Assembly (NCBI RefSeq): GCF_058153355.1
Contig: NZ_CM177019.1
Reading direction: 5' to 3' (one strand)
Length of the DNA: 64,000 bases
Below are positions 1 through 64,000 of this stretch, one piece after another. How positions within the stretch are numbered: position 1 is the first letter of the stretch; the number at the start of each line of letters is the position of its first letter. The notes beneath the pieces are model-generated. The model had not been told where the DNA came from, ran no database searches, and was given only the letters and a program-made list of their open reading frames with translations. Both the position numbers and the translations under genes were made by a program.

Positions 1-596
1 AGATAGCCAGTGGTATCCCCGGTCGGGCGGCTGTTGGCATTGGGTTTGATCACAATATTCGGTTTGGTAAAGTGAGCTCGCGGCAACGGCGCAACAGCCG
101 CCAAATCGCCATGTTTTTTACGCAGCTCGTCGATAGGGCCAAAATCCAGCGCCCGCAGCGGGCAAGATTCAACACAGATCGGCTTCTTCCCCTCCGCAAC
201 ACGGTCATAACAACCATCACATTTGGTCATATGGCCTTTCGTTTCGTTATATTGCGGTGCGCCATACGGGCAAGCCATATGGCAGTAACGGCAGCCAATG
301 CATACATCTTCATCGACCACAACAAAACCATCTTCACGTTTATGCATCGCACCGCTCGGGCAGACTTTAGTACAAGCCGGATCTTCGCAGTGGTTACATG
401 AAATCGACAGATAGTAGGCAAACACGTTCTGGTGCCAGACACCGTTATCTTCCTGCCAGTCGCCGCCAGCATATTCATAAATGCGGCGGAAACTGACTTC
501 TGGCGTCAAATCTTTGTAGTCTTTACAAGCCAGCTCGCAGGTTTTGCAACCGGTGCAACGGCTGGAATCAATAAAAAATCCATACTGGGTTGTCAT
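1..596 (-). CDS. dmsB: DMSO reductase iron-sulfur subunit DmsB, 3' end cut by window edge
   Basis: Minus-strand frame open from ATG at 596 to window start; I translated MTTQYGFFIDSSRCTGCKTCELACKDYKDLTPEVSFRRI by hand; starts 10 bp downstream of the dmsA stop. Confidence 0.9.
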   Translation of the reverse strand, partial: MTTQYGFFIDSSRCTGCKTCELACKDYKDLTPEVSFRRIYEYAGGDWQEDNGVWHQNVFAYYLSISCNHCEDPACTKVCPSGAMHKREDGFVVVDEDVCIGCRYCHMACPYGAPQYNETKGHMTKCDGCYDRVAEGKKPICVESCPLRALDFGPIDELRKKHGDLAAVAPLPRAHFTKPNIVIKPNANSRPTGDTTGY

Positions 597-606
597 CGGT
601 TACTCC

Positions 607-3051
607 TTACACCTTTTCAACCTGAACAAGGTTTGTATGTGACGGATTCCCCTTAGCGAGAGGAGACGGACGTTGAGTGGTCAGTACGTTGATACAACCG
701 CCCTTATCGACACGTTTTGCATCCGGGTCATACCAGGCACCTTCACCCAGTGCGACCACACCCGGCATCATTCGTGGCGTCACTTTCGCCTCAATATGAA
801 CCTCACCACGATCGTTAAAGATCCTGACTTTATCGCCGTTGTTGATACCGCGTTTTTGCGCATCAAGCGGGTTGATCCACATTTCCTGACGGCAAGCCGC
901 TTTCAGCACATCAACGTTGCCGTAAGTTGAGTGAACGCGAGATTTATAGTGGAAACCCGTAAGCTGCAGCGGATACTGTTTGTTCAGCGGATCCTGATAA
1001 CTTTCAAAGCCCGGCGTGTAGATCGGCAGTGGATCGATCACATCGCCTTCTGGCAATTCCCAGGTAGCGGCAATGTCAGCCAGCGCCTGCGAATAAATCT
1101 CAATTTTACCCGATGGCGTGGTCAGTGGATTTGCCTGCGGATCTTCACGGAAGGCTTTATAAGCAACGTGATGCCCTTGTGGGTCGCGCTTTTTAAAGAT
1201 CCCCTGCTTGCGGAACTCTTCAAACGTTGGCAGTTCAGGAATCGCTTCCCGCGACTGGGCATACAGATGCCGCATCCACTCTTCCTGTGTACGGCCTTCA
1301 GTAAACTGTTGCTCAACGCCAAGACGTTTTGCCAGTTCGCTGGTCATTTCATAGATGGTCTTACATTCAAAGCGCGGTTTAATCACCTGATCGTTGAAAA
1401 TCACGTAAGACATATTCCCGCAGGATGCATCCAGTGCAAAGTCCATCTGTTCGGAAGCGGTGCAGTCAGGCAGCAGGATGTCAGCATATTTCGCCGATGA
1501 GGTCATGTGGCAGTCGATAACCACAATCAGCTCGCACTTCTTATCATCCTGGAGGATTTCATGGGTACGGTTGATTTCAGAATGCTGGTTAATCAGGCAG
1601 TTACCGGCATAGTTCCAGATCATTTTGATCGGCACATCCAGCTTATCTTTCCCGCGCACTCCATCACGCAGCGCCGTCATTTCCGGACCACGTTCAATCG
1701 CATCGGTCCACATGAACATGGAAATGCTGGTCTGGATCGGGTTTTCGAGGGTAGGCATCCGCACAAACGGTAAGCTGTATGAACCTTCACGCGCGCCGCT
1801 GTTGCCCCCGTTAATACCCACGTTACCGGTCAGAATCGCCAGCATCGAGATAGCACGGGTTGCGATTTCACCGTTAGCGTGACGCTGCGGGCCCCATCCC
1901 TGGCTGATAAACGCCGGTTTGGTACTACCGATTTCACGAGCCAATTTGATGATTTTGTCTGCCGGAACACCGGTGATTTGCGAGGCCCATTCCGGCGTTT
2001 TAGCCACGCCATCTGGCCCTTCACCCAGAATATAAGCTTTATAGTGACCATTTTTCGGCGCACTGGCTGGCAGTGTTTTCTCGTCGTAGCCAACGCAATA
2101 TTTATCGAGGAATGCCTGATCCACCAGGTTTTCGGTGATCATGACATACGCCAGACCGTTAACCAGTGCGGCATCTGTTCCCGGACGAATAGGGATCCAC
2201 TCATCTTCGCGCCCGGCACCGGTGTCGGTATAGCGCGGATCGATAATGATCATACGAGCGTTGGATTTCTGACGAGCCTGCTCAAGGTAATAAGTCACCC
2301 CACCACCGCTCATTCGCGTTTCGCCAGGGTTATTACCAAACAGTACCACCAGCTTACTGTTTTCAATATCTGACGGGCTGTTACCATCCGCCCAGCCACC
2401 GTAGGTATAGTTCAAACCTTCCGCAATTTGCGCGGAAGAGTAGTCACCGTAATGGTTCAGATAACCGCCGCAGCAGTTCATCAGGCGAGCGACCAGGGTA
2501 TTTCCCGGCGGCCAGGAGCGGGTCATGGTGCCGCCCAGCGTACCGGTACCATAGTTCAGATAGATAGACTCGTTGCCGTACTCTTTGATCAGGCGCTGCA
2601 TATTGGTCGCGATGATGTCGTAGGCTTCTTCCCAGCTAATGCGCTCGAATTTGCCTTCACCGCGCGCCCCGACTCGTTTCATCGGATATTTCAGGCGGTC
2701 CGGATTGTAGACACGGCGACGCATGGAACGCCCACGCAGACAGGCGCGCACCTGGTGCAGGCCGTCATAGTTGTCATCGCCGGTATTATCCGTTTCAACA
2801 TATTTAATTTCACCGTCCACAACGTGCATACGTAGCGGGCAGCGGCTACCACAGTTAACTGTACAGGCGCTCCAGATTACCTTTTCGTCTGACTTTGCCG
2901 GAAGGGCACTATCAACAGCGTGCGCAATCCGACTAAAAGGTAATGTTAATGCGCTGCTGGCCATTGCCAGGCCGCCGATCGCTGTCGTTTTTACCAAACC
3001 ACGGCGACTCACCTCAGCAGCCAATACCGCATCAGGGATTTTCGTTTTCAT
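607..3051 (-). CDS. dmsA: DMSO reductase catalytic subunit DmsA (molybdopterin, Tat signal)
   Basis: 814-aa ORF; N-terminus has a twin-arginine signal (SRRGLVK) and Cys cluster; recognised as DmsA. Confidence 0.95.
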   Translation of the reverse strand: MKTKIPDAVLAAEVSRRGLVKTTAIGGLAMASSALTLPFSRIAHAVDSALPAKSDEKVIWSACTVNCGSRCPLRMHVVDGEIKYVETDNTGDDNYDGLHQVRACLRGRSMRRRVYNPDRLKYPMKRVGARGEGKFERISWEEAYDIIATNMQRLIKEYGNESIYLNYGTGTLGGTMTRSWPPGNTLVARLMNCCGGYLNHYGDYSSAQIAEGLNYTYGGWADGNSPSDIENSKLVVLFGNNPGETRMSGGGVTYYLEQARQKSNARMIIIDPRYTDTGAGREDEWIPIRPGTDAALVNGLAYVMITENLVDQAFLDKYCVGYDEKTLPASAPKNGHYKAYILGEGPDGVAKTPEWASQITGVPADKIIKLAREIGSTKPAFISQGWGPQRHANGEIATRAISMLAILTGNVGINGGNSGAREGSYSLPFVRMPTLENPIQTSISMFMWTDAIERGPEMTALRDGVRGKDKLDVPIKMIWNYAGNCLINQHSEINRTHEILQDDKKCELIVVIDCHMTSSAKYADILLPDCTASEQMDFALDASCGNMSYVIFNDQVIKPRFECKTIYEMTSELAKRLGVEQQFTEGRTQEEWMRHLYAQSREAIPELPTFEEFRKQGIFKKRDPQGHHVAYKAFREDPQANPLTTPSGKIEIYSQALADIAATWELPEGDVIDPLPIYTPGFESYQDPLNKQYPLQLTGFHYKSRVHSTYGNVDVLKAACRQEMWINPLDAQKRGINNGDKVRIFNDRGEVHIEAKVTPRMMPGVVALGEGAWYDPDAKRVDKGGCINVLTTQRPSPLAKGNPSHTNLVQVEKV

Positions 3052-3221
3052 AATGGCTCACTCAAGCTTGCTCACGATTGATTCCAGTAACAAACCGTAT
3101 TGTGTAATTATTTCTATAGCAGGTCGCTATATAGGCTTGTATATATCGAATAATTTGAAAATCAAAGAGATATGTAGATTTTCACTCGAAAGTAGTATTA
3201 CGTGTAAGTGAGGAGTAATTA

Positions 3222-3235
3222 TTGTTCGGTATCAA
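3222..3235 (-). promoter_or_regulatory. Candidate FNR box upstream of dmsA (TTGATACCGAACAA on minus strand)
   Basis: Near match to the TTGAT-N4-ATCAA consensus; a TAATAC -10-like hexamer lies about 29-34 nt downstream on the minus strand; dmsABC is known to be FNR-activated. Confidence 0.45.
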
Positions 3236-3243
3236 AGGGAGAC

Positions 3244-3264
3244 AAAAAAAGCGCCCGCAGGCGC
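3244..3264 (-). terminator. Rho-independent terminator downstream of serS
   Basis: GC hairpin GCGCC-TGCG-GGCGC followed by a T-run on the minus strand, just after the serS stop. Confidence 0.55.
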
Positions 3265-3289
3265 TTTTTAGATTCAGAAAAATTGGGTA

Positions 3290-4603
<1,314 letters not shown>

Positions 4604-4672
4604 TTAAATGGGAGATGTGGCCACAGCCTGCGACCACAGGGATACAGTAACAACATTACCGCAACGATAACA

Positions 4673-6016
4673 TTAACGGTAGCGTTTTATGGGGCTATTT
4701 TGATCCTGTTCAGCCAGCCAGGCGAGCTTTTCGCCAATCTTGCCTTCAAGGCCCCTGTTTGTCGGGAAATAATAGCGTGTTTGTGCTATTTCCGGCGGGA
4801 AGTAAACCTCACCGGCAGCATAAGCGTTTGCTTCATCATGAGCGTAACGATATTCCTGCCCGTAGCCCATTTCCTTCATTAATTTCGTCGGCGCATTACG
4901 CAAATGAACCGGCACGTCATAATCCGGACGTTCGCGAGCATCGGCCAGCGCGGCTTTAAACGCAGTGTAGACAGCGTTGCTTTTTGGCGCGCAGGCCAGG
5001 TAAACAATCGCCTGAGCAATGGCGCGTTCACCTTCCGCCGGACCAACGCGAGTAAAGCAATCCCAGGCCGCAATAGCCACCTGCATCGCCCGTGGGTCAG
5101 CATTACCCACATCTTCAGACGCAATCGCCAGGCAGCGACGCGCGACATATAACGGATCTCCACCGGCGGTAATAATTCGCGCATACCAGTACAGCGCCGC
5201 ATCGGGTGCGCTCCCACGCACCGATTTATGCAGTGCAGAGATCAGATCGTAAAAGCGATCGCCTTTGTTATCAAAGCGGGCGCTACGCTCACCGGCGATT
5301 TCGGTCAGTAATTCAGGCTTCAGGACTCGCTTACCGCTATCATCGACTTCGGCCATATCCGCCATCATTTCCAACGTATTTAACGCCCGGCGCGCGTCGC
5401 CATTCACCAGTTCAGCAATGGCGCGTCGTGTTTCATCTGGCAGAACAATATCCTGACCACCATAGCCACGGGTTTTGTCTTCCATCGCCTGAGTCAGTAC
5501 TTGCTCAATATCCTCTGTACTGAGGGATTTCAGCAGATAGACACGGGCACGGGAAAGCAGTGCCGAATTAAGCTCAAATGACGGGTTTTCAGTGGTCGCA
5601 CCAATAAAAGTGATGGTGCCGTCTTCAATATGTGGCAGAAATGCATCCTGCTGACTTTTGTTGAAACGGTGAACTTCGTCAACAAAAAGAATAGTGCGGC
5701 GACCAGCATTGCGGTTTTGCCGAGCGCGCTCGATCGCCTCACGAATCTCTTTCACGCCAGAGGTGACGGCAGAAATACGTTCCACATCAGCGTTCGCATA
5801 ACGGGCTATAACTTCAGCGAGGGTTGTTTTGCCGGTACCCGGTGGCCCCCAGAGGATCATAGAATGCAAATGCCCAGCTTCGATAGCGCGCGGCAATGGC
5901 TTCCCGGCAGCCAGCAAATGTTGCTGGCCGATATACTGTGCTAAATTTTCTGGCCGCATACGCGCGGCCAGAGGTTGAAAAGTATTATCCGAAAAATCGA
6001 GCGACAGATTGCTCAC
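4673..6016 (-). CDS. rarA: Replication-associated recombination protein A (AAA+ ATPase)
   Basis: 447-aa ORF with Walker [10 protein letters not shown]; recognised as RarA/MgsA. Confidence 0.95.
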
Positions 6017-6026
6017 TCAGGTGCCT

Positions 6027-6638
6027 CTACTTACGTTGATCATCTACCGTGACGCCTTGCGGCGGGGTGAAGGTAAATTTCGCTGCATCCACAGCCCCAT
6101 TTTGCTGGGATTTCAGCTGATAACTGCTGCGCTGATCGTCCTGCTCCACCGCGCTAAACTGATGGATTGTGCCATCACGCCCTACGTTAATGGTGAACTG
6201 CTTCAAATTGCCATTGCTGGCTTTCGGCGTCAGGACAAAGTCATCGCCATTCTGTTTGATATTGTACTGCTGCCAGTCGCTGGACTGGTTGCGGGCAATC
6301 AGCATAAACGGCGTATTACCGGTGGCATCTTTCAGCCAGGTTGCCGTAGCTTGCTCAACGAACGGGTTATAGAACCACAGTGTTTTACCGTCAGAAACCA
6401 GAATGCTTTCGTCAGGTTGAGTCATATGCCAGTTGAATAAGTTTGGACGTTTCACCCACAGATCGCCCTGACCTTCCTGCACCGCCGCGCCGCTACCGTC
6501 AGTCACTTTTTGTGTGAAGCTGGCGTGGAAGCTGCTGACTTTATCCAGGCGGCTTTTCAGATCGCTTGCGGCATCAGCCCAAACGCTGCTTGCTACTAAG
6601 CTTGAGAGTAATGCACAGGTGATGGCAATTTTTTTCAT
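6027..6638 (-). CDS. lolA: Outer-membrane lipoprotein carrier LolA
   Basis: ORF track starts at a tandem ATG (6641); I chose the second ATG (6638) for better SD spacing, giving 203 aa; signal peptide [21 protein letters not shown]. Confidence 0.93.
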
Positions 6639-6796
6639 CATTATTCCTCAAATTACGTCACTCCCGACCGGGAGCTCCCTCTACTCTCTATTCCAGGCTA
6701 ATAATCAGCTTGAGGAAAGAAGAAAATACTGAATTTTCAGTTACCAGATTGCCGGATGCGACGCTACCGCGCCTTATCCGGCATACGATGCATTAA

Positions 6797-9700
6797 TTAG
6801 TCAAACGGCGGTGGGGCCAGCACTTCACGATTACCGTTGTGCCCCTGTTCGCTGACAATCCCTTGCGCTTCCATCTGTTCGATAATACGCGCTGCACGGT
6901 TATAACCAATGCGGAACTGACGCTGTACGCCTGAAATTGACGCTTTGCGTTTTTCAATGACAAACTGCACCGCCTGATCGAACAACGGATCCAATTCTTC
7001 AGCGCCATCGAAACCACCCGCACCACCTTCGCTTTCGCTGTCGGAGGTGATGCCGTCAACATACTGTGGGCGACCACGCGCTTTCCAGTCCTGCACCACG
7101 GCATGAACTTCCTGATCGCGAACAAAAGCACCATGAACACGTACCGGCAACGTGGAGTTCGGCCCAGAGTAAAGCATATCCCCCATACCCAGCAGGGATT
7201 CCGCGCCAGCCTGATCAAGAATGGTACGTGAGTCAATCTTACTGGATACGGTAAAGGCGATACGGGTCGGAATATTCGCTTTAATCAGACCAGTAATAAC
7301 ATCAACCGATGGACGCTGAGTTGCCAGTACGAGGTGGATACCTGCAGCACGGGCTTTTTGCGCCAGACGTGCTATCAGCTCTTCCACTTTTTTACCTACC
7401 GTCATCATCAGGTCGGCAAATTCGTCCACCAACACCACAATGTACGGTTCTTTTTTCAGCACCGGATGCTGGGCATCCATACTGTCACCCGGCTTCCAGT
7501 ACGGGTCTGGAATCGGACGCATCATGCGATCGGCTTCAGCAATTTTTTCGTTATAACCCGCCAGATTACGCACACCCAGCGCAGACATCAGTTTGTAACG
7601 ACGCTCCATCTCGTTAACACACCAGCGCAGCGCGTTGGCGGCATCTTTCATATCGGTAACAACTTCCGTTAACAGGTGCGGAATGCCTTCATAAACCGAA
7701 AGCTCCAGCATTTTCGGGTCGATCATGATGAAACGCACATCTTCTGGCTGTGCTTTATAAAGCATGCTCAGGATCATCGCGTTCACACCGACAGATTTAC
7801 CGGAACCGGTAGTCCCCGCAACCAACAAGTGCGGCATCTTCGCCAGATCGGCAACCACCGGCTCACCGGCGATATCTTTACCCAGCACCACAGTTAATGG
7901 TGACGGATTATCGCGGAACTTCGCATTATCAAGCACTTCGCGCAGATAAACGGTTTGTCGTTTTTTATTCGGTAACTCCAGACCTACATAGGGTTTGCCA
8001 GGAATAACTTCAACGACACGCACCGCCACCGTCGAAAGTGAACGGGCAAGGTCACGTGACAAGTTAGAAATACGCGCCGCTTTTACGCCCGGTGCCAGGT
8101 TCAATTCAAAGCGAGTGATAACCGGCCCTGGAGAATAATTGACGACATCGGCTTTAATACGGAAATCAGCCAGACGCGCTTCCACCAGGCGCGCCATTTG
8201 TTCAAGCGCAAAGGTATCTACCGGCTCCACTTCGCTCGGCGGCGGCGTCAGCAAATCCAGAGAAGGCAGCGGCGTCGTCGGTTTATGCAACGGACGGCTG
8301 TCGCCATTGCGCATCAACAGCGGATGAAGCAGGGTATCCTGCGGCTGCGGCGCAACTGGCTGTTGCGGCTGCTGATATTGCTGCTGTGGTGCAACCGGCT
8401 GTTGTGGCTGCTGATACTGCGGCTGTGGTGCAACCGGCTGTTGCGGCTGCTGATATTGCGGCTGCTGTGCAACCGGTTGTTGCGGCTGCTGATATTGCTG
8501 CTGCGGCGCTACAGGTTGTTGTGGCTGCTGGTATTGCTGCTGCGGCGCTATCGGTTGTTGCGGCTGCTGTACAGGTTCAACAATTGGCGTAAACAGCGGT
8601 TCGTGTGGCCCATCATCCAGCAAAGCTTTCATTGGCGAAAATTCGAAATCATCCAGCGAGAACGGATTCGCCCCAGCCGGTTGTTCGCCCGAATAACGTT
8701 GCTGTTGAGTTTGAGCAAACTGACGAGCCAGTTCTGCCTCTGCTGCAGCATCTGTATCTTCTGCGTTGACTGGCACATCATGTTGATACTGTTCGCCATA
8801 GCGTTGCTGCTGCGTCTGGGCGAACTGACGCGCCAGTTCATCCTGCTGCATCGCATCGATTTCATCATCGTTATAATGATCGCCGGAATCGTACTGATTG
8901 CGCTGGGCTTCACGGGCTTTTTCTTCTGCCGCACGCTGTGAGGGCAGCTTAATACCGTAAGACGCCAGTTCACGACGAGTTGGCACGCGGATGCGTTTCG
9001 GTCGTGGCAACTGCGGGCCAATCCCCTCTTTGACCTGCGGACGCGGTCCACCGCTATTTGCCAGACTGAAAACTGGCGCGGCAACGGTTGCGGCAGCCCC
9101 CGTCGCCAGTGTCGCTTTTTTCACACCAGATGCCAGCGGAGAAACAGCGGCAGCGGCTTCTACTGGAGGTACTGCTGCAACAGAAGGTGCTTTCAGCGAA
9201 GATTTGATCGGTTCCGGTTCTTTAACCGGTTCAGGAATCGGTTGATACCAGGCCGCAAGTTGTTCACGTTCACGGGCACGCTTCTCTTCCACTTCTTCAA
9301 AATAGTAAAGCGGCGGACGCGCGGGTTTTGTCTCTTCTACAATGGGTTCAGGCTCCACAACAGGCTGCTGTTCAACGGGTTGCGGCTGTTGGTACAACGG
9401 CTCCTGAGCGGCTGGCTGCTGATAAGTTTGCTCCGTCTGGTATGTAGACTGTGGAGCAAAAGTGGATTGCTGCTCTTCGGCTTGCCAGGCGTTACCTGCC
9501 ACCGGTTGTTCTGGCGCAGGGGCGTAATACGGCTGTTGCGCAGGCTGTTGCGGCGCAGTTGCGTAATACGGTTGCTGAACAGGTTGTTCCGCCGCAGGAG
9601 CGTAGTAAGGTTGTTGCGCAGGTTGTTCAGCTGCAGGCGCATAATACGGCTGCTGTGGCTGTACAGGTTGTTGCAGCGGCTCATTATATTGCTCTGCAGG

Positions 9701-10864
9701 CTGCGCATATTGTGACTGCTGTGGGTAACCTTCCGGTGCAGGTGCAATAACCGGTTCTCCCGTTTGCGGCCCCGGTACAGGCTGCCAGGCTACTGTAGGT
9801 TGCGTAGGTGGAACATCAACAGAGGCAACTGGCGGCGTCTGAGTCACAGGTTCAACAGGTGCAGCCCAGCTTTGTGTCGCCGTGGTAGCAGCAGCTGCTA
9901 CAGCAACAGGTTCGGTAATTGGCGCACCGTTTAATAATGGATCGTATTCGTCATATTCTGGCTGCGTTGCACGATTGCCCGAAAAGAGGACGTCGTCAGG
10001 GTCGGCAGCCACACCGCGTGCAGTGTAGGTAATCTCTTCTTCATCATCCATCCGCTTACCGGAGAACAACGCAGCATCTGTTTGCCGCCCCATCGGATTA
10101 ATGAATTTTTCCGCCAGACGTTTACGACGTGCTAGCGCGCCGCGAAGAATACGGGCACGGCGCGATTCATGCTGTTTGCCGTGATTTTCATCTTCATACT
10201 CTTCGTCGTCTTCATATTCATCTTCATCGACCCAGGTATCATCGCGACGAGTACGATTACTGGCGAAGGTGAGAATGTTTAAAATCCAGCCGCCGAGTTT
10301 TTCAGCAATGGTCACCCATGACCAACCGGTAAACAGTGTCAGGCCCGCCGCCCAAACGCAGAGCAGCGCAATAGTTCCCCCGCTACTGTGTAGCAGTGGT
10401 TGTAGCGTAGTGCTTAGTAAGCTGCCAATGACGCCACCGGAGGCAAAATACCAGATATCGTCAGCGTTGATTGCCGCCAGACCACAGGAGGTAAGGATGA
10501 GCGCCAAAACGCCAATGATGCGTAGCGAAACGGCAAAATAATCAATGTATTCGTCGCTGGACTGATGACGCCAGGCAAACCAACAACCGCCGACAATAAT
10601 GACGGGAATGGTGTAAGCCATCACGCCAAAAATAAAGAACAGCGTATCTGCCAGCCACGCACCGGGCATCCCACCTAAATTATGGATAGGTTCATGCCAG
10701 GCCGTTTGCGACCAGCTGGGGTCCGAAGGGTTAAAGCTTAGTAAGGCAGCCATCAACCAGACGGCAAACAGGACAATAAGGATCAGCAACGCCTCCAGAA
10801 GGCGGCGGCCGCTACTTAACTTTGTCAATGTGACTTCTTTGTCTTCAGTGTATTCCTGGCTCAA
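6797..10864 (-). CDS. ftsK: DNA translocase FtsK
   Basis: 1355-aa ORF; N-terminal membrane domain, long Pro/Gln-rich linker, C-terminal motor with Walker A GTTGSGKS. Confidence 0.96.
8340..8580. repeat. In-frame tandem repeat (about 33-bp unit, about 7 copies) inside the ftsK linker
   Basis: Repeating units visible in the DNA; on the coding strand they give repeated [10 protein letters not shown](P/Q)QY peptide units. Confidence 0.8.
9512..9670. repeat. In-frame tandem repeat (about 39-bp unit, about 4 copies) inside the ftsK linker
   Basis: Repeated units encoding [13 protein letters not shown]-like peptides. Confidence 0.75.
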
Positions 10865-10998
10865 GAAAGGCTCTCCAGGTTACAGGCTTTTCCTGCCCGA
10901 TGCTAAAACGGACAACAGTACCAGGTTACCCCAGTACTGTTGCTGTATGGATTAACAGGAGTGTAATCAAAATACACCGATTTTGCACCTGTTCCGTG

Positions 10999-11493
10999 TT
11001 AGCGCGTCTTAATAACCAGACGATTACTCTGCTTGACTTCTTCCATAACAACGTATGTCCGCGTGTCATTGACGCCAGGCAAACGCAGCAGGGTTTCCCC
11101 AAGCAACTTACGATAAGCCGACATATCCGGCACGCGTGTTTTCAACAGGTAGTCGAAATCACCGGATACTAAATGACACTCCTGAATTTCTTCAAGTTTT
11201 TGTACAGCGGTATTGAATTGTTCAAACACATCCGGTGCGCCACGATTCAGAGTAATCTCAACGAATACCAGAAGTGATGCATCCAGATAATGGGGGTTCA
11301 GCAGCGCTGTATAGCCCTGAATAAACCCTTGTCTTTCCAGCCGACGCACACGCTCAAGGCACGGCGTTGGGGAAAGTCCCACACGTTTAGAAAGCTCGAC
11401 GTTAGAAATACGCCCATCCTTTTGCAACTCATTAAGAATGTTACGATCGATACGGTCGAGATCTTTGCCAGGGCGCTTCTTGCTATCTACCAT
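10999..11493 (-). CDS. lrp: Leucine-responsive regulatory protein
   Basis: Start moved to the internal ATG giving 164 aa beginning MVDSKKRPGKDLDRIDRNILNELQKDGRIS; AsnC-family HTH. Confidence 0.95.
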   Translation of the reverse strand: MVDSKKRPGKDLDRIDRNILNELQKDGRISNVELSKRVGLSPTPCLERVRRLERQGFIQGYTALLNPHYLDASLLVFVEITLNRGAPDVFEQFNTAVQKLEEIQECHLVSGDFDYLLKTRVPDMSAYRKLLGETLLRLPGVNDTRTYVVMEEVKQSNRLVIKTR

Positions 11494-11920
11494 TATTATT
11501 GTCTCTCTGTATTCCTTCCCTACTCCTGTCTGACCCTGAAACATCACTGTTCAGAGTCGCTACCCGTCACGATAGACCGAAATCATTAAGATTCACGGCG
11601 CGCAATGCCTGGTCTACGGTGAGAAGACCGTTGCCTGGTGGCAGCTATCGACATCACGAATGGCGTCTGTCCACGCCATACGTAGATTTCACTAGCACGG
11701 TAAACATGGTATTTACATGCATGGTTATGCGCATATAAGAATACTGTTTTTTTTCTTCCTCGAATGTTTTCGCAAAACACCAGGGGATTGTCAAAGCAAA
11801 ACATCGATTTTTAGTACAACATGCCAGATATTCATTAACAGGGGCGTTTATTCATCATTTAATCGGCTTATAACGCGGGAAATTTAAGTAGCAGAGGTGA
11901 TAATGCCGGAGGGAGTTTGA

Positions 11921-13003
<1,083 letters not shown>

Positions 13004-13125
13004 TTTTACAAATCAGTAACAAAAGTAAAGAAGGCGACACCATGCGACTATGGGTCGCCTTTATTTTTTCCCCGTTGTAACATTGCTCTGCAAATAATTC
13101 TGATAACTCACCTGCTAAGCGTGCA

Positions 13126-14892
13126 ATGAATAAATCCCGTCAAAAAGAGTTAACCCGCTGGTTAAAACAGCAAAGCGTCATCTCCCAACGTTGGCTGAAT
13201 ATTTCTCGTCTACTGGGCTTTGTGAGCGGCATATTGATCATTGCCCAGGCCTGGTTCATGGCGCGTATTCTGCAACATATGATTATGGAGAGTATTCCCC
13301 GTGAAGCCCTGCTGCTTCCCTTTACGTTACTGGTTCTGACCTTTGTACTGCGCGCATGGGTGGTCTGGTTACGCGAACGAGTGGGTTATCACGCCGGGCA
13401 GCATATCCGCTTTGCCATCCGCCGTCAGGTTCTCGACCGTCTGCAACAAGCAGGGCCAGCGTGGATTCAGGGTAAACCGGCGGGGAGCTGGGCGACGCTG
13501 GTACTCGAGCAAATTGACGATATGCATGATTACTATGCACGCTACCTGCCGCAAATGGCGCTGGCAGTGTCGGTGCCGTTGCTGATTGTGGTGGCTATCT
13601 TCCCCTCTAACTGGGCTGCGGCGCTCATTCTGCTGGGCACTGCTCCGTTAATTCCGTTATTTATGGCGCTGGTTGGAATGGGGGCTGCCGATGCTAACCG
13701 ACATAACTTTCTCGCTCTTGCTCGCTTAAGTGGGCATTTTCTTGATCGCCTGCGCGGCATGGAAACATTGCGTATTTTTGGTCGTGGCGAAGCTGAAATT
13801 GAAAGTATTCGTTCTGCTTCGGAAGATTTCCGCCAACGGACAATGGAAGTGTTACGGCTGGCGTTTTTATCCTCCGGCATTCTGGAATTCTTTACCTCGC
13901 TGTCGATTGCTCTGGTGGCGGTCTATTTTGGTTTTTCCTATCTCGGTGAGCTGAATTTTGGTCACTACGATACTGGCGTGACGCTAGCTGCGGGTTTTCT
14001 GGCCCTGATCCTTGCGCCGGAGTTTTTCCAGCCATTGCGCGATCTGGGTACGTTTTATCATGCTAAAGCCCAGGCTGTTGGCGCGGCGGACAGTCTGAAA
14101 ACGTTTATGGAAACCCCGCTCGCCCATCCGCAGCGCGGTGAGGCTGAATTAACGTCGACCGATCCGGTGACCATTGAGGCCGAGGATCTGTTTATCACGT
14201 CGACGGAAGGTAAAACGCTGGCAGGTCCGTTGAACTTTACTTTGCCAGCAGGCCAACGAGCGGTGTTGGTTGGTCGTAGCGGTTCAGGTAAAAGCTCACT
14301 ACTGAATGCGCTTTCCGGTTTTCTTTCATATCAGGGATCGCTACGAATCAACGGAATAGAATTACGTGATTTATCACCAGAATCATGGCGTAAGCATCTC
14401 TCCTGGGTTGGTCAAAATCCACAATTACCAGCAGCAACACTACGAGATAACGTACTGCTGGCACGACCTGATGCCAGCGAACAAGAGTTACAAACAGCAC
14501 TGGATAACGCGTGGGTCAGTGAGTTTCTACCGCTCCTGCCACAAGGAGTTGATACGCCTGTTGGCGACCAGGCTGCCCGCCTTTCCGTAGGCCAGGCACA
14601 ACGTGTGGCGGTGGCGCGTGCATTACTGAATCCCTGTTCGCTATTACTGTTGGATGAACCCGCAGCAAGCCTTGATGCTCACAGTGAACAGCGCGTAATG
14701 GAGGCGCTGAATGCCGCCTCTCTGCGCCAGACAACGTTAATGGTCACCCACCAGTTAGAAGATCTTGCTGACTGGGATGTCATTTGGGTAATGCAGGATG
14801 GTCAGATTATCGAGCAAGGACGTTACGCGGAATTAAGCGTGGCTAACGGTCCTTTTGCCACATTGCTGGCCCATCGTCAGGAGGAGATTTAA
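13126..14892 (+). CDS. cydD: Cysteine/glutathione ABC exporter subunit CydD
   Basis: 588-aa ORF with a transmembrane domain followed by an ABC ATPase (GRSGSGKSS, LSVGQAQR). Confidence 0.95.
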   Translation: MNKSRQKELTRWLKQQSVISQRWLNISRLLGFVSGILIIAQAWFMARILQHMIMESIPREALLLPFTLLVLTFVLRAWVVWLRERVGYHAGQHIRFAIRRQVLDRLQQAGPAWIQGKPAGSWATLVLEQIDDMHDYYARYLPQMALAVSVPLLIVVAIFPSNWAAALILLGTAPLIPLFMALVGMGAADANRHNFLALARLSGHFLDRLRGMETLRIFGRGEAEIESIRSASEDFRQRTMEVLRLAFLSSGILEFFTSLSIALVAVYFGFSYLGELNFGHYDTGVTLAAGFLALILAPEFFQPLRDLGTFYHAKAQAVGAADSLKTFMETPLAHPQRGEAELTSTDPVTIEAEDLFITSTEGKTLAGPLNFTLPAGQRAVLVGRSGSGKSSLLNALSGFLSYQGSLRINGIELRDLSPESWRKHLSWVGQNPQLPAATLRDNVLLARPDASEQELQTALDNAWVSEFLPLLPQGVDTPVGDQAARLSVGQAQRVAVARALLNPCSLLLLDEPAASLDAHSEQRVMEALNAASLRQTTLMVTHQLEDLADWDVIWVMQDGQIIEQGRYAELSVANGPFATLLAHRQEEI

Positions 14893-16614
14893 ATGCGCGC
14901 TTTGCTACCCTATCTGGCACTGTATAAACGTCATAAATGGATGTTAAGTCTTGGTATTGTGCTGGCAATTGTCACACTGCTCGCCAGTATCGGTCTGTTG
15001 ACACTTTCCGGCTGGTTCCTCTCGGCCTCAGCGGTAGCGGGGGTTGCCGGACTGTACAGCTTCAACTATATGCTACCCGCTGCAGGCGTGCGTGGCGCAG
15101 CAATCACCCGTACCGCCGGGCGTTATTTTGAACGTCTGGTGAGCCATGACGCGACTTTCCGCGTGTTGCAGCATCTGCGCATTTACACCTTCAGCAAATT
15201 GCTCCCCCTCTCCCCTGCCGGACTGGCGCGCTATCGTCAGGGCGAATTGCTCAACCGCGTCGTGGCGGATGTTGATACGCTCGATCATCTTTACCTGCGC
15301 GTTATCTCGCCGCTGGTGGGCGCTTTTGTGGTGATTATGGTGGTGACAATCGGGTTAAGTTTCCTTGATTTCACCCTCGCCTTTACGCTGGGCGGCATTA
15401 TGTTACTGACGCTTTTGCTGATGCCACCGCTGTTTTATCGTGCGGGAAAAAGCACCGGGCAAAATCTGACTCATCTTCGCGGGCAGTATCGCCAACAACT
15501 GACAGCCTGGCTGCAAGGGCAAGCTGAGCTGACCATTTTTGGTGCCAGCGATCGTTATCGCACGCAATTAGAGAATACTGAAATTCAGTGGCTGGAAGCG
15601 CAACGCCGTCAATCTGAACTGACAGCTTTGTCGCAAGCAATAATGCTGTTAATTGGCGCGTTAGCGGTGATCCTGATGCTGTGGATGGCGTCTGGCGGCG
15701 TTGGTGGCAATACTCAACCAGGCGCGTTAATTGCCCTGTTTGTCTTCTGTGCGTTAGCCGCGTTTGAAGCACTGGCACCAGTAACGGGTGCATTTCAGCA
15801 TCTGGGGCAAGTCATTGCCTCTGCCGTACGGATCACCGATTTAACGGATCAAAAACCTGAAGTCACCTTCCCTGATACCCAAACCCGTGTTGCCGATTGC
15901 GTTTCGCTGACGTTACGGGATGTTCAGTTCACTTATCCGGAGCAGTCCCAACAGGCACTTAAAGGGATTTCTCTTCAGGTAAACGCCGGAGAACATATGG
16001 CGATTCTCGGGCGAACCGGATGCGGTAAATCAACATTGTTACAACTGCTGACCCGCGCATGGGACCCGCAACAGGGCGAGATTTTAATTAACGATAGCCC
16101 CATAGCCAGCCTGAACGAAGCAACTCTACGACAGACCATCAGCGTTGTGCCACAGCGAGTGCATCTGTTTAGCGCCACACTGCGTGATAATCTGTTACTC
16201 GCCTCCCCTGGCAGTAGTGATGAAGTTTTGGCGGAGATCTTGCGTCGAGTTGGTCTGGAGAAGCTGCTCGAGGATGCAGGTCTCAACAGTTGGTTAGGTG
16301 AAGGCGGACGCCAGCTCTCCGGTGGTGAACTGCGCCGTCTGGCTATCGCCCGTGCGCTGTTACATGATGCGCCACTGGTATTGCTGGATGAACCTACCGA
16401 AGGCTTAGATGCCACAACTGAAAGTCAGATCCTTGAATTACTTGCAGAAATGATGCGTGAGAAAACGGTGTTAATGGTCACCCATCGACTTCGCGGGCTC
16501 TCTCGTTTCCAGCAAATAATAGTGATGGACAACGGGCAAATTATTGAGCAAGGTACTCACGCAGAACTGCTTGCCCGACAGGGGCGTTATTACCAGTTTA
16601 AGCAGGGTTTGTAA
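14893..16614 (+). CDS. cydC: Cysteine/glutathione ABC exporter subunit CydC
   Basis: 573-aa ORF; start overlaps the cydD stop (TAAATG); ABC motifs GRTGCGKST, LSGGELRR. Confidence 0.95.
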   Translation: MRALLPYLALYKRHKWMLSLGIVLAIVTLLASIGLLTLSGWFLSASAVAGVAGLYSFNYMLPAAGVRGAAITRTAGRYFERLVSHDATFRVLQHLRIYTFSKLLPLSPAGLARYRQGELLNRVVADVDTLDHLYLRVISPLVGAFVVIMVVTIGLSFLDFTLAFTLGGIMLLTLLLMPPLFYRAGKSTGQNLTHLRGQYRQQLTAWLQGQAELTIFGASDRYRTQLENTEIQWLEAQRRQSELTALSQAIMLLIGALAVILMLWMASGGVGGNTQPGALIALFVFCALAAFEALAPVTGAFQHLGQVIASAVRITDLTDQKPEVTFPDTQTRVADCVSLTLRDVQFTYPEQSQQALKGISLQVNAGEHMAILGRTGCGKSTLLQLLTRAWDPQQGEILINDSPIASLNEATLRQTISVVPQRVHLFSATLRDNLLLASPGSSDEVLAEILRRVGLEKLLEDAGLNSWLGEGGRQLSGGELRRLAIARALLHDAPLVLLDEPTEGLDATTESQILELLAEMMREKTVLMVTHRLRGLSRFQQIIVMDNGQIIEQGTHAELLARQGRYYQFKQGL

Positions 16615-16655
16615 GCTATTATTGAACGATCCGACTTGCGTGGAGTTTTGCGGTC

Positions 16656-17360
16656 ATGCGCCTGGTTCAGCTTTCTCGCCATTCAATAGCCTTCCCTTCC
16701 CCGGAAGGCGCATTACGTGAGCCTAACGGCCTGCTGGCACTGGGGGGCGATCTTAGCCCTGCGCGCCTGTTAATGGCTTATCAGCGTGGTATTTTTCCGT
16801 GGTTTTCTCCAGGCGACCCCATCCTCTGGTGGTCGCCCGATCCTCGCGCGGTACTATGGCCTGAATCATTGCATATCAGCCGTAGTATGAAACGATTTCA
16901 TAAACGCTCGCCCTATCGTGTCACGATGAATTACGCCTTTGGTCAGGTCATTGAAGGCTGTGCCAGCGATCGCGAAGAAGGAACCTGGATCACGCGTGGC
17001 GTGGTCGAAGCCTACCATCGCCTTCACGAACTCGGTCATGCCCACTCCATCGAAGTCTGGTGTGAAGATGAGCTTGTTGGCGGTATGTACGGCGTGGCCC
17101 AGGGAACGCTATTTTGTGGCGAGTCCATGTTCAGCCGGATGGAAAATGCGTCTAAAACGGCGCTTCTGGTATTCTGTGAGGAATTTATTGGTCATGGCGG
17201 TAAACTTATCGACTGCCAGGTACTTAACGATCACACAGCGTCGCTTGGTGCCTGCGAAATTCCCCGCCGGGATTATCTGAATTATCTCAACCAAATGCGC
17301 CTCGGACGATTGCCGAATAATTTCTGGGTACCACGATGCTTGTTTTCACCACAAGAATGA
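16656..17360 (+). CDS. aat: Leucyl/phenylalanyl-tRNA-protein transferase
   Basis: 234-aa ORF in the conserved cydC-aat-infA arrangement. Confidence 0.93.
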
Positions 17361-17641
17361 ATGTTTTCGGCACATTTCTCCCCAGAGTGTTATAATTGCG
17401 GTCGCAGAGTTGGTTACGCTCATTACCCCGCTGCCGATAAGGAATTTTTCGCGTCAGGTAACGCCCATCGTTTATCTCACCGCTCCCTTATACGTTGCGC
17501 TTTTGGTGCGGCTTAGCCGTGTGTTTTCGGAGTAATGTGCCGAACCTGTTTGTTGCGATTTAGCGCGCAAATCTTTACTTATTTACAGAACTTCGGCATT
17601 ATCTTGCCGGTTCAAATTACGGTAGTGATACCCCAGAGGAT

Positions 17642-17863
<222 letters not shown>

Positions 17864-17904
17864 TTGTTTTACCGCCTGATGGGCGAAGAGAAAGAACGAG
17901 TAAA

Positions 17905-17932
17905 AGGTCGGTTTAACCGGCCTTTTTATTTT
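17905..17932 (+). terminator. Rho-independent terminator after infA
   Basis: Hairpin AGGTCGG-TTTAA-CCGGCCT followed by a T-run. Confidence 0.5.
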
Positions 17933-18110
17933 GTACGAAGAACGCTGGAAGTATAAGTACATAACTTGTCTCGATGTAGATATACTGCACAACTTGTTTA
18001 CAGTATGAGCAAACGAGAATTGTCAGTAAAATTCTTCTTGACCGTTTTACTCCAACTCCCTATAGTAGCGCCCCGTTGCCCCCCCATGAGGTCAGGCAGC
18101 AAAACAATTT

Positions 18111-18198
18111 GGTGAGGTGTCCGAGTGGCTGAAGGAGCACGCCTGGAAAGTGTGTATACGGCAACGTATCGGGGGTTCGAATCCCCCCCTCACCGCCA
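18111..18198 (+). tRNA. serW: tRNA-Ser (anticodon GGA)
   Basis: 88-nt sequence GGTGAGGTGTCCGAGTGGCTGAAGG...GGGGGTTCGAATCCCCCCCTCACCGCCA; long variable arm, anticodon loop CUGGAAA, encoded CCA. Confidence 0.96.
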
Positions 18199-18212
18199 TA
18201 TTTGAAGAAGAG

Positions 18213-18239
18213 CTCGTACGAAAGTACGGGCTTTTTTTT
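18213..18239 (+). terminator. Rho-independent terminator after serW
   Basis: Stem CTCGTAC/GTACGGG with GAAA tetraloop, then T8. Confidence 0.6.
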
Positions 18240-18249
18240 CGCATTTTAT

Positions 18250-18324
18250 CTGCCTGTACGGCAGTAAACCGAATGGCTTTTAATTCCTCGCTAAAGCGCA
18301 CTTTCTAAGCTGCCTGTACGGCAG
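18250..18324. repeat. Two copies of a 15-bp near-palindrome CTGCCTGTACGGCAG, 60 bp apart, in the serW-clpA intergenic region
   Basis: Exact duplicate at 18250-18264 and 18310-18324. Confidence 0.6.
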
Positions 18325-18542
18325 TGAACTCAAATACTACACGTTTAGCCCGTTGTTAATAAAGCAAAACCATCTCATTCTCCTGCTGCCCCCCTTTTTT
18401 ATCCTTACCTTCCAGCAGCACTAATTATCAACAACTTACCATCATCATCAAAAAAAGGGTCTGGACCTCCTCCACCCCATAAATAAAAAGTCCGTAACCC
18501 CTGACGAGATTACGGACTTCACAAACCTACCTAACAATCAGA

Positions 18543-20819
18543 TTAATGCGCTGCTTCCGCCTTGTGCTTTTGTGCACTCTGGAATCCGTAAGTCAGCTCA
18601 TTTTTCTCTTTATCCAGCGCGACGGTGACCTGACCGCCGTCCACTAGCGAACCAAACAGCAATTCGTTAGCGAGTGGTTTTTTCAGGTTGTCCTGGATGA
18701 CTCGTGCCATCGGACGTGCGCCCATCGCCCGGTCGTAACCTTTCTCGGCCAGCCAGTTACGCGCTTCCTGGCTCACTTCCAGAGAAACACCTTTCTGATC
18801 CAACTGAACCTGCAACTCGACGATGAATTTATCCACTACCTGATGGATCACGTCGGTGGAGAGATGATCGAACCAGATAATGTTGTCGAGACGGTTACGG
18901 AATTCCGGTGTAAAGATCTTCTTGATCTCTTCCATCGCATCGGTGCTGTTATCCTGGTGGATAAGACCAATGGATTTACGCTCAGTTTCCCGTACCCCGG
19001 CATTAGTGGTCATCACCAGCACCACGTTACGGAAGTCCGCTTTGCGTCCGTTGTTATCGGTCAGCGTACCGTTGTCCATCACCTGCAACAGAATATTGAA
19101 CACGTCCGGGTGCGCTTTCTCGATTTCGTCCAGCAGCAGCACCGCATGAGGATGCTTGATGACCGCATCAGTCAGCAAACCGCCCTGATCAAAACCAACG
19201 TATCCCGGAGGCGCACCAATCAGACGGCTGACGGTATGGCGTTCCATATACTCGGACATATCAAAGCGCAGAAGCTCAATGCCCAAAGCTTTCGAAAGCT
19301 GTACCGTCACCTCTGTTTTCCCGACCCCGGTAGGGCCGGCAAACAGGAACGAACCGACTGGTTTATGTTCGTGACCTAAACCTGCACGCGCCATCTTAAT
19401 GGCTTCAGTCAGCGCCTCAATGGCTTTATCCTGACCGAAGACCAGCATTTTCAGGCGATCGCTGAGGTTTTTCAAGGTATCGCGGTCACTCTGAGAAACA
19501 CTCTTCTCTGGAATGCGCGCAATACGGGCCACCACGGACTCAATATCCGCCACATTAACGGTTTTCTTGCGTTTGCTTACCGGCATCAGGCGTGCGCGAG
19601 CGCCCGCTTCGTCGATAACGTCAATGGCTTTATCCGGCAGATGACGATCGTTAATGTATTTCACCGCCAGCTCTACCGCTGCACGCACCGCTTTTGCGGT
19701 ATAACGCACGTCATGGTGCGCTTCGTACTTCGGTTTCAGGCCGTTGATGATCTGTACGGTTTCTTCGATCGACGGTTCAGTAATATCAATTTTCTGGAAG
19801 CGACGCGCCAGAGCACGGTCTTTCTCGAAAATGTTGCTGAACTCCTGATAGGTTGTCGAACCAATTACGCGAATTTTACCGCTTGAGAGCAACGGTTTGA
19901 TCAGGTTAGCCGCATCAACCTGACCACCAGAGGCTGCACCCGCACCGATAATGGTGTGGATCTCATCAATAAACAGGATGCTGTTAGTGTCCTGCTCCAG
20001 CTGCTTGAGCAACGCTTTAAAACGTTTTTCAAAGTCGCCGCGATATTTTGTGCCCGCTAACAGAGAACCGATATCGAGAGAGTAAATCGTACAGTCAGCC
20101 ATCACTTCCGGCACATCGCCCTGAACAATTCGCCATGCAAGACCTTCCGCAATCGCGGTTTTACCGACACCAGACTCCCCCACCAGCAGCGGGTTGTTTT
20201 TACGGCGACGGCAGAGAACCTGAATAGCACGCTCCAGCTCCTTCTCACGACCAATCAGTGGGTCGATTCCGCCCACACGCGCAAGCTGATTCAGGTTCGT
20301 CGTGAAATTCTCCATACGTTCCTCCCCACCAGCTTGTTCTTCGCTGTTTGGCTGGCTGCCAGGATCAGAAGACTGTGTCGGCTCGTCTTTACGCGTGCCA
20401 TGAGAGATAAAGTTCACCACATCGAGACGGCTGACTTCATGTTTGCGCAACAAATATGCCGCCTGCGACTCCTGTTCGCTAAAGATAGCGACCAGAACGT
20501 TTGCACCGGTAACCTCATTGCGACCGGAGGACTGGACATGGAAGACCGCACGTTGCAGTACACGCTGAAAACTCAGCGTTGGCTGTGTGTCGCGCTCCTC
20601 TTCACTGGCAGGCAGAACGGGTGTGGTTTGTTCAATAAAGGCTTCCAGTTCCTGACGGAGCGCAACCAAATCCACAGAACACGCTTCCAGCGCCTCCCGG
20701 GCAGATGGGTTACTGAGCAGCGCCAGTAACAAGTGCTCGACGGTCATAAACTCATGACGGTGCTCGCGCGCTCTGGCGAAAGCCATATTTAAACTGAGTT
20801 CCAGTTCTTGATTGAGCAT
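18543..20819 (-). CDS. clpA: ATP-dependent Clp protease ATP-binding subunit ClpA
   Basis: Start moved to [19 protein letters not shown] (758 aa); two AAA+ modules ([16 protein letters not shown]). Confidence 0.95.
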
Positions 20820-20849
20820 AGGCACCTCCCCCAATTTTTATGCCTGCAT

Positions 20850-21170
20850 TCAGGCTTTTTCTAGCGTACACAGCAATGGATGCTCATTCTCCCTCGCGTA
20901 CTTGTTCACCATCGCCACTTTGGTTTCTGCAACCTCGGCGGTAAAGACTCCGCAAATGGCCTTCCCCTGGTAGTGAACAGCGAGCATCAATTGCGTTGCA
21001 CGTTCTACATCATAAGAAAAGAATTTTTGTAACACGTCAATAACAAACTCCATCGGAGTGTAATCATCATTGACTAATATCACTTTATACATAGATGGCG
21101 GTTTTAGCGCGTCGCGAACTTTTTCTTCCGCCAGTTGATCAAAGTCCAGCCAGTCGTTCGTTTTACCCAT
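20850..21170 (-). CDS. clpS: ClpA adaptor ClpS
   Basis: 106-aa ORF immediately upstream of clpA; recognised as ClpS. Confidence 0.94.
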
Positions 21171-21492
21171 TGTCAGTTATCATCTTCGGTTACGGTTATC
21201 GGCAGAACGCCCTGCCGCTGACAAGAGCTTATTTGCCTGACCAATCTACTCCACATGATAGATAACTATCATCTATCGTTGGCATCAGCGACATCTGTCA
21301 CATTCCTGTCAATAGCGTTAACTGCTTCAAATTTTTGATTCATACCTGCCCCCTGGCCCCTGTCAAATGCTTGACGGCTCGCCCTAATTCTCTAAATTGT
21401 ATTTCTAGAGTTGGCGAGGTTTTGAACAGCCCCCTCTCTGACCCCGGTTTATTCCATCTTACTTGTATAAGATTTGCGAAGGATGTCGAAGC

Positions 21493-21717
21493 ATGGAAAA
21501 GGGTACTGTTAAGTGGTTCAACAATGCCAAAGGGTTTGGTTTCATCTGCCCTGAAGGCGGCGGCGAAGATATTTTCGCTCATTATTCCACCATTCAGATG
21601 GATGGTTACAGAACGCTAAAAGCTGGACAATCCGTTCAGTTTGATGTCCACCAGGGGCCAAAAGGCAATCACGCCAGTGTTATTGTGCCCGTCGAAGTAG
21701 AAGCGGCAGTCGCATAG
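21493..21717 (+). CDS. cspD: Cold-shock-domain protein CspD
   Basis: Start moved to MEKGTVKWFNNAKGFGFI (74 aa); RNP motifs. Confidence 0.93.
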   Translation: MEKGTVKWFNNAKGFGFICPEGGGEDIFAHYSTIQMDGYRTLKAGQSVQFDVHQGPKGNHASVIVPVEVEAAVA

Positions 21718-21789
21718 CTCTTCTGTCTCATTGTGTACATCCTAAAGGCAAAATGCCAGCCCGATCGGCTGGCATTTTTATCTCAAAAA

Positions 21790-23736
21790 TTACTCTCGTG
21801 CCAGAGCATCTACTGGATCCAGTCGTGCCGCATTTCGTGCGGGTAACCAGCCAAATAAAATCCCGGTGACCGTCGAGCAGAGAAACGCCAGCAGCAGCGC
21901 CAACGGTGAAAAACCAATCTCCCAGCCGGGTAAAAAAAGCTGCAAGGTGAAAGCAATTAACAGTGACAGTGTTATTCCCAACGCGCCACCGACCAGGCAA
22001 ACCAGTACGGCTTCGATCAGAAACTGTTGCAAAACATCGCTTGCTCGCGCACCTACAGCCATGCGAATGCCAATTTCCCGCGTCCGCTCGGTCACTGACA
22101 CCAGCATAATATTCATTACACCAATACCGCCCACCACCAGCGAAATCACCGCCACCAGCGTCAGAAACAGTTGTAAAGTACGTGTGGTCTTTTCAACGGT
22201 TTTCAAGACGCCGTCCATGTTCCAGGTAAAGAAATCCTTCTTACCGTGGCGCAGTGAAAGTAAACGCGTGAGTTGCTGTTCCGCCTCAGCGCTGTCAAAT
22301 CCTTCTTTCACCCTGACAGTAATAGAGTTCAGCCACGACTGGCCCATAACTCGCCCGGACATCGTGCTGTAAGGTAACCACACGCGCAGCACTTTACTAC
22401 TGCCAAACATCGACTGTTTTTCCTCTGCCACGCCGATGACTCTCGCTGGCATATTACCAACCAAGATAACCTCGCCAACCACATTTGCTTTATGGGGGAA
22501 AAGCTGACGGCGAGTATTACTGTCGAGAACCACGACTTGCGCACGGCCATTCAGCTGTTCCTGATTAAAGGTATTCCCTTCGCTGAAGGTCATGCCATAG
22601 ACATTGAAATAATCGCCGCTCACGCCATTGGCACTGGCAGCCACATCAACATTGTTATAACGCAGGCGCAGATTTTGCGAGACGGCAGGAGTGGCTGAGG
22701 CGACCCACGGTTGTTTCTGGATGGCAATTAAGTCGTCGTACTTTAGCGCCTGCTGATATTGCGGATCGTCATCGCCAAAATCTTTTCCGGGATAGACATC
22801 GATAGTATTCGTACCAATAGAACGGATATCCGCCAGCACCATTTGTTTAGCGGCATCGCCCACCACGACAATTGAAACCACCGACGCAATACCGATAATA
22901 ATCCCCAGCATGGTCAGTAAAGTACGCATTTTATTCGCTGCCAGCGCCCGCCACGCCATCGTCAGCGCCTCGTTAAAACCGCTGACAAACTGCCGCCAGC
23001 CAGACGCCGTGTTGATAACAGGCTCCGTCCCGCCAGCAACATTCACTTTTTCAATGGCGGGAGGATTGCGCACAATTTCGCCGTCGCGAATTTCGATCAC
23101 CCGCTCGGCCTGAGCAGCGACCTGCGGATCGTGGGTAACGATAATCACCGTATGCCCGCGATCGCGCAGCTGATGCAGGATCGCCATTACCTCCTCACCG
23201 GAATGGCTGTCCAGTGCGCCGGTTGGTTCATCGGCAAGAATTACCTGACCGCCGTTCATCAATGCCCGCGCGATGCTGACGCGCTGTTGCTGACCACCCG
23301 AAAGCTGTGCCGGGTAATACTCTGTACGGTCTTCCAGCCCCAGTCGTTGCAGTAACTCCTGGGCGCAAAGCAACCGCTGTTTCCGCTCAAGACCGGCATA
23401 GACGGCGGGTACTTCAACGTTCTGCTCGGCGGTTAAATGTGAAAGCAAATGGTAACGCTGGAAAATAAAGCCGAAGTGTTCGCGACGCAGTTGCGCCAGC
23501 GCATCGGCGTCCAGCATGGCAACATCCTGACCGGCGACGCGATAGGTGCCGCTGGTGGCCTTATCCAGGCAGCCGAGAATATTCATCAGGGTCGATTTAC
23601 CGGAACCCGAAGCGCCGACAATCGCCACCATCTCACCAGCATAAATATCGAGGGTGATGCCCTTCAGCACCTCAACCTGCTCATCACCGGCAGGATAGCT
23701 GCGACGAATATCCTTTAATTCGAGCAAGGGCGTCAT
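21790..23736 (-). CDS. macB: Macrolide ABC exporter ATPase/permease MacB
   Basis: 648-aa ORF; N-terminal ABC ATPase (GASGSGKST), C-terminal FtsX-like permease. Confidence 0.95.
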
Positions 23737-24848
23737 TGTGCAGCTCCTGGTTTGGCCTCACCAATCACCACTTCATCGCCCGCTTCCAGCCCTTTGACAA
23801 TCTCAACATCGGTATCGTTACGTGCGCCAATCGTCACTTCACGCTCGCGTGTTTCACCATTACGCAACAATTTGACTTTATAACGATTATCGCCAACCGG
23901 ATCGCCTAACGCCGACAGAGGGATCGTCAGCACATTTTTCACATCGGTGAGCTGAATATGCACTTGCGCGGTCATATCCAGCCGCAGCAAACCATTGGGG
24001 TTGGGTACTTCAAAACGGGCGTAATAGAAAATAGCGTCGTTAACCTTATCCGGCGTCGGTAGCACATCCTTGATTTGCCCCTCATAGCGCGTCAGCGGAT
24101 CGCCAAGCACCGTAAACCAGGCTTTTTGCCCCGGCTTCAGGTGGATTACATCCGCTTCAGAAACCTGCGCTTTTACCAGCATGGTGCTCATATCTGCCAG
24201 CGTCAGAATGTTCGGTGCTTGTTGTGCGGCAATCACCGTCTGGCCTTGCAGAGTGGTGATTTGCGTGACTTCCCCGGCCATCGGGGCAACGATGCGGGTG
24301 TAATCGAGATTGGTTTTAGCCGTATCGAGTGAGGCCTGATTGCGCTTGATTTGCGCGTCAATGGTGCCAATTTGCGCCTGTTTCACAGCCATCTCCGTCG
24401 CGGCGGTATCGAGATCCTGCTGTGAAACCGCCTGCGTTTGTGCAAGACGTTGCTGACGGGAATACGTCACCCGCGCCAGTTTCAGTTCCGCTTCCGCCTG
24501 CTGACGCTGCGCGCGCAACTCCATCAACGTTGCTTCCACTTCTTTGATCTGGTTTTCAGCCTGTTCAGGATCAATAACACCTAAAAGTTGGTCTTTTTTT
24601 ACTTTATCGCCAATCGCCACCGACAGCGTTTTCAACTGACCGCTGACCTGTGCACCCACGTCAACCTTACGCAGCGCGTCCAGCTTTCCGGTCGCCAGCA
24701 CGCTTTGCTGTAAATCACCGGGGCGCACAATCAGCGTCTGATAAGTCGGCACGGGTGCGTTAAGAATTCTCCATAACGCAATCAGTCCGGCAATGATTAT
24801 CACCAGCGCAATAACGTAACGCTTCTTCACGGTTTTCCGCTTTTTCAT
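23733..24848 (-). CDS. macA: Macrolide exporter periplasmic adaptor MacA
   Basis: Start moved to [15 protein letters not shown] (371 aa); membrane-fusion coiled coil; overlaps macB by 4 bp. Confidence 0.94.
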
Positions 24849-24962
24849 AAATATTCTGAATACTCCATATGCCAATCCGGGTCATTAACTTCAACGAAAT
24901 ATCAACAAAACCCTAAAATTTACGTTAGTAATCACACTATTGATGTTTGGTTAAGATACGCC

Positions 24963-25955
24963 ATGGTGAAATTGACGTTATGTATAGCCATTGATTTCAT
25001 GAATATGTCGCAGCTAACTGAACGGACCTTTACGCCATCTGACTCTCTCAGCAGCCTGTCACTTTTTCTTAGCCTGGCACGTGGACAGTGTCGGCCGGGT
25101 AAATTTTGGCATCGCCGTAGTTTTCGCCAGAAATTTTTGCTGCGCTCGTTGATTATGCCGCGTTTAAGCGTTGAGTGGATGAACGAACTTTCCCACTGGC
25201 CTAATCTCCATGTGTTGTTAACGCGCCAGCCGCGACTGCCTGTGCGTCTGCATCGCCCTTACCTTGCGGCGAATCTTAGCCGCAAGCAATTGCTGGAGGC
25301 GTTACGTTACCATTATGCATTGCTCCGTGCCTGCATGTCGGCAGAAGAATTCAGCTTATATTTGAATACTCCCGGGCTGCAACTGGCGAAGCTGGAAGGC
25401 AAAAACGGCGAGCAGTTCACACTTGAGCTGACCATGATGATCTCAATGGATAAAGAAGGTGACAGCACAATCCTGTTCCGCAACAGCGAAGGTATTCCTC
25501 TGGCAGAGATCACCTTTACTCTGTGTGAATACCAGGGGAAAAGAACAATGTTTATTGGCGGGCTGCAAGGTGCGAAATGGGAAATTCCACATCAGGAAAT
25601 CCAGAATGCGACGAAAGCCTGCCACGGGCTATTTCCCAAACGTCTCGTGATGGAAGCGGCCTGTCTGTTTGCCCAACGTTTGCAGGTAGAGCAGATCATT
25701 GCCGTCAGCAATGAAACGCATATTTACCGCAGCCTGCGTTATCGCGATAAAGAGGGCAAGATCCATGCAGATTACAACGCTTTCTGGGAATCGGTTGGCG
25801 GCGTATGTGACGCTGAACGCCATTACCGCCTTCCGGCACAGATAGCACGAAAAGAGATTGCCGAAATCGCCAGTAAAAAACGGGCTGAATATCGTCGGCG
25901 CTATGAGATGCTCGACACTATTCAGCCACAAATGGCCACGATGTTTTGTAGTTAA
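24963..25955 (+). CDS. ybjX: VirK/YbjX-family protein (DUF535)
   Basis: 330-aa ORF in the conserved position between macA and ybjD; exact start uncertain. Confidence 0.85.
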   Translation: MVKLTLCIAIDFMNMSQLTERTFTPSDSLSSLSLFLSLARGQCRPGKFWHRRSFRQKFLLRSLIMPRLSVEWMNELSHWPNLHVLLTRQPRLPVRLHRPYLAANLSRKQLLEALRYHYALLRACMSAEEFSLYLNTPGLQLAKLEGKNGEQFTLELTMMISMDKEGDSTILFRNSEGIPLAEITFTLCEYQGKRTMFIGGLQGAKWEIPHQEIQNATKACHGLFPKRLVMEAACLFAQRLQVEQIIAVSNETHIYRSLRYRDKEGKIHADYNAFWESVGGVCDAERHYRLPAQIARKEIAEIASKKRAEYRRRYEMLDTIQPQMATMFCS

Positions 25956-27610
25956 TCTGCCCGACCGCGCGCCAGCCACAGCACGCGTGAGAACATTTTT
26001 TTCAGCAGCGTCGGTACGGAGTCCACACCACGACGGCCGGCCTCCATTGCCACTTCAATGGCAAGATCGGGTTTGGAAGAGCGATGGATCGCTTTCGAGA
26101 TAATTTTACGCAGATTCATCGGCACATTTTCCGGGATCTGCGCCACGCGGTGGAACACATCGGAAAATCCCTGGCGATACATAAAATGTTCCATATCCAG
26201 CGCCGGTAACGCCGTTAAATGTTCTCGTTCGGCTTCCCGATCGTTATTCAACAGGCTGCGTACCGTAGCGGCATACTTCTTCCCGGCTTCATCGCCATCG
26301 ACCAGTACATGCCATTCAATCCCCATTCGACGGGCAAATTTAACCAGTGGCTTTAGCCCGGACTGGGCAAACTCAATGACCTTGATCCCTTCGGCATCAA
26401 AATGATGTCCACACTGACGCGCCAGTTCATTGATAACCCAGGTTTCCGTTTCGCCTTCCACCAGCAGCCAGCAGCGAGCAAACAGCGATGACGGACGGTT
26501 AAAACGAATGTGGAAAGAGATACGTCGGCTGTCTTCGGTACTCAAGCCACTCGGCCCCAGACGCCAGGCGGCAACGCGAGAGGACTCACGTACCAGACGG
26601 CAAACATGCTCTACCGGCGTTAACGAAAGCAACTCACCCGAGTTGGTGGTGGCAATGCGCTGCAATGGCAGAAGATTCAACAGATGCCAGGCAACTGAAA
26701 GCATAATAGGGTGTAAACGCGTTTCTGGATCTTCAATCAGCAATAATGGACGTGCGTCTTTATCCAGCCGCAATGTGCCTTTTGCCTGCAATAAAGTAGC
26801 AAACAGGCCGAGCAAAATAACCCGATACGAGCGCCCTCCAGGCCGGTCAATCATCCGGTTGATGATATCCAGATAGCGCCAGCTTCGTTGCTCATTACTG
26901 GCCCGCCGCCGCATTAAACGATATCGCGCTTGTCCAGCCCCCTGCTCAGAGAAATAATGCTCAAGCAGCTGCACCATTGCGGAAAGTCCCTGACGAATCT
27001 GTCCATCAGAGAGATTTTGCGGATGTGAGGATAACTCACGGGCGAGGAAATCGAGCTGGCGCGCGGTGACTTCCACATTAGGGACATTTGGCACCGTGCC
27101 GCTACGAATACGGCGCATAAAGCGGGCATCACGCAAGCGCAACACCGGCATTAAACGCACCAGATGGCGTGCCTGATCGTTAATATCCTCGACATCAATC
27201 GGATGTCCGTCTTTATCGAGAAAACTGCGGAGTGTCATCACACTGCCATCTTCCGCACTCTCCCCTTCCAGGCGATAAAAAATTCGATGATAACCATCGG
27301 TGCATGGCGTCCAGCATGCTTCCAACGGTCGATAGCGGCGTACCCGATGACGGCCTGGCAGCGATTCGCGGAAGGTCAAAATAATATGCAGATGATGTTC
27401 CCGCCCGTTGATATCTCCCGGCGGAAACCAGAAATCGTCGCGCTCAAAATGGTAGAGATCTGATTCTGGCGATAGCAGCAGGGTTAAGGCGTCCAGCAAG
27501 CTGGATTTACCCCACGCGTTCTCCCCAATCAGGACGTTGTTTTGTTCCAGCATCAACGATAAACGGTTGATACCGCGAAAACCCACAATTTCAACGCGCT
27601 CAAGAATCAT
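25952..27610 (-). CDS. ybjD: OLD-family ATP-dependent nuclease-like protein YbjD
   Basis: 552-aa ORF; N-terminal P-loop ATPase (GENAWGKSS), C-terminal Toprim-like region; conserved position. Confidence 0.9.
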   Translation of the reverse strand: MILERVEIVGFRGINRLSLMLEQNNVLIGENAWGKSSLLDALTLLLSPESDLYHFERDDFWFPPGDINGREHHLHIILTFRESLPGRHRVRRYRPLEACWTPCTDGYHRIFYRLEGESAEDGSVMTLRSFLDKDGHPIDVEDINDQARHLVRLMPVLRLRDARFMRRIRSGTVPNVPNVEVTARQLDFLARELSSHPQNLSDGQIRQGLSAMVQLLEHYFSEQGAGQARYRLMRRRASNEQRSWRYLDIINRMIDRPGGRSYRVILLGLFATLLQAKGTLRLDKDARPLLLIEDPETRLHPIMLSVAWHLLNLLPLQRIATTNSGELLSLTPVEHVCRLVRESSRVAAWRLGPSGLSTEDSRRISFHIRFNRPSSLFARCWLLVEGETETWVINELARQCGHHFDAEGIKVIEFAQSGLKPLVKFARRMGIEWHVLVDGDEAGKKYAATVRSLLNNDREAEREHLTALPALDMEHFMYRQGFSDVFHRVAQIPENVPMNLRKIISKAIHRSSKPDLAIEVAMEAGRRGVDSVPTLLKKMFSRVLWLARGRAD

Positions 27611-28035
27611 ATCCCCTCCAGAAATATGTGACTTATCCTTTACGCTGGCAGTATAACGGGAAAGGCCTTGCTAATACGTGATGACATCACATTTAAGCAT
27701 GGCAAATGTCTGAAAAATGAGCGAATAATCGCGTTATACTCCCTCTTGCTGATAAGTCTGCAAAAACAACAAAATCAAATAATTAGCATGATAAATTATT
27801 TTTTATTACGCCTAAAGGATTAAATCTTTTGCTTGCACTACACTGTCAATCAGACAAATGACTATATGGGGCAACCCGCTGTTGCCCTAAATCAAATTTA
27901 CTGGATTTATTTATCTGGTGAATGACTCGCCTTCGTTTTTAAAATAGCCGCGCATTATTTCCGTCGTCACTTTTTTACGACGCCCCTATAAAACGACCAT
28001 ATTTTTCACAGGGTCAATTTTTAATTGAGGTGGAT

Positions 28036-28731
28036 ATGTTCAGAAAATTAGCAGCTGAATGTTTTGGTACTTTCTGGCTTGTTTTTGGTGGCTGTGGTAG
28101 TGCCGTACTGGCCGCAGGCTTCCCGGAATTAGGCATTGGTTTTACCGGCGTAGCGCTGGCATTCGGTTTAACCGTTCTGACGATGGCCTTCGCTGTTGGT
28201 CATATTTCTGGTGGTCATTTTAACCCGGCGGTCACTATTGGCTTATGGGCTGGCGGACGTTTTCCGACAAAAGAAGTCGTTGGCTACGTAATTGCCCAGG
28301 TTGTCGGCGGTATTGTTGCAGCGGCGCTGCTGTATTTAATTGCCAGTGGTAAAACGGGTTTTGACGCGGCAGCCAGCGGCTTTGCTTCTAACGGTTATGG
28401 CGAGCATTCACCAGGCGGTTATTCCATGCTTTCCGCGCTGGTGGTTGAACTGGTATTGAGTGCAGGTTTCCTGCTGGTGATCCACGGCGCAACCGACAAA
28501 TTCGCTCCGGCGGGTTTTGCACCAATTGCCATTGGTCTGGCATTAACCCTGATTCACTTAATCAGTATTCCGGTGACTAACACTTCTGTTAACCCGGCGC
28601 GCAGTACTGCGGTTGCCATCTTCCAGGGCGGCTGGGCGTTAGAACAACTGTGGTTCTTCTGGGTAGTGCCAATTATCGGCGGTATTATCGGTGGTCTGAT
28701 TTACCGGACTCTGCTGGAAAAACGTAATTAA
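28036..28731 (+). CDS. aqpZ: Aquaporin Z
   Basis: ORF track starts at GTG 28030; the ATG at 28036 gives [19 protein letters not shown]; two NPA motifs. Confidence 0.95.
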
Positions 28732-28741
28732 TTAACGCAGA

Positions 28742-28769
28742 AGGCCTGGCGCAATGTCAGGCCTTTTTT
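28742..28769 (+). terminator. Rho-independent terminator after aqpZ
   Basis: AGGCCTG-loop-CAGGCCT hairpin followed by T6. Confidence 0.65.
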
Positions 28770-29215
28770 AAATATATTGATTCATCTTCCTGTTGCGCTC
28801 CTTGATGTGTTAAGCCACATATAGTCACTGGCGCAGGGAGCGCGCAGGGGGCGGCCAATCGCCGCCGCCCCCTGCACCCCCGGGCTCTGGCGAACAAAAT
28901 CGCCGCTGCGCGGTGCCCTCGACTTATCCCTTGCGGCTACCGGGTCGGGCGCGAGGTAACATCCCGGTAAAACGCGCCCTCAGCCCACATCCATGTGGGC
29001 TGCCCCGGCCTTCAGGGAACGCCTCGGCGATTTTGACGCCACCAACACCGGTGCGGTTTGTAATTAAAGCGCAAGAATATCTTTAAATGAAAATGAATAC
29101 CCTACCGATCCTTATGCATAACATTTCCTTTTAATTGCAACTTTACTCGTCCTTCCGCTTTCAGTAGTGTGTCATCGCGCATTTCGACTTCTTTCTTTGC
29201 AAGGACTGGTTTTTC

Positions 29216-30115
29216 ATGTTTTCTGGGCTGTTAATCATTCTGGTTCCCCTGATTGTGGGTTACCTCATTCCGCTTCGCCAAAAAGCTGCATTAAAAGTTA
29301 TTAATCAGCTATTAAGTTGGATGGTTTACCTCATTCTCTTTTTTATGGGTATCAGTCTGGCGTTTCTCGATAACCTCGCCAGTAACCTGTTGGCGATTCT
29401 GCATTATTCCGCCGTCAGTATTACCGTTATTTTACTGTGTAATATTGCCGCACTGATGTGGCTGGAGCGAGGCCTGCCGTGGCGCAACCACCATCAGCAA
29501 GAAAAACTCCCGTCACGTATTGCGATGGCGCTGGAGTCCCTCAAGCTCTGCGGTGTGGTGGTGATTGGCTTTGCTATTGGCCTTAGCGGATTAGGTTTCT
29601 TACAACACGCTACGGAAGCCAGCGAATACACGTTAATTCTGCTACTTTTCCTCGTCGGTATTCAGTTGCGCAATAATGGCATGACCTTAAAGCAGATTGT
29701 CCTTAATCGCCGGGGAATGATTGTCGCCGTGGTGGTGGTTGCCAGTTCATTAATTGGTGGTTTAATTAACGCCTTTATTCTTGATCTTCCCATCAATACC
29801 GCGCTGGCAATGGCATCCGGTTTCGGCTGGTATTCTCTTTCCGGTATTTTATTGACCGAATCTTTTGGTCCGGTAATCGGGAGCGCGGCGTTTTTTAATG
29901 ATTTGGCCCGTGAGCTGATTGCTATTATGTTGATCCCTGGGCTGATTCGCCGTAGCCGCTCGACTGCACTGGGCTTATGCGGTGCAACCTCGATGGATTT
30001 CACCCTGCCCGTTCTTCAACGTACTGGCGGGCTGGATATGGTCCCGGCGGCGATTGTTCACGGTTTTATTCTCAGCCTGTTAGTACCTATCCTCATCGCC
30101 TTTTTCTCCGCGTAA
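29216..30115 (+). CDS. lysO: Lysine exporter LysO (YbjE)
   Basis: 299-aa polytopic membrane ORF in the conserved position. Confidence 0.9.
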   Translation: MFSGLLIILVPLIVGYLIPLRQKAALKVINQLLSWMVYLILFFMGISLAFLDNLASNLLAILHYSAVSITVILLCNIAALMWLERGLPWRNHHQQEKLPSRIAMALESLKLCGVVVIGFAIGLSGLGFLQHATEASEYTLILLLFLVGIQLRNNGMTLKQIVLNRRGMIVAVVVVASSLIGGLINAFILDLPINTALAMASGFGWYSLSGILLTESFGPVIGSAAFFNDLARELIAIMLIPGLIRRSRSTALGLCGATSMDFTLPVLQRTGGLDMVPAAIVHGFILSLLVPILIAFFSA

Positions 30116-30148
30116 TACCTCTCTGGCGGTAGATCCCTGCCGCCAAAA

Positions 30149-30162
30149 TTGCGCTAAATCAA
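30149..30162 (+). promoter_or_regulatory. Candidate FNR box upstream of hcp (TTGCGCTAAATCAA)
   Basis: Partial match to TTGAT-N4-ATCAA about 100 bp upstream of hcp; hcp-hcr is known to be anaerobically induced. Confidence 0.4.
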
Positions 30163-30221
30163 TCTCCCTTAAAGTTGCATGAAAAATCCCTTTTATCCCC
30201 GTGTTAAGCGTCTTAATCTTA

Positions 30222-30244
30222 AACATGCATATCAAATATAACTT
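30222..30244 (+). promoter_or_regulatory. Candidate NsrR operator upstream of hcp
   Basis: AACATGCATAT-C-AAATATAACTT resembles the 11-1-11 NsrR inverted repeat; hcp is a known NsrR target. Confidence 0.3.
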
Positions 30245-30258
30245 TAAAAGGTGTGATC

Positions 30259-31911
30259 ATGTTTTGTGTGCAATGTGAACAAACTATCCGTACTCCGGCA
30301 GGAAACGGCTGCTCATACGCGCAGGGGATGTGTGGTAAAACGGCGGAAACCTCTGACCTTCAGGATTTACTCATTGCGGCGCTGCAAGGGCTTTCGGCCT
30401 GGGCGGTAAAAGCGCGTGAATACGGCATCATCAACCATGACGTTGACAGCTTCGCGCCGCGCGCATTTTTCTCAACCCTGACCAACGTTAATTTCGATTC
30501 TCCGCGTATTGTCGGCTACGCCCGTGAAGCAATTGCCCTGCGTGAGGCGCTGAAAGCACAGTGCCTGGCTGTAGATGCCAACGCCCGCGTCGATAACCCG
30601 ATGGCTGACCTGCAACTGGTGAGTGACGATCTCGGCGAGCTGCAACGTCAGGCGGCGGAATTTACTCCCAATAAAGATAAAGCGGCGATTGGCGAAAACA
30701 TTCTCGGCCTGCGTCTGCTCTGCCTGTATGGCCTGAAAGGTGCTGCCGCCTATATGGAACACGCGCACGTTCTCGGTCAATATGACAACGATATTTACGC
30801 CCAGTACCATAAAATCATGGCATGGCTGGGTACCTGGCCTGCCGATATGAACGCACTTCTCGAGTGCTCCATGGAAATCGGCCAGATGAACTTCAAAGTG
30901 ATGAGCATTCTGGACGCAGGCGAAACCGGTAAATACGGTCACCCGACGCCAACTCAGGTCAACGTCAAAGCGACGGCGGGTAAATGCATTCTGATTTCCG
31001 GTCACGATCTCAAAGATCTCTACAACTTGCTGGAACAGACCGAAGGCACGGGCGTTAATGTCTACACTCACGGCGAAATGCTGCCTGCCCACGGCTACCC
31101 GGAGCTGCGTAAATTCAAGCATCTGGTCGGTAACTACGGCAGCGGCTGGCAGAATCAGCAAGTAGAGTTCGCTCGTTTCCCTGGACCTATCGTGATGACC
31201 TCGAACTGTATCATCGACCCAACCGTAGGGGCTTATGACGATCGTATCTGGACCCGCAGCATCGTTGGCTGGCCGGGTGTGCGTCATCTGGACGGTGATG
31301 ATTTCTCAGCAGTTATTGCCCAGGCACAACAAATGGCGGGCTTCCCGTACAGCGAAATTCCGCACCTGATCACCGTGGGCTTTGGTCGTCAGACGCTGCT
31401 TGGCGCGGCGGATACGCTGATTGATCTGGTGAGCCGTGAAAAACTGCGTCATATCTTCCTGCTCGGTGGCTGTGACGGCGCACGCGGCGAGCGCCACTAC
31501 TTCACCGATTTCGCCACCAGCGTACCAGATGACTGCCTGATCCTGACTCTCGCCTGCGGTAAATATCGCTTTAACAAACTTGAGTTCGGCGATATCGAAG
31601 GTCTACCGCGTCTGGTAGATGCTGGTCAATGTAACGATGCTTACTCAGCGATTATTCTGGCTGTCACTTTGGCAGAAAAACTGGGCTGCGGTGTCAACGA
31701 TCTGCCGTTGTCGCTGGTACTCTCCTGGTTCGAACAAAAAGCGATTGTTATTCTGCTGACGCTGCTTTCTTTGGGCGTGAAAAATATCGTTACCGGCCCG
31801 ACTGCACCTGGCTTCCTGACGCCAGACCTGCTGGCGGTACTGAACGAGGAATTCGGCCTGCGTTCTATCACCACTGTTGAAGAAGATATGAAGCAACTGT
31901 TGAGCGCGTAA
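30259..31911 (+). CDS. hcp: Hybrid-cluster protein
   Basis: Start at [18 protein letters not shown] (N-terminal Cys cluster); 550 aa. Confidence 0.95.
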
Positions 31912-31922
31912 GGAGTTTGTCG

Positions 31923-32891
31923 ATGACGATGCCAACCAATCAATGCCCGTGGCGGATGCAGGTTCATCACATTACGCAAGAAACGCCGGATGTGTGGACG
32001 ATTTCCCTGATTTGCCACGATTACTACCCGTATCGCGCCGGGCAATATGCGCTGGTCAGCGTGCGAAACTCAGCGGAAACGCTGCGTGCTTACACCATTT
32101 CCTCCACGCCAGGCGTGAGTGAATACATCACTCTGACCGTGCGGCAGATTGATGACGGTGTCGGTTCCCAGTGGCTGACCCGCGATGTAAAACGCGGTGA
32201 CTACCTCTGGCTTTCGGACGCGATGGGGGAATTTACCTGCGACGATAAAGCAGAAGATAAATTCCTGTTGCTGGCGGCCGGCTGCGGCGTCACACCGATT
32301 ATGTCGATGCGTCGCTGGCTGGCGAAAAATCGCCCGCAGGCGGATGTGCAGGTGATCTACAACGTGCGTACGCCGCAGGATGTCATTTTCGCGGATGAGT
32401 GGCGTAATTACCCGGTGACACTGGTAGCGGAAAACGATGTTACGGAGGGATTCGTTGCCGGACGTCTGACACGTGAACTGCTGACAAGCGTTCCTGATTT
32501 AGCCTCTCGTACTGTGATGACCTGTGGCCCGGCTCCGTATATGGATTGGGTAGAACAGGAAGTGAAAGCGCTCGGCGTGACGCGTTTCTTTAAAGAGAAG
32601 TTCTTTACGCCAGTGGCGGAAGCAGCAACCAGCGGTCTGAAATTCACCAAACTGCAACCGGCGCAAGAATTTTACGCACCTGTTGGCACCACACTGCTGG
32701 AGGCGCTGGAAAGCAATAAAGTTCCGGTTGTCGCCGCCTGCCGTGCGGGTGTTTGCGGCTGCTGTAAAACGAAGGTGGTTTCCGGTGAATATACGGTGAG
32801 CAGCACGATGACGCTGACCGACGCCGAAATCGCTGAAGGTTACGTACTGGCCTGCTCCTGCCATCCGCAGGGGGATTTGGTTCTCGCATAA
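31923..32891 (+). CDS. hcr: NADH oxidoreductase for Hcp
   Basis: Start at ATG 31923 (MTMPTNQ) with AGGAG SD 7 nt upstream; C-terminal 2Fe-2S Cys motif CRAGVCGCC. Confidence 0.94.
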   Translation: MTMPTNQCPWRMQVHHITQETPDVWTISLICHDYYPYRAGQYALVSVRNSAETLRAYTISSTPGVSEYITLTVRQIDDGVGSQWLTRDVKRGDYLWLSDAMGEFTCDDKAEDKFLLLAAGCGVTPIMSMRRWLAKNRPQADVQVIYNVRTPQDVIFADEWRNYPVTLVAENDVTEGFVAGRLTRELLTSVPDLASRTVMTCGPAPYMDWVEQEVKALGVTRFFKEKFFTPVAEAATSGLKFTKLQPAQEFYAPVGTTLLEALESNKVPVVAACRAGVCGCCKTKVVSGEYTVSSTMTLTDAEIAEGYVLACSCHPQGDLVLA

Positions 32892-33023
32892 TCGTATTAT
32901 GCCCGATGATATACCTGTCATCGGGCAGTTTAACCGTTAGTGCCTCATTTTTCTCCCACCCCATCCCCCTCCGTCAGATGAACTAAACTTGTTACCGTTA
33001 TCACATTCAGGAGATGGAGAACC

Positions 33024-34742
33024 ATGAAACAAACGGTTGCAGCTTATATCGCCAAAACACTCGAATCAGCAGGGGTAAAACGCATTTGGGGAGTGACTGG
33101 CGACTCTCTGAACGGTCTTAGCGACAGTCTTAATCGCATGGGCACCATCGAGTGGATGTCCACCCGTCATGAAGAAGTGGCGGCCTTTGCCGCTGGCGCT
33201 GAAGCCCAACTTAGCGGAGAACTGGCGGTCTGCGCCGGATCATGCGGACCTGGCAACCTGCACTTAATCAACGGTTTGTTCGATTGTCACCGTAATCACG
33301 TTCCGGTACTGGCAATTGCCGCTCATATCCCTTCCAGCGAAATTGGCAGCGGCTATTTCCAGGAAACCCACCCGCAAGAGTTATTCCGCGAATGTAGCCA
33401 TTATTGCGAGCTGGTTTCCAGCCCGGAGCAGATCCCACAAGTGCTGGCGATTGCTATGCGTAAAGCGGTGCTAAACCGTGGCGTTTCCGTTGTCGTGTTA
33501 CCGGGCGACGTGGCGTTAAAACCGGCTCCGGAAGGGGCAACCACGCACTGGTATCATGCGCCACAACCAGTCGTCAGCCCAGAAGAGGAAGAGTTACGCA
33601 AACTGGCGCAACTGCTGCGTTACTCCAGCAATATCGCTCTGATGTGTGGCAGCGGTTGCGCGGGGGCGCATAAAGAGCTCGTCGAGTTTGCCGGAAAAAT
33701 TAAAGCGCCAATTGTTCATGCCCTGCGCGGTAAAGAGCATGTCGAATACGATAATCCGTATGGTGTCGGAATGACGGGATTAATCGGCTTCTCGTCAGGT
33801 TTTCATACCATGATGAACGCCGACACGTTAGTGCTGCTCGGCACCCAATTCCCCTACCGTGCGTTCTACCCGACCGATGCCAAAATTATTCAGATTGATA
33901 TCAACCCGGCCAGCATCGGCGCGCACAGTAAGGTGGATATGGCACTGGTCGGTGATATCAAATCGACTCTGCGTGCATTGCTGCCTTTAGTGGAAGAAAA
34001 AACCGATCGCAAATTTCTGGATAAAGCGCTGGAAGATTACCGCGATGCCCGCAAAGGGCTGGACGATTTAGCTAAACCGAGTGAGAAAGCCATTCACCCA
34101 CAATATCTGGCGCAGCAAATTAGCCATTTTGCTGCCGATGACGCCATTTTCACCTGTGATGTCGGCACACCAACGGTATGGGCGGCGCGTTATCTGAAAA
34201 TGAACGGCAAGCGCCGCCTGTTAGGTTCGTTTAACCACGGTTCAATGGCTAATGCCATGCCTCAGGCGCTGGGCGCGCAGGCAACCGAGCCGGAACGACA
34301 GGTGGTCGCCATGTGCGGTGATGGCGGTTTCAGTATGTTGATGGGCGATTTTCTCTCAGTGGTACAAATGAAGTTGCCGGTAAAAATTATCGTCTTTAAC
34401 AACAGTGTGCTGGGCTTTGTGGCGATGGAGATGAAAGCCGGAGGCTACCTGACTGACGGCACCGAACTGCACGACACCAACTTTGCCCGCATTGCTGAAG
34501 CGTGCGGTATTACGGGCATCCGCGTAGAAAAAGCCGCTGAAGTCGATGAAGCCTTGCAACGCGCCTTTTCCATCGACGGCCCGGTGCTGGTGGATGTGGT
34601 AGTTGCGAAAGAAGAGTTAGCCATTCCGCCGCAGATCAAACTCGAACAGGCCAAAGGATTTAGCCTGTATATGTTGCGCGCAATCATCAGCGGACGCGGT
34701 GACGAAGTGATCGAACTGGCGAAAACGAACTGGCTAAGGTAA
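33024..34742 (+). CDS. poxB: Pyruvate oxidase (ubiquinone)
   Basis: 572-aa ORF; thiamine-diphosphate motif GDGGF. Confidence 0.96.
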
Positions 34743-34779
34743 AAAGGGTGGCATTTCCTGTCATAAATAAGGACATGCC

Positions 34780-35781
34780 ATGATTGATTTACGCAGTGAT
34801 ACCGTTACCCGACCGAGCCGCGCCATGCTCGAAGCAATGATGGCCGCCCCGGTTGGGGACGACGTTTACGGAGACGACCCTACCGTTAATGCTCTGCAGG
34901 ACTATGCGGCAGAGCTTTCCGGGAAAGAAGCCGCCATTTTTCTGCCTACCGGCACTCAGGCCAACCTGGTCGCTCTGCTCAGTCACTGCGAGCGCGGCGA
35001 AGAGTATATTGTCGGTCAGGCCGCGCATAACTATCTGTTTGAAGCCGGTGGCGCAGCGGTGCTGGGCAGTATTCAGCCGCAACCCATCGATGCTGACGCC
35101 GACGGTACGCTACCGCTGGATAAAGTCGCCATGAAAATCAAACCCGACGATATCCATTTCGCCCGCACCAAATTACTCAGTCTGGAAAACACCCACAATG
35201 GAAAAGTGCTGCCGCGGGAATACCTGAAAGAAGCATGGGAATTTACTCGCGAGCGCAATCTGGCACTGCATGTTGACGGGGCGCGCATCTTTAATGCCGT
35301 GGTGGCTTACGGCTGCGAACTGAAAGAGATCACGCAATATTGTGATTCGTTCACCATTTGTCTGTCGAAAGGTCTTGGTACGCCAGTCGGTTCATTACTG
35401 GTCGGCAATCGTGATTACATTAAACGCGCCATCCGCTGGCGGAAAATGACTGGCGGCGGGATGCGTCAATCCGGCATTCTGGCTGCCGCAGGGATGTATG
35501 CGCTGAAAAATAACGTCGCACGCTTGCAGGAAGACCACGACAACGCAGCCTGGATGGCGGAGCAGTTGCGTGAAGCAGGCGCGGATGTGATGCGTCAGGA
35601 CACCAATATGCTGTTTGTTCGCGTCGGACAAGAAAATGCTGCCGCGTTAGGCGAATACATGAAAGCGAGAAACGTACTGATTAACGCCTCGCCGATTGTC
35701 CGCTTGGTAACCCATCTTGATGTCTCGCGTGAACAACTGGCAGAAGTCGCAGCCCACTGGCGCGCTTTCCTGGCGCGTTAA
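34780..35781 (+). CDS. ltaE: Low-specificity L-threonine aldolase
   Basis: 333-aa [16 protein letters not shown]...; PLP-fold aldolase. Confidence 0.94.
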
Positions 35782-35791
35782 GGAGAGAGAC

Positions 35792-37222
35792 GTGCCGCAA
35801 CGCATTTTAGTTCTCGGTGCCAGTGGCTATATTGGTCAGCATCTGGTGCACGCGCTCAGCCAACAAGGGCATCAGATCCTGGCGGCAGCACGTCACGTCG
35901 ACAGGCTTGCAAAACTGCAACTGGCAAACGTCAGTTGCCATAAAGTCGATCTCAGCTGGCCGGATAACCTTCCGGCCCTGTTGCAGAATATCAATACCGT
36001 CTATTTTCTGGTGCACAGCATGGGCGAAGGCGGTGATTTTATCGCTCAGGAACGCCAGGTAGCTCTTAACGTCCGCGATGCGCTGCGCGAAGCACCGGTT
36101 AAACAATTAATCTTTCTCAGTTCATTGCAGGCCCCGCCTCACGAGCAGTCGGACCATCTGCGCGCCCGTCAGGCTACGGCGGATATTCTTCGTGAAGCGG
36201 GTGTCCCAGTGACCGAATTGCGCGCCGGAATTATCGTTGGTGCAGGTTCAGCAGCGTTCGAAGTCATGCGCGATATGGTCTACAACCTGCCAGTGTTAAC
36301 GCCGCCACGCTGGGTTCGTTCACGCACCACGCCCATCGCGCTGGAAAACTTGCTGCACTATCTGGTGGCGCTGTTAGATCATCCGGCCAGCGAACACCGC
36401 ATCTTCGAAGCCGCCGGACCAGAGGTGCTCAGTTATCAGCAACAGTTTGAACATTTTATGGCGGTGAGCGGTAAGCGCCGCTGGTTAATCCCCATCCCCT
36501 TTCCCACCCGCTGGATTTCGGTGTGGTTTCTCAATGTGATTACTTCCGTACCGCCAACCACCGCCAAAGCGTTGATTCAGGGGCTGAAACATGATCTGCT
36601 GGCGGATGACACCGCGCTACGTGCACTCATCCCACAACGGCTGATCGCTTTCGATGACGCGGTACGTCGCACCCTGAAAGAAGAAGAAAAGCTGGTCAAC
36701 TCCAGCGACTGGGGATACGACGCTCAGGCCTTTGCCCGCTGGCGACCGGAGTACGGTTATTTCGCCAAACAGGCGGGGTTTACCGTTAAAACGTCCGCCA
36801 GCCTTGCGGCTTTATGGCAGGTGGTGAATCAAATCGGCGGTAAAGAGCGTTATTTCTTTGGCAATATTTTGTGGCAAACCCGGGCGTTGATGGACCGCGC
36901 GATCGGTCATAAGCTGGCGAAAGGCCGCCCGGAGCGTGAATATTTGCAGACCGGAGATGCAGTGGATAGCTGGAAAGTGATTGTCGTTGAACCGGAAAAA
37001 CAACTTACGCTGTTATTTGGCATGAAAGCGCCGGGGCTGGGACGACTGTGTTTTACCCTGGAAGATAAAGGTGACTATCGTACTATCGATGTTCGCGCAT
37101 TCTGGCATCCGCACGGTATGCCGGGGCTGTTTTACTGGTTACTGATGATCCCCGCGCATCTGTTTATTTTTCGCGGAATGGCAAAACGAATCGCCAGACT
37201 GGCAGAACAAAGCACAGATTAA
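35792..37222 (+). CDS. ybjT: NAD(P)-binding Rossmann-fold protein YbjT
   Basis: GTG start at 35792 preceded by AGGAGAG; [12 protein letters not shown] dinucleotide-binding motif; 476 aa. Confidence 0.88.
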
Positions 37223-37320
37223 TCGACAAAACCTGCGTTATTCTTTCACGTTTCCCATTGCATCAAGGGGGAAATCACGGAAGAATGCGCACGTCATTTT
37301 CTCAACAACAGTGGATTGAT

Positions 37321-49213: not shown

Positions 49214-49702
49214 TTATTGCAACTGGAAGAACCGCCGACTGGTCGAGGGAACGAACAGTAGCAACAGGATGAGCATATCCGGCAACTTCTGCAGCATCAG
49301 GCTATGGAAGATTTCACGTTTTGATTCACCGGGAATGCTGAACAGCTCCGGATAACCATAACCCAGCGAAGCCGCCCACAAATAACTGGCGGCCGTGATT
49401 TGTGTCAACAGATACAGCCAGCGCGCCCAGCGACGCCCTTTCACCAGTGAAAACGCACACCAGATCTCAATGAAAACCAGCACAAGGCTGCTTAAAAAGA
49501 CCAGTGTTAAACTCCAGGTTTGTACGCTGCGATGAATGAACTCGCCAATACCGCGCACGCCCAGCGTATTGAAAATCATCAGCACGTCGAGGCCACGGAT
49601 CATAATAATGGCAAGCGCCGCCACCTGTACCAGCGCAGGCACATTCAGGCGAGCATGAGATGAAGATGTTTTCTTAAAAAATCCCAACGTTTCGTCTTCC
49701 AT
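49214..49702 (-). CDS. ybjO: Inner-membrane protein YbjO (DUF2593)
   Basis: 162-aa ORF with hydrophobic segments in the conserved position. Confidence 0.9.
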   Translation of the reverse strand: MEDETLGFFKKTSSSHARLNVPALVQVAALAIIMIRGLDVLMIFNTLGVRGIGEFIHRSVQTWSLTLVFLSSLVLVFIEIWCAFSLVKGRRWARWLYLLTQITAASYLWAASLGYGYPELFSIPGESKREIFHSLMLQKLPDMLILLLLFVPSTSRRFFQLQ

Positions 49703-49761
49703 GAAAACAATGCCGCGACATGCGCGGCATTATGTAGCCAGGTTGGCAAATTTTAGTGTCT

Positions 49762-50607
49762 TCAGCCACGTCTTGCACGCTGGATATCGCGTATCCGCTG
49801 TTTTTCTGCGCGCGCCATCAGATACCAGGCGATAAATCCGACAATTCCGACTGCGCCGAGGATCAATGTTGCCAGGGCGTTGATTTCCGGATTCACCCCC
49901 ATCCGCACGCTGGAGAAGACCAGCATCGGTAACGTGGTGGCTCCTGGCCCGGAAACAAAGCTGGCAATCACCAGATCGTCGAGCGACAGAGTAAAAGCCA
50001 GTAACCAGCCAGAAATGATCGCGGGCATGATCATCGGTAGCGTAATGACGAAAAACACTTTCAGCGGCGTCGCACCGAGATCCATCGCTGCTTCTTCAAT
50101 GGAACGGTCCAGCTCCCGCAGACGCGACGAAATAACGACTGCCACATAAGCCGTACAGAAAGTGACATGCGCCAGCCAGATGGTGAGCATGCCTCGCTCC
50201 GCAGGCCAGCCGATGGCATGTGCAAGTGCGACGAATAACAACAACAGCGACAAGCCCGTGATCACATCCGGCATCACCAGCGGCGCGGTGATCATAAAGG
50301 CAAAACCATTTGATCCGCGAAACCTGCCAAAGCGCACCAGCACGACCGCCGCAATCGTCCCGAGGATCGCCGCCGCCGTCGCCGCACAGGCCGCAATTGT
50401 CAGGCTTAAACCAACCGCACTCATCATCGCGTCATCGCGCAATAATTCGCCATACCAGCGCGTTGACCAGCCGGCCCACACCGTCACCAGCTTCGAGCTG
50501 TTGAATGAATAGATCACCAGCATCAGCATTGGCGCATAGAGAAAGGTGAAGCCCAGCAGCAAAATCACAATTCGCCAGGGCGAACGAACTACCGGTAAAT
50601 TATTCAT
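49762..50607 (-). CDS. potI: Putrescine ABC transporter permease PotI
   Basis: Start at MNNLPVVRSPWRIV (281 aa); overlaps potH. Confidence 0.94.
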   Translation of the reverse strand: MNNLPVVRSPWRIVILLLGFTFLYAPMLMLVIYSFNSSKLVTVWAGWSTRWYGELLRDDAMMSAVGLSLTIAACAATAAAILGTIAAVVLVRFGRFRGSNGFAFMITAPLVMPDVITGLSLLLLFVALAHAIGWPAERGMLTIWLAHVTFCTAYVAVVISSRLRELDRSIEEAAMDLGATPLKVFFVITLPMIMPAIISGWLLAFTLSLDDLVIASFVSGPGATTLPMLVFSSVRMGVNPEINALATLILGAVGIVGFIAWYLMARAEKQRIRDIQRARRG

Positions 50608-51557
50608 CCGTGTTCTCCCACGCTTTTTTGCTGATGCTTGTGGAACCACATTATCGGCACAATTAGCAGCAGCAACATGATGATCGCTACCGCAGAGGCC
50701 ACCGGCCAGTCGCGGTTATTGAAAAACTCCTGCCACAGCACGCGCCCGATCATGATGCTATCCGGACCGCCGAGCAGCTCCGGGATTACAAACTCGCCCA
50801 CTGCCGGGATAAAAACCAGCATTGATCCGGCAATAATCCCGCCTTTGGTCAGCGGCACGATCACAGTAAAGAACGTTTTCAGCGGTCGTGCACCGAGATC
50901 CAGTGCCGCTTCCACCAGCGAATAATCAATACGAATCAAGGCGGTGTAGATCGGCAGCACCATAAACGGTACATAGGCATAAACAATGCCAATATAAACG
51001 GCCAGGTTTGTATGCAGAATGGTCAGCGGCTGGTCGATAACCCCCAGCCACAGCAGAAAATTATTCAGCACGCCGTTATTTTTTAATATTCCCATCCAGG
51101 CATAAACGCGGATCAGAAACGAGGTCCACGACGGCAGGATCACCAGCAGCAATAAGATATTGCGGGTCGAGGGCTTACTGTGCGCCACCGCCCACGCCAG
51201 CGGATAGCCGATCAGTAAACAACAAATTGTCGAAATCGCCGCAACCTGTAACGACTGGAGATATGCATCGAAATAGAGCGGATCGTCAGTCAGTTGCAGG
51301 AAATTACCGAGATTAAGAGTGATGGAAAGTTGCCCGTCAGCCCACTCCATCAGTTCAGTATAAGGTGGAATAGCGCGCGCCATCTCCGCCAGGCTTATTT
51401 TAAAGACAATCAGAAATGGCAGCAGAAACAGTAAGATCAACCAGATATACGGCAACGCAATGATCAGTTTGCGCCCATGCTTCATTTGCAGCTGCGACAA
51501 CCACAGCTTAAATCCGCCCGGCGGTTTCGACTGGGCAGCAGGTTCAAGTGTACTCAT
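50604..51557 (-). CDS. potH: Putrescine ABC transporter permease PotH
   Basis: 317-aa polytopic membrane ORF. Confidence 0.94.
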   Translation of the reverse strand: MSTLEPAAQSKPPGGFKLWLSQLQMKHGRKLIIALPYIWLILLFLLPFLIVFKISLAEMARAIPPYTELMEWADGQLSITLNLGNFLQLTDDPLYFDAYLQSLQVAAISTICCLLIGYPLAWAVAHSKPSTRNILLLLVILPSWTSFLIRVYAWMGILKNNGVLNNFLLWLGVIDQPLTILHTNLAVYIGIVYAYVPFMVLPIYTALIRIDYSLVEAALDLGARPLKTFFTVIVPLTKGGIIAGSMLVFIPAVGEFVIPELLGGPDSIMIGRVLWQEFFNNRDWPVASAVAIIMLLLLIVPIMWFHKHQQKSVGEHG

Positions 51558-51566
51558 CTTTGCTCC

Positions 51567-52700
51567 TTAAACCGTCAACACCACACAGCTGTCCACTTCC
51601 CAGCACAAACGCACTTCGTCGCCCCAGGTCGGTAACCCTTTGCGATAACGATGGGCGTTTTGTAGCTGGGCGCTAATCATCTGCCCGCTTTTTAGACGAA
51701 CGTGATACACCGAAAGATCGCCGAGATAGGCAATGTGCATCACCTCCCCTACCGCGAAGTTACAACCATTGGCGGGCGGCTCCTCGCAGAGCATGATTTT
51801 TTCCGGACGCAGCGCCACATGCACCGGCACGTTATCGACCACCGAAGCATCTACATCAACTTTCAGTGGATGCACCAGCCCCGGCGAATAAAGCACCAGA
51901 CCATCTTCCTGACGCTCTTTGAGTACACCTTCAAAGACGTTTACCGAACCGATAAATTCAGCGCTATAGCGGGTGGTCGGATGCTCGTAGATCTCTTCCG
52001 GCTCGCCAATCTGGACAAATTTCCCACGATTCATAATGGCGATACGCCCCGCCATGGTCATCGCCTCTTCCTGATCGTGGGTGACCATCACACAAGTCAC
52101 ACCGACGCGCTCCAGAATATCCACCACTTCAAGCTGCATCCGGTCACGCAATTTTTTATCCAGCGCGCCCATCGGCTCGTCGAGCAGTAATAGTTTTGGG
52201 CGCTTGGCAAGGCTTCGGGCCAGCACCACACGCTGTCGCTGACCGCCGGAAAGCTGATGCGGTTTGCGTTTGGCGAACTCCTGCATATGCACCAGCCCAA
52301 GCATCTCATTGACCCGGCTGGCAATTTCTGCTTTCGGCAGCTTGTCCTGTTTCAGGCCAAAGGCGATGTTCTGCTCCACGGTCATATGCGGAAACAGCGC
52401 GTAAGACTGAAACATCATATTGATAGGGCGCAGGTAAGGCGGCACCTGTGATAAATCGACGCCATCGAGCATAATCTGCCCGGCAGAAGGTTGTTCGAAA
52501 CCTGCCAGCATACGCAGCAGCGTGGACTTGCCACAGCCGGATGCGCCCAGCAGCGCGAAGATTTCGCCTTTATAGATGGTCAGGCTGACATCATCGACCG
52601 CATGCTGACCATCGTAAGATTTAGTCAGATTACGGATTTCTAATAGCGGCGTCAGCGCCTTACGGGTTTTCGCCTGCGGGCGAGGGATAGCGTCATTCAC
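51567..52700 (-). CDS. potG: Putrescine ABC transporter ATPase PotG
   Basis: GTG start at 52700 with GGAGAG SD 5 nt upstream (377 aa); Walker A GASGCGKST, signature LSGGQRQR. Confidence 0.93.
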   Translation of the reverse strand: MNDAIPRPQAKTRKALTPLLEIRNLTKSYDGQHAVDDVSLTIYKGEIFALLGASGCGKSTLLRMLAGFEQPSAGQIMLDGVDLSQVPPYLRPINMMFQSYALFPHMTVEQNIAFGLKQDKLPKAEIASRVNEMLGLVHMQEFAKRKPHQLSGGQRQRVVLARSLAKRPKLLLLDEPMGALDKKLRDRMQLEVVDILERVGVTCVMVTHDQEEAMTMAGRIAIMNRGKFVQIGEPEEIYEHPTTRYSAEFIGSVNVFEGVLKERQEDGLVLYSPGLVHPLKVDVDASVVDNVPVHVALRPEKIMLCEEPPANGCNFAVGEVMHIAYLGDLSVYHVRLKSGQMISAQLQNAHRYRKGLPTWGDEVRLCWEVDSCVVLTV

Positions 52701-52794
52701 GGCTGCTCTCCGGCATTGAATGTGTGCAAGCGCACCATAATGGTGCGAATTGCCGGCGGGTGTGGTGCGCCCGTCCGGCATCTACGACTGCGGA

Positions 52795-53907
52795 TTATTT
52801 TCCGCTCTTCACTTTGGTCCACGCGCGGGTGCGCACACGGTCGATTTTTGGATCCTGCACTTTCAGAGTGAACAACTTCGCACGAACGTCCGCCGGAGGA
52901 TAAATCCCTGGATTATCACGCACTTCCGCGCTTACCAGCGGCGTAGCTTCTTTGTTAGCATTGGCATAGAACACATGGTCGGAAATATGCGCCACCACAT
53001 CCGGGCGCAGCAGGTAATTCAGGAATTGATAGGCTTCGTCTTTATTTTTGGCATCCGCAGGCATGGCGAAGACATCAAAGAACGCCATCGCCCCTTCTTT
53101 CGGAATCGAGAACGAGACATTAACGCCATTCTTCGCTTCCTTCGCGCGGTTTGACGCCTGCCAGACATCGCCCGCCCAGCCAATAGCGACGCAGATATCG
53201 CCGTTTGCCAGGTCGTTAATGTATTGAGATGAATGGAAATAACGAATGTTCGGGCGCAGCTTTAACAGCAGATCGGTTGCCGGTCCGGTGTAATCATCTG
53301 CTTTAGTGCTGTTGGGATCTTTACCGAGATAATTCAGCACGGTAGCAAACACTTCTTCCGGTGCATCAAGGAAAGAGACGCCGCAGCTTTTCAGTTTTTC
53401 CAGATTTTCAGGTTTGAGGATCAAGTCCCAGCTATCGACGGGCGCGTTTTCGCCCAGCACCGCTTTAACTTTATCGACGTTATAACCAATCCCGGTCGTC
53501 GCCCACATATAGGGCATAGCAAATTTATTGTCGGGATCGTGTTTGGCGACCAACTTCAGCAGTTCCGGGTCGAGATTCTTCCACTCCGGCAATTTGTTTT
53601 TATCCAGTGGCTGGAAAACTCCCGCAGTCAACTGGCGCTCCAGAAAGCTGGCAGATGGAACCACCAGGTCAAAGCCGGTGCTCCCTGCCATTAATTTGCC
53701 TTCCAGTACTTCGTTAGAGTCGAAAACATCGTAGACGACTTTAATACCGGTTTCTTTTTCAAAATTGGCCACCGTGTCCGGGGCGATATAATCAGACCAG
53801 TTATAAATGTGGAGTGTTTTTTGTTCAGCCGCGAGCGTGCCGACAGAGACGGCCATCAGAGCACCCGCAACCAGACCCGATAGCCATTTTTTATTTAAGG
53901 CGGTCAT
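52795..53907 (-). CDS. potF: Putrescine-binding periplasmic protein PotF
   Basis: Start at MTALNKKWLSGLVAGALMAVSVGTLA (370 aa) with signal peptide. Confidence 0.95.
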   Translation of the reverse strand: MTALNKKWLSGLVAGALMAVSVGTLAAEQKTLHIYNWSDYIAPDTVANFEKETGIKVVYDVFDSNEVLEGKLMAGSTGFDLVVPSASFLERQLTAGVFQPLDKNKLPEWKNLDPELLKLVAKHDPDNKFAMPYMWATTGIGYNVDKVKAVLGENAPVDSWDLILKPENLEKLKSCGVSFLDAPEEVFATVLNYLGKDPNSTKADDYTGPATDLLLKLRPNIRYFHSSQYINDLANGDICVAIGWAGDVWQASNRAKEAKNGVNVSFSIPKEGAMAFFDVFAMPADAKNKDEAYQFLNYLLRPDVVAHISDHVFYANANKEATPLVSAEVRDNPGIYPPADVRAKLFTLKVQDPKIDRVRTRAWTKVKSGK

Positions 53908-54257
53908 ATCTCTTTCCTTCTGAAAGTTCGTTAACAAACGAACAAAAGTTGTCACACTGAAAGATATGCAATATTCGTGCATATTTTTTATCGGCTCGGT
54001 GTAAGAAAAGAGAACTCTCTCCCGGCCAGCACTGCTCGCTATATAAAAGCATCGCAAGAATAACTTTAGCCAGGGTTTGAGACTATAGCTCGGATTAAAA
54101 AACGGTATTTAACAAATTTTTATGCGTATTTGCTCTATGTGATAAAGCCAAATCGGCACAAGAGAAGTGAAATAATCTTTAAGAAAAGGTTAAAAATAGC
54201 AGATAATTTTGCAGCACGCAGTCACTGCGGCAGCGACTGCGTACTCGAAAGGTGTTA

Positions 54258-54734
54258 TCAGTGGAGGAAATAGTTTTCGGTAACGTTGTTTTGCCCTTCA
54301 TCGTCAGTCGGTAACAGCAGTTGATGGGCATTAGCTTCAAGAATGACCATCGAAATCTGCTCTTCGCTCTGACGCACGAACCATGCAAACTGCTCATAGG
54401 TTACGCCCTGCATAACGGATAAAGACTGGCAAACCACCAGCTTTGGCAGATTATCATCCTGCATATCAAGAAATGCTTTCACGGTCAGCGAACTGGCATT
54501 GATGGCTGATAAATCCGCCGCCAGCGGCAATACGGCTGAAGGTCGGACTTCCGCCATGGCAGAAAACAGGATCGTGTTATCGATCAGATCGATTTTGGCA
54601 TCAAAGACACCGTCGAAATTCTGCATATGGGGCAGATGCAGAGCCTGACAGTTATCACATTCAAAAAAACTCATCCCCAGGTCATCGAGCCATTGACGCA
54701 ACGTATCCAGACCAGGAACGACCAGCGATGTCAT
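54258..54734 (-). CDS. ybjN: YbjN (putative sensory-transduction regulator fold)
   Basis: Start at MTSLVVPGLDTLRQWLDDLG (158 aa). Confidence 0.9.
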   Translation of the reverse strand: MTSLVVPGLDTLRQWLDDLGMSFFECDNCQALHLPHMQNFDGVFDAKIDLIDNTILFSAMAEVRPSAVLPLAADLSAINASSLTVKAFLDMQDDNLPKLVVCQSLSVMQGVTYEQFAWFVRQSEEQISMVILEANAHQLLLPTDDEGQNNVTENYFLH

Positions 54735-54821
54735 AATTTTGTACAACCTCTTCCGATAAAAAGACCGGCACAGCTTACGCAAAAAGCGCAGGCAAAACCA
54801 TGATCAGTAATGTGATTGCGA

Positions 54822-55724
54822 CTAACCACCCGTTTTCAGGCAATATTCTGTCGTGGCGTTGCGTTCGATCCAACGGATCATTTTACCCGCGATGTCGATA
54901 CCGGTGGTTTTTTCTATTCCTTCCAGCCCCGGCGACGCATTCACCTCCATCACCAATGGCCCGCGATTAGCACGCAGAATATCCACACCAGCAACGTCCA
55001 GCGCCATCGTTCGCGCGGCTTTTATCGCGATTTCACGCTCCTGTGGTGTGATACTGGCGACGCTTGCCGCGCCTCCACGATGCAAATTGGAACGAAAATC
55101 GCCCTCTTTCGCCCGCCGTTCAATCGCAGCGACCACTTCATCGCCAACAACCAGACAGCGGATATCGCACCCTTGCGCCTCTTTGATATATTCCTGCACC
55201 AAAATATGCGCGTTCAGACCGCGGAAAGCGTCAATCACGCTTTCCGCCGCCTGACGCGTCTCCGCCAGCACGACACCAATTCCCTGCGTACCTTCAACCA
55301 GCTTAACCACCAGCGGCGCACCACCGACCATGTCGATTAAATCGCTGGTATCATCCGGCGAATGCGCAATGCCCGTGACAGGCAGGTCGATGCCCTGACG
55401 CGCCAGCAGCTGCATGGAACGCAACTTGTCACGCGCCCGGGCAATGGCGACCGACTCATTGAGCGGATAGCTCCCCAGCATTTCAAACTGACGTAGCGCC
55501 GCCGTCCCATAAAAGGTAATGGCGGTGCCAATACGCGGGATCACAGCGTCAAAATGGGGTAACTTGCGGCCTTTGTAGTGAATAGAAGACGCCGCAGGAT
55601 TTATGTTCATGTAGCAAGAAAGCGGATCAAGAATTTCAACCAGGTGACCACGCTGTATAGCGGCTTCACGCAGCCGCTTACACGAATAGAGCGTTCCATC
55701 CCGGGACAATATGGCAATTTTCAC
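54822..55724 (-). CDS. rimK: Ribosomal protein S6 glutamate ligase RimK
   Basis: 300-aa ATP-grasp ORF. Confidence 0.95.
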
Positions 55725-55784
55725 CCTGCACCTCTCTGTCAGACCTGGTCAAAAGCCCGCGTATCATACATCGGCGTGGCGGTT

Positions 55785-56507
55785 TTACCGCGTAGCCCAA
55801 CCCTGTTTGTGCAAATAATCCAGTATAAATGGGCGGCTTTCTTTAATGATTGTTCGGCGGATATGATCGCTCCAGGTATCCCGGCGATTATTGCTGCCAC
55901 GGGTGAGGTAATATTCCGCCAGCTGCTCGTCATACTGCGCCAGTGCGTCTTTATCCAGCGGTTGATAGCTGTTTTCATGCACCAAAATGGAAGCCGGTAA
56001 ACGCGGCTTAAGATCCGGATTATCCGCAGGCCAGCCAAGGCACAGCCCAAACAGCGGCAGAACATGCTGCGGTAATTTCAGCAGTTCCGTCACCGCTTCA
56101 ATATTATTGCGCAGGCCGCCGATATATACCCCGCCCAATCCCAGCGATTCCGCTGCGGTTAACGCATTCTGCGCCATCATTGCCGTATCAACGACACCGA
56201 GCAACAGTTGTTCCGCCAGGCCAAGTTGTGCATCCGGACAGATCTGTAAATGGCGGTTAAAGTCGGCACAGAACACCCAAAACTCCGCCGCTTTCGCTAC
56301 GTGTTTTTGCCCGCCGGTCAGCGTCACCAGTTCATCACGTAACGCTTTGTCGGTAATGCGAATAATGCTACTGCACTGCAAAAAACTGGAACTGGACGTC
56401 GCACGGGCGCTGTTAATAATCGCCTCACGCTGCGCTTCGGAAATGGGTTCATCAGTGAAATGGCGAATGGAGCGATGGCCACAAATAAGTTCAATGGTTG
56501 GCGTCAT
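55785..56507 (-). CDS. nfsA: Oxygen-insensitive NADPH nitroreductase NfsA
   Basis: 240-aa ORF MTPTIELICGHRSIRHFTDEPISEAQREAII. Confidence 0.95.
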   Translation of the reverse strand: MTPTIELICGHRSIRHFTDEPISEAQREAIINSARATSSSSFLQCSSIIRITDKALRDELVTLTGGQKHVAKAAEFWVFCADFNRHLQICPDAQLGLAEQLLLGVVDTAMMAQNALTAAESLGLGGVYIGGLRNNIEAVTELLKLPQHVLPLFGLCLGWPADNPDLKPRLPASILVHENSYQPLDKDALAQYDEQLAEYYLTRGSNNRRDTWSDHIRRTIIKESRPFILDYLHKQGWATR

Positions 56508-56778
56508 TATCTTTTTCTCTTTCTGAACGTGAATATTGCGGTGGACGGTTCATCAGCTGTGGGGCAAGACGTTTTGCCACCTGAAGAATAACCACCACCG
56601 CAGCAGGAAGCATGAGCAAAACACCGAGAAAAATCATCAGAATCTGCACCTCTGGCCGAGAAAATGGCTCAGGCAGCGACAGGGAGCCGCTTACCGACAG
56701 CAGCGCCACCGCCAGCAACATCATTCCGATAAATTCCAGTATCAACACGCTTTTAGGCAATTTACCGATCGCGCGCAT
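56491..56778 (-). CDS. ybjC: Small membrane protein YbjC
   Basis: 95-aa ORF overlapping the nfsA start. Confidence 0.88.
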   Translation of the reverse strand: MRAIGKLPKSVLILEFIGMMLLAVALLSVSGSLSLPEPFSRPEVQILMIFLGVLLMLPAAVVVILQVAKRLAPQLMNRPPQYSRSEREKDNDANH

Positions 56779-56937
56779 ACGCTTCCCTCTGCAAAGTGAG
56801 CCTTCAGTCTAAAACTTTTCACTGTATTGTGTTTAACAGTTATAGCTTTTAGCAATTAATGCAACAGGTTAAACCTACTTTCAGCGAATACATTTTAGCG
56901 TGATCATTACAGGCATAAGTCTATGAGGAGAGAAATA

Positions 56938-57195
56938 ATGCAAACCGTTATTTTTGGTCGTCCGGGTTGCCCTTACTGTGTGCGTGCAAAAGATCTGGCT
57001 GAGAAATTGAGCAATGAACGCGATGATTTTCAGTATCAGTATGTAGATATTCGTGCGGAAGGGATCACTAAAGAAGATCTACAACAAAAGGCAGGTAAAC
57101 CCGTAGAAACCGTGCCGCAGATTTTTGTCGATCAGCAACATATCGGCGGCTATACCGATTTTGCTGCATGGGTGAAAGAGAATCTGGACGCCTGA
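56938..57195 (+). CDS. grxA: Glutaredoxin 1
   Basis: Start at MQTVIFGRPGCPYCVRAK (85 aa); CPYC active site. Confidence 0.95.
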   Translation: MQTVIFGRPGCPYCVRAKDLAEKLSNERDDFQYQYVDIRAEGITKEDLQQKAGKPVETVPQIFVDQQHIGGYTDFAAWVKENLDA

Positions 57196-57227
57196 TCGTC
57201 TGACAAGCCCTCGTGTTGAGGGCTTCA

Positions 57228-57602
57228 TTAATTTTTTCTGTGCTGTGATTTAAACAAACTGCTGATAAATAAGAAACACAATGCCCCCAGCGCACACCAG
57301 AACACCGCACTTAATAACCATGCCAGCTCTTGCCAGAATGAGCGTGTTGGTGAAAAAAACAGCCGCATTATGAGCATCGAACAGGGTGCCGCCAGCATTG
57401 CGCCAAATAGAGGTTTCAGGACTTCTCTACGCTGTGAAAAGAAGCTGGCAACCGCTCCAGGAAGAATGAAAAACAGCAAGCCAATTTCAGGATGCCCGGC
57501 AGCCCGAAAAGCGCCTTTCATGTGCGTCGCCAGAAAAAGGCACACCACAATGAAGAGGACAAAACAGCAGATTGCCCCCGCCCAACGTTGTTTATGTTTC
57601 AC
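57228..57602 (-). CDS. ybjM: Inner-membrane protein YbjM
   Basis: 124-aa hydrophobic ORF in the conserved position. Confidence 0.88.
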   Translation of the reverse strand: MKHKQRWAGAICCFVLFIVVCLFLATHMKGAFRAAGHPEIGLLFFILPGAVASFFSQRREVLKPLFGAMLAAPCSMLIMRLFFSPTRSFWQELAWLLSAVFWCALGALCFLFISSLFKSQHRKN

Positions 57603-57871
57603 TCGTTCCTCCTGACACTGCGTCTATCGAACACATTTTTCGCCAGTGTGGCGTTCAGTAAGATAAAGCCGCTTCGCATTCCATGCTAATATAGGCCAAC
57701 GCAATTCATATAGCCGTTGATACCTAATGTGATTACACTAGTAAAATATATTGTTACTTTACTATCGTTTAGGTGCGCTGAATGAATCTGCGCCCTGAAT
57801 TCTGGTAAAAAACATTATCGTAAATTACCATTTCTTTCAACAGCTTACTAGTAAACAAGAAGTTAGCCTCC

Positions 57872-59557
57872 GTGAATATAAACGTCGCCGAATTGTTAAA
57901 TGGGAATTACATTCTGTTATTATTTGTGGTCCTCGCGCTTGGGCTATGTCTCGGGAAATTACGACTTGGTTCGATCCAACTGGGTAATTCCATTGGCGTT
58001 TTAGTCGTATCGCTGTTATTAGGCCAACAACATTTCAGCATTAACACCGACGCGCTTAATCTTGGCTTTATGCTGTTTATTTTCTGCGTCGGGGTCGAAG
58101 CCGGACCGAACTTTTTTTCCATTTTTTTTCGCGATGGGAAAAATTACTTAATGTTAGCACTGGTGATGGTTGGCAGTGCGCTGGTGATCGCCTTAGGGTT
58201 AGGTAAGCTGTTTGGCTGGGATATTGGCCTGACGGCCGGTATGTTAGCAGGCTCTATGACGTCAACACCGGTTTTGGTCGGTGCTGGCGATACACTGCGT
58301 CATTCCGGCATGGAAAGCAGGCAGCTCTCACTGGCACTGGATAATCTGAGCCTCGGGTATGCCTTAACCTATTTAATCGGTCTGGTGAGTTTGATTGTTG
58401 GTGCGCGTTACTTGCCGAAATTGCAGCATCAGGACTTACAGACCAGCGCCCAGCAAATTGCCCGTGAACGTGGCCTGGACACGGATGCCAATCGTAAAGT
58501 TTATTTACCGGTGATCCGCGCCTACCGCGTCGGCCCGGAGCTGGTAGCCTGGACCGACGGCAAAAATCTGCGTGAACTGGGTATTTATCGACAAACTGGC
58601 TGTTACATTGAACGTATTCGGCGTAACGGGATTCTGGCAAATCCAGACGGTGATGCCGTACTACAAATGGGCGATGAAATAGCGTTGGTAGGCTATCCCG
58701 ACGCCCACGCCCGACTCGATCCCAGTTTCCGTAATGGCAAAGAAGTTTTCGATCGTGACCTTCTCGACATGCGTATCGTTACCGAAGAAGTGGTCGTTAA
58801 AAACCATAACGCTGTAGGCAAACGTCTCGCACAACTGAAGTTGACCGATCACGGTTGCTTCCTTAACCGCGTCATTCGTAGCCAGATTGAGATGCCGATT
58901 GATGACAACGTCGTGCTTAACAAAGGTGACGTTTTACAAGTCAGCGGCGATGCCCGTCGCGTAAAAACCATCGCCGATCGCATCGGCTTTATCTCGATTC
59001 ACAGCCAGGTCACTGACTTGCTGGCATTCTGCGCCTTCTTTGTTATTGGGCTGATGATCGGGATGATCACCTTCCAGTTCAGCACATTCAGTTTCGGCAT
59101 GGGGAACGCTGCCGGGTTGTTATTCGCCGGAATTATGCTGGGCTTTATGCGCGCTAACCACCCGACCTTCGGTTACATTCCGCAGGGTGCATTAAGCATG
59201 GTGAAGGAGTTCGGCTTGATGGTGTTTATGGCAGGCGTTGGTCTGAGCGCTGGTAGCGGTATTAATAACGGCCTGGGCGCGATTGGCGGTCAGATGTTGA
59301 TTGCCGGATTAATTGTCAGTCTGGTGCCAGTGGTTATCTGCTTCTTGTTCGGTGCTTATGTATTGCGAATGAACCGCGCACTGTTGTTCGGCGCAATGAT
59401 GGGCGCACGCACCTGCGCGCCGGCAATGGAGATCATCAGTGATACAGCTCGCAGTAATATCCCGGCGCTGGGCTATGCGGGCACTTACGCAATCGCCAAC
59501 GTCCTGCTAACGCTGGCTGGGACAATCATCGTCATGGTATGGCCAGGATTAGGATAA
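57872..59557 (+). CDS. ybjL: Putative transporter YbjL (AAE family, two TrkA-C/RCK_C domains)
   Basis: 561-aa ORF with membrane domains flanking a cytoplasmic region. Confidence 0.92.
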
Positions 59558-59599
59558 AACTGAAGTTGCCCTGAAAATGAAATTTTTTTGCACAACCGC

Positions 59600-59633
59600 A
59601 GAACTTTTCCTCAGGGCATCAGTCTTAATTAGT
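59600..59633 (+). promoter_or_regulatory. Candidate sigma-E promoter of rybB
   Basis: GAACTT -35-like and TCTTAA -10-like elements immediately upstream of the rybB 5' end. Confidence 0.5.
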
Positions 59634-59712
59634 GCCACTGCTTTTCTTTGATGTCCCCATTTTGTGGAGCCCATCAACCCCGCCATTTTGGTTCAAGGTT
59701 GGTGGGTTTTTT
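59634..59712 (+). ncRNA. rybB: Small RNA RybB
   Basis: GCCACTGCTTTTCTTTGATGTCCCCATTTTGTGGAGCCCATCAACCCCGCCATTTTGGTTCAAGGTTGGTGGGTTTTTT matches RybB as I recall it, including the 5' seed and terminator hairpin, in the expected ybjL-rcdA interval. Confidence 0.9.
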
Positions 59713-59731
59713 GTTATCTAAAATTTATCTA

Positions 59732-60268
59732 CTACCCTGCAACCCTCTCAACCATCCTCAAAATCTCCTCGCGCGATAGCGGCTTACGGTCGGTGACAAA
59801 ATGCAGCGTCATCCCCTCAATAAACGCATCAAGCGCGCGGGCGGTTCCGGGTTCAAACCATTGTTCGAGCGTTTGCTGACTGCGCTGCATCCAGTTTTGC
59901 ATTACCGTTTTTAATAGCGGTTTTCGGCTAGCCAGCGCGTAGAGCTGGTACATCAGCTCCATGTTATCCGGCGTTGCAACCTGTGAGCTGTAGATCATAT
60001 CGGTGATAGCCTGGCATGCGCCCGGAGCATCACTAACATCGCTAAAAAATGCCTGATATTGCCGGGACATGATCTCAGTAAAACTGCTGAACGCCTCCAG
60101 CAACAACTCATCAATTCCTGAAAAATAGTAGGTCATCGACCCCAACGGTACCCCGGCAAGGGTAGCAATTTTGCGGTGCGTAACGGCATGTATTCCGTAA
60201 AGTTTCACCGCCTCCAGCGTGGCCTGGATAATTTTTTCTCGCCGTTGCGGATCGTTAGCGCGACGCAT
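59732..60268 (-). CDS. rcdA: TetR-family regulator RcdA (YbjK)
   Basis: Start at [21 protein letters not shown] (178 aa); N-terminal HTH. Confidence 0.92.
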
Positions 60269-60351
60269 GTCATTTCCTCTCTCTGCAATTGTGTACAAAT
60301 GTACACAACCTTGCTAATGTTGTCTTCCCTCTTCTTATTTTGACGTGATCT

Positions 60352-64000: not shown

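Follow-up and report, generated by a model that had tools for sequence, protein, structure and literature searches.

The ftsK gene in the 64,000-nucleotide stretch of Escherichia coli DNA analyzed here (contig NZ_CM177019.1; the window) raises the question of why its product is longer than that of K-12 and which of the two lengths represents the change. The open reading frame (ORF) list places ftsK at positions 6797 to 10864 on the minus strand, with a TTG start and a product of 1355 amino acids (aa), and K-12 ftsK (b0890, NP_415410.1) is 3990 bp in length and encodes 1329 aa; both protein lengths agree with a preliminary description of the window. Translated ORFs indicated that ftsK is flanked by lolA (6027 to 6641, minus strand) and lrp (10999 to 11547, minus strand), and the order lrp-ftsK-lolA is common to the window, K-12, and a further 10 genomes of E. 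coli. A Pfam search identified FtsK_4TM (PF13491) at aa 20 to 191 (E = 5e-42), corresponding to the N-terminal membrane domain with four transmembrane segments, and FtsK_gamma (PF09397) at aa 1290 to 1350 (E = 9e-29), corresponding to the C-terminal winged-helix domain that interacts with KOPS and XerD. Between them were FtsK_alpha (PF17854) at aa 866 to 966 and FtsK_SpoIIIE (PF01580) at aa 974 to 1187 (E = 9e-88), which, together with the Walker A motif GTTGSGKS seen in the translation, represent the alpha and beta motor and its P-loop ATPase. The protein shares its TTG start and an MSQEY N-terminus with K-12 FtsK, and an identical 1355-aa protein is recorded at NCBI as E. coli FtsK (EGO8352442.1 and HFG3508530.1). 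We conclude that the ORF encodes FtsK proper, an FtsK/SpoIIIE DNA translocase with the full domain set, and its 99% identity to K-12 FtsK suggests that it would translocate DNA and activate XerCD-dif recombination.

The membrane domain and the motor are separated by a Pro/Gln-rich linker (8270 to 10291, minus strand; aa 192 to 865) in which no Pfam domain was found. The linker of E. coli FtsK is unstructured, rich in Pro and Gln, approximately 650 aa long, variable across species, and required for normal FtsK activity (PMC5357621, PMC3870252). According to one report, parts of the linker contact FtsZ, FtsQ, FtsL, and FtsI, and normal division and dimer resolution depend on them (PMC5357621).

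TRF analysis detected two tandem arrays within the linker, both of which are in frame and code for Pro/Gln-rich peptides, as had been described earlier. Array A (9500 to 9655, minus strand; aa 404 to 455) consists of four 39-bp units, each encoding 13 aa and here called A1 to A4. TRF reported it at 9504 to 9652 with a period of 39, 3.8 copies, and 75% matches, and a period of 78 was also possible. Array B (8339 to 8569, minus strand; aa 766 to 842) consists of 5.9 copies of a 39-bp unit that also encodes 13 aa, and TRF reported it at 8340 to 8569 with a period of 39, 5.9 copies, 88% matches, and a score of 313. Autocorrelation at period 39 was 0.75 in array A compared to 0.37 in codon shuffles (z = 8.3) and 0.88 in array B compared to 0.50 in codon shuffles (z = 11.8). 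The preliminary description had given the units as 33 and 39 bp, of which the 39-bp figure applies to both arrays and the 33-bp figure to neither: TRF reported no period of 33, and autocorrelation at that period was at background in array A (0.24) and in array B (0.42). A conserved 33-nt core that recurs at 39-nt spacing (family D3) may lie behind the 33-bp figure.

The units within each array are related but distinct. Some of the repeats had been called perfect, and yet a search for identical DNA units in arrays A and B found none. Unit-to-unit DNA identity was 74 to 79% in array A and 79 to 92% in array B, the longest exact repeats were 11 nt and 26 nt, respectively, and some array B units were identical as peptides only. 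Differences between units were mostly synonymous in both arrays, such that A1 and A2 differ at 10 nt but at only 1 aa, another array A pair differs at 8 nt and 1 aa, and one pair of array B units differs at 5 nt and 0 aa. A separate 14-aa peptide occurs twice between the arrays (8693 to 8839, minus strand; aa 676 to 689 and aa 711 to 724, 35 aa apart), and of 80 loci from Enterobacteriaceae species, 77 contained two copies. We conclude that the 14-aa pair is a conserved duplicated linker motif that lies outside the variable arrays.

Protein alignment to K-12 FtsK assigned all 26 aa of the difference to two extra units in array A. K-12 array A corresponds to the first and last units of the window array, A1 and A4, with A2 and A3 missing, and array B spans 77 aa in each of the two proteins. 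The alignment revealed neither an equal repeat count nor a different start, and the proposal that FtsK length differs by linker repeat copy number was therefore sustained. The further proposal that the difference sits in both arrays was correct for array A and incorrect for array B, which is the same length in K-12.

Tandem repeats are a classic cause of short-read misassembly, and thus the copy numbers could be an artefact of repeats that were collapsed or expanded during assembly. At 156 and 231 bp, however, the arrays are short and their units are individually distinct, such that assembly should be unambiguous. Moreover, the same unit order was observed in complete genomes, for example that of OkiPb01691 for array A and that of EC42405 for array B, and the exact 1355-aa protein was deposited under two separate NCBI accessions from two contigs. 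An assembly artefact is extremely improbable, and we take the copy numbers in the window as genuine.

Array sizes were determined in approximately 60 genomes (59 counted) chosen at regular intervals along the ranked hits from 5426 complete genomes of E. coli, a collection that is biased towards clinical isolates. Array A contained 2 units in 19 of the 59 genomes, 3 units in 20, and 4 units in another 20. In addition, 1791 of the 5426 records fell within a band of 95 to 99% identity that, in the sampled rows, represented the 4-unit form of array A. Array B was sized with a query made of its flanks only, as alignments to a query that spanned the array were interrupted within the repeats in over half of the genomes. 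The most frequent span was 640 bp (28 genomes), followed by the 601-bp span found in the window and K-12 (19 genomes, 32%), 679 bp (6 genomes), 718 bp (2 genomes), a variant with an additional 15 bp at 616 bp (2 genomes), 562 bp (1 genome), and 484 bp (1 genome). Both alleles carried by the window, the 4-unit array A and the 6-unit array B, are common.

The range of copy number was wider in individual genes and proteins. Eleven fetched E. coli ftsK genes contained 2 to 4 units in array A and 3 to 9 units in array B, the two arrays varied independently of one another, and the encoded proteins were 1316 to 1381 aa in length. The 120 best matches in a protein database search were all length variants of E. 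coli or Shigella FtsK and were therefore useless for polarity. Among those 120, array B reached 12 units and FtsK reached 1433 aa, and array A never exceeded 4 units in what is a biased set. Within sampled lineages, alleles were uniform: 2 array A units were present in all sampled rows of O157:H7, with an array B span of 640 bp, and in all sampled K-12 derivatives, with an array B span of 601 bp, and both sampled rows of O145:H28 had a 679-bp array B span. We conclude that array A varies from 2 to 4 units and array B from 3 to 12 units across E. coli lineages.

One way in which the window protein could have become longer than that of K-12 is by a recent, strain-specific slippage expansion in a hypermutable repeat, which would leave an unusually long linker and possibly heterogeneity within the culture. 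Consistent with expansion, the window protein exceeds K-12 FtsK by 26 aa, the excess is two repeat units, and repeat copy number does differ among strains. A2 and A3 differ from their neighbors at 8 to 10 of 39 nt, however, and thus are not fresh copies, and when 11 other strains were compared, A2 was identical at 39 of 39 nt in 7 of them. Moreover, 4-unit array A occurs in roughly 33% of genomes, 1355 aa falls below the midpoint of the 1316- to 1433-aa range seen for E. coli FtsK, alleles did not vary within the sampled lineages, and exact repeats in array A extend to no more than 11 nt. Recent strain-specific expansion is already largely refuted, and we consider it very unlikely. Read-level heterogeneity in copy number is likewise unlikely. 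Two parts of the preliminary description are affected: the length it regarded as strain specific is built from a 4-unit array A found in about a third of complete genomes and a common array B allele (allele 5 of the typing scheme considered below), and its slippage hotspot is only weakly apt as a term for arrays with diverged units and alleles that are uniform within sampled lineages.

The direction of change was considered by comparing individual array A units, which could be recognized one by one across strains and thus represent positional orthologues. Like K-12, O157 carries an array A made of A1 and A4. Three different 3-unit alleles contained in-register hybrids of adjacent units, and the units joined were A3 and A4 in MB49, DETEC-E1005, and Nissle, A1 and A2 in JSWP006, and A2 and A3 in EC42405. 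Comparison of these hybrids indicates that several independent single-unit deletions may have occurred from a 4-unit array.

Outgroups were taken from a scan with one genome per species. Array A contained 4 units in E. albertii, 5 units in E. whittamii, 4 units in another divergent Escherichia, and 2 units in two others. The same scan found no array A in Salmonella, Citrobacter, or Enterobacter, and the array found at this position in Klebsiella pneumoniae is unrelated, its unit being approximately 24 aa long. Array A is specific to the genus Escherichia. The array B unit was common to Escherichia, Salmonella, and Citrobacter and degenerate in Klebsiella and Enterobacter, and in E. albertii poly-Ala stood in place of part of array B. 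Because A2 and A3 are diverged, A2 is orthologous across strains, hybrid units are present, and Escherichia outgroups carry longer arrays, K-12 probably has a contracted array A and the window the full 4-unit array, a polarity that is drawn from unit and outgroup comparisons rather than from a rooted phylogeny. The two Escherichia outgroup genomes that also have 2 units point the other way. The term "expanded," under which the repeats had been described, probably reverses the direction of change, given the divergence of the units, the hybrid units, and the outgroups.

The overall explanation is highly probable: the ftsK linker, a disordered region, contains two old and diverged 39-bp minisatellites that vary by lineage, the alleles in the window are common ones, and the difference from K-12 most likely reflects a deletion in K-12. 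Copy number would change by rare in-register unequal recombination or by replication slippage between adjacent units. The hybrid junctions of the 3-unit alleles show such events. Each event would add or remove whole 13-aa modules, such that the reading frame would be kept, and K-12 would have lost A2 and A3, most likely by deletion. The rate of unit gain and loss is presumably low, as argued by the shortness of the exact repeats (11 nt in array A and 26 nt in array B) and the stability of alleles within lineages. Based on the literature on the linker, the arrays would alter, in steps of 13 aa, the length of a flexible tether that connects the septal membrane anchor to the hexameric motor. Natural variation by a few units is probably nearly neutral in a linker of approximately 670 aa.

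The predominance of synonymous differences between units suggests that the peptide motif may be under selection and, if so, that copy number might matter. The repeats could be functional, multivalent short linear motifs that bind a partner in the divisome or envelope or determine how far the motor can reach, with copy number being selected rather than neutral. One motif can be written QQPYYAPxxEQP, and the second motif is a 13-aa peptide. In support of functional modules, the unit pairs above differ far more in nucleotides than in residues (10 nt and 1 aa, 8 nt and 1 aa, and 5 nt and 0 aa), the array B unit has been kept across Escherichia, Salmonella, and Citrobacter, the three array A alleles are at roughly equal frequency, and parts of the linker reportedly contact FtsZ, FtsQ, FtsL, and FtsI (PMC5357621). 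Copy number nonetheless ranges widely in healthy lineages (3 to 12 for array B and 2 to 4 for array A), poly-Ala replaces part of array B in E. albertii, and in Klebsiella and Enterobacter the place of array A is taken by sequence that is unrelated or degenerate. Moreover, when an 84-bp repeat indel in the ftsK linker was swapped between strains of Salmonella Enteritidis, egg-white survival was unchanged, such that no phenotype resulted in that one assay (PMC6137255). Finally, concerted evolution and constraints on codons or composition can mimic purifying selection on short units. Functional modules are unlikely, and slightly more doubtful is the specific form in which the 13-aa units are more than spacer, being multivalent motifs selected as peptides as their DNA drifts, in which their number tunes the coupling of septum closure to chromosome clearing, and in which balancing or lineage-specific selection instead of neutral drift accounts for the roughly equal array A allele frequencies.

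A 247-aa, Leu/Arg-rich ORF on the plus strand (8198 to 8941) lies antisense to ftsK codons 642 to 889. Each codon of the ORF is the exact reverse complement of an ftsK codon, and the antisense stop-free run covers sense codons 643 to 935. In this alignment, antisense stops arise only from the sense codons TTA, CTA, and TCA, of which there are 25 among the 1355 codons of ftsK and which are scarce in a Pro/Gln/Ala-rich stretch. The richness in Leu and Arg is the mirror image of CAG, CAA, and CCG codons. A real overlapping gene would be consistent with an ORF that is long and open and with the comparable open run found in most strains. A mere shadow of ftsK, however, is what the codon-aligned mirroring suggests, and the length of the open run shifts with repeat number, being truncated to 207 codons in EC42405. 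Moreover, the ORF had no match in Pfam and no annotation in the RefSeq records of the E. coli genomes compared. The chance that it represents a gene is negligible. We conclude that the 247-aa ORF is an artefact, in agreement with how it was first interpreted.

Array B coincides with a known typing marker. CVN001 is locus 1 of a generic E. coli multilocus variable-number tandem-repeat (MLVA) scheme in which the allele is calculated as (PS − 250)/39 (PMC8143711), which the same paper credits to Lindstedt et al. 2007, and the locus is labeled "CNV001 (ftsK)" elsewhere (PMC11773471). The forward primer, AACCGGCTGGGGCGAATCC (PMC8143711, Table 1), had 0 mismatches to positions 8664 to 8682 on the minus strand, and the reverse primer had 1 mismatch to positions 8238 to 8257 on the plus strand. 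Each primer had a single site in the window, where chance alone would give 0. The in silico amplicon is 445 bp, and (445 − 250)/39 gives allele 5, as in K-12. Alleles 2, 4, 5, 6, 7, and 8 and the variant with an additional 15 bp were found in silico among the 59 sampled genomes and the 11 fetched genes. A Swedish survey reported CVN001 allele 4 at 1%, allele 5 at 40%, allele 6 at 40%, allele 7 at 13%, and allele 8 at 5% (PMC5217547), and array B allele frequencies in our genome sample were close to those of the survey. We conclude from the primers, the 39-bp unit, the location within ftsK, and the polymorphism that array B is CVN001 and that allele 5, carried by the window, is one of the two commonest.

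Differences in FtsK length among E. coli strains thus reflect 13-aa modules in two independent arrays rather than start codon errors or truncations. Equal length does not indicate equal alleles, as FtsK is 1329 aa in both K-12 and DETEC-E1005 but is built with 2 array A and 6 array B units in the former and with 3 array A and 5 array B units in the latter. In silico typing of array B as CVN001 is possible, and array A provides an additional three-state marker within E. coli that is apparently unnamed, as our literature search found no paper naming it as a VNTR. If copy number were shown to affect division or dimer resolution, the alleles present in nature would form a series ready for use in experiments. 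Nothing in the analysis suggests a strong effect of copy number, and the variation matters little beyond annotation hygiene.

The arrays resemble the repeats of phase-variable contingency loci in that they are tandem repeats in a coding region with a copy number that varies among strains. Contingency repeats consist of identical short units whose gain or loss shifts the reading frame or the promoter spacing, whereas the ftsK units are 39 bp in length and 74 to 92% identical, changes in their number never shift the frame because 39 is a multiple of 3, and there is no on/off switching. Nor was there variation within lineages in the small sample of O157:H7, K-12-derived, and O145:H28 genomes. K-12 FtsK itself is alike in its TTG start, four Pfam domains, lrp-ftsK-lolA context, and array B copy number. 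K-12 FtsK differs in having 2 array A units rather than 4, which amounts to 26 aa, and by scattered substitutions, several of which are inside the arrays. With respect to CVN001, the MLVA count of 5 is one below the peptide unit number (5.9 units in array B) because of the offset convention, and nothing else material differs. Finally, Salmonella STTR7/SENTR2 is also a 39-bp VNTR in ftsK (PMC2430564), with the same type of 13-aa unit as array B, the same location immediately before the alpha domain of FtsK, and copy number indels between Salmonella isolates (PMC6137255); it differs in having 9.3 copies in S. Enteritidis and in belonging to a genus that has no array A. We conclude that length polymorphism in the ftsK linker is real, ordinary, and already known and that one of its two arrays is a standard typing marker.

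Sequence comparison was performed for the window against 5,426 complete E. coli genomes, and the closest match to the 8 kb at positions 11000 to 19000 was 98.4 to 98.7% identical, while the closest match to the whole ftsK gene was 98.0% identical. The flanks of array B, the 39-bp repeat array at positions 8339 to 8569 in the ftsK linker, were 99.4% identical to those of strain N96, from a Tibetan pig, and at most 96.9% identical to those of the other sampled genomes. Moreover, the exact FtsK protein of the window was on record from two contigs only. We conclude, on the strength of these sequence matches, that the E. coli lineage of the window is an uncommon one. Separately, the search of the complete E. 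coli genomes also placed a few ftsK-sequence matches on plasmid-labelled records (8 to 28 places), and one of the 5,426 genomes was without any ftsK match.

Array B, the published MLVA typing locus CVN001, contained an additional partial unit of 15 bp (5 aa) in E. coli Nissle 1917 and in 2 of the 59 sampled genomes. The partial unit results in a noninteger CVN001 size, such that an amplicon of 460 bp corresponds to 5.4 repeats. Between arrays A and B, the linker contained two copies of a 14-aa peptide spaced 35 aa apart, one at FtsK residues 676 to 689 (positions 8798 to 8839, minus strand) and the other at residues 711 to 724 (positions 8693 to 8734, minus strand). A LARQFAQ-like motif was likewise present in two copies at 77 of the 80 loci from Enterobacteriaceae species, and the duplicated peptide looks like a conserved duplicated element of the linker.

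TRF also indicated a run of period 6, TTCATC repeated seven times, at positions 10187 to 10228, which in minus-strand ftsK codes for a 14-aa acidic stretch (residues ~213 to 226) shortly after the membrane domain. Additional ORFs of 99 to 157 aa overlapped the linker on both strands. One, at 9242 to 9715 on the plus strand, was, like the 247-aa ORF, codon-aligned antisense over ftsK, here over array A, and the ORF list gave three others, at 9451 to 9750 (plus strand), 9337 to 9747 (minus strand), and 8629 to 9084 (minus strand). We regard all of these ORFs as artefacts that stem from the composition of a coding sequence rich in Pro and Gln.

Repeats were also present at equivalent linker positions in relatives. 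Klebsiella pneumoniae ATCC 13883 carried an unrelated tandem array at the position of array A, with a unit of ~24 aa (PAPQAYQPEPAPYQQPVYDPRAGQ), and Escherichia albertii NBRC 107761 carried a run of 11 alanines in place of part of array B. Repeats seem to arise again and again at the same positions of the FtsK linker.

Follow-up and report, generated by a model that had tools for sequence, protein, structure and literature searches.

The ybjD locus

The window, by which we mean the whole 64-kb stretch of DNA analysed here, contains a 552-codon open reading frame with an ATG start, located on the minus strand exactly where the first-pass annotation had placed ybjD (Table 1). This frame is the E. 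coli ybjD gene, recently renamed oldB, and its product shares 99.5–99.8% protein identity with the listed E. coli YbjD records. The gene is surrounded by macB, macA, ybjX, aqpZ, lysO and hcp, of which aqpZ and ybjX are its immediate neighbours. None of these neighbours encodes a helicase, a reverse transcriptase or a separate Toprim protein, and in the RefSeq neighbourhood ybjD lies outside any defence island. The window gene is the published YbjD/OldB: its neighbours, including the convergent ybjX, are those already described, and it differs from the published gene in no respect of kind.

At its 3' end, ybjD meets ybjX in a TTAA tetranucleotide that supplies one TAA stop codon to each strand. 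The 4-bp overlap with ybjX that had been described from the sequence is thus present, although it requires refinement: the genes run convergently, 3' end to 3' end, and not in the manner of an operon, so that neither co-translation nor an operon is implied.

At the 5' end, an alignment of the upstream regions of 13 genera retains CCG(C/T)TATACTGC from Escherichia to Mangrovibacter. The TATACT hexamer is a putative promoter element, as judged from its conservation; we relied on this cross-genus signal because a consensus promoter scan returned fewer promoter-like sites than were found in shuffled sequences. No palindrome, for instance a LexA box, is conserved in the same alignment. No structured RNA family of Rfam was detected between 24000 and 30000, and the repeats between 24800 and 28100 are short and at chance level, with no array and no terminal repeats.

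Table 1. Positions of the genes, motifs and domains described in the text (window coordinates)
Feature	Position	Strand	Basis
ybjX (VirK/YbjX, DUF535), convergent neighbour, not a required partner	24999..25955	+	DUF535 343 bits; annotation
TTAA, stop codons common to ybjD and ybjX	25952..25955	.	sequence; same 4-bp overlap in RefSeq
ybjD (oldB) CDS, 552 aa + stop	25952..27610	-	ORF list; RefSeq annotation as ybjD
C-terminal region, Toprim + C-terminal helical domain, residues 378-552	25952..26479	-	Pfam; model
S-K513-P, invariant lysine at start of C-terminal helix, candidate catalytic lysine	26069..26077	-	translation; conservation
Putative metal-B motif D472-M-E474	26189..26197	-	translation; conservation
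Toprim DxD, DGD (D438, D440)	26291..26299	-	translation; conservation
Toprim glutamates EGETE (E385, E387, E389)	26444..26458	-	translation; conservation
N-terminal ABC-type ATPase region, residues 1-377 (Pfam DUF2813)	26480..27610	-	Pfam; AF2 model
H-loop TTNS, Asn323 instead of the usual His	26639..26650	-	translation; conservation
Walker B + D-loop LLLIEDPETRLHP (E293, E296, H300)	26708..26746	-	translation; conservation
Helical insertion in ATPase, residues ~177-277, presumed dimerisation domain	26780..27082	-	AF2 model
Walker A GENAWGKS (K35)	27503..27526	-	translation; conservation
Shine-Dalgarno GGAGG	27615..27619	-	sequence reading; kept across upstream alignment
-10-like hexamer TATACT, conserved	27650..27655	-	40 nt upstream of ybjD ATG; upstream alignment

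Domain architecture and conserved motifs

The P-loop ATPase plus Toprim architecture proposed by the first-pass annotation is borne out by Pfam matches and by the conserved motifs read from the DNA (GENAWGKS, LLLIEDPETRLHP, EGETE, DGD, DME and SKP). DUF2813 matches residues 1–375 with 534 bits, together with short P-loop matches to AAA_15, AAA_21 and SMC_N, which are of the ABC/SMC type. The following residues 376–440 match OLD-like_TOPRIM (PF20469) with 59.8 bits against a cutoff of 23.2. Residue conservation was evaluated in an alignment of 63 family representatives, which share 27–54% identity with the window protein. The catalytic residues are invariant or nearly so across these representatives, and a set of 79 Enterobacterales sequences from as many species, 78 of them intact ORFs, shows no substitution at any nuclease or ATP-site residue.

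In the AlphaFold2 (AF2) model, most of the ATPase core has a pLDDT above 90. Within the Walker A motif, G29 and E30 are invariant in the family and K35 is found in 57 of the 63 members, while all three are invariant in the Enterobacterales set. In the Walker B and D-loop segment, E293, E296 and H300 are retained in 58, 59 and 62 of the 63 members, respectively, and a profile alignment sets LLLIEDPETRLHP opposite E276 and H283 of Thermus scotoductus OLD (Ts OLD). The H-loop carries an asparagine where GajA and Ts OLD have THS; among the family members this position is N in 38, H in 10 and Q in 9, and N is invariant in the 79 Enterobacterales sequences. In Ts OLD, the H310A mutation abolishes ATPase activity. 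An H-loop asparagine is also known in other Class 1 OLDs, and it may still permit hydrolysis in YbjD. The ATPase is interrupted by an insertion modelled as helices 177–195, 202–220, 227–233, 241–255 and 259–277, with low confidence at residues 170–176 and 223–241 and moderate to low confidence within the insertion. By analogy with the Ts OLD domain described in PMC7049728, this insertion may serve in dimerisation.

The model of residues 352–552 has a pLDDT of 94 and displays four C-terminal helices after the Toprim domain. The family alignment shows no variation at E385, G386 or E387 and at least 90% conservation of E389; EGETE aligns with VEGDAE of Burkholderia pseudomallei OLD (Bp OLD), that is, with E400 and E404. 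The DGD motif, in which D440 is invariant and D438 at least 90% conserved, aligns with the DxD of Bp OLD, Ts OLD and Xanthomonas campestris OLD (Xcc OLD). Further downstream lie the invariant E474 and, with at least 90% conservation, D472; their [S/T/D]-x-E form suggests that they are the equivalents of S478/E480 in Ts OLD, D541/E543 in P2 Old and T506/E508 in Bp OLD.

The position of the candidate catalytic basic residue sets YbjD apart from Ts OLD and P2 Old. The residue at +7 from the metal-B glutamate, where these two enzymes have theirs, is a glycine in YbjD. K513 and P514 are invariant, and K513, the sole invariant basic residue after E474, follows it by 39 residues, a distance resembling the Class 2 spacing (E508 to K562 in Bp OLD). 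Whole-domain superposition and this spacing both point to K513 as the candidate counterpart of the catalytic K562. A residue-level mapping of the C-terminal helical domain onto Bp OLD failed because the sequence profiles align no further than the DxD motif, leaving the whole-domain superposition as the sole support for that mapping.

OLD-family membership and class

YbjD was used as an OLD family seed by Schiltz et al. (2019; PMC6755086), and its assignment to the family by the first-pass annotation agrees with both sequence and fold. YbjD is a genuine OLD-family member: its ABC-type domain carries Walker A, Walker B and the D-loop, its Toprim domain has the conserved glutamate and DxD, and the predicted fold includes the helical insertion in the ATPase. 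The full-length AF2 model (pLDDT 88) finds GajA, Ts OLD and the retron Eco8 OLD as its best Foldseek matches, with E values of 1e-14 to 1e-19. By analogy with these homologues, YbjD would be expected to have nuclease activity, to bind and hydrolyse ATP, and to form an oligomer.

By context, YbjD belongs to Class 1. It is a single gene without a partner, as had been stated for the window, and this holds in the RefSeq neighbourhood, at 80 enterobacterial loci (screened for the window's neighbour genes) and at 6 distant loci (called genes inspected), where neither a helicase nor any other conserved partner gene was found. Each of these six distant DUF2813 relatives is solitary among housekeeping genes. 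Like YbjD, the Class 1 enzymes (P2 Old; Ts OLD, 6P74; Vibrio cholerae OLD, Vc OLD) stand alone, share the two-domain plan and have the D-loop histidine. However, Ts OLD lacks the C-terminal helical domain and has its catalytic Arg/Lys 7 residues after the metal-B glutamate, whereas in YbjD that domain is present and the +7 position lacks a conserved basic residue. The settings differ too: ybjD is a core, syntenic gene, P2 Old is carried by a prophage, and Vc OLD has been considered in connection with mobile defence elements.

The C-terminal region, as modelled, superposes best on Class 2 structures. Its TM-score is 0.66–0.70 to 6nk8 and 6njw over ~205 columns, and 6njx also superposes, as compared to 0.37 for Ts OLD (6p74). 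The Class 2 OLD/GajA proteins (B. pseudomallei and X. campestris OLD, 6NK8 and 6NJV-X; Bacillus cereus GajA, 8SM3) have, like YbjD, an ABC ATPase, a Toprim domain and a C-terminal helical domain, with the catalytic lysine (a candidate in YbjD, where the equivalence of K513 to K562 is proposed) far downstream of the metal-B glutamate. GajA cleavage is inhibited by ATP, and in YbjD, too, ATP appears to have a restraining effect. Unlike YbjD, GajA has an adjacent UvrD-like helicase, GajB, which defines the class; moreover, ybjD is neither mobile nor in a defence island, and sequence identity to the Class 2 proteins is only 12–18%. In profile searches, the YbjD family profile scores 82 bits with Ts OLD, its best full-length match, and 73 bits with GajA, while the GajA HMMs of PADLOC are the best defence-model matches (267 bits, versus 84 bits for the Old model). 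Published trees nest Class 2 within Class 1.

The remaining classes do not fit. Class 3 comprises retron effectors, and ybjD has no Rfam family in 24000–30000 and no reverse transcriptase ORF among its neighbours. In place of the AriA/AriB pair of Class 4 (PARIS), there is a single 552-aa ORF with both domains, and the match of AriA to YbjD is confined to the P-loop.

Distribution, synteny and selection

Of 5426 complete E. coli genomes, 5424 carry the ybjD region, at 95–99% identity and labelled 'ybjD: ATP-dependent endonuclease', in keeping with its earlier description as a core-genome gene. In contrast, an accessory low-GC gene of the same window occurs in 1128 of the 5426. Identity is 99% in Escherichia, 90–91% in Citrobacter and Salmonella, 84–86% in Klebsiella and Enterobacter, and 66–69% in Serratia and Pectobacterium, and declines further beyond these: Yersinia retains 65%, Proteus 56%, Aeromonas 45%, and Vibrio and Photobacterium 40–44%. 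Relatives of YbjD are found in Vibrionaceae, Aeromonas and some Betaproteobacteria. The gene order hcp-lysO-(aqpZ)-ybjD-(ybjX)-macAB is conserved across the enterobacterial loci. With identity falling along the taxonomy, ybjD appears to have been vertically inherited at one locus throughout the Enterobacterales.

The dN/dS of ybjD is 0.017 against E. albertii and 0.03–0.07 against other genera, of which the E. albertii value alone is reliable, as dS is saturated for the more divergent genera. dN is lower in the C-terminal region than in the ATPase (0.005 versus 0.016, and 0.046 versus 0.074). Among five genes of the neighbourhood, ybjD has the lowest dN against E. albertii; against Salmonella and Citrobacter, only hcp is lower (together with macA in Citrobacter).

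The gene does not appear to be mobile. Among 50,697 phage records the sole match was P2 old, with 28% identity over part of the protein, and 2.9 million viral contigs yielded only two ybjD loci. One of these, an identical match that had seemed to be a viral copy, is host flank beside an insertion beyond aqpZ. Apparent plasmid copies among the listed matches of at least 40% identity were mostly records of 0.5–5 Mb, which are likely chromosomes or chromids; the exceptions among these listed matches are five plasmid records of 42–145 kb, in which ybjD lies beside ybjX as on the chromosome. No member of the ybjD clade was found on a bona fide plasmid among the matches inspected. A mobile defence gene is expected to be patchily distributed, to reside in islands, prophages or plasmids and to be transferred horizontally, and ybjD shows no such pattern.

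Published phenotypes of YbjD

A literature search on DUF2813, b0876 and oldB returned one 2026 paper (Atahualpa 2026; PMC13261556) and otherwise unrelated matches. Elsewhere, ybjD figures as a landmark for insertions or as an entry in expression tables, and its induction by a cathelicidin peptide has been reported. The gene, its family and the plaque-assay check proposed by the first-pass annotation are already in the literature; the synteny, selection, mobility and C-terminal-region analyses presented here extend the published description.

In the 2026 study, the ybjD transcript was found in K-12, and deletion of the gene caused no change for 68 BASEL phages. Arabinose-induced YbjD lowered the plaquing of Bas18 and Bas20 and reduced the plaque size of Bas64–68. 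The plaque assay thus gave no phage phenotype upon deletion and a modest anti-phage effect upon overexpression. The Toprim domain was dispensable for this effect: neither Toprim point mutants nor a Toprim deletion made a difference in the assays. The K35A mutant kept the anti-phage effect and was more toxic. At higher induction YbjD was cytotoxic, in a manner independent of RecBC, in which it differs from P2 Old.

A parallel is offered by Cran1, an OLD-family ATPase of the Sulfolobales (PMC12796447). As for YbjD, its protein tree follows the species tree, and in both proteins it is the ATPase, not the nuclease, that matters in the assays done; Cran1 is apparently no defence gene. On the other hand, Cran1 is archaeal and essential and forms a separate clade (U11), whereas YbjD is non-essential and is not known to act in the cell cycle.

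Alternative explanations

The convergent overlap raises the question of ybjX, with which ybjD might form a two-gene module, either functional or mutually exclusive in the manner of an excludon. The genes share 4 bp of stop codons, the terminator scan returned weak intragenic sites only and none between them, and the pair is among 165 convergent excludons derived from RNA-seq (PMC12288877). However, of the 74 enterobacterial loci extending to the downstream side, ~18 lack ybjX while keeping ybjD, the two genes lie ~1.1 kb apart in Kluyvera, and a DUF535 neighbour is present at none of the 6 distant DUF2813 loci. ybjX also evolves far faster, with identities of 46–74% where ybjD has 80–91% and a dN against Salmonella of 0.36, as compared to 0.065 for ybjD. 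Since ybjX is often absent and evolves quickly, we rejected it as a partner. Transcriptional interference may occur in E. coli, yet it cannot account for the function of the YbjD protein, and a functional partnership is largely refuted. Only slightly less improbable is a chromosomal split Gabija-like system, in which a GajA-type nuclease without adjacent GajB would work in trans with an SF1 helicase (UvrD, Rep or HelD). The Class 2 type of the C-terminal region, the GajA models as best PADLOC matches and the placement of Class 2 inside Class 1 in published trees are consistent with it, and against it stand the lack of an adjacent helicase at 80 enterobacterial loci (screened for the window's neighbour genes) and in 6 distant contexts (called genes inspected) and a family profile that is, at full length, about equally far from Ts OLD and Bacillus GajA. 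A lack of any reported deletion phenotype, and a Class-2-like protein without its helicase partner, might also suggest a decaying orphan, the remnant of a former Gabija/OLD system with no selected function. The conservation data already refute this reading: each of the 78 full-length orthologues, all from different species, is intact and keeps all the catalytic residues, dN/dS is 0.017–0.07, and the transcript is detected in K-12.

A more serious contender, which we nevertheless regard as unlikely, is that YbjD is a dedicated stand-alone anti-phage Class 1 OLD like P2 Old and Vc OLD, which senses infection, then kills the cell or damages phage nucleic acid, and happens to be fixed in the core genome. 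Its OLD-family membership and the plaquing, plaque-size and cytotoxic effects of induced YbjD (PMC13261556) argue for this, and the protection given by Vc OLD at its native locus is likewise modest. On the other side, deletion is neutral for 68 phages, and the overexpression effect persists without the Toprim domain and without the Walker A lysine, both of which P2 Old requires. The near-universal, syntenic and vertical inheritance of ybjD at a dN/dS of ~0.02, its absence from phages, viral contigs and bona fide plasmids among the matches inspected, and its position outside a defence island are atypical of defence genes. What favours an immune role should be kept in view: the sole published YbjD phenotype is anti-phage, a core location is compatible with immunity, and a defence role might come to light only with phages beyond the BASEL set or in other settings. 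The Toprim mutants and deletion, without effect in the only assays done, count against a role of the nuclease.

Proposed function of YbjD

As a whole, the data are best explained by YbjD being an intact OLD enzyme in a distinct, solitary and chromosomal DUF2813 clade, for which resident surveillance or maintenance is likelier than mobile defence; we assign this reading a probability of roughly 65%. Purifying selection on the nuclease half is strong and ancient, which suggests that the nuclease is used in the selected function. Since the published anti-phage effect is independent of the nuclease, the native role is likelier to be nucleic-acid surveillance or maintenance than classical mobile defence.

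The mechanism that we envisage is mostly inferred. YbjD would oligomerise through the helical insertion and bind ATP at the Walker A/B site, and would probably hydrolyse it poorly because the H-loop histidine is replaced by asparagine. ATP binding would keep the enzyme restrained. On release, the nucleotide-free ATPase heads would engage nucleic acid, and the Toprim site would then nick or cleave it by two-metal catalysis involving E385/E389/D438/D440 and D472/E474, with the Class-2-type C-terminal helical domain contributing K513 as the presumptive catalytic lysine.

More tentatively, and at odds that we would put below even, the DUF2813 clade including YbjD could have no immune function and instead represent a housekeeping nuclease of ancient origin, passed down vertically in Gammaproteobacteria and some Betaproteobacteria: a GajA-like enzyme without a helicase, gated by ATP binding and not by hydrolysis, which acts on the cell's own DNA or RNA. 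It would act, for example, on stalled or aberrant replication or recombination intermediates, or at times of low nucleotides, and by analogy YbjD would be the bacterial counterpart of archaeal Cran1. The clade may resemble the resident ancestor of the mobile Gabija-type systems.

OLD nucleases have been studied almost wholly as effectors of phage defence, and the pattern of ybjD is the opposite: it is universal, syntenic, slow-evolving and off mobile elements. The sole reported phenotype of YbjD bypasses the most conserved half of the protein. If its native role were found, one of the E. coli core genes still lacking characterisation would gain a function, and it would become clear whether bacteria have housekeeping relatives of Gabija-type immune nucleases, as Cran1 suggests is the case in archaea.

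The ybjD gene and its surroundings

The first-pass annotation placed ybjD at limits that coincide exactly with an open reading frame on the minus strand. The 4-bp overlap that it reported with ybjX is also real, being visible both in the sequence and in RefSeq, and it is convergent. Since ybjX, on the plus strand, ends at 25955, the two genes have a TTAA palindrome in common; the overlap is tail-to-tail and is no operon junction. The pair is included among 165 convergent transcriptional overlaps detected by ExcludonFinder (PMC12288877).

Features of ybjD and of a probable accessory gene in the window
Feature	Position	Strand	Remarks
ybjD ORF	25952..27610	-	552 codons, ATG start
TTAA palindrome	25952-25955	both	TAA stop on each strand, common to ybjD and ybjX
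Shine-Dalgarno GGAGG	27615-27619	-	5' of the ybjD ATG
TATACT, candidate -10 element	27650-27655	-	40 nt upstream of the ybjD ATG
Walker A GENAWGKS	K35	-	read from the DNA
Walker B and D-loop LLLIEDPETRLHP	E293 (Walker B), H300 (D-loop)	-	read from the DNA
H-loop position TTNS	26639-26650, residues 321-324	-	Asn323; read from the DNA
EGETE, DGD, DME and SKP motifs		-	each read from the DNA
594-aa ORF	39691-41475	-	32%-GC island, low-GC block 40001-42000, between ybjQ-like and ybjP-like genes

A megablast search with 24900-28000 found the ybjD region in 5424 of 5426 complete E. coli genomes, at 95-99% identity, with the annotations 'ybjD: ATP-dependent endonuclease' and 'ybjX: VirK/YbjX family protein'. 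In the RefSeq annotation of the best match, the gene order is clpA-clpS-cspD-macB-macA-ybjX-ybjD-aqpZ-lysO-hcp-hcr-poxB, with the identical 4-bp overlap. Searches for Rfam families, repeat arrays and intrinsic terminators found none associated with ybjD. Upstream of the gene, the TATACT hexamer lies inside CCG(C/T)TATACTGC, which is kept from Escherichia to Mangrovibacter, in at least nine enterobacterial genera. Because this segment is conserved while the rest of the aqpZ-ybjD spacer varies, the hexamer is a likely -10 element; the upstream alignment across genera contained no conserved operator-like palindrome. K-12 transcribes ybjD (Atahualpa et al. 2026, PMC13261556), and ybjD is among the genes increased in UPEC by a cathelicidin-derived peptide (1.31 in the paper's units), a value that does not distinguish sense-strand transcription from ybjX read-through (PMC6737244).

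The best nucleotide identity of the region to any of these complete genomes is 98.8%, and the same strains (EC42405, 2013C-4282 and WL297) are closest in 24900-28000 and in 39500-42100; the window therefore appears to come from a less-sampled E. coli lineage. Synonymous divergence of the ybjD region from one E. coli species representative is 0.19-0.45. The 594-aa ORF, 12 kb from ybjD, offers an internal contrast, occurring in 1128 of the 5426 genomes, mostly as alleles 80-90% identical. Given this distribution and allele divergence, it appears to be an accessory gene gained by horizontal transfer. Its pentapeptide-repeat matches are weak, and it may resemble EspX-type pentapeptide-repeat effectors.

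YbjD has the OLD-family architecture

The proposed P-loop ATPase plus Toprim-like architecture was borne out by Pfam domains, profile matches, model fold and motifs alike, and the membership of YbjD in the OLD family is secure. DUF2813 covers residues 1-375 (534 bits) and OLD-like_TOPRIM residues 376-440 (59.8 bits), with short P-loop matches to AAA_15, AAA_21 and SMC_N. Among PADLOC models, those for GajA match best (PDLC00094, 267 bits), ahead of the Old model at 84 bits, while NCBIfam has no equivalog for YbjD and gives P-loop-level matches only. When the YbjD sequence alone is the query, solved OLD structures come up as very remote matches (E about 1e-4); a profile built from 63 members of the family reaches Thermus scotoductus (Ts) OLD at 82 bits and Bacillus GajA at 73 bits, with most of the length aligned. 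An AlphaFold2 model built from the 63-member alignment (mean pLDDT 88, pTM 0.87) has GajA, Ts OLD and retron Eco8 OLD as its nearest full-length PDB matches (E 1e-14 to 1e-19). In the model, the ATPase has a helical insertion where Ts OLD carries its dimerisation domain.

The H-loop His of ABC ATPases is Asn in all 79 Enterobacterales sequences, and Asn also prevails among the 63 family representatives (38, as compared to His in 10 and Gln in 9). In Ts OLD the H-loop His is essential for ATP hydrolysis, the H310A mutation abolishing ATPase activity, and Class 1 OLD homologues often have Asn in its stead. By analogy, the Asn of YbjD suggests ATP binding with little turnover.

A Class-2-like nuclease module in a Class 1 context

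By gene context, the defining criterion, YbjD is Class 1, because an adjoining helicase, retron or split partner is absent, in keeping with its earlier description as a single gene without an obvious partner. Structural comparison with Class 1 OLDs, which the first-pass annotation had proposed, bore this out only in part: the full-length fold matches Ts OLD, but the C-terminal region does not (TM 0.37), and Class 2 fits it better. When residues 352-552 were modelled on their own (pLDDT 94), the closest superpositions were with the C-terminal regions of the Class 2 structures 6NK8, 6NJW and 6NJX (TM 0.66-0.70 over about 205 columns); the TM to Bacillus GajA was about 0.5-0.55. The C-terminal sequence profiles of YbjD likewise score 34 and 31 bits for Burkholderia pseudomallei (Bp) and Xanthomonas campestris OLD, as compared to 22 bits for Ts OLD.

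In Class 2 OLDs, an extra helical domain in the C-terminal region provides the catalytic lysine (in Bp OLD, T506/E508 are followed by K562), whereas Ts OLD lacks this domain and uses R487, seven residues past E480; P2 Old uses K550, seven residues past E543. YbjD and its family have D472-x-E474 as their metal-B-type motif, with a glycine that never varies at position +7. Further downstream, K513 alone among the basic residues is invariant. It lies where a helix begins, and its spacing and the whole-domain superposition suggest that it is the counterpart of Bp OLD K562. As modelled, the nuclease module is thus Class-2-like despite the Class 1 context, a combination that agrees with published trees placing Class 2 inside Class 1.

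ybjD has the profile of an old resident gene

An exhaustive HMMER search over 1.84 billion cluster representatives returned 1974 relatives at E<=1e-3 and 335 at E<=1e-30, many of them full-length, 30-55% identical and with both Pfam domains in common. In one-genome-per-species data, the best 80 loci are all from Enterobacterales, and identity declines with taxonomic distance: Escherichia 99%, E. albertii 97%, Citrobacter and Salmonella 90-91%, Klebsiella and Enterobacter 84-86%, Buttiauxella and Cedecea about 80%, Mangrovibacter and Siccibacter 75-78%, and Serratia, Pectobacterium and Brenneria 66-69%. A tblastn search of PLSDB extended the series to Yersinia (65%), Proteus (56%), Aeromonas (45%) and Vibrio, Salinivibrio and Photobacterium (40-44%), below which identity falls abruptly to <=28%, in partial matches on real plasmids.

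The order hcp-lysO-(aqpZ)-ybjD-(ybjX)-macA-macB is maintained across Enterobacteriaceae, ybjD being constant and aqpZ and ybjX variably present. Across the 80 loci, ybjX is 46-74% identical where ybjD, macA and macB are 80-91% identical; dN against Salmonella is 0.36 for ybjX and 0.065 for ybjD, and ybjX has disappeared from several lineages, among them Klebsiella, Raoultella and Superficieibacter. For ybjD, comparison with E. albertii gives a dN/dS of 0.017, and comparisons with other genera, in which dS is saturated, give 0.03-0.07. Among five neighbourhood genes, ybjD has the lowest dN against E. albertii; only hcp is lower against Salmonella, and hcp and macA against Citrobacter. The C-terminal nuclease region has a lower dN than the ATPase region (0.005 versus 0.016; 0.046 versus 0.074). 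None of the 78 full-length orthologues, taken from different species, is disrupted, and every ATP-site and nuclease-site residue is invariant among them, Asn323 included. These conservation data exclude a decaying remnant.

Among 50,697 phage records, the sole match is P2 old (28%, residues 252-440). A search of 2.9 million viral contigs gave two ybjD-like loci: the first is host sequence next to an insertion that lies past aqpZ, and the second is 31% identical. The first, positions 1-3766 of an IMG/VR contig (L089), carries ybjX-ybjD-aqpZ at 94-96% nucleotide identity to the window. In the comparison with the window from 28734 onward, it diverges just past aqpZ, so an insertion, perhaps a prophage, seems to separate aqpZ from lysO in some strains. 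Distant DUF2813 genes, six in all (Vibrio hibernica, Chitinilyticum and several MAGs), are each solitary, beside housekeeping genes such as folE, moeA, ftsZ-lpxC, polA, cysS, the his operon, pfkA, ung or a sulfate transporter, and no helicase or recognisable defence gene lies near them. Conservation, synteny, selection and the mobility data thus give ybjD the profile of an old resident gene, contrary to that of a mobile defence module. Giant DUF2813 members of 1046-1867 aa (P0153, P0162, P0163, P0165, P0175 and others) have long C-terminal extensions and large insertions between Walker A and the rest of the ATPase, where SMC and Rad50 have coiled coils.

Native role of YbjD

In view of earlier papers, the gene, its family and the suggested phage experiment are already known. 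YbjD (b0876) was the query defining the OLD family, with E. coli placed among stand-alone 'Class 1' genes (Schiltz et al. 2019, PMC6755086), and the suggested plaque assays with deletion and overexpression are those of Atahualpa et al. 2026 (PMC13261556). In that study, the Keio deletion left susceptibility to 68 BASEL phages unchanged, and arabinose-induced ybjD gave fewer plaques of Bas18 and Bas20 and smaller plaques of Bas64-68. The effect survived Toprim point mutants and loss of residues 378-552 and was removed by ATPase deletion; K35A kept it with higher toxicity. Unlike P2 Old, YbjD did not kill a recBC(ts) strain. The name oldB was proposed there.

Family membership and the overexpression phenotype make a fixed stand-alone defence gene plausible, yet we consider it rather improbable, since three things speak against it: the deletion without effect on phages, an overexpression effect that does without Toprim, and the evolutionary profile. 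A partnership with ybjX is contradicted, because ybjX is often absent, evolves fast and is missing from distant loci. A Gabija-like YbjD using a housekeeping SF1 helicase in trans is possible but has no support. The strongest selection falls on the nuclease half, the part that the phage assay does without; the assay therefore probably misses the selected function. A resident role in nucleic-acid surveillance or maintenance is somewhat more probable than a classical defence against phages.

The ATP-binding and two-metal nuclease motifs of YbjD are intact and strongly selected, and in GajA, DNA binding and cleavage are inhibited by ATP. YbjD is most likely an oligomeric nuclease held back by ATP, which the H-loop Asn probably keeps bound and slowly turned over. 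Heads with ATP bound would hold it away from its substrate, and heads free of nucleotide would clamp nucleic acid. The toxicity and the phage inhibition that overexpression brings about without Toprim could be due to such clamping by itself, and at native levels clamping would license Toprim cleavage. The residual interest lies in the native function of a universally conserved OLD nuclease, to which the mismatch between the context-based class and the Class-2-type nuclease module adds slightly.

Follow-up and report, generated by a model that had tools for sequence, protein, structure and literature searches.

The chromosome of E. coli carries a family of intergenic repeats named TRIP1, which was catalogued in 1999 and for which five locus-specific types and repeat-mediated rearrangements have been described (Li et al.). 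The copy known as TRIP1a was placed 31 bp past the aqpZ terminator (Li et al.). The same DNA has since been studied as the Replication Risk Sequence (RRS), with the copies RRS-lysO and RRS-dusC named in Pham et al. (NAR 2023, 2024) and Kusi-Appauh et al. (bioRxiv 2026), and RRS has been equated with TRIP1 in the literature; the experimental papers are PMC10287960, PMC11194060 and bioRxiv 10.64898/2026.06.16.732529. RRS-lysO was defined as the region 168-389 bp upstream of the lysO start, and a G-quadruplex-forming (G4) 20-mer, GGGGGTGCAGGGGGCGGCGG, was described (PMC11194060). Published K-12 work has placed RRS copies on either side of the Ter macrodomain and found them to be conditionally essential, and single RRS deletions had no growth defect (PMC11194060). 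With the C strand, gaps were still reported in about two-thirds of encounters (bioRxiv 10.64898/2026.06.16.732529), which was counted against the G4 model. The polymerase block, the gaps, the loading of RecA and SSB, the conditional essentiality and the supercoiling effects are all known from the K-12 literature alone, and the RRS authors predicted the existence of 'widespread functional analogs'. Another described system of relevance is the TwoAYGGAY motif (RF01731; Weinberg et al. 2010), which shares the Rfam clan CL00106 with CsrB.

The locus considered here lies in a window of 64 kb, the term denoting the whole stretch of DNA analysed, between aqpZ (stop at 28731) and lysO (ATG at 29216), and the order ybjD/aqpZ/lysO/hcp is the K-12 order reversed. 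The first-pass annotation had noticed a GC-rich stretch of about 200 bp unlike its AT-rich neighbours, an impression borne out by composition: positions 28830-29040 have 66-69% G+C, and in 100-nt windows the G+C fraction is 0.64-0.73 across 28800-29049 versus 0.34-0.48 in the flanks, with 69.4% in the 222-bp RRS and 50.9% in the whole window. The copies can be aligned between about 28792 and 29057, with weaker similarity out to about 28770 and 29078, giving the element wider limits than the 28830-29040 initially proposed. The element is located directly 3' of the aqpZ terminator, and 168 bp of AT-rich DNA separate its end from the lysO ATG.

This GC-rich hairpin block is the already described E. 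coli TRIP1a, or lysO RRS, and no new element. It is identical to K-12 RRS-lysO at 218 of 221 aligned positions, and its position is the published one relative to lysO. In BLAST comparisons with the element, the K-12 aqpZ-lysO copy reached 95.3% over 296 nt, arms included, followed by the K-12 dusC copy (93.4%), the alx-sstT copy of strain ZH49 (90.6% over 267 nt) and a Pseudocitrobacter copy (87.5%). Additionally, the G4 20-mer has a single exact match in the window, on one strand only, with 0.01 matches expected by chance. The component features are given in Table 1.

Table 1. Coordinates of the features recognized between aqpZ and lysO (positions of the window).
Feature	Position	Strand	Description
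aqpZ intrinsic terminator (context, outside the element)	28741..28771	+	Stem AAGGCCTG/CAGGCCTT, arms 28741-28748 and 28758-28765 (100% complementary), 9-nt loop, then T6
Full TRIP1a repeat unit	28792..29057	.	Equals K-12 NC_000913.3 915016-915281; from BLAST against copies, multiple alignment with flanks and literature coordinates
Left-arm hairpin	28795..28843		GCGCTCCTTG / CAGGGAGCGC; partly beyond the 222-bp RRS, within TRIP1a and the 'extended RRS'
RRS-lysO, 222-bp Replication Risk Sequence	28827..29048	- (published 'RRS-G4' strand)	From identity and position
12-bp perfect G+C hairpin	28844..28875		Arms 28844-28855 and 28864-28875; 8-nt loop CAATCGCC
Published G-quadruplex-forming 20-mer	28862..28881	-	GGGGGTGCAGGGGGCGGCGG; exact match, 0 mismatches
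18-nt direct repeat, left copy	28878..28895	.	CCCCGGGCTCTGGCGAAC
TwoAYGGAY-like core module	28895..29035	-	Closed by the long stem P1
P1 closing stem	28895-28910 and 29020-29035		Arms of 16 nt, 88% complementary; absent from the first-pass annotation
Core hairpin 2	28947..28979	-	Outer stem GGGCGCG/CGCGCCC, 19-nt interior UUUUACCGGGAUGUUACCU
Core hairpin 1	28981..29002	-	Reads CAGCCCAC-AUGGAU-GUGGGCUG
18-nt direct repeat, right copy	29003..29020	.	CCCCGGCCTTCAGGGAAC

An 11-bp stem (28844-28854 with 28865-28875) had been proposed previously; the hairpin does exist, but its length had been underestimated, since its arms form 12 perfect pairs. It was rejected as an intrinsic terminator because no T-run follows it: the adjoining bases are ACCCCC when the plus strand is read and GCGCTC when the minus strand is read. 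Because one of its arms lies inside the G4 20-mer, this hairpin and the G-quadruplex are mutually exclusive on the minus strand, a competition that was counted against the G4 model. The second hairpin, formerly called near-perfect, is a perfect 10-nt palindrome pairing 28981-28990 with 28993-29002. The 18-nt direct repeats bracket a core of about 125 bp that is missing in short forms of the element, which occur at three loci and in which one repeat copy is kept and roughly 28882-29002 is gone. At the other side, the GGAGCGCAA end of the left-arm hairpin is conserved in all copies, those of Klebsiella included.

The predicted folds are far more stable than those of shuffled sequences. As single-stranded DNA, positions 28827-29048 gave -71.4 kcal/mol (z = -6.26) on the G4 (minus) strand and -69.9 kcal/mol (z = -5.29) on the plus strand, and as RNA, positions 28825-29060 gave z = -5.04 on the minus strand and -3.58 on the plus strand; in each of these four runs, none of 200 dinucleotide-preserving shuffles matched the native fold. 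Consensus scans of 28600-29300 on both strands returned no promoter-like site and, with a loop limit of 8 nt, no terminator-like site; the aqpZ terminator was missed because its 9-nt loop exceeds that limit, and the scans carry little information on a possible RNA. Open reading frames within the element (57 aa on the plus strand and 46 aa on the minus) were set aside, as was a 'hypothetical protein' annotation that covers the ZH49 copy, since indels and the 125-bp deletion among the copies disrupt the frame.

The strand relationship with replication was deduced indirectly from composition, the origin and terminus being outside the window. The plus-strand GC skew is negative in 11 of 15 windows of 8 kb (cumulative -0.51), and therefore the minus (G4) strand corresponds to the lagging-strand template. 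K-12 synteny agrees with this orientation, placing the G4 strand on the lagging-strand template as in the published assignments: in K-12, this strand is '+' at lysO in the right replichore and '-' at dusC in the left replichore, in agreement with PMC11194060. According to the model developed in K-12, when the replisome unwinds the site, the minus strand carrying the G-rich 20-mer would briefly become single-stranded as lagging-strand template and could fold into a G-quadruplex and/or hairpins. Such a fold would block the lagging-strand polymerase, so that the Okazaki fragment would be abandoned, leaving as much as about 2 kb of gap on which SSB and RecA would be loaded; the RRS authors proposed that this transient gap may relieve topological stress, like a valve, close to the border of the Ter macrodomain. 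The same replication-gap behaviour would be expected in this strain, and the hairpin fold presumably contributes alongside the G4. The biology of RRS would be unusual in that a chromosomal sequence is selected so that the replisome leaves a gap. Overall, the region very probably represents RRS-lysO/TRIP1a as a conserved chromosomal DNA element with the gap mechanism described in K-12, rather than a gene or a leader of lysO.

The copy number, which the first-pass annotation had proposed to check, shows that the element is repeated: it occurs in 5425 of 5426 complete E. coli genomes, at a median of 3 places (range 1 to 10), confirming the earlier suggestion of a different class of intergenic repeat, here the multi-copy and already named TRIP1/RRS family. 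No second copy exists within the 64-kb window, and the partner RRS near dusC lies outside it. From K-12, the copies next to dusC and putP were recovered, and the genes that other copies follow (putP, dusC, alx, copA) are unrelated, with both orientations represented. In other natural strains, the aqpZ-lysO locus carries inverted, shortened or internally deleted versions, and in one strain the element is both inverted and shortened; these alleles, together with the dusC partner outside the window, were counted against the RRS explanation. One K. pneumoniae chromosome carries it at about 13 dispersed places, in unrelated convergent intergenic sites, which fits poorly with a simple picture of one pair flanking Ter. 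In genome contigs, a scan with GGCGATTTTNACGCCACC returned at least 120 matches, mostly chance occurrences in GC-rich genomes; real copies among the matches listed were found in L035, L048, L049, L060 and L110. A two-loop pattern in metagenome contigs retrieved two TARA contigs, which provided the marine TwoAYGGAY members discussed below, and no E. coli. The REP consensus GCCKGATGCGRCG, allowing at most 1 mismatch, matched four times in the window (including 6751, 47048 and 47078) and nowhere within 28770-29080, as the first-pass annotation had observed. In Klebsiella, REP-like sequence adjoins the copies and is found within none of them.

The comparison of stems across species also proved informative, since compensatory changes in Escherichia, Pseudocitrobacter and Klebsiella keep the fold, and the element is clearly neither single-copy nor devoid of conserved pairing. 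With a consensus fold derived from 8 copies, an alignment of 15 copies (Escherichia, Pseudocitrobacter, Klebsiella and one marine contig) had 95.1% of cells paired, and 26 of 52 pairs had changed on both sides, counts that lean towards the model structure because the alignment was fitted to that structure and the sequences are related. The 26 double-changed pairs were reached in 0 of 500 shuffles, and controls with the structure slid along the alignment gave at most 8. In helix 1 (P1), 95.7% of cells were paired and 9 pairs had both members substituted. The loop of core hairpin 1 is invariant in all 15 copies, and compensatory changes in its stem occur in TRIP1d, Klebsiella, a second Pseudocitrobacter element and the TARA contigs; in hairpin 2, the mini-stem covaries from AU to GC in Klebsiella (pair 82/91). 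Read on the G4 strand, G-U pairs (42 cells in 13 columns) outnumber A-C pairs (12 cells in 4 columns), which points to the G4 strand as the folded one. Additionally, the copies L132 and L136 of Klebsiella aerogenes have matching substitutions that preserve the 12-bp stem, L132 reading GAGGG/CCCTC and L136 having a single G-T wobble, but interrupt the G5 runs, suggesting that the hairpin, rather than the G4, may be the conserved feature. Such compensatory evolution around invariant loops is an argument that the fold is under selection.

A permissive Rfam search found no family at threshold in the element, and weak matches to miRNA, cow-rumen-3, SpF03 and HOTAIR families were treated as chance. 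The match to RF01731 (28897-29036, minus strand) scored 26.4 bits, below the gathering score of 43. However low, TwoAYGGAY ranked first among Rfam families in each of the long copies and always on the same strand (26-37 bits; 26.1-36.6 bits for the other long copies), with all E. coli copies below 43. Members passing the threshold were found in Pseudocitrobacter, 83 bp from an RRS copy (L035:2180-2332, 49.2 bits), and in the marine contigs L128 and L129 (46.3 and 46.4 bits), which have the 8-nt loop in common with the RRS core and a 19-nt interior identical to the K-12 form (...ACAGGGAUGU...) within different stems. In the reciprocal direction, R1, a covariance model built only from RRS cores and run on a search space of 806 kb, retrieved these three sequences at 34.0-34.6 bits, with rough E-values of 3.7e-5 to 5.2e-5; short TRIP1 forms scored 24 bits and unrelated background at most 16 bits. 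Loop 1 is AUGGAU, an exact AYGGAY; loop 2 reads CGGGAU in this strain and AGGGAU in K-12, both of which keep GGAY and lose AY. By these model scores, the RRS core qualifies as a sub-threshold relative of TwoAYGGAY, a link that holds in both directions of the search; no paper joining RRS to TwoAYGGAY was found in the literature. It is conceivable, though we consider it the less probable outcome, that the RRS core is an enterobacterial branch of TwoAYGGAY, with the hairpin fold, beyond the G4, functional either way. If so, the TwoAYGGAY motifs of gut Clostridia and marine gammaproteobacteria could be DNA elements programming replication gaps and not sRNAs or, alternatively, RRS could double as a CsrA-type RNA or be read by a loop-specific factor. 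The link would provide RRS with relatives outside the enterobacteria and an orphan motif with a candidate function, and the Klebsiella variants with intact hairpin and broken G-runs are in line with the hairpin being the functional part.

Among the rival explanations, one holds that the element or its 140-nt core is a minus-strand RNA of the TwoAYGGAY class, acting as a CsrA-dimer sponge or a 3'-UTR element, and a DNA role may coexist with it. The CsrA SELEX consensus is RUACARGGAUGU, and the GGA loops of the two hairpins, ACAUGGAUGU and UACNGGGAUGU, resemble it and stay invariant while the stems covary. The minus strand of the element has only 4 GGA, far under CsrB, in which roughly 18-22 are found. 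Given this count, the lack of a promoter-like site on either strand and the absence of a CsrA-target flag for dusC and ybjE (lysO) in Supplementary Data 2 of Potts et al. 2017 (columns for CLIP-seq, co-purification (Edwards), sequence prediction (Kulkarni) and crosslinking (Sowa)), a CsrB/CsrC-type sponge is not supported. The consistent top Rfam match, the Pseudocitrobacter neighbour, the marine members and their retrieval by R1 all favour an RNA of this class, as does the clan shared with CsrB, and CsrA binding by TwoAYGGAY RNAs was suggested in the RMfam paper; this binding is a proposal only, and the E. coli copies stay below the gathering score. For the dusC and alx copies, the GGA strand has the same sense as the upstream gene and would thus lie in its 3' UTR. 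At the locus under study, on the other hand, it is antisense to both aqpZ and lysO, so that the structured RNA initially suggested has as its sole Rfam resemblance an antisense, below-threshold match. Furthermore, since the GGA strand is the G4 strand, folding of single-stranded DNA explains the strand-specific covariation equally well, and we regard the RNA explanation as quite improbable. Far more doubtful is a plus-strand cis-regulatory leader, attenuator or riboswitch for lysO, or an aqpZ 3'-UTR element. The location between the two genes, the possibility in principle of read-through transcription and the plus-strand z of -3.58 would suit it, but the aqpZ terminator precedes the element, the AT-rich gap follows it, and no plus-strand Rfam family lies in it, the plus-strand matches in 28600-29300 falling outside at 19 bits or less. 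In addition, homologues follow unrelated genes in both orientations, the element is inverted or deleted at this very locus in some strains, and the excess of G-U over A-C pairs speaks for the minus strand. The lysO leader contemplated in the first-pass annotation is therefore not sustained, all the more as single deletions cause no growth defect.

A further explanation, akin to the mobile-element remnant raised in the first-pass annotation, is that the intergenic repeat is selfish or was once mobile, either as a MITE-like element or through recombination; its structure would then reflect its spread, with the replication effect as a by-product. The variable copy number in E. coli and K. pneumoniae is compatible with it, as are the inverted, shortened allele at aqpZ-lysO, the short forms at three loci and the types and rearrangements reported by Li et al. 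The copy at alx-sstT is present or absent, and K-12 lacks one there; simple insertion was nevertheless rejected, because K-12 holds a different sequence at that place and not an empty site. Escherichia copies end in a short, imperfect and weak terminal inverted repeat, TTGCGCTCCTT ... AAAGCGCAA, which speaks for past mobility, but it is absent from the Klebsiella copies, and no target-site duplication was found at any aligned copy. No transposase is associated with the element, and no match was found in the phage collection. All 34 matching records in the plasmid collection were typed as non-mobilizable, several are multi-megabase and those inspected contain chromosomal genes, so that they look chromosomal and provide no evidence of mobility. 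As compensatory evolution with invariant loops also stands against it, a selfish origin as the full explanation seems rather unlikely, and the conserved replication element RRS-lysO/TRIP1a is the preferred reading.

As TRIP1 was catalogued in 1999 and RRS-lysO has been under experiment since 2023, the finding itself is not new. The additions made here are a covariation-backed fold of RRS, a conserved hairpin over the G4, the exact junctions of the short and inverted alleles, the two-way link with TwoAYGGAY, and the Klebsiella and Pseudocitrobacter relatives of TRIP1.

Compared with the described systems, the closest is RRS-lysO of K-12, with which the element shares the locus, the length of 222 bp, the exact G4 20-mer and, by GC skew, the replication strand; the two differ by three substitutions, one of which falls in the second hairpin loop (ACCGGGAU for ACAGGGAU). 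As in the TRIP1a type (Rudd 1999; Li et al. 2024, types a to e), the element is downstream of aqpZ and upstream of ybjE/lysO, and, with a length of about 266 bp and 62-66% G+C, it belongs to the long form, with no difference of substance. With TwoAYGGAY, it shares a long closing stem around two adjacent hairpins, an identical first loop (CAUGGAUG) and GGAU in the second, and the E. coli element is multi-copy, as are the Psychromonas members. It differs from that motif in its extra G-rich hairpin/G4 arm and flanking arms, in a second loop of (A/C)GGGAU and in scores below 43 bits; moreover, TwoAYGGAY is catalogued as an RNA whose function is unknown, whereas the activity documented for RRS concerns DNA. 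The RRS authors name the pilE G4 of Neisseria gonorrhoeae as the only other known bacterial sequence in which a G-quadruplex triggers a replication-associated gap, although it has no sequence relation to RRS and serves antigenic variation, not chromosome topology. Finally, REP/BIME elements are likewise G+C-rich palindromic intergenic repeats of enterobacteria, often found after genes, but the element described here is about 270 bp long, adopts a multi-branch fold and is present in few copies rather than hundreds.

The GC-rich block between aqpZ and lysO is the known RRS-lysO/TRIP1a repeat and had already been described. The element located downstream of aqpZ and upstream of ybjE (lysO) corresponds to TRIP1a of Rudd 1999, the other family members being TRIP1b at putP, a short form without 125 bp, TRIP1c at yohI/dusC, TRIP1d at alx-sstT and TRIP1e at copA-ybaP (Li et al. 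2024, PMC10888264). The K-12 TRIP1b and TRIP1c copies were retrieved and confirmed. RRS was equated with TRIP1 by the RRS authors themselves (PMC10287960, PMC11194060), and RRS-lysO was defined as the DNA 168-389 bp upstream of lysO (PMC11194060). In the window, this definition corresponds to 28827-29048, nearly identical to the interval 28830-29040 singled out in the first-pass annotation, with 218 of 221 positions identical to K-12, and the published G4 20-mer GGGGGTGCAGGGGGCGGCGG has one exact match, at 28862-28881 on the minus strand. When several copies were aligned together with their flanks, the repeat unit spanned about 28792-29057, and weaker similarity reached about 28770 and 29078. 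The ybjD/aqpZ/lysO/hcp order is that of K-12 with reversed orientation. Separately, ybjX (K-12 b0877), which adjoins ybjD, is flagged among CsrA targets in both CLIP-seq and co-purification, and its expression drops in a csrA mutant (Potts 2017 Supplementary Data 2).

Features of the aqpZ-lysO region (window coordinates)
Feature	Coordinates	Description
ybjD		minus strand
aqpZ	28030-28731	
aqpZ terminator	28741-28771	upstream of the element
11-nt tandem duplication	28831-28852	left RRS edge; GCGCAGGGAGC / GCGCAGGGGGC
Hairpin 1	28844-28855 / 28864-28875	12 perfect pairs, 8-nt loop
18-nt direct repeat	28878-28895 and 29003-29020	two copies
Closing stem around the centre	28895-28910 / 29020-29035	16 nt, 88% complementary
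Hairpin 2	28981-28990 / 28993-29002	perfect 10-nt palindrome
lysO	29216-30115	
hcp		same gene series as ybjD, aqpZ and lysO

The first-pass annotation had been drawn from the sequence alone, and most of its description was borne out. The G+C content reaches 0.64-0.73 over 28800-29049, compared with 0.34-0.48 in the flanks (100-nt windows), the block lies after the aqpZ terminator as proposed, and the second hairpin is present; the first stem also exists, although it comprises 12 perfect pairs rather than the 11 reported. Likewise, the REP consensus, said to be absent from the element, has no match inside it, and matches elsewhere in the window at 6751-6763, 47048-47060 and 47078-47090; the two near 47.05-47.09 kb are on opposite strands, a BIME-like arrangement. 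Among the identities suggested, a different class of intergenic repeat was right, the element belonging to the multi-copy TRIP1/RRS family, whereas a lysO leader is not supported, since the element follows the aqpZ terminator and is separated from the lysO start by 168 bp of AT-rich DNA. Against dinucleotide-preserving shuffles, the fold z-scores were -5.04 (minus) and -3.58 (plus) for RNA over 28825-29060, and -6.26 (minus) and -5.29 (plus) for single-stranded DNA over 28827-29048, no shuffle folding as well as the element in any run on either strand. Short open reading frames cross the GC-rich element in the window (28913-29086, plus; 28757-28897, minus) and in a comparison sequence (L003:2950-3252), the ZH49 copy is overlain by a RefSeq 100-aa 'hypothetical protein' and one K. 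aerogenes copy is overlapped by an annotated 'Uncharacterised protein'; all of them are probably spurious.

On the copy-number question raised by the first-pass annotation, a search with a 241-nt query gave matches in 5425 of 5426 complete E. coli genomes, with a median of 3 and a maximum of 10 places per genome, so that the element is multi-copy across E. coli. Left arm, core and right arm are each individually repeated, no second copy occurs within the window, and the full alx-sstT copy of ZH49 shows 90.6% identity over 267 nt. No match was found in the phage collection; the plasmid collection gave 34, all typed non-mobilizable and several of them multi-megabase records. Whole chromosomes are filed there as plasmids, such as CP125156.1 (5.37 Mb), NZ_CP141089.1 (4.94 Mb) and NZ_CP134663.1 (4.90 Mb). 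Ten RRS-like places were counted in one E. coli record of this collection and 13 in the K. pneumoniae record CP125156.1, more than 'a pair flanking Ter', and the six Klebsiella loci retrieved all lie in different intergenic regions, so that a selfish repeat stays alive as an account of the element's origin.

Natural alleles were also observed. In short forms at three loci, one copy of the 18-nt direct repeat is kept and the DNA between the two copies is missing, which fits deletion between the direct repeats. At aqpZ-lysO, the L002 allele is inverted and shortened, without window 28886-29002 and with a single unit of the 11-nt tandem duplication, while in another strain about 70 bp are missing from the core. 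The records L002 (NZ_CP148327.1, 42 kb; inverted, short allele) and L004 (NZ_CP134387.1, 88 kb; 70-bp internal deletion) are labelled E. coli plasmids and carry chromosomal poxB-hcr-hcp-lysO-aqpZ-ybjD-ybjX; they may represent assembly errors, or chromosomal circles that were excised or amplified. The K-12 alx-sstT region (L125) has no TRIP1 copy and contains different DNA, with another palindromic repeat, CCCTCTCCCTTCCAGGGAGAGGG ... CCCTCACCCTAACCCTCTCCCC, in place of TRIP1d (3547-3740). In the sstT 5' UTR (3900-3925), the hairpin GCACCAGGGATGTGC lies a few bases upstream of the ribosome-binding site and looks like a CsrA-type GGA loop.

Comparison across species indicated that the fold is conserved among copies, as judged from their alignment. 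RNAalifold gave 52 pairs for eight long copies, and 15 copies (Escherichia, Pseudocitrobacter, three Klebsiella species and a marine contig) were aligned to a model of this fold, in which 95.1% of cells were paired and 26 of 52 pairs had changed on both sides, counts biased towards structure by the relatedness of the sequences and by fitting the alignment to the model. These values were not reached in any of 500 shuffles, and no more than 8 both-side-changed pairs appeared in slid controls. Stem swaps are also visible in the raw alignment, as CAGCCCAC/GUGGGCUG to CGACGCGC/GCGCGGCG in TRIP1d, with one mismatch, and GGGCGCG/CGCGCCC to GGGCGCA/UGCGCCC. On the minus strand, G-U pairs (42 cells, 13 columns) exceed A-C pairs (12 cells, 4 columns), which points to this strand, the published G4 strand, as the one whose fold is kept. 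One arm of the 12-bp hairpin shares bases with the G4 20-mer, which makes G4 and hairpin mutually exclusive. In K. aerogenes L132 and L136 (aligned to 28844-28881), GGGGG became GAGGG within the 20-mer and its partner CCCCC became CCCTC or CCCTT, preserving the hairpin (one G-T wobble in L136) and breaking the G5 runs; these paired changes suggest, short of proof, that selection acts on the hairpin.

The replication mechanism at RRS comes from the K-12 literature and not from the present sequence analysis. At both RRS sites in K-12, the G4 strand serves as lagging-strand template; in vitro it is a block to Pol I, II and IV, and it hinders M13 replication; RecA and SSB single-stranded DNA peaks begin at RRS and extend as a tail of about 2 kb along the lagging-strand template; ectopic copies behave in the same way; clean loss of both copies was impossible without a 200-kb amplification; and double deletion or inversion altered global supercoiling (PMC10287960, PMC11194060).

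Another reading is that the element acts as an RNA. The sole notable Rfam match, in permissive mode, was TwoAYGGAY (RF01731) at 28897-29036 on the minus strand, with 26.4 bits where the gathering score is 43; every long copy matches on the same strand (26.1-36.6 bits), a recurrence that is not independent evidence because the copies are homologous. TwoAYGGAY RNAs, known from Clostridia, gammaproteobacteria and gut metagenomes, have a large P1 stem, with at least 5 copies in both orientations in Psychromonas ingrahamii (Weinberg et al.), share clan CL00106 with CsrB (Rfam) and were proposed as CsrA binders (RMfam paper). However, an RNA role in E. coli is unproven: the E. coli copies score below threshold, the relevant minus strand runs antisense to both aqpZ and lysO, a search of the locus for a promoter-like site found none, and neither dusC nor ybjE carries a CsrA flag in Potts 2017. 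The papers searched on TwoAYGGAY, TRIP1 and RRS make no link between TwoAYGGAY and TRIP1/RRS.

A side result worth a test is the structural grouping of the RRS core with TwoAYGGAY, with independent support from three sources. In Pseudocitrobacter faecalis (L035, mdlB-glnK), an RRS/TRIP1 copy at 1859-2135 has beside it a second, diverged element on the opposite strand (2180-2400), whose TwoAYGGAY core, 83 bp from the RRS copy, exceeds the Rfam threshold (49.2 bits) and which has its own P1, GGAAATCGG...CCGATTTCC, and then a G-rich hairpin, GGGGCCGCGGGGATTGCGAAGGGGGGCGCGGTTGCCCCCC, a layout identical to that of the RRS minus strand. Two TARA ocean metagenome contigs also carry TwoAYGGAY above threshold (L128:2151-2277 and L129:258-384; 46.3 and 46.4 bits). 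R1, a covariance model built only from RRS cores, found these three elements at 34.0-34.6 bits in 806 kb (E about 4e-5, a rough value), unrelated background reaching at most 16 bits. The marine elements share with K-12 TRIP1a the CAUGGAUG loop and an identical 19-nt interior, UUUUACAGGGAUGUUACCU, whereas their stems differ, and after them comes a GGTTACTCTTTTTTAGCTGTAGAAGAAAGAGTAAC hairpin similar to that found next to the Psychromonas copies. The CsrA SELEX consensus is RUACARGGAUGU, which the RRS core loops resemble.
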